Shown here: one piece after another, positions 1-12,598 of the stretch
Position numbering within the stretch: the first letter of the stretch is position 1
Layout: each line of letters opens with the position of its first letter
Assembly: GCA_048941015.1 (NCBI GenBank)
Contig: JBHLNZ010000083.1
Coordinates: 1-12,598 of the forward strand
Direction of reading: 5' to 3'
DNA from: Promethearchaeota archaeon
GTDB lineage: Archaea; Asgardarchaeota; Lokiarchaeia; Sigyniarchaeales; SOKP01
DNA length: 12,598 bases
Made by a program: the position numbers and the translations under genes
Notes under the pieces: generated by a model
The model's database searches: none
Told to the model about the DNA's origin: nothing
What the model saw: only the letters and a program-made list of their open reading frames with translations

Positions 1-129
1 CATGATTCAAAAATAACAGCCATTGATATGGTTAGAGCAGGAAGATTAGCTACTTCTGTAAGAAAAAAGTTTGTAATTGCCAATCCGTTAACTTTAAGTT
101 ATTACTTTTTTGAGTGGTTCAAACCATAA
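1..129 (+). CDS. endA: tRNA-intron (splicing) endonuclease, C-terminal fragment (5' truncated by window edge)
   Basis: Not in the ORF track. Manual frame +1 translation gives HDSKITAIDMVRAGRLATSVRKKFVIANPLTLSYYFFEWFKP*, matching the archaeal EndA C-terminus (R-[LV]-A-x-S-V-R-K-K with the catalytic Lys, ending Y...[WY]-x-[KR]-P). TAA at 127-129. Confidence 0.88.
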   Translation, partial: HDSKITAIDMVRAGRLATSVRKKFVIANPLTLSYYFFEWFKP

Positions 130-198
130 ATTACGGATTTCAGAATTTGAAATAAATTTTTACATTAAAATTTGTTTTTAGCATTGATTGTAAGTCTG

Positions 199-651
199 TT
201 AAGAAACCACTAACACCGGAATTGGAGATAGATTAATAATCCGTTCCGTGATGTGACCAGTTATATATGATGGACTCCGTTGTTTACCCCTTACCGGTAT
301 AACTATTAAATCATGGAGAGGGGCAACTTTTAATATCTCATCAACAGGCTCACCAAAAACAATTTTAAAATCGATATTATTCTCATTGAATCCCAAATTT
401 ATGGCACCTTGAATAGCTCTATTACAAAACTTTTCACCTTGTTCATAATATGTTTGTTTGAGCTTTTCTGAATTTTCATTTTGATATAAAACAAGATGAT
501 TTATTTTATCTTCATCTATTACATGGAGAAGTAAAAGTGAGCAATCTTCAAATACTGAAGCAAATCTTGTAGAATAATTAACAGCATTAATACTGCCTTT
601 AGATCCATCAATAGGGATTAAAATTTTTTTATAATTAAGTTTTGGAATCAT
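199..651 (-). CDS. Universal stress protein (UspA family), single domain
   Basis: 150 aa with YKKILIPIDGS at the N-terminus, GEPVDEIL, DLIVI and PIPVLVV at the C-terminus, all typical of Usp domains. Confidence 0.93.
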   Translation of the reverse strand: MIPKLNYKKILIPIDGSKGSINAVNYSTRFASVFEDCSLLLLHVIDEDKINHLVLYQNENSEKLKQTYYEQGEKFCNRAIQGAINLGFNENNIDFKIVFGEPVDEILKVAPLHDLIVIPVRGKQRSPSYITGHITERIINLSPIPVLVVS

Positions 652-698
652 TTTTACACAAATCGAAATATATAATCAAATCTATCAATCTTTCTCAA

Positions 699-713
699 TT
701 TTAAAGTTTTATT
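699..713 (-). promoter_or_regulatory. Possible BRE/TATA promoter for the USP gene
   Basis: Minus strand reads AATAAAAC-TTTAAAA about 48 nt upstream of the USP ATG, in a 158-bp intergenic gap. Weak evidence because the background is very AT-rich. Confidence 0.3.
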
Positions 714-809
714 ACTCGAAAAATATAATTTAAAATTAAGTCAATATTCAAAAATTACATTAGTCTAGATTGTTGATTCTCAATTAAATTAAAATTTATT
801 GAACGAATT

Positions 810-2645
810 TTAGGCTTTTTTCAATCTTGGAGCTTTAAATAATAAGTTTAAACAGTTTTGAACAACTTCATTTTTCATTTCACCAATTTTCTTGAACTTG
901 ATATTTGATATTGAAAAATTGATCTCTTGAATGATTTTAATAACAGTATCAAAATTCTCTTCAGTGAAAAAATAATTTTTACGTAATAGAATTGTCCCTT
1001 CTTCGTAAATTGTAAGTATAAGGTTTATTAAAAATAACAGCTTTTTATAATCGGTAAACTGATCCCTCTCATCATATGAATTTTGGATTAAAAAGCAATT
1101 TCTTATTAGCTTTGCAAAAAGTAAATCAAATTTTTGAACATCAATTAAGTCTAATTCACCCGTTAACTGAGCAGTTAATTTGAGTTCGTTTTCTTTCGAA
1201 AGTATTTTATTTACTTTTTCACGAGATTCATACCAACTAATATCAATTAAATTAAACTCTGAATCTTTCTCTTTCCACCACTTTAGAACGCTTTCTGAAT
1301 AATTAGAATATGAATTAAGCCAATCTATCGCAGGATAATGCTTTAAATATGCTAAACGAGGATCTAATGCCCAAATTCCTTGAACTAATCGTTTTGATGC
1401 TGCGGTAACAGGTTCATTAAAGTCACCTCCAGGTGGAGATATCGAACTAATAATTGTAAGAGAACCAGTCTTACTTCCGCTTTCAATATTTTTTCCCAAT
1501 GGTTTAATTACTCCAGCCCGTTCATAAAAACTTGAAAGTTTAGATGGTAAATATGCAGGATACCCTTCTTCGGCGGGCATTTCTTCTAAGAGGCTTGATA
1601 TTTCTCTTAAAGATTCTGCCCATCTTGAGGTACTATCTGCAATAACTGCAACATCATAGCCCATATCACGGTAATATTCAGCAATCGTGACTCCTGAAAA
1701 AAGGCTTGCTTCACGCGCAGAAACAGGCATATTTGAGGTATTAACAATCATAATAACATGATCTAAGATTGGAAGATTATTTTCAGGATTAATTGTTTCA
1801 GAAAATTGCTTTAAAACATTTGCAATTTCGTTACCAGGTTCTCCACATCCAATAAAGACAACAATATCTGCATTACAATATTTTGCTATACTTTCTTGAA
1901 TAACAGTTTTACCTGTACCAAACCCTCCCGGTATTGCTATTGTACCTCCTTTTGCTACAGGAAATAGTAAGTCGATTGTGCGTATTCCAGTAAATAATGG
2001 CTCAAATGGATCTAACTTTTTCCGAAAGGCTCTCGATTGAGTTATTGGGGCTTTTTGTAACATACAAAATGATTTCTCTTCATCATTTCTTTTCAATCGA
2101 TAGATCTCATCAATAATAGTATAATCCCCTTCTTCGGCTATATGAGTAAGCTTTCCTGAATAATTATGAGGTACTAATATTCTATGTTCAATTTCAGGTG
2201 TTTCTTGAACAATTCCAATAATATCACCTTCTTCTATTTGACTATTGATAGATCTGACTGGTTTAAAATGCCATAGTTTCTTACGAGAGAGTGGTTGAAA
2301 CTCAATTCCCCTTTTTAACTCTTCTTCTTGAAATTTGTAATATGTTTCCTCTAGAGGTCTCTGAATTCCATCAAATATATGGGATAACAGACCAGGAGCT
2401 AGTTCCATCGATAAAGGTTCATGCAAATTAATAACTTCTTCATTTAATTTTAAGTTAAACGTGCTTTCAAAACATTGGGCTACTACATAATCTTTATGAA
2501 TTTGAATAATTTCACTCAAAATATTATATTTTGGGATTTTAATTAAATCAAACAATCTTGATTGATTACCTAATCCTTTAACTTCAATTAAGGAGCCAAA
2601 AATTGCTGAGATATGTCCAACCGAATATTTGTTATTAGATACCAT
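810..2645 (-). CDS. atpA: A/V-type ATP synthase subunit A, second divergent paralog (A2), possibly catalytically impaired
   Basis: 611 aa, intact and colinear with the 7478..9313 copy. Has [11 protein letters not shown], Walker [24 protein letters not shown], Walker B region [22 protein letters not shown] and FYERAG, but GCGEPGNE instead of GCGERGNE. Confidence 0.95.
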   Translation of the reverse strand: MVSNNKYSVGHISAIFGSLIEVKGLGNQSRLFDLIKIPKYNILSEIIQIHKDYVVAQCFESTFNLKLNEEVINLHEPLSMELAPGLLSHIFDGIQRPLEETYYKFQEEELKRGIEFQPLSRKKLWHFKPVRSINSQIEEGDIIGIVQETPEIEHRILVPHNYSGKLTHIAEEGDYTIIDEIYRLKRNDEEKSFCMLQKAPITQSRAFRKKLDPFEPLFTGIRTIDLLFPVAKGGTIAIPGGFGTGKTVIQESIAKYCNADIVVFIGCGEPGNEIANVLKQFSETINPENNLPILDHVIMIVNTSNMPVSAREASLFSGVTIAEYYRDMGYDVAVIADSTSRWAESLREISSLLEEMPAEEGYPAYLPSKLSSFYERAGVIKPLGKNIESGSKTGSLTIISSISPPGGDFNEPVTAASKRLVQGIWALDPRLAYLKHYPAIDWLNSYSNYSESVLKWWKEKDSEFNLIDISWYESREKVNKILSKENELKLTAQLTGELDLIDVQKFDLLFAKLIRNCFLIQNSYDERDQFTDYKKLLFLINLILTIYEEGTILLRKNYFFTEENFDTVIKIIQEINFSISNIKFKKIGEMKNEVVQNCLNLLFKAPRLKKA

Positions 2646-2691
2646 TATTCTTGCTAAATAGACTTGGTTTCAATTCATTTCAATTAAATAT

Positions 2692-3099
2692 TTAGGTAAC
2701 TATTTTTTCTCCACAATTAGGACATGTTTTTACGAAGTTCGCTAACTCCATCCCACAATTAGGACATTTTCGAATAATAGGTTTACGATACTTTGAATTA
2801 AGCTTAACATAATCTACTCTTCTTATTCGGGGCTTATTAGATTTAATTTCTTTATATTGACTTGTAGAATCCTGATCTTTTTTATGTATAAATCTGGAGA
2901 AGAAAGATATCCCTTTTCTTCTAAATAAAACACCTAAAAAAAGTAAAAAGCAAAATATGAGAATTAAAATAGCAACGAACGGAGGACTTCCTAAGTCTAT
3001 TAATACCCAATAAAAAAAATAGAGCACCACACAAAAAATTATTAGTAGGATTATTCTAATTGTAAAATATTTCCGCAACGATTTTTTTTGACTTTGCAT
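2692..3099 (-). CDS. Small membrane protein: two N-terminal TM helices, basic linker, C-terminal zinc ribbon
   Basis: 135 aa with hydrophobic stretches IILLIIFCVVLYFFYWVLI and FVAILILIFCFLLFLGVLF, a Lys/Arg-rich linker, and CPNCG-x9-CPNCG at the C-terminus. Confidence 0.85.
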   Translation of the reverse strand: MQSQKKSLRKYFTIRIILLIIFCVVLYFFYWVLIDLGSPPFVAILILIFCFLLFLGVLFRRKGISFFSRFIHKKDQDSTSQYKEIKSNKPRIRRVDYVKLNSKYRKPIIRKCPNCGMELANFVKTCPNCGEKIVT

Positions 3100-3129
3100 C
3101 GTATTTTACCAATTTAATAACAATACTAA

Positions 3130-5421
3130 TTATAGAAAATTTTTAGATATATAATTTCTTGCGTTTTCAAGATTCATTCTTGTTTCTTCAGTCTCAATCT
3201 CTTTCTCTATTTCAGATGTAATTATATCCTTTCTTGCTTCAAATTCAAAATTTATAGAAGAAAATTTTCCCTCTAATATAAAAGGTATAAATTCTGTACC
3301 ACGTCCCTCATAAAATTTGAAAAAGAATTCATAAAAATGCAATCTTAAGGCGTTTAAAAAGACTAATACTCCTTCTATGAGAATAACAACAATATTTCCA
3401 AAGATTAAACTGATTACCACAATAATTTGTACAAATATTCCTTCACCTGGAATAACTGAAACCATTGCCGTAATTGCAAGCATTAACGAAACATGCGCTA
3501 GTGCTAAAGCCATTAAACGAATATACGAAAGCACATTACTAGGGATCGATAATACAGTTTCAAAAGTATCCATAGTACCGTCTCCAATCAATTGTCCATA
3601 AGTAGATGCTCTTAAATATGAAATTCTTAATATTTTTCCTATTGGTTTAAAAAGAATCAATAAGATACCAGGTATTAATGGGAGAAGTATAGGGGGAAAA
3701 GGAGGGGCTAACCAAGCATTAAAATCAAAACGATAACGCATTACTAGATAAACGATTGCATCTAAGAAGAAAATTTTCGTTAGGGACTCTGTTATAGATA
3801 AGAATTTTCTTGATTGTTTCCAATAATTGATAAACTGGAGTATCCATCCTAAATTAATTTGAATGACTCCAACAAAAATCGTAAAAAAAAGAACTGTTAC
3901 TACATTTCCTAAAGGATTATATAATATAATTGAACCGACGAAAGGAATGGGGATGGGTATAGGATTTAAAGGATGCCCAAAAAATTCCTCTGTGCCAAAA
4001 AATTCTCCATAAAATAATCCTCCTAAAACAGCCCACCAACCACACCAAAAAATAATCCAAGAGAAATTATATATACCGCCTCCTCGTTTCCTAAAAATTA
4101 TTGCGCCAATAAGTCCAGAAATTATTAAAACTAAACCGTGTCCCATATCTCCGAACATTATTCCAAAGAATAAAGGAAAAGTAAAGAACAAAAAAGGAGT
4201 TGGATCAATTTCAGAATAAGAAGGAGTTCCATACATCTTTGTTAAAGTCTCAAAAGGTCTAAAGAGCCAATTATGAGTCATTTTTGTGGGAGTTTCTCTT
4301 TTCAAACTATCCCATTTTTCTACTTTTTCATCACTACTATCTTGAAGCTTATTATCTAGGTCGATTACTTTATTATCTATTTTATAGATGTGATCACGTT
4401 CTAGCTTTTTATCTTTTGTTAAAATTCCTTTTTTCCCTATATTTATTACCTCAATTGTGATATCAGTACCAAATTCGCTGATTAATTTTTGATAAGCATT
4501 TTTTTTCTGAGATTGAAGAATAAAAAACCTATAACTCAATCTATCTAATGATAATTCTTCAAATTGACTAGCTGCCCAATTAAACTCCTCTAAATTTGAA
4601 ATACTTTCATAAATTGCAGCAAATTTTAAAATATTATCTGATTTTATCCGCTTAATTTCTTTTTCATATTTTTCCAAATAGTTCTCTAGAAGTGCAATTT
4701 CATTATTAATTCGATCATGATTTATTCCATTGGAAGAAAGAAACTTTTTTAAGATTGGAACTTCTTCACCGTGAATAAGACTAATTTTTTCTCTTAATTT
4801 AGTTTCTTGATCTTTTGGATAAATTATGAAAAATGCAGTTCTATCAGTAGAGATATTTTGCACTTGTATAATACTTGGAAACTCATAAAAATCAAAAATC
4901 GATTTTAAGGTTCCAATATTTTTTGAAAAAGTCGTATAAGTTTTAAAATTAAAGTAAGTTAATTTTGTCAAGTTTTCTCGTGTTAAATTATATTTCTCAA
5001 GGAAGTCATAAGTTTTATCTATAATTTTAATCTTTTCTAATTCGATTTTTGTATCTGAAATATATTTATCTAATTCATTATACCGATTTGTATAGAAATT
5101 AATTTCTTCAATTAAGTAGTCTATTAACTCATGTGAATTTTTAGCGGTATATTTTTTTTTTTCTTTTTCTTTAACTTTTAAGAATTGAAAATCATTTTCT
5201 GTTATATCAAGTTTTTTAAATAAAATGTTTAAATTTAAGCTCAAGCTTTTCAGCTTTTCCTTATATACTTCTTCCGCTTCTGTAATTTGTGTAGATTGAT
5301 ATTCTTGTTTCGATTTAATATGTGCTCCTTTTATTTCTGCTAAAGTTGCTAAAAATATGTCTTTATATCTTCTGTCTAAACTTACCTTAAACAAGCACAT
5401 ATTATTACTTAATTTTACCAT
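3130..5421 (-). CDS. atpI: A/V-type ATP synthase subunit I (a), membrane stator and ion channel
   Basis: 763 aa with a soluble coiled-coil N-half, then PT...PFETLTKMYGTPSYSEIDPT, FFGIMFGDMGHGL, the essential Arg in SYIRLMALALAH (R635, codon 3517-3519), and LRLHFYEFFFKFYEGRG. Confidence 0.97.
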   Translation of the reverse strand: MVKLSNNMCLFKVSLDRRYKDIFLATLAEIKGAHIKSKQEYQSTQITEAEEVYKEKLKSLSLNLNILFKKLDITENDFQFLKVKEKEKKKYTAKNSHELIDYLIEEINFYTNRYNELDKYISDTKIELEKIKIIDKTYDFLEKYNLTRENLTKLTYFNFKTYTTFSKNIGTLKSIFDFYEFPSIIQVQNISTDRTAFFIIYPKDQETKLREKISLIHGEEVPILKKFLSSNGINHDRINNEIALLENYLEKYEKEIKRIKSDNILKFAAIYESISNLEEFNWAASQFEELSLDRLSYRFFILQSQKKNAYQKLISEFGTDITIEVINIGKKGILTKDKKLERDHIYKIDNKVIDLDNKLQDSSDEKVEKWDSLKRETPTKMTHNWLFRPFETLTKMYGTPSYSEIDPTPFLFFTFPLFFGIMFGDMGHGLVLIISGLIGAIIFRKRGGGIYNFSWIIFWCGWWAVLGGLFYGEFFGTEEFFGHPLNPIPIPIPFVGSIILYNPLGNVVTVLFFTIFVGVIQINLGWILQFINYWKQSRKFLSITESLTKIFFLDAIVYLVMRYRFDFNAWLAPPFPPILLPLIPGILLILFKPIGKILRISYLRASTYGQLIGDGTMDTFETVLSIPSNVLSYIRLMALALAHVSLMLAITAMVSVIPGEGIFVQIIVVISLIFGNIVVILIEGVLVFLNALRLHFYEFFFKFYEGRGTEFIPFILEGKFSSINFEFEARKDIITSEIEKEIETEETRMNLENARNYISKNFL

Positions 5422-5432
5422 TTATATAAGAC

Positions 5433-6086
5433 CTACATTAGTTGTTCTTCTTTAATTATATTTTTAGTTTTTTTTAATCTCACAAAATTTTCACGTTCGA
5501 GTTCTTCTAATATATCCTTAATGATTTTAGTCTCGGTTTGTAATTGCGGTTTGATTACGTTTTTTAGTCCATTAATTCTTCGATTTATTTTTTTAAAATT
5601 GAATAATAATTTTAACAAAATATCCTCTTTTTCGGCATAAAAAATCATAGCTTCAAAAAAATCTTTCAATATCTTTATCAACTCATCAAGATGATAAGAG
5701 GAATTTTCAAAAGAATAGGGTGGTAATTTCCTTTCTTGAATTAATCTATAATCAATATAAGGTAGTAAAATTCCAATATTTTTTCTATAAAGAATATCAA
5801 TGAAGGGTTTAAATTGTATTCTGCTTATTTTATTAATCATATTAATTTGCCATTTTCCCATCTCTCTATAGGTTTCGTTTAATTTTATAAGTGCATCAAA
5901 ATATATTTCATAAAATTCTTTTTGAGCTTTCTTATATTCTGGCCAAACGACTTTAATCTGCTGAATTAATTGTTCTTGTTTGTATTCCAAAAAGCTTTCG
6001 CCTCTCATTACAAAATTTAACTTTTTTGTTAAGTTAATTAAATTGGTTTTTGTAGGTTGTAATTTTCTAAAGCTTATTTTTATCAC
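5433..6086 (-). CDS. atpD: A/V-type ATP synthase subunit D (central rotor); start uncertain (GTG 6086 or ATA 6077)
   Basis: N-terminal QPTKTNLINL, KKINRRINGLKNVIKP (divergent form of the KTxRRVNALE motif) and LEELERENFVRLKKTK. Lies immediately after B. Confidence 0.93.
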   Translation of the reverse strand: MIKISFRKLQPTKTNLINLTKKLNFVMRGESFLEYKQEQLIQQIKVVWPEYKKAQKEFYEIYFDALIKLNETYREMGKWQINMINKISRIQFKPFIDILYRKNIGILLPYIDYRLIQERKLPPYSFENSSYHLDELIKILKDFFEAMIFYAEKEDILLKLLFNFKKINRRINGLKNVIKPQLQTETKIIKDILEELERENFVRLKKTKNIIKEEQLM

Positions 6087-7472
6087 CTATTTGGGAAAAT
6101 ATTTATTGATAAATTCTTGATGAATACGATATAATTGATTTTTTGGAATGTTTGATAGTACCTCCCATGCGATTTTAAAAGTCGTTTGAAAATCACGATT
6201 TTCGTCAAAACCTTGATTTAAAAACTTTTTTTCAAAATCATCTCCAAATTGTAATAAAGCTTTTTGTTCTAAATTTAAACTATCTTCACCAATGACAGAG
6301 ATTAAATCTCTAATTTCAAGGGCACTGGAATAAGACGCCAATAATTGAGAACTAATATCTGCATGGTCTTCCCTTGTCGTATTTTTACCAATCGCATCTT
6401 TCATCAATCTAGATATTGAAGCTAACACTTCAAATGGAGGATATATACCTTTTTTTTGTAAATTACGATTAAGTACTAATTGTCCTTCGGTTATGTATCC
6501 TGTTGTGTCCGGTATTGGATGCGAAATGTCATCATTGGGCATCGTTAAGACCGGGATTTGAGTGATAGATCCCTTTTTATCTTTTATAACTCCTGTTCTT
6601 TCATATATTGAAGCAAAATTTGAATAAAGATATCCAGGGTAGCCCTTTCTACTCGGAATCTCCTCTTTAGCGGAACTTAATTCTCTTAAAGCTTCTGCAT
6701 AATTAGACATATCAATTAAAACTACAAGTACATGCATTTCTTTTTCAAAAGCAAAAAATTCTGCTGTTGTTAATGCTACCTTCGGAATTATTAAACGTTC
6801 CATCACGGGATCATCTGCAAAGTTTATAAAAGAAATAATATTTTGAATATTTCCACTTTTTTGAAATTGGTTCATATAAAAGATTGCCTCATCTTGAATT
6901 ATTCCAATACCACAAAAGATCACGAGAAAAGGTTCTTCGGTTAAAACTCTAGCTTGCGTAACAATTTGGGCCGCTAATTTATTATGAGCTATTCCTTGAC
7001 CGCTAAAAATAGGCAATTTTTGTCCTCTTATCAGAGTAAATAAACCATCAATAGTAGAAATACCCGTTTGAATAACTTCTGAGGGATATTGTCTAGCATA
7101 TGGATTAATAGGAGCTCCATTTATATCTCTCTCTGCATCCGTTAATAGATCTAAATCTAATACTTTTTTAGTGTAAATATCTATAGGTTTTCCTATAGAA
7201 TTAAAAACACTCCCTAGCATATCTTTAGAAATTTTTATTTTAAATGGTTCTTCTGTAAAAATAATTTTAGAATTATCAGAAGACATTCCTCGAGTATCTT
7301 CAAAAACTTCAACAACAATAATTTCTTCATTTATTTTAACAACTTGTCCCATTCTCTTTGGTTGACCAATAGTATGAATTTCCACAATTTCTCCATATTG
7401 TACATCATGGTTATTTTCAACAAATACCAATGGACCGATAATTTGTCTTATATCTTTATAACTTACACTCAT
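6087..7472 (-). CDS. atpB: A/V-type ATP synthase subunit B (non-catalytic)
   Basis: [52 protein letters not shown] and arginine finger SISRLMK. ATG at 7472 is preferred over TTG at 7481. Confidence 0.98.
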
Positions 7473-7477
7473 ACTTA

Positions 7478-9313
7478 TCAAATGCTTCTATACGGTATTT
7501 TTAATTCGCTTATTTCTTCTAATAATTTTTTCTTTAGATCTTCAATTTTTTCGAATTTATCATTTGGAATAGAACTACTTATTCTTAAAATATCATTTAC
7601 AATATTAAGTTCTCTTATTTCTTCAATAATTATTCTTTGGTGTAATAATTCTTTTGCTTCTTTATAAAACAATAGAATCAATTTTATCTGTCCCATTAAC
7701 TTTTTCGCATTTGTATAATTATCTATTGAATCAAAGGCATTTTGTATTAAAAATCCTTCTTTAATTAGTTTAGCACAAAAAAGAATTAATTGTTGATCTT
7801 CTGGTAGGTTTTCTTCACCAATTAATTGAGTAATATTTCTTAAATTATTTTCAGTAGATAAAATTTCGTTTACTTGGTTTCTACATTCTTCCCAATTTAA
7901 TTCTAATTCTGGCCACCTAATATCTCTTTGATTCCACCATTGAGAAACATATTCAGGATAATTAGAATATGAATCTAGCCAATTTAGTGCGGGATAATGT
8001 TTTGCATAAGCTAATCTTGCATCTAAAGCCCAAAATGCTTGAACAAAGCGCTTAGTAGTAGCTGTTACTGGCTCACTAAAATCTCCTGAAGGAGGGGATA
8101 CTGATCCAATAATAGTTAAAGATCCTGCTTTTCTTTTTCTGAGATTATTACTGCCTAAAATATCAACGACACCTGCTCTTTCATAAAAGCTAGATAGTTT
8201 AGAGGGTAAATATGCTGGATATCCTTCTTCAGCAGGCATTTCTTCTAATAATCCAGATATTTCTCTCAATGATTCTGCCCATCTTGAAGTGCTATCAGCC
8301 ATTAACGCTACATCATATCCCATATCTCTATAATATTCTGCTATCGTTATTCCTGAGAATATGCTTGCTTCTCGAGCAGATACAGGCATATTCGAAGTAT
8401 TTGCTATTAGCACAACTCGTTCTAATAAGGGGCGTTGTGTTCTTGGATCAGTAAGTTTTGAAAATTCTTTTAAGCTATCTGCAATTTCATTTCCTCTTTC
8501 TCCACAGCCTACAAAAATAATGATATTAGCATCACACCATTTTGCAAGAGCTTGTTGAATCACAGTTTTACCAGTCCCAAAACCTCCTGGAACAGCAACA
8601 GTTCCACCCTTTGCTACAGGAAAAAGTAAATCTATTACACGGGTTCCCGTAATTAGAGGTTCAATCGGACTAGTCTTTTTTTTAAATGGTCTACTTCTGG
8701 TAACTGGCCATTTTTGTATCATATTAAATACTTTTTCTTTTCCATCATGTTTCAGTGTATAAATCTTGTCTATGATGGTATAATCTCCCTCTTCAACAAG
8801 AGAAGTTAAAATTCCAGATTCTTTTGGAGGTATCATTATATAATGCTTTATTAAAGGAGTTTCTTGAACAACCCCAACAACATCTCCTCCATGAAGGTTA
8901 GCATTTTTCTTTTGTAAAGGTGTAAAGTGCCATTTCTTTGTCCGCGATAGAGAAGGTAAATCTTTTCCTCTCTCTATGAAACTCTGATTATCCATTTCTG
9001 AAAAAAGTGTTTTTAATGGTCTTTGAATTCCATCAAATATACTTGAGAGTAATCCTGGAGCCAATTCCATAGATAATGGTTCTTTTAAATCAATTACACT
9101 TTCATAGAGCTTTAAATTGCTTGTATCTTCAAAAGATTGGACAATAATTCTATCTGTATAAATTTGAATAACTTCACCTAGAATATTCAAATTAGAAATC
9201 CTGATTAAATCATGAAGTTTAATATCATGTTCTAAACCTTTAACTTCGATTATAGAACCATTTATCATCGAGATATATCCAGTATGTTCCTGATTCATTT
9301 TAGATTTAATCAT
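7478..9313 (-). CDS. atpA: A/V-type ATP synthase catalytic subunit A (A1, canonical copy)
   Basis: Walker [11 protein letters not shown], intact [45 protein letters not shown] and FLIQNAF. Sits between E and B with no intein-sized insertion. Alternative ATG at 9298. Confidence 0.98.
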
Positions 9314-10031
9314 AATTTTTTAGATAGTTTTTAATTTCTTTTTTTTTCAAATTGACATAATTTTCAAATTCATCATTTGATTCTTTATATTTGATATCTG
9401 TAATTAATTTTGAAAATTCTATTTCAATATCAACATAATTACTTATTAATAAAGAATCTATGGTATAATCATAAGAGATATTAGCTTTAGTCATATTAAC
9501 TTTAAATCCTCCTATATACTCTTCATTTGCTTTTTCTATAATAACTGGATTTTTAAGTATGTTTTTAATTGATCCAATATTTTTATTAAAGTAATTGTAA
9601 TCTCTTGAATTAAAATATAAAATAATTTCACCTGGTTTATCTATATTTGTACTTATCTTTTGAATGTATTTTAATATAAAATCAACATAATTTTCATATC
9701 TCTCATTAATAGAGTCTTTAATATGGTTTTTGAGAGATATTTTTAAATTATTTATTAGTTCGATCTTTAAACTAAGTAATTTTTCTCTTGATTCCAAAAG
9801 AGTGGATGTTAAGAATGAATTTAAAATTTCATTATATTGCTCAATGAAATTTTCTTTTAATTTTTCTGATTGTTTGCGCATTCGATCTTCAAAATTTTTC
9901 CTAATTTCTGCTTTTTGAAATAATGTTGTTCTATTAATTTCTTTTATTTCTCGTTGAGCTTGATCAATCATAAAGAGCCCTAGAAGCCCAACTTTTTCCT
10001 TCAACTCTGCTTCTTCCGAAATAAATATCAC
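9306..10031 (-). CDS. atpE: A/V-type ATP synthase subunit E (peripheral stalk); start uncertain (GTG 10031 or ATT 10022)
   Basis: Charged helical N-half and C-terminal IGGFKV...ISYDYTIDSLL, matching the GG...[DN]xTxxxxL motif of subunit E. Overlaps the A start by 8 nt. Confidence 0.88.
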   Translation of the reverse strand: MIFISEEAELKEKVGLLGLFMIDQAQREIKEINRTTLFQKAEIRKNFEDRMRKQSEKLKENFIEQYNEILNSFLTSTLLESREKLLSLKIELINNLKISLKNHIKDSINERYENYVDFILKYIQKISTNIDKPGEIILYFNSRDYNYFNKNIGSIKNILKNPVIIEKANEEYIGGFKVNMTKANISYDYTIDSLLISNYVDIEIEFSKLITDIKYKESNDEFENYVNLKKKEIKNYLKNYD

Positions 10032-10036
10032 CCAAT

Positions 10037-10357
10037 TTAAGTTAAAATTTTCCCTAAAGATTTGCTAACTTTACTAATAAAAAGATCTTTTGTCTCATGA
10101 TTTGATGTGAAAAGATTTGGCAGATAAAAAATAAATGGTTTTCTTCTATTTAGTTTAAAATCTATTAGAGTTTCTATAATATTATCTGGTAAATCAAGAG
10201 CAATGATAATCAAATAAATTGCAGGATTTTCCACCAAATCATTAAATTGCTTCATAAAATCTTTATTATCATCAATTACTGTACCATTGATTCCTAATAA
10301 TCCCAGCAAAGTGATAATTTCATCAGTTCCAATAACATGTATCTGTTGTTCAGGCAT
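10037..10357 (-). CDS. atpF: A/V-type ATP synthase subunit F
   Basis: 106 aa with IHVIGTDEIITLLGLLGING (cf. IAVIGDxDTVxGFxLAGV), a YLIII strand and PFIFYLP. TAATG overlap with the upstream gene. Confidence 0.92.
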   Translation of the reverse strand: MPEQQIHVIGTDEIITLLGLLGINGTVIDDNKDFMKQFNDLVENPAIYLIIIALDLPDNIIETLIDFKLNRRKPFIFYLPNLFTSNHETKDLFISKVSKSLGKILT

Positions 10358-10668
10358 TAAAAATTATACACCATTTTATCTAAAATTATTTCAATTATCT
10401 TAGATTTTTTATTTAAGTAGCTATTTCTAATATTCTCTAATTCAATTTTATTTTTTTTCTTAAGAGTTGAAATATGATCTTCAATATCTTTTGAAAGTTC
10501 ATCGAGAACAATCTTTATATACTGGTCTTTTTTCTGTATTAATTCCTTCAACTGACTTTCTTCTTTTTTAATTAATTGTTCAATTTGGGTTGCCTTGTCT
10601 TTTTTTGCATTATCAATTAACTCTTTATAAATTCTTTCAACTTCTTCTAACCATTTAAAAAGTTCCAT
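10357..10668 (-). CDS. atpH: A/V-type ATP synthase subunit H (G-equivalent, peripheral stalk coiled coil)
   Basis: 103 aa, E/K-rich all-helical pattern (LEEVERIYKELIDNAKKDK...IIEIILDKMV). Size and operon position fit. GAGG RBS upstream. Confidence 0.75.
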   Translation of the reverse strand: MELFKWLEEVERIYKELIDNAKKDKATQIEQLIKKEESQLKELIQKKDQYIKIVLDELSKDIEDHISTLKKKNKIELENIRNSYLNKKSKIIEIILDKMVYNF

Positions 10669-10693
10669 CTACTTCCTCTTTTTAATAAATTAA

Positions 10694-11743
10694 TTATTTT
10701 AATTCTAAAATTGTAAATTTTTTATTTATAATATTTACTATATTTGGTATAATTTCTCTTTTAATTTCTTTTTCTTTCTTAATTATCAATTCTAATATCT
10801 TATAAATTGTTTGATATTCAATATCATCCATTTTCATTCTAAATTTTCTAAAATAATATTCTTGAAAAATTCTCTCAAGTTCCCATATCGGATGCTCAGA
10901 ATTAGAAAGATTGCCTATGTATTTTAATTCCACAATAGGCCTAAACAAATCATCGATAGTTAAAAAAAAATCATTTAAATTATTTTGGTTCAAGAGCAAA
11001 TCGATTTTATTTTCATCTAAAAATAAAAAGTAATTAACAATAAATTGACTCAATAATTGTTTATCGATATTATTTGTTATACCCCGATAAATTAAATTAA
11101 TATTATAAATTTCTGCTTTGTATCTATTAAATAAACTTATCATCTCTCTTTCTTTTACATTATATATCTTTTCTCTCTGAATCATGGTTATATAATATAA
11201 TTGATCTAAAAAAGCCTCAAGAACAAAAATTTCGTTTTTATTTTTAAAGTAAAGTAACCCTTCTCTAATTGCTTTATTATACTTTGTTGGCTTCATATAT
11301 AGTTGTATACCTTGTAATGTAGAAATTTCTATTAATTTATTTATAAATTCGGTATTTTCTAAATATTTTTCAATTAACATGTTAACATTTTTTAGCTTTT
11401 CTTCAGTATTCATCCCTATAATTAACCCTAGAATGATTTCTTTTATATTCATAATCTCATATTTCATTAAGTAATCTTTAAGAAAACGTCTCATATTTAA
11501 AGGTGAAATAAAAATTATTTTTCCAATAAGCTTAAAAAACACTATGTATAACGCTTTTTCAATTTCTTCAATTGAATATTTAGTAATTTTTAAATTAGGA
11601 TAATAAGGAGCTAAAACAGTTAAATAATCTTCAATATCTATTATATCTTTAAGTTTTTTTAAAGTATTATCATCAATTATTAATTGCTTCAAAAATCCTA
11701 TCCTTATAAAAGTGTATGCATAAGCTGGAACTGGTATACTCGT
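10694..11743 (-). CDS. atpC: A/V-type ATP synthase subunit C (d); extended upstream of the ORF-track TTG (11692), putative ACG start
   Basis: C-family motifs KYEIMNIKEII, LEAFLDQLYY and EIYNINLIYRG. The frame stays open upstream of 11692 and encodes SIPVPAYAYTFIRIGF-LKQLI, resembling the conserved YxYxxARxxxMxxxLL N-terminus. In-frame TAG at 11756-11758. Identity is secure; the exact start is not. Confidence 0.88.
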   Translation of the reverse strand, partial: TSIPVPAYAYTFIRIGFLKQLIIDDNTLKKLKDIIDIEDYLTVLAPYYPNLKITKYSIEEIEKALYIVFFKLIGKIIFISPLNMRRFLKDYLMKYEIMNIKEIILGLIIGMNTEEKLKNVNMLIEKYLENTEFINKLIEISTLQGIQLYMKPTKYNKAIREGLLYFKNKNEIFVLEAFLDQLYYITMIQREKIYNVKEREMISLFNRYKAEIYNINLIYRGITNNIDKQLLSQFIVNYFLFLDENKIDLLLNQNNLNDFFLTIDDLFRPIVELKYIGNLSNSEHPIWELERIFQEYYFRKFRMKMDDIEYQTIYKILELIIKKEKEIKREIIPNIVNIINKKFTILELK

Positions 11744-11791
11744 TGAAAGGTCACCCTACTCTAAGGTTAATTATTTATTAAAGGAAATAAT

Positions 11792-12163
11792 TTAAGGAGA
11801 GGGAATTTTAGTCCACAAAAGTATTGCTATAATCAACCCATAAACGGCTAAAGCTTCTGCTAATGCTACTACTAAGAATGCTTTAAAAAAAGATTCTTCT
11901 CTTTCAGTTAAAGCGGCAATTGCAGAAGTGCCCACAGTTTTTATTGCCATCCCACTTCCTAAAACAGCAAATCCAACAGCAATCGCTGACGCAATCCCTA
12001 ATAGTCCTGCAGTTGATGATTGATAGTATTGAAGATTTTCTGAAGTTTGAGCTACAGTTAAGGTGATGATTCCATTAGTCGATATAAAAACTATGAATAT
12101 CAAAAATATTTGGTAAAGGGCAATCAATAGATAAAATTTTTGTTTCCGATTCAACTCATTCAC
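11792..12163 (-). CDS. atpK: A/V-type ATP synthase proteolipid subunit K (c), single hairpin with an extra N-terminal hydrophobic segment
   Basis: Gly/Ala-rich helix GIASAIAVGFAVLGSGMAI, loop ALTEREESF, and second helix VALAEALAVYGLIIAILL with ion-binding E103 (codon 11855-11857). Start is GTG 12163 or TTG 12154. Confidence 0.95.
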   Translation of the reverse strand: MNELNRKQKFYLLIALYQIFLIFIVFISTNGIITLTVAQTSENLQYYQSSTAGLLGIASAIAVGFAVLGSGMAIKTVGTSAIAALTEREESFFKAFLVVALAEALAVYGLIIAILLWTKIPSP

Positions 12164-12237
12164 TCATTTTAATTTTTAATAAATCCTACTAAATTTTATT
12201 ATATTAATTTAATATTGCGTAAAAACTTTACTGATTT

Positions 12238-12253
12238 TATTATAATTTTCATG
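12238..12253 (-). promoter_or_regulatory. Possible BRE/TATA promoter of the ATP synthase operon
   Basis: Minus strand reads CATGAAAA-TTATAATA about 75 nt upstream of atpK, in a 201-bp intergenic region. Other AT-rich candidates exist. Confidence 0.25.
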
Positions 12254-12344
12254 ATTAAAATTCGTGGATATTTCATTTAGACTATAAAATTAAATAAAAT
12301 ATATATATGGGGTATCATATTGCTAGAAAATTAAGAACTCGTGG

Positions 12345-12351
12345 AAAAAAA
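12345..12351 (-). terminator. Putative archaeal oligo-U terminator after the DUF47 gene
   Basis: T7 run on the minus strand beginning 14 nt after the TAA at 12365-12367. Confidence 0.35.
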
Positions 12352-12364
12352 GTATATATAAAAT

Positions 12365-12598
12365 TTATTGATATAAAAGAAGTCTTATCACATCAGCGAT
12401 ATCATGTATCCGATCTGCAAGTTGTTCTAATAAAACAATACTGTCTCTTAAACGTAAGAGCAATCTAATATTTAGATCCTGCTCGGATGTTGAATATAAA
12501 TAGTCAAGAAATTGCCTATATGTTTTATCAATGTGATTCTCGAGTTCGTGGATAGAAACAGTATTTTTATAAACTTCATCTGGATTGTCTCTTAAGTT
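12365..12598 (-). CDS. DUF47 / PhoU-like phosphate transport regulator family protein, C-terminal part (5' truncated by window edge)
   Basis: Not in the ORF track. The frame is open from 12598: NLRDNPDEVYKNTVSIHELENHIDKTYRQFLDYLYSTSEQDLNIRLLLRLRDSIVLLEQLADRIHDIADVIRLLLYQ*. The LExxxD and LExxADxxxDxAD helical motifs are typical of DUF47. Confidence 0.82.
   Translation of the reverse strand, partial: NLRDNPDEVYKNTVSIHELENHIDKTYRQFLDYLYSTSEQDLNIRLLLRLRDSIVLLEQLADRIHDIADVIRLLLYQ

Follow-up and report, generated by a model that had tools for sequence, protein, structure and literature searches.

A membrane zinc-ribbon protein, a second subunit A with an arginine-to-proline change and an optional USP follow the ATP synthase genes in a Loki-type Asgard archaeon

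The window analysed here is one entire contig of 12,598 nucleotides (12.6 kb) from the metagenome-assembled genome of a low-GC Promethearchaeota (Loki-type Asgard) archaeon, which has a size of 3.59 Mb and is 95% complete. All open reading frames of the window lie on the minus strand, in the order K-C-H-F-E-A-B-D-I, followed by three further genes which we refer to as ZnR, A2 and USP. Upstream of ZnR, K/c, C, F, E, A, B, D and I were recognised in Pfam searches, and the H position is occupied by a 103-aa coiled coil with a weak G/H-like match; by these assignments the nine-subunit A1Ao set is complete before the tail begins, as the initial annotation had stated. The operon is the sole rotary ATP synthase operon of the host, and its B gene is present in a single copy. 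The features discussed below are, in order of coordinate:

199..651, minus strand: USP, 150 aa; the genome has five USP genes (this one PF00582, 61 bits, cut-off 24)
652..809, minus strand: A2-USP spacer, 158 nt, with T5 runs at 750-754 and 719-723 and a TATA-like TTATATAT at 668-675 (direct reading)
810..2645, minus strand: A2, 611 aa, paralogue of catalytic subunit A (four A-subunit Pfam domains; 57% identity to A)
1701..1703, minus strand: Leu315 codon of A2, REASIF to REASLF (alignment of A2 with A)
1836..1838, minus strand: Pro270 codon of A2, GERGNE to GEPGNE (alignment of A2 with A)
2646..2691, minus strand: ZnR-A2 spacer, 46 nt, AT-rich (direct reading)
2692..3099, minus strand: ZnR, 135 aa (translation, PF13240, AlphaFold model)
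3100..3129, minus strand: atpI-ZnR spacer, 30 nt, containing GGTAA, a partial Shine-Dalgarno-like motif, about 8 nt 5' of the ATG (direct reading)
3130..5421, minus strand: atpI, subunit I/a, 763 aa, the end of the standard nine-gene A1Ao set (PF01496, E 4e-35)
7478..9313, minus strand: canonical catalytic subunit A with GERGNE, the parent of A2 (Pfam and alignment)

The gene layout and the gaps of 30, 46 and 158 nt that had been read from the sequence at the outset agree with the coordinates of the open reading frames. The spacer between ZnR and A2 contains no clear promoter motif and no evident ribosome-binding site before the A2 of the window; the corresponding spacers of relatives, inspected by eye, measure about 20-90 nt, and GGTGA-like motifs occur in some of them. 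Oligo-T runs 3' of A2, like those of the window, are also present in relatives. A scan for sigma-70 promoters returned 18 sites where 17.5 were expected, using a model that is uninformative for an archaeon, and a scan for hairpin terminators, equally uninformative for an archaeon, found none. Codon usage, taken as a proxy for expression, did not differ between A and A2 (p 0.2).

ZnR has a basic N-terminus and a membrane hairpin (helices at about residues 8-35 and 40-72). A basic linker connects the hairpin to a C4 zinc ribbon formed by Cys112, Cys115, Cys126 and Cys129 (DNA about 2713-2766). In the AlphaFold model the hairpin has a pLDDT of 88-96 and the linker one of about 50, which is low confidence. 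Pfam matches to ZnR were confined to zinc-ribbon models, with PF13240 (Zn_Ribbon_1) at 27.3 bits against a cut-off of 25; the same model matched 16 of 16 aligned family members, in which the CxxC-x(9-10)-CxxC knuckle pair is present, and Y104, C112, C115, K124, C126 and C129 are invariant in the family alignment. ZnR is predicted to be a small membrane protein with both termini in the cytoplasm, its zinc ribbon being tethered by a flexible basic linker. The gene evolves with dN/dS values of 0.11-0.53, that is, below 1.

No similarity of ZnR to known rotary-ATPase subunits or assembly factors was detectable in profile, Pfam or fold searches. A profile search of the PDB gave no significant match for V-ATPase subunit e (E 2.3) or VPH2 (E 6.5), Foldseek returned generic zinc ribbons with E values of 0.6 or higher, and in the ESM Atlas only generic zinc ribbons and the cluster of ZnR itself were found. 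A two-helix hairpin gives little signal for searches of this kind, so that ZnR may still be a functional analogue of such proteins. The ZnR profile also aligned with residues 11-141 of human DHHC20 (E 1.3e-5), which we treat as a lead only; an identity as a DHHC palmitoyltransferase was rejected, as ZnR ends before the DHHC motif, which these enzymes carry in a Cys-rich domain between TM2 and TM3, ZnR has two transmembrane helices and not four, no further DHHC chain was matched and PF01529 is absent among the listed Pfam matches. A literature search on an Asgard ATP synthase zinc-ribbon protein or subunit A paralogue returned nothing relevant.

The genomic position of ZnR is highly regular. 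It lies directly 3' of atpI in more than 60 annotated loci, mostly at a distance of 10-50 nt, and full-length profile matches, one copy per genome, were found in the host's own family (f1), in its sister family f2 and in family f4; outside the order no ZnR profile match was better than 6e-11. In genus g5, ZnR has relocated within the operon to its front, where it lies between a PhoU-like gene and atpK, and the one exception is genome G194 (locus L287), with a ZnR match that has no ATPase genes within 3.5 kb. Throughout the order, ZnR is linked to the ATP synthase operon. Genomes that have ZnR and lack A2 occur all over family f2 and make up about 40% of family f1.

A2 retains the four domains of subunit A, all above the Pfam cut-offs (N-terminal beta-barrel, PF16886 barrel-sandwich insert, PF00006 nucleotide-binding domain and C-terminal PF22919). 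Its P-loop GGFGTGKT is intact (DNA 1905-1928), and both this motif and the GCGE that holds the catalytic Glu are conserved in 14 of 14 aligned A2 sequences. In the window A reads GCGERGNE and A2 reads GCGEPGNE; all 30 A2 compared have Pro at the altered position, where all 41 A have Arg. Across these sequences the only fixed differences between A2 and A are R273P and I318L, which correspond to Pro270 and Leu315 of A2. The Pro is encoded by CCA, CCT, CCG or CCC in different A2 genes and is kept even in genome G256, where the motif has become CCGEPGSE. By alignment to PDB chains, the replaced Arg is Arg264 of P. horikoshii A and Arg262 of E. hirae A, and we take beta-Arg-182 of F1 to be the counterpart of this GER arginine. 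In E. hirae V1, A Arg262 touches the gamma-phosphate (PMC5095293), and when beta-Arg-182 of F1 is replaced by Gln or Lys, the enzyme no longer binds Pi or makes ATP while MgADP binding is kept (PMC3268026). The 'Pro-type' A2 of the initial annotation is therefore real, and what it has replaced by Pro is a phosphate-binding arginine.

At the DNA level, a pattern for GCGEPGNE was found in 75 of 400 Asgard genomes, once per genome and exclusively in family f1, with zero control matches, and GEP-type A was absent from 266 Asgard genomes outside that family. In metagenomes 53 pattern matches were A-like, all of them low-GC and Loki-like, and the remaining 27 were high-GC chance matches without an A gene. 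A2 follows ZnR in 31 of 31 annotated genome loci and, with coordinates read by eye, in 41 more genomes; likewise, wherever a metagenomic A2 gene has sequence upstream of it (36 genes), ZnR precedes it. The A2 sequences group as one clade in trees, and constraining the tree to one A2 clade improved it by 8.5 lnL over the free search (p-AU 0.63). On this phylogenetic evidence, A2 goes back to one old duplication of the lineage's own A, near the base of family f1. It is under strong purifying selection, with a dN/dS of 0.10-0.28 compared with 0.06-0.15 for A, and its domain-by-domain conservation profile runs parallel to that of A. A decaying pseudogene was rejected on the basis of the intact open reading frames, these dN/dS values and a Pro that stays invariant over four codons; import from outside was rejected because A2 is nested in the family's own A radiation and shows the same branching. 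At least 55% of family f1 genomes carry A2. It is missing from about 40%, among them near-complete genomes and one member of a pair of sister species (G020 and G018), and A2 is thus dispensable.

The USP gene has a much narrower distribution. Its orthologs, which score 80-85 bits against PF00582, are present in 13 of 135 family f1 genomes and lie directly after the operon in 12 of the 13, which led us to reject a chance neighbour, and in sister family f4 a USP lies within the operon (D-USP-I). By eye the orthologs read RGKKH-x7-GHVT where the ATP-binding UspFG/MJ0577 type has the nucleotide-binding G-x2-G-x9-G-(S/T), so that the first Gly is absent and His stands in place of Ser/Thr. The initial annotation had considered the link with USP the weakest; its placement, where it is present, is recurrent. 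USP is an optional neighbour that a minority of lineages have kept behind the operon, and it may be a regulator that senses nucleotides.

The synteny across relatives bears out the earlier proposal that ZnR and A2 belong with the operon, both being conserved additions to it. The three genes are, however, not co-distributed, a result that the initial annotation had itself listed as speaking against its module. All three are present in 6 of 135 family f1 genomes, the order I-ZnR-A2-USP of the window being shared with five other genomes (G022, G245, G246, G237 and G256). A2 mostly occurs without USP, and the operon-end USP is found in six genomes with A2 and six without. Nor does ZnR follow the Pro-type A2, as it is present order-wide and in many genomes that lack A2. 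Mapped on an atpI tree, A2 and USP each require at least five changes, with no coupling between them, and ZnR is constant. Since A2 and USP were gained or lost independently while ZnR stayed, the tail is made up of three independent additions and is not an obligate three-part module. Conserved adjacency may in itself be plain inheritance, since the tRNA endonuclease and Memo-like genes, which are unrelated, are likewise stable neighbours.

The explanation we favour, with a confidence that is evenly balanced, is that the operon has gained three separate extras, namely ZnR as an Ao accessory or assembly factor, A2 as a crippled head subunit that restrains the enzyme and USP as an optional nucleotide-sensing neighbour. 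ZnR, which has stayed in the operon order-wide, most likely serves the membrane (Ao) sector, either as an accessory subunit peculiar to the lineage or as an assembly factor. A2 appears to keep all the fold and interface constraints of A and, as the B gene is single, would be expected to pair with B and to join the A3B3 head. Without the arginine that binds the gamma-phosphate or Pi, the A2 site should bind nucleotide and hardly catalyse. A head that contains A2 would stall or slow in the direction of ATP hydrolysis and would make fewer ATP per turn, and A2 could in this way serve as a built-in restraint. Because F1 with alanine at several catalytic residues continues to rotate slowly (PMC5380711), it is possible that the proline weakens the A2 site and does not kill it.

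This tolerance also lends some weight to the idea that A2 is a working catalytic isoform with altered kinetics or a different nucleotide or ion-load optimum, replacing A under particular conditions in the manner of the isoenzymes known for eukaryotic V-ATPase subunits. Rotary motors withstand single catalytic-site substitutions (PMC5380711), the other catalytic motifs of A2 are all intact and purifying selection on A2 almost equals that on A. We nevertheless regard an active isoform as unlikely, given that F1 cannot do without the homologous arginine in Pi binding, in the transition state and in ATP synthesis (PMC3268026), that this Arg is invariant in 41 of 41 A, and that a kinetic change would not be expected to fix exactly Arg-to-Pro and almost nothing more. 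A function of A2 outside the ATP synthase, as a nucleotide-binding protein that is either free or tethered to the membrane by way of the ZnR ribbon and uses the operon for co-expression only, would suit its constant position directly 3' of ZnR and the many relatives that do without it. The ring-subunit conservation in all domains, with two fixed differences and no clade-specific surface changes, makes such a function very unlikely, as does the fact that ZnR is far older than A2 and, by inspection of the loci examined, does not differ in any obvious way between genomes with and without A2.

As for ZnR, it could be a mere hitch-hiker, that is, a generic membrane zinc-ribbon protein with a function unconnected to the ATP synthase: such proteins are common, ZnR resembles no known ATPase subunit, and in one genome (G194) it lies apart from ATPase genes. 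We consider this distinctly unlikely in view of a linkage that persists over three families with no more than about 50% identity between their A subunits, outlasts relocation from the end of the operon to its start, mostly keeps ZnR within 10-50 nt of atpI and involves a single full-length copy per genome. Highly improbable, in our judgement, is the single stress-control module of the initial annotation, in which ZnR would be the anchor or adaptor, A2 a dominant-negative head subunit and USP the stress sensor. The three genes do lie on one strand right behind the operon, in an order that recurs in five further genomes, and the USP ortholog is almost never located elsewhere. The rarity of the full set, the occurrence of ZnR without A2 throughout the sister family and in part of f1, the even split of USP between genomes with and without A2 and the uncoupled changes on the atpI tree all speak against one dedicated system, and in the window itself A2 and USP are separated by T-runs and a 158-nt spacer.

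If the reading of three separate extras is extended to a joint one, A2 would be a 'gear and brake', ZnR would count as a genuine tenth subunit in the Loki-type enzyme, and USP, where present, would tune the enzyme to the nucleotide state; we regard this as a distinctly improbable version. A2 would then occupy at least one of the three catalytic positions of A3B3 and block ATP-driven reverse rotation, and the smaller number of ATP per rotor turn would raise the ion-to-ATP ratio. A higher ratio could allow ATP synthesis at the very low ion-motive force available to energy-starved sediment Asgard archaea.

Few machines in biology are as conserved as rotary ATP synthases, the head of which has always been described as three catalytic and three non-catalytic subunits. 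Were the favoured explanation true, A2, identical in build to the catalytic subunit minus one phosphate-binding arginine, would be a naturally selected third kind of head subunit and a new means of regulating the enzyme or its coupling ratio, in the archaeal group nearest to eukaryotes and in organisms that live close to the thermodynamic limit. It would replay, in a young and tractable form, the ancient loss of catalysis by the alpha and B subunits. ZnR, in turn, would give a prokaryotic enzyme of the A type its own lineage-specific assembly factor or membrane subunit; comparable small accessory membrane subunits are otherwise known chiefly from eukaryotic V-ATPases.

Each of the additions can be compared with known systems. 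TeaD of the Halomonas TeaABC TRAP transporter is an operon-encoded USP that regulates the transporter; both TeaD and the USP described here are single-domain proteins whose genes lie within a membrane-transport operon or at its end, but the latter lies next to a rotary ATPase and in only about 10% of the family, and we know of no USP that acts on a rotary ATPase. The F-type AtpI/UncI and AtpZ, the N-type AtpQ/AtpR and the V-ATPase e, f and Vma21 are small hairpin-type membrane proteins outside the catalytic core that are attached to the membrane sector genetically or physically, several of them acting in c-ring assembly. ZnR shares with all of these its size and hairpin type and differs from them in its cytoplasmic C4 zinc ribbon on a basic tether of about 40 residues.

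With bacterial epsilon, mitochondrial IF1 and alpha-proteobacterial zeta, A2 would have in common the proposed outcome of curbing wasteful ATP hydrolysis. Those inhibitors are small, unrelated proteins and work by jamming the interface of rotor and stator, whereas A2, which has no sequence relation to any of them, would act inside the ring as a defective catalytic subunit. To the A/V-type subunit A (P. horikoshii 1VDZ/3M4Y; E. hirae NtpA 3VR4; T. thermophilus 3W3A) A2 aligns end to end (E 1e-150), sharing the four domains, the P-loop, the catalytic Glu, Walker B and the non-homologous insert, and it differs in having Pro in every case at the GER Arg and in being an additional copy located at the operon's far end, beyond atpI and ZnR. 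The F1 alpha and A/V B subunits are likewise non-catalytic hexamer paralogues of the catalytic subunit that may bind nucleotide, and A2 would be a third and much younger case of the same evolutionary route. However, the ancient alpha and B are obligatory components whose positions alternate with those of the catalytic subunit, whereas A2 is family-specific and dispensable, is one catalytic residue off A and would compete for the positions of A. Finally, the E. coli F1 mutants R182Q and R182K, in which Pi binding, the transition state and ATP synthesis are lost and MgADP binding is kept (PMC3268026), are changed at the same GER residue as A2. Those mutants were made in the laboratory and carry the change in all three sites of an F-type enzyme, whereas A2 is natural, selected and encoded beside a wild-type copy.

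The three genes that follow atpI in the window, encoding a zinc-ribbon membrane protein (ZnR), a second subunit A (A2) and a USP, are nested, independent additions to the ATP synthase operon. The initial annotation had joined them into one possible stress-control module, and their co-distribution does not support such a system. ZnR is found order-wide, A2 in at least 55% and the USP in ~10% of the genomes of the window's own family (f1), and the complete trio is present in 6 of 135 f1 genomes. As regards synteny, the ZnR-A2 order is conserved in relatives, but the USP follows directly in only six A2-bearing genomes. It is therefore reasonable to regard each gene singly as an extra, probably regulatory part of the synthase, but not to propose one system that needs all three.

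The window is one whole 12.6-kb contig of a 3.59-Mb genome (95% complete, ~28% GC), and the minus strand carries all of its genes. By Pfam, their order is a PhoU-like fragment, K/c, C, a coiled-coil protein of 103 aa that weakly matches G/H, F, E, A, B, D, I, ZnR, A2 and USP. The nine standard A1Ao subunits are thus complete ahead of ZnR, as first annotated, and the spacings of 30 nt (atpI-ZnR), 46 nt (ZnR-A2) and 158 nt (A2-USP) were likewise confirmed.

12365-12598, minus strand, PhoU/DUF47-like gene, cut at its 5' end
10694-11758, minus strand, atpC
7478-9313, minus strand, canonical catalytic subunit A (GERGNE)
2692-3099, minus strand, ZnR
810-2645, minus strand, A2
199-651, minus strand, USP

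The genome has a single gene for B; its two A-type genes are both on this contig. Among relatives, the ORF starts of C, D and E differ in length, and A subunits of 1131 aa (locus L153 of genome G034, 4523-7918) and 858 aa (metagenome locus L235) suggest intein insertions in atpA. In f1 and its sister family f2, most loci have a PhoU/DUF47-like gene (211-226 aa) immediately before atpK (full-length, for example, at 3477-4133 of locus L023); with a phosphate-signalling-type protein encoded there, the synthase may have a further regulatory connection.

ZnR is essentially constant across the order. Its profile gives full-length matches, typically one per genome, in well over 100 genomes of f1, f2 and a further family (f4). 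Beyond the order only weak ribbon-sized matches and two unlinked look-alikes were obtained, and among 1.84 billion representative proteins only ~100 match below 1e-10, most of them full-length (120-180 aa). In annotated loci with a continuing contig ZnR follows atpI, save in one genus of f2 (g5), where it is relocated, and in one locus lacking the DNA pattern for the GCGEPGNE of A2 (GEP pattern). The loci with ZnR after atpI comprise 20 of the window's genus, 16 from five other genera, 18 of 19 picked for lacking the GEP pattern, several from f2, single-contig genomes among them, and one from f4. Genome G194 has a ZnR match but no ATPase genes within 3.5 kb of it. In g5, ZnR is found at the operon's start, flanked by the PhoU-like gene and atpK:

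L152, 2872-3315, relocated ZnR of g5
L153, 11043-11504, relocated ZnR of g5

Because ZnR has here changed place within the same operon, a functional tie is favoured; a gene that moved yet was kept is better evidence of one than inherited adjacency alone.

The ZnR protein (135 aa) consists of a basic N-terminus, two hydrophobic helices with a short turn, a K/R-rich stretch and CPNCG-x9-CPNCG. Its structure, predicted from a 16-sequence alignment, shows a helical hairpin modelled with confidence (pLDDT 88-96), followed by a linker of low confidence and a small ribbon. Since basic residues flank the hairpin on both sides, the positive-inside rule would place both ends and the ribbon in the cytoplasm. 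Values of dN/dS (0.11-0.53) indicate purifying selection, and PDB profile, Pfam and fold searches returned no match to known ATPase subunits or assembly factors. The family profile aligns with residues 11-141 of the human palmitoyltransferase DHHC20 (E 1.3e-5), a part that runs from TM1 through TM2 and the linker to the first CxxC...CxxC in the Cys-rich domain. ZnR is without the DHHC motif, other DHHC chains were unmatched and PF01529 is absent from the listed Pfam matches; the similarity, somewhat intriguing for an Asgard archaeon, could be due to chance or to a distant link.

The GCGEPGNE pattern occurred in 75 of 400 Asgard genomes, once in each and always in f1 (74 of 134, plus the window genome), and the reversed-pattern control gave zero matches. 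This pattern undercounts A2, because the A2 of G256 (locus L290, 1695-3506) reads CCGEPGSE, with the proline retained and flanking residues changed. From metagenomes, 53 of 80 fetched GEP matches fell in A-like genes of low-GC contigs, and the remaining 27 were chance matches in high-GC DNA with no A gene. A2 was directly 3' of ZnR in 31/31 annotated genome loci and in 36/36 metagenome loci with upstream sequence, and comparison of pattern and profile coordinates by eye gave the same order in 41 more genomes. In four loci without A2, ZnR is followed at once by a convergent tRNA-intron endonuclease gene, the usual follower of A2, which shows A2 as cleanly present or absent at a single site. A2 forms one clade (constrained tree 8.5 likelihood units above the free quick search, p-AU 0.63), within which the branching mirrors that of A. 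In the atpI tree, a proxy for species, a deep f1 branch already has A2 and at least five changes are needed, probably one gain and several losses.

At a threshold of E 1e-18 or better, the window USP has an ortholog in only 13 of 135 f1 genomes. To consider it a chance neighbour is nevertheless wrong in part, as in 12 of the 13 the ortholog comes immediately downstream of the operon and is read in the same direction. Six of these have it after A2 (the window genome, G022, G245, G246, G237 and G256) and six after ZnR with A2 absent (G179, G277, G279, G178, G282 and G192), 37 to ~210 nt from the preceding gene, and the operon-end orthologs align well among themselves. In the atpI tree, the majority of loci with a USP group in a single clade, in which ZnR-USP and ZnR-A2-USP forms both occur. 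A2 and USP vary independently, the USP state having differed on average in fewer than one of five independent A2 contrasts. The A2-USP spacer of the window contains a pair of T5 runs as well as TATA-like, AT-rich stretches; oligo-T follows A2 in relatives too, and a separate USP transcript is plausible. In two genera of f4, the A-type ATPase operon is divergent and has a USP gene separating atpD from atpI; in G033 this gene starts one base past the D stop codon:

L048 (genome G031), 11621-12091, USP between D and I
L306 (genome G033), 8511-8993, USP between D and I

An ORF of 494 aa that lacks any Pfam match (L032, 2345-3829; cluster c8 with its homologues) was also seen after A2 or USP in several loci (G024, G010, G203, G256, G277, G282 and G192).

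Our literature searches found no paper that describes ZnR or A2. A preprint of 2026 on the evolution of rotary ATPases pointed out the unusual operon order in Promethearchaeota; zinc appears nowhere in its text, and its passages on paralogs and duplication concern other subunits.

A2 is 57% identical to A of the same genome. An alignment of 30 A2 and 41 A sequences, drawn from two families, has just two columns with a fixed difference: Arg in A is Pro in A2 (GERGNE), and Ile is Leu (REAS(I/L)F). The P-loop and catalytic Glu are unbroken in every aligned A2, and the Walker-B segment is intact except that roughly half of the copies have Ile in place of Thr (DSISRWA for DSTSRWA). This Thr342 (window A numbering), beside the Walker-B aspartate, is invariant in A, and its change may point to looser constraint near the phosphate pocket. 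All four Pro codons encode the A2 proline across genomes, dN/dS is 0.10-0.28 for A2 versus 0.06-0.15 for A, and conservation per domain parallels that of A.

In the PDB alignment, the A2 proline corresponds to Arg264 of the P. horikoshii A subunit, the GER arginine, which is Arg262 in E. hirae A. From the GER motif, we take β-Arg-182 of F1 to be the counterpart of this residue in A-type subunit A. In E. hirae A, the GER arginine, the P-loop lysine and B's arginine finger all contact the γ-phosphate (PMC5095293). Replacement of β-Arg-182 by Gln or Lys in E. coli F1 abolished Pi binding and ATP synthesis and left ATPase activity low, with MgADP binding unaffected (PMC3268026). Single-molecule work showed that slow rotation persists in F1 with alanine at other key residues (PMC5380711) and, by analogy with those variants, the A2 sites may be very slow rather than dead.

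Follow-up and report, generated by a model that had tools for sequence, protein, structure and literature searches.

A second catalytic-subunit gene with proline in place of the phosphate-binding arginine in a Lokiarchaeial A/V-ATPase operon, probably encoding a slow or non-working head subunit

The rotary A/V-ATPase operon of a Lokiarchaeial genome ends with a second, well-preserved copy of the catalytic-subunit gene, here called A2, in which the arginine that follows the catalytic glutamate is always replaced by proline, and whose product, judged from sequence comparison, is probably a slow or non-working subunit of the ATPase head. A preceding sequence-only reading of the same DNA had set GCGEPGNE of A2 (CCT, 1836-1838, P270) against GCGERGNE of the canonical copy A1 (AGA, 8495-8497), correctly in coordinates and description, and had proposed a 'pseudo-catalytic or decoy' subunit. 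The full-length, selected paralog that has lost its phosphate-binding arginine agrees with this proposal, while the invariant catalytic glutamate favours a slow site over a dead decoy.

In the literature searched, no paper on an Arg-less A2 or on duplicated Asgard A subunits was encountered, although a Loki MAG has been described that matches both an A-type and a V-type reference (PMC7997004). Public records simply name the proteins with proline 'V-type ATP synthase subunit A', so that metabolic reconstructions may miscount catalytic subunits.

The operon and its second catalytic-subunit gene

The window, i.e. the whole stretch of DNA that was analysed, corresponds to one entire contig (12.6 kb) of a Lokiarchaeial (Promethearchaeota) MAG of 3.59 Mb and carries on its minus strand one rotary A/V-ATPase operon in the order K-C-H-F-E-A1-B-D-I-Zn-A2:

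11792-12163, minus strand: K, upstream part of the operon
10694-11692, minus strand: C, upstream part of the operon
10357-10668, minus strand: H, upstream part of the operon
10037-10357, minus strand: F, upstream part of the operon
9306-10031, minus strand: E, upstream part of the operon
7478-9313, minus strand: A1, canonical catalytic subunit A with GCGERGNE (Pfam and motif)
6087-7481, minus strand: B, the sole non-catalytic subunit gene in the genome (Pfam and genome search)
5433-6086, minus strand: D (Pfam)
3130-5421, minus strand: I (Pfam)
2692-3099, minus strand: Zn-ribbon membrane protein between I and A2 (Pfam; two transmembrane segments according to the sequence-only reading)
810-2645, minus strand: A2, second catalytic-subunit gene, 611 amino acids, last gene of the operon (Pfam and relatives)
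199-651, minus strand: universal-stress protein (Usp)
1-126, plus strand: tRNA-splicing endonuclease, C-terminal 42 residues (98% identical to that of a relative)

Genome-wide, exactly two A genes, A1 and A2, accompany one B gene, and the window's genome holds no second B gene. The genes from E to D are tightly packed, with an 8-nt overlap between the end of E and the start of A1, a 4-nt overlap between the end of A1 and B, and D directly adjoining B, an arrangement suggestive of translational coupling. In the window's genome, A2 is separated by a 46-nt spacer, with no obvious SD before it and with TATTTA 24-29 nt ahead of its ATG. Position and sequence of this spacer are unconserved among 64 orthologous loci, in many of which an SD-like purine run is present, and co-transcription of A2 with the operon is a simpler reading than a promoter of its own.

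Among relatives, A2 is operon-terminal in all loci inspected with enough flank and lies 20-50 nt past the Zn-ribbon gene, while the next gene beyond it is usually convergent and in most relatives is directly the tRNA-splicing endonuclease. The Usp gene stands between A2 and the endonuclease in three genomes only (the window's, G022 and G203), with the convergent endonuclease adjoining A2 elsewhere, and Usp was therefore rejected as a partner of A2. The Zn-ribbon protein was likewise rejected as an A2-specific partner, as it persists in genomes without A2. This protein, which has a CPxCG C-terminus, follows subunit I in every inspected operon of the Lokiarchaeial family termed f1 here, A2-less genomes included (window 2692-3099, minus strand; L052:11906-12349), and may be a candidate for an extra membrane-sector subunit. 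A seemingly split operon in genome G217, with A1 about 860 kb away from I-Zn-A2, is probably a scaffolding artefact given the 100-N scaffold gap immediately upstream of I.

The four-domain architecture of subunit A, composed of an N-terminal beta-barrel, the A-specific barrel-sandwich insert, the nucleotide-binding domain and the V/A C-terminal domain, is complete in A2, and all its Pfam domains score above the curated cut-offs (PF02874 1.3e-05, PF16886 1.2e-24, PF00006 4.4e-71 and PF22919 3e-10). A2 is 58% identical to A1 of the window and matches solved A chains with E = 1e-150 to 1e-139; its match to the window's B is restricted to residues 212-483 at 31% identity. On the minus strand, positions 1850-1824 of A2 read gga tgt gga gaa cct ggt aac gaa att (GCGEPGNEI), and the corresponding positions 8509-8483 of A1 read ggc tgt gga gaa aga gga aat gaa att (GCGERGNEI). 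The positions of interest are:

1836-1838, minus strand: Pro270 (CCT) where the GER motif has Arg; the same in all 57 aligned A2 proteins and at 68 loci
8495-8497, minus strand: Arg273 (AGA) of A1, from the codon reading
1839-1841, minus strand: Glu269 (GAA), the catalytic Glu, kept; invariant alignment column
1905-1928, minus strand: Walker A/P-loop GGFGTGKT, residues 240-247, kept; G240-T247 invariant
1701-1703, minus strand: Leu315, Ile in all A1 and outgroup copies (column analysis)
1131-1160, minus strand: residues 496-505, putative counterpart of the lever loop, relaxed in A2 (column analysis and regional identity)

In the alignment of the 57 A2 proteins, G240-T247, E269, P270, R311, the Walker B residue D337, R341 and W342 are invariant, as are SPP and EPV of the stretch SPPGGDF..EPV, whose G-D-F is at least 90% conserved. 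The description of A2 as full length with Walker A, catalytic glutamate and Walker B retained is thereby borne out by its four Pfam domains and invariant residues. With the canonical A subunits of Pyrococcus horikoshii (3M4Y/1VDZ), Enterococcus hirae (3VR2) and Thermus thermophilus (3W3A), A2 shares the four-domain architecture, P-loop, catalytic glutamate, Walker B and operon context, and gcgeRgne of 3M4Y aligns to gcgePgne of A2, which differs from them by its relaxed lever domain and as a second copy placed beyond subunit I. As the defining domains, motifs and operon context of subunit A are present except for the arginine of GER, A2 is a degenerate member of the A family; it is not B-type, because the P-loop, the catalytic glutamate and the A-specific insert (PF16886) are kept.

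Proline codons, selection and distribution of A2

CCT is one base away from the arginine codon CGT, and the proline might be put down to a mistake in sequencing or assembly, or to a pseudogene in decay; the probability of this is practically nil. The order K-C-H-F-E-A1-B-D-I-Zn-A2 recurs at 14 further loci from the window's genus with all frames open, with arginine in each operon-internal and proline in each operon-terminal copy. A2 orthologs keep the proline at 68 distinct loci, an outcome that the sequence-only reading had named as a check together with a dN/dS below 1, and they do so with four different codons (CCT 35, CCA 25, CCG 5 and CCC 3), while A1-type copies at 51 loci encode arginine (AGA 21, CGT 12, CGA 11, CGG 4 and CGC 3). 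A reversion to arginine, one base from every proline codon, was never seen among the 68 A2 loci. Positions 1836-1838 are furthermore covered by Logan contigs from four separate studies without a difference among the rows listed; as assembled sequence, these contigs attest presence and agreement rather than depth or rare variants, and the independent assemblies favour CCT at the codon that the sequence-only reading had wanted checked. Pairwise dN/dS amounts to 0.09-0.16 for A2, with 0.28 for one low-dS pair, and to 0.06-0.15 for A1 of the same genome pairs, by which measure A2 is under purifying selection about as strong as that on A1. The 68 loci, the open frames, a dN/dS of about 0.1 and the concordance of the four studies refute error and decay. 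Among the nearest 120 proteins in a collection of 5.8 billion proteins, 100 have proline at the site.

The GCGEPGNE DNA pattern occurs exactly once in each of 74 genomes out of 134 sampled from f1, distributed over the genera g1 (25/41, counting the window's own genome), g12 (3/5), g15 (1/6), g19 (1/1), g21 (2/10) and g22 (42/54), and is absent from all 265 genomes sampled from other Asgard families; a reversed control pattern gave no match. When one genome of each prokaryotic species was scanned, the matches in ATPase context were all Promethearchaeota MAGs among the first 80 of at least 111 stretches, some of them deposited under the names Odin-, Hod- or Hermodarchaeota, and the four of these that were checked are all f1 genomes. 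Bacterial matches to the DNA pattern were discarded as off-frame or unrelated, among those inspected. In the neighbouring family f2, the closed genomes carry one A gene each, and this has arginine. Of 150 proteins that represent 50% identity clusters of the wider A family, 112 have a recognisable motif, with arginine in all 112 and no exchange to proline among them.

A2 is missing in about 40% of f1 genomes, and single-A genomes of this family that are 98-100% complete exist. In G020, which has no A2, the next genes after that of the Zn-ribbon protein are the convergent tRNA-splicing endonuclease and Memo, the same genes that flank A2 in the sister G018. Cleanly absent from near-complete relatives and from a sister species with intact flanks, A2 is dispensable.

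In a maximum-likelihood tree, every A2 copy falls inside the A-subunit clade of family f1, and the best tree with A2 as one clade beats the free quick search (+13 lnL, p-AU 0.68), so that the tree, another check named by the sequence-only reading, is compatible with a single, old duplication. Identity between A1 and A2 within a genome is about that among A2 orthologs, which is in keeping with an old duplication at about the origin of the family, and the identity comparison gave no sign of recent gene conversion.

Some other arrangements of subunit A were observed. A1-type open frames of 1137-1157 amino acids (G211:C71:88189-91602 and G034:C65:18597-21914) probably carry an intein, with GCGERGNE after the insert in G211, and no insert-bearing A2 was seen. 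Two separate A/V-ATPase loci, L048 (G031:C112) and L049 (G031:C121), occur in one genome of family f4, both with GERGNE and one of them with a Usp gene between D and I. One genome that is placed in the window's genus contains a distant A only (46% identity), at locus L050 (G008:C24:184000-200000) and in a rearranged order, I-K and then B-A on the opposite strand; this A may have replaced the usual one or may stem from contamination of the bin.

The arginine beside the catalytic glutamate and the constraint on A2

Rotary ATPases are usually described with three identical catalytic subunits, and the arginine beside the catalytic glutamate is among their most conserved residues. A single incompetent beta subunit is said to abolish steady-state ATPase activity, as reportedly found by Amano et al. 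in 1996. The role at the phosphate that the sequence-only reading ascribed to the arginine is documented: in V1 of E. hirae, A-Arg262 contacts the gamma-phosphate alongside the P-loop lysine and the arginine finger of B (PMC5095293), and the equivalent beta-Arg182 of Escherichia coli F1 is required at all stages, with betaR182Q and betaR182K showing no ATP synthesis, low ATPase activity and no Pi binding, and with R182Q eliminating the transition state (PMC3268026). In F1 with catalytic residues changed to alanine, rotation persists at a 10^3 to 10^4 times lower speed (PMC5380711), by analogy with which A2 may have a slow or a tuned site and not a dead one. A hybrid F1 with one altered, slow beta subunit (E190D) pauses at the angle of that subunit (PMC2755722).

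A column comparison of 28 A2, 34 family A1 and 10 outgroup A sequences revealed only R273P and I318L (L315 in A2) as fully fixed differences from A1 to A2 in the sampled copies, with V405I near-fixed and with no new conserved basic residue in A2. Regional identity was compared in 13 genomes that carry both copies. In the N-terminal barrel, linker and A-specific insert, mean pairwise identity is 0.58-0.67 for A2 against 0.60-0.66 for A1, and the extra divergence of A2 is limited to residues 271-315 just past the GEP loop, 391-435 and the C-terminal domain (481-600), with mean pairwise identities of 0.57-0.61 against 0.78-0.84 at residues 481-525 and of 0.42 against 0.57 at residues 541-611. The region around P504 of A1 (496-505 in A2) we take, from our own reading of the alignment, to be the counterpart of the DELSEED lever loop of F1 beta; P504 is invariant in A1 and retained in just 39% of A2 copies. 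This pattern of constraint fits an A2 that would fold as an A subunit, bind nucleotide and sit in the crown of the ring with a looser coupling to the rotor, and with its C-terminal domain so relaxed, A2 could even no longer meet the rotor at all.

A2 may alternatively be a fully working isoenzyme, in which the proline re-tunes affinity or kinetics, e.g. by weaker Pi or ATP binding, and which forms A2(3)B(3) heads under particular conditions. Catalytic glutamate, P-loop, Walker B and the second arginine are all invariant in A2, its dN/dS is as low as that of A1, and the fixation of proline rather than any residue suggests a positive role. In the AlphaFold model of A2, which is mediocre (pLDDT 74.8) and was consulted solely for secondary structure near P270, the proline immediately precedes helix 272-283, and a proline directly before a helix need not disturb the fold. 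The start of this modelled helix matches that of the 'arm' helix of E. hirae A, which starts at 261-262 (PMC5095293). Nevertheless, we regard the isoenzyme as unlikely: a compensating basic residue is not fixed in A2, in E. coli F1 the conservative exchange R182K is already enough to eliminate both synthesis and the binding of Pi (PMC3268026), constraint is relaxed in the lever region, which links catalysis with the rotor, and the arginine is kept in the 112 diverse A-like representatives with a recognisable motif.

A2 as a putative subunit of the ATPase head

As A2 has no B of its own and lies in the ATPase operon at every locus inspected, its simplest partner is the single B. A complex model of B(1-464) with A2(1-530) reached an ipSAE of 0.59 against 0.00 for the best control, a weak signal that may reflect the A-B complexes already solved; of 80 solved complexes, 58 attain the mark, and of 110 mismatched pairs, 2 do, but at 0.60 or below lie only 7 of the 80 solved complexes and both mismatches. 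The model runs agree in at least 95% of contacts, with a partner pLDDT of 81. Since A-B complexes have been solved, the model indicates likeness rather than binding.

The weakness of this model is in line with a role of A2 away from the rotary enzyme, either with a different partner or on its own as a sensor that binds nucleotide, the operon being shared for co-regulation. The rotor-facing C-terminal domain is moreover the least constrained part of A2, and A2 has been lost without loss of the ATPase. Such a role is nonetheless decidedly improbable, as the N-terminal barrel and bulge of A2 are constrained as in A1, no A2-specific partner gene co-occurs (Zn stays without A2, Usp is found in three genomes) and A2 is operon-terminal in all loci inspected. 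Barrel and bulge form the crown and the outer face of the ring.

The reading that we prefer, and to which we give about an even chance, is that A2 is a ring-competent, nucleotide-binding isoform with weakened catalysis, which would replace A1 beside the single B and throttle turnover. A2 would still fold and still bind nucleotide, and it would probably pair with the single B in the A3B3 head of the same enzyme. With proline instead of arginine beside the catalytic glutamate, the A2 site would handle the gamma-phosphate and Pi poorly, and its turnover, extrapolated from mutants of other enzymes, would be much slower than that of A1 in both directions. As A subunits contact only B in the ring, A2 could presumably mix with A1, and a head with at least one A2 would stall or slow down, above all in ATP-driven rotation, which would make A2 an optional built-in throttle of the ATPase. 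That the site is slow or specially shaped rather than that of a dead copy is argued by the invariant catalytic glutamate and by the specific fixation of proline, where loss of the arginine alone would tolerate many residues. On the other hand, the invariant glutamate and the otherwise intact site would be superfluous in a purely structural A2 and count against the throttle, as do the dispensability of A2 and its relaxed C-terminal domain.

A more specific version, which we consider rather unlikely, holds that in mixed heads at least one A1 is replaced by the Arg-less A2, whose encoded slow site would block or strongly slow ATP-driven rotation while ion-driven synthesis would continue at the remaining A1 sites, so that A2 would be an in-ring inhibitor of energy-starved sediment archaea that is lost where it is not needed. 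A 'gear shift', in which a dead site raises the ion/ATP ratio and permits synthesis at lower ion-motive force, was rejected on our own physical reasoning, as each 120-degree step would deliver the same torque as before and the dead site would simply forfeit its own.

The evidence for ring competence would equally suit a role in assembly, in which A2, as a placeholder or chaperone, keeps B or the stalks in place until A1 takes over, and A2 is dispensable; this alternative is very unlikely, with nothing specific in its favour and with an invariant catalytic glutamate and P-loop that it does not need.

If A2 does enter the head, it would be a natural version of hand-built hybrid motors and a new regulation of the ATPase from inside the ring, and would bear on how ATP waste is avoided at the energy limit. 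The laboratory constructs betaR182Q/K, altered at the same residue position as A2 but with glutamine or lysine in place of its proline (PMC3268026), and the E190D hybrid F1 would then have in A2 a natural, selected counterpart. IF1, the bacterial epsilon subunit and zeta have the outcome proposed for A2, limitation of wasteful turnover of a rotary ATPase, a functional comparison at the level of a proposal; they are small and bind outside the ring, whereas A2 would act inside it.

Nearest in concept is the pair of catalytic and non-catalytic subunits, A and B or beta and alpha. B and alpha are ancient, universal and essential subunits, which alternate with the catalytic subunit and have lost the motifs of the catalytic site. 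A truncation of the P-loop of B has been mentioned (10.64898/2026.10.01.756066). The likeness lies in a catalytic-subunit paralog that is kept with its catalytic power lost, probably as a nucleotide-binding member of the ring, which for A2 is conjectural; A2 differs in being young, family-restricted and optional, in keeping everything except a single arginine, and in that it would occupy the ring position of A, not that of B.

Degenerate loops of other kinds occur in A-like proteins among the representatives of the wider family, with the glutamate changed to alanine, glycine, lysine or isoleucine, or the arginine to histidine or glutamine (P0194, P0178, P0180, P0209, P0231, P0233, P0247, P0253 and P0266). 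The protein P0194 (L184:10001-11842, SCGARGNE) is the sole A on its contig, and its operon, I-K-x-A-B, has genes of glycolysis and chemotaxis as neighbours.

Follow-up and report, generated by a model that had tools for sequence, protein, structure and literature searches.

In E. coli, the infC gene, which encodes IF3, starts at an AUU led by a Shine-Dalgarno (SD) sequence, and NCBI translation table 11 lists ATT, ATC, ATA, and CTG as rare initiators, with ACG absent for bacteria and archaea. To our knowledge, no natural bacterial or archaeal gene has been reported to start at ACG. On the eukaryotic side, ACG initiation is known from AAV VP2 and from Sendai virus C', and in plant chloroplasts and mitochondria C-to-U RNA editing turns ACG start codons back into AUG. 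In E. coli, AUA, AUC, AUU, and CUG initiate at 1 to 2% of the AUG level and ACG at 0.1 to 1%, mostly with methionine (10.1101/063800), so that a core gene relying on ACG would be weakly initiated, except in a more permissive lineage. Yeast can use UUG, ACG, and AUU as starts at low levels (PMC6898956), and near-cognate initiation in eukaryotes has been reviewed (PMC5666671). Within titles and abstracts, our literature search found no report of an ACG start in archaea or of near-cognate use in Lokiarchaeia.

The window analyzed here, i.e., the whole 12,598-nt stretch from a Lokiarchaeia metagenome-assembled genome (MAG; 3.59 Mb, 29.4% GC, 95% complete), carries an A/V-type ATPase operon whose subunit C gene appears to start at ACG (position 11743, minus strand). 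With the SD-led near-cognate starts of bacteria it shares an SD at normal spacing, a one-mismatch codon in the P site, conservation of that codon, and presumably weak initiation. It differs from them in that the codon is ACG, with the mismatch at the middle base and outside the table 11 initiators, and in that the machinery is of the archaeal/eukaryotic type (aIF1, aIF1A, and aIF2) and does not involve IF3. The likeness to eukaryotic ACG initiation would lie in reading by the initiator Met-tRNA, the eukaryote-type small subunit, and the factors e/aIF1, e/aIF1A, and e/aIF2. However, the start would be found here via an SD, without cap-dependent scanning, and the sequence around the codon (tca ACG agt), with T at -3 and A at +4, lacks the purine and the G that a favorable Kozak context has at these positions. 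Moreover, eukaryotic ACG starts mostly serve minor isoforms or uORFs, whereas this one is the sole start of a core gene. What the locus has in common with plant organelles is a conserved genomic ACG at the start of a conserved bioenergetic gene.

Sequence and product of the subunit C gene

On the minus strand, the 5′ end of the gene reads TAG (11758-11756) GGT GAC CTT TCA ACG (11743-11741) AGT ATA CCA GTT CCA GCT and continues TAT GCA TAC ACT TTT ATA AGG ATA GGA TTT TTG (11692-11690), exactly as the initial annotation, made from the sequence alone, had transcribed it. The stop-to-stop frame spans 10694-11755 (353 codons). Its earliest ATG, GTG, or TTG is TTG 11692, so the claim that no such codon separates the stop from this TTG holds. 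The in-frame stop lies 4 codons upstream of ACG 11743 and the next canonical start 17 codons downstream, within helix 1 of the protein; no canonical start is able to serve the gene. ACG 11743 is one base off AUG, and a GGGTGA had been pointed out 7 nt before it; this element is indeed present, its 7-nt spacer placing ACG 8 nt past the last G of GGTG. The 3′ end of the 16S rRNA from the same genome reads ...GGATCACCTCCT and is complementary to GGTGA, which makes the latter a genuine anti-SD complement, and the spacing of canonical SD-led starts in this genome peaks at 7 to 8 nt after GGTG.

Translation from ACG gives the 349 residues that had been predicted, with (Met or Thr)-SIPVPAYAYTFIR as the predicted N-terminal tryptic peptide. 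The protein matches PF01992 (subunit C/AC39) with 77.6 bits (cut-off 29; E 1.5e-21) over profile positions 8-319 of 339. Since the match opens at profile position 8 exactly on the TTG codon, the family N-terminus has to be encoded upstream of TTG 11692. Tyr8, shared by all 15 sequences of an order-wide alignment, and the YxY motif also lie upstream, in agreement with the conserved N-terminus originally noticed there. An AlphaFold model of the protein read from ACG reached a pLDDT of 92.3 and placed helix 1 at residues 7-21. Searches of the PDB by sequence, with the protein itself and with a 15-sequence profile, gave no matches, so that fold comparison was needed; the 20 best Foldseek matches were exclusively V-ATPase d and Thermus C structures, with TM scores of 0.53-0.72 across 333 to 374 alignment columns. 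Thermus C (1R5Z/1V9M) and the yeast and human d subunits (8EAS_d and 6WLW_Q) are likewise PF01992 proteins with an all-helical fold of about 320 to 350 residues, and the position of the gene next to the proteolipid gene in an ATPase operon is shared with A/V-type ATPase subunit C/V-ATPase d. In contrast, identity to Thermus C and V-ATPase d is just 11 to 17%, and the non-canonical start codon sets the window's gene apart.

Genes for K, a G/H-like ORF, F, E, A, B, D, and I accompany subunit C on the same strand (Table 1). Termination-reinitiation coupling is described in PMC10666635; the 48-nt gap between K and C is too long for it, and translational coupling of subunit C to K was ruled out on this ground.

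Table 1. Coordinates of the ATPase operon, its start regions, and two further SD-led ACG codons of the genome (positions are those of the window unless a contig is named)
Feature	Position	Strand	Basis or remark
Proteolipid subunit K (c)	11792-12163	minus	PF00137, E 7.5e-15; stop 48 nt before ACG 11743
SD-like GGGTGA (core GGTGA 11755-11751)	11751..11756	minus	16S complementarity; overlaps in-frame stop TAG 11758-11756
ACG, proposed subunit C initiation codon	11741..11743	minus	ACG in 37/57 orthologues; ATG/TTG at aligned codon in others
ATA, third codon	11735..11737	minus	rejected as general start; not conserved; 14 nt after GGTG
TTG, first canonical start	11690..11692	minus	rejected as start; residue 18, within helix 1
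A/V-type ATPase subunit C (eukaryotic d) CDS	10694..11743	minus	349 codons + stop; PF01992, fold model
G/H-like ORF	10357-10668	minus	operon member
Subunit F	10037-10357	minus	operon member
Subunit E	9306-about 10022	minus	probable ATT start
Probable start of subunit E, ATT 10022	10020..10022	minus	6 nt after GGTG 10032-10029; orthologue conservation
Subunit A	7478-9313	minus	operon member
Subunit B	6087-7481	minus	operon member
Subunit D	5433-about 6077	minus	probable ATA start
Probable start of subunit D, ATA 6077	6075..6077	minus	6 nt after GGTG 6087-6084 of AGGTGAT
Subunit I	3130-5421	minus	operon member
135-aa ORF	2692-3099	minus	after subunit I
Second A-subunit-like gene	810-2645	minus	full length, 611 aa; all four A-subunit Pfam domains
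SD+ACG, surface protein of ~900 aa	G000:C123, plus-strand coordinate 69413 (L021 2914)	minus	orthologues TTG/ATG
SD+ACG, 194-aa protein	G000:C69, plus-strand coordinate 34255 (L022 856)	minus	orthologues ATG/ATT/ATA

The start codon in subunit C orthologues

The initial annotation had suggested aligning orthologous 5′ ends, and we did so for 57 subunit C loci, read in register with the conserved Tyr-x-Tyr motif. The loci came from 41 rows of 40 genus genomes (the window's own included), 8 named NCBI MAGs nested in the genus clade, and, for a further 13, other families of the order. The codon corresponding to 11743 is ACG, followed by AGT or AGC, in 37 of the 57, and ATG or TTG in several others, which supports the main claim of the annotation, namely initiation at ACG behind GGGTGA. 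ATG occupies exactly this codon in L005, L078, L075, and the two deepest members of the genus, L061 and L062, where GGTGA is followed after 7 nt by ATG AGC/AGT; L020 has TTG, and L003 has an ATG one codon past the aligned position. Outside the genus, the other families of the order start subunit C at ATG, with one exception (L063, genome G028). There, a stop inside GAGGTGATGA is followed by GAG ATT. This ATT looks like a start at the homologous site, in which case the near-cognate habit would reach beyond the genus.

In a maximum-likelihood tree, ACG occupies a single clade of 43 rows (37 ACG, 5 ATG, and 1 unclear) and the outgroups have ATG or TTG. Five changes of the start-codon label are needed, a number compatible with a single origin of ACG from an ancestral ATG followed by four or more reversions. 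Returns to ATG took place at unchanged SDs (L005 compared to L004, and L078 compared to L083/L086), so the constraint on ACG is not absolute. It is strong nonetheless: none of the rows has ACA, ACT, or ACC at the start-aligned position, and all 37 Thr-type rows carry ACG. This codon makes up 7.6% of the Thr codons of the window's genome, and it accounts for 7 of 81 codons in two conserved Thr columns of the same subunit C sequences; of 95 conserved columns, just one is restricted to a single codon. The constraint thus acts at the nucleotide level, as for a start and not for a Thr codon.

The flanking sequence was equally informative. GGTG lies 6 to 8 nt upstream of ACG in every row, yet it is spread over all three frames relative to ACG, which means that it works as RNA, i.e., as an SD, and not as codons, and leaves no place for a frameshifted GTG start. 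In L008, L054, and L060, an in-frame stop precedes ACG by 1 to 2 codons, so that translation cannot start further upstream in these loci. Between ACG and TTG, synonymous variation is seen at Pro (CCA/CCT/CCC/CCG), Tyr (TAT/TAC), and Ser codons; together with the invariant Tyr8, this indicates that the stretch is translated. An alternative start remains possible in L006, L007, L009, L017, L056, L057, and L059, which have an in-frame GTG or TTG in or near the SD. We consider the placement of the subunit C start at ACG about as secure as sequence comparison allows.

Near-cognate codons behind SD sequences in the operon and the genome

Two other genes of the operon probably start at near-cognate codons. 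For subunit E, the first canonical start, which the ORF finder selected (GTG 10031), falls inside the SD, and an ATT-Ser-Glu is conserved in most of the 27 orthologues, typically with a stop 1 to 2 codons ahead of it; in L004 and L005, the neighboring codon is ATG or TTG. The ORF-finder start of subunit D (GTG 6086) is likewise part of the SD. Of 30 rows compared, 15 have ATT ahead of Ser-Phe-Arg, 4 (the window's genome included) have ATA, and 4 have ATG, and the orthologous start codon usually follows GAGGTG plus a stop.

We then considered the whole genome. The test set consisted of stop-to-stop frames of at least 100 codons, in which codons preceding the first canonical start by 4 codons or more were scored for an SD 5-mer 5 to 9 nt upstream, with its register anchored to the 16S complement. 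Such a 5-mer stands before just 0.8% of leader codons, a background at which the SD-ACG arrangement of subunit C goes beyond chance. Enrichment behind an SD was found for ATT (2.7-fold, p 1e-7), ATC (4.0-fold, p 3e-5), ATA (2.1-fold, p 1e-3), CTG (5.9-fold, p 5e-3), and ACG (4.7-fold, p 0.03), the last with 3 of 82 leader codons and thus with weak statistics when taken alone. These five most enriched codons are all one base from ATG, and the sixth is AGG; codons other than near-cognates showed no enrichment in this test. The set resembles the one usable in eukaryotes (CUG, ACG, AUU, AUA, and AUC, with AAG and AGG poor). Pooled near-cognates gave an odds ratio of 3.8 (p 9e-18), and their enrichment tracked the canonical spacing profile, with its peak at 7 to 8 nt, and was absent at 0-3, 12-16, and 17-20 nt. 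In total, 86 SD-led near-cognate codons were observed against about 23 expected, alongside 266 SD-led canonical first starts (269 in the spacing analysis), so that about a fifth of SD-led starts would be near-cognate, a share far above that of E. coli; we estimate that some 60 SD-led genes of this genome are affected. An earlier count of codons after GGTG was discarded as confounded by in-frame GGT Gly codons, and a count with a loose SD definition gave p 0.08 for ACG; the register-anchored test is the informative one.

The three ACG matches of this test are the very cases for which orthologues were checked, i.e., subunit C and the genes on C123 and C69. The latter two emerged as further clean cases from a search for SD plus ACG at the heads of long frames, which yielded six candidates. 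In the surface protein gene on C123, AAGGTGA, a stop, and two codons precede the ACG, with which a signal sequence of the usual kind begins, first charged and then hydrophobic; in the closest orthologues, TTG and ATG take the place of this ACG. In the gene on C69, GGTGA (containing the stop) and two codons lead to the ACG; the 11 orthologues show ATG (4), ATT (5), or ATA (2) at this codon, several directly after a stop. Other SD-ACG candidates did not qualify: on C69 at 29922 and 33634, the ACG has a TTG or GTG immediately next to it, and the GTPase on C29 has a better start in its TTG. The GcvT-like candidate on C94 is ambiguous, with a GTG three codons upstream. Two probable SD-led CTG starts were also noticed, on C20 (plus strand, 0-based 48694) and on C87 (minus strand, 0-based 19456 on the reverse complement); one of them opens a SucC-like N-terminus (RLLEYESKELFAKF), with the first canonical start 105 codons downstream, and the other comes directly after a stop.

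Alternative readings, proposed mechanism, and start-codon stringency

The initial annotation had itself listed ways around an ACG start. A sequencing or assembly error, by which ATG was read as ACG or a 1-nt indel masks a GTG start at 11754, has to be considered for a single MAG without available reads, and when JGI metagenome contigs were scanned for the exact pattern, the start region of this species did not turn up a second time. However, 37 independently assembled genomes from different studies carry the same ACG, which removes the base error, and the indel is contradicted by the occurrence of GGTG in all three frames and by the GTG frame of the window itself, which meets TAA after 16 codons; we regard this explanation as practically negligible. 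A start further downstream, with ACG as an ordinary Thr codon or untranslated, would have the advantage of using either the sole canonical start in the N-terminal region (TTG 11692, for a truncated protein of 332 aa) or a near-cognate that the lineage uses elsewhere (ATA 11737). Neither codon withstood comparison. At TTG 11692, orthologues have TTA or CTT, no SD 5-mer precedes, and initiation there would cost Tyr8, the YxY motif, and 11 of the 15 residues of helix 1, so that the possibility reserved for it in the annotation is lost. The ATA 11737 start, also put forward there, fares no better, as many orthologues have GAG, GAA, ACA, GTT, GTC, or GCT instead and the codon lies 14 nt from GGTG, outside the 5- to 9-nt window and at a distance where enrichment is absent. 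Moreover, neither would explain why Thr-type rows are uniformly ACG or why the very same codon is ATG or TTG in six orthologues. Such a downstream start therefore seems quite unlikely.

Another idea is that the mRNA is edited from ACG to AUG by a C-to-U change before translation, as in plant organelles. Editing would account for the strict conservation, since no other Thr codon is a single C-to-U change away from AUG; CTG starts could likewise become UUG, and no RNA data exclude such a change. On the other hand, ATT, ATC, and ATA starts are far commoner in the same genome, with the same SD spacing and even in the same operon, and a C-to-U change cannot turn them into AUG as it does the plant ACG, so that editing would need a second mechanism beside it. 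In a further difference from plant organelles, no editing machinery was detected: the DYW-type deaminase domain PF14432 had no match in this 95%-complete genome, although the control genomes were silent too, so that this absence carries no weight. We know of no editing of mRNA start codons in archaea, and altogether we hold editing to be very improbable.

We therefore favor as likely an SD-guided ACG start at 11743, read by the ordinary initiator tRNA as one instance of start selection relaxed throughout the lineage. The sequence data show where the start lies, that it is conserved, how the SD is placed, and what pattern holds across the genome; the mechanism is a proposal. Pairing of GGTGA with the 16S 3′ end would place the 30S subunit so that ACG lies in the P site at the usual spacing of 7 to 8 nt, and initiator Met-tRNA (anticodon CAU) would pair with ACG despite the middle-base mismatch, yielding the 349-aa protein, presumably with Met as its first residue. 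In this Lokiarchaeia lineage, ATT, ATC, ATA, CTG, and ACG would all be usable as starts behind an SD, and the ACG of subunit C would have arisen once from an ancestral ATG and been retained in most descendants. This codon probably keeps translation at a low level: the rotor holds one copy of C beside the multi-copy K ring, and a weak start would fit stoichiometric tuning. Decoding by the initiator tRNA, the Met residue, and the tuning role are inferences, for which there are no protein, ribosome-profiling, or RNA data.

Scans with aragorn and Rfam found just 19 to 23 tRNAs in the genome and missed the initiator. By pattern search, one initiator tRNA(CAU) was recovered, which has A1:U72 and an anticodon stem containing three G-C pairs. 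Within the limits of an incomplete MAG tRNA set, no CGU counterpart of this initiator was found. The initiator gene (G000:C10, about 11602-11745, plus strand) has an intron in the T-arm region.

The sole aIF1/SUI1 gene (G000:C101; L090 1459-1800, minus strand) has no ATG, GTG, or TTG ahead of its zinc-knuckle motif but an ATT at L090 1791-1789. All 18 of the 18 genus orthologues show TGA, three codons, and ATT ahead of this motif; in another genus, two members have ATA at the corresponding place, and the remaining orthologues have TTG, GTG, or ATG. In Sulfolobus, aIF1 is reported to disfavor non-canonical starts, according to work cited in PMC6237735. The ATT resembles the autoregulated AUU of bacterial infC, and by this analogy it may reflect infC-like autoregulation of start-codon stringency, which could keep stringency at a level that lets near-cognate starts work.

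A core bioenergetic gene that has no workable start other than ACG has thus kept this codon across dozens of species. Gene finders restricted to ATG, GTG, and TTG make subunit C 17 residues too short and place the starts of subunits E and D inside their own ribosome-binding sites; missed near-cognate starts of this kind would lead to systematic N-terminal errors in the Asgard proteomes used for studies of eukaryogenesis. The eukaryote-type initiation apparatus appears to accept the near-cognate codons of eukaryotes, but guided by an SD, and the evolution of start-codon stringency (aIF1/eIF1) becomes testable in the lineage nearest to eukaryotes. A wider reading can be offered only tentatively, and we do not count it as probable. 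It holds that a eukaryote-like near-cognate set (ACG, CUG, AUU, AUA, and AUC) provides the sole starts of core genes, that the subunit C ACG has been under selection through the whole history of the 40-species clade because it sets stoichiometry, and that stringency is set by aIF1 from its conserved AUU, with feedback as in IF3/eIF1. Were this true, near-cognate initiation and its autoregulation would be older than eukaryotes.

With the second A-subunit-like gene of the window, another ATPase cluster may begin. One genome of the comparison, G042, holds two diverged subunit C genes with ATG starts (L075 and L089; 64% and 46% identity to that of the window), which reflect either a second operon or bin contamination.
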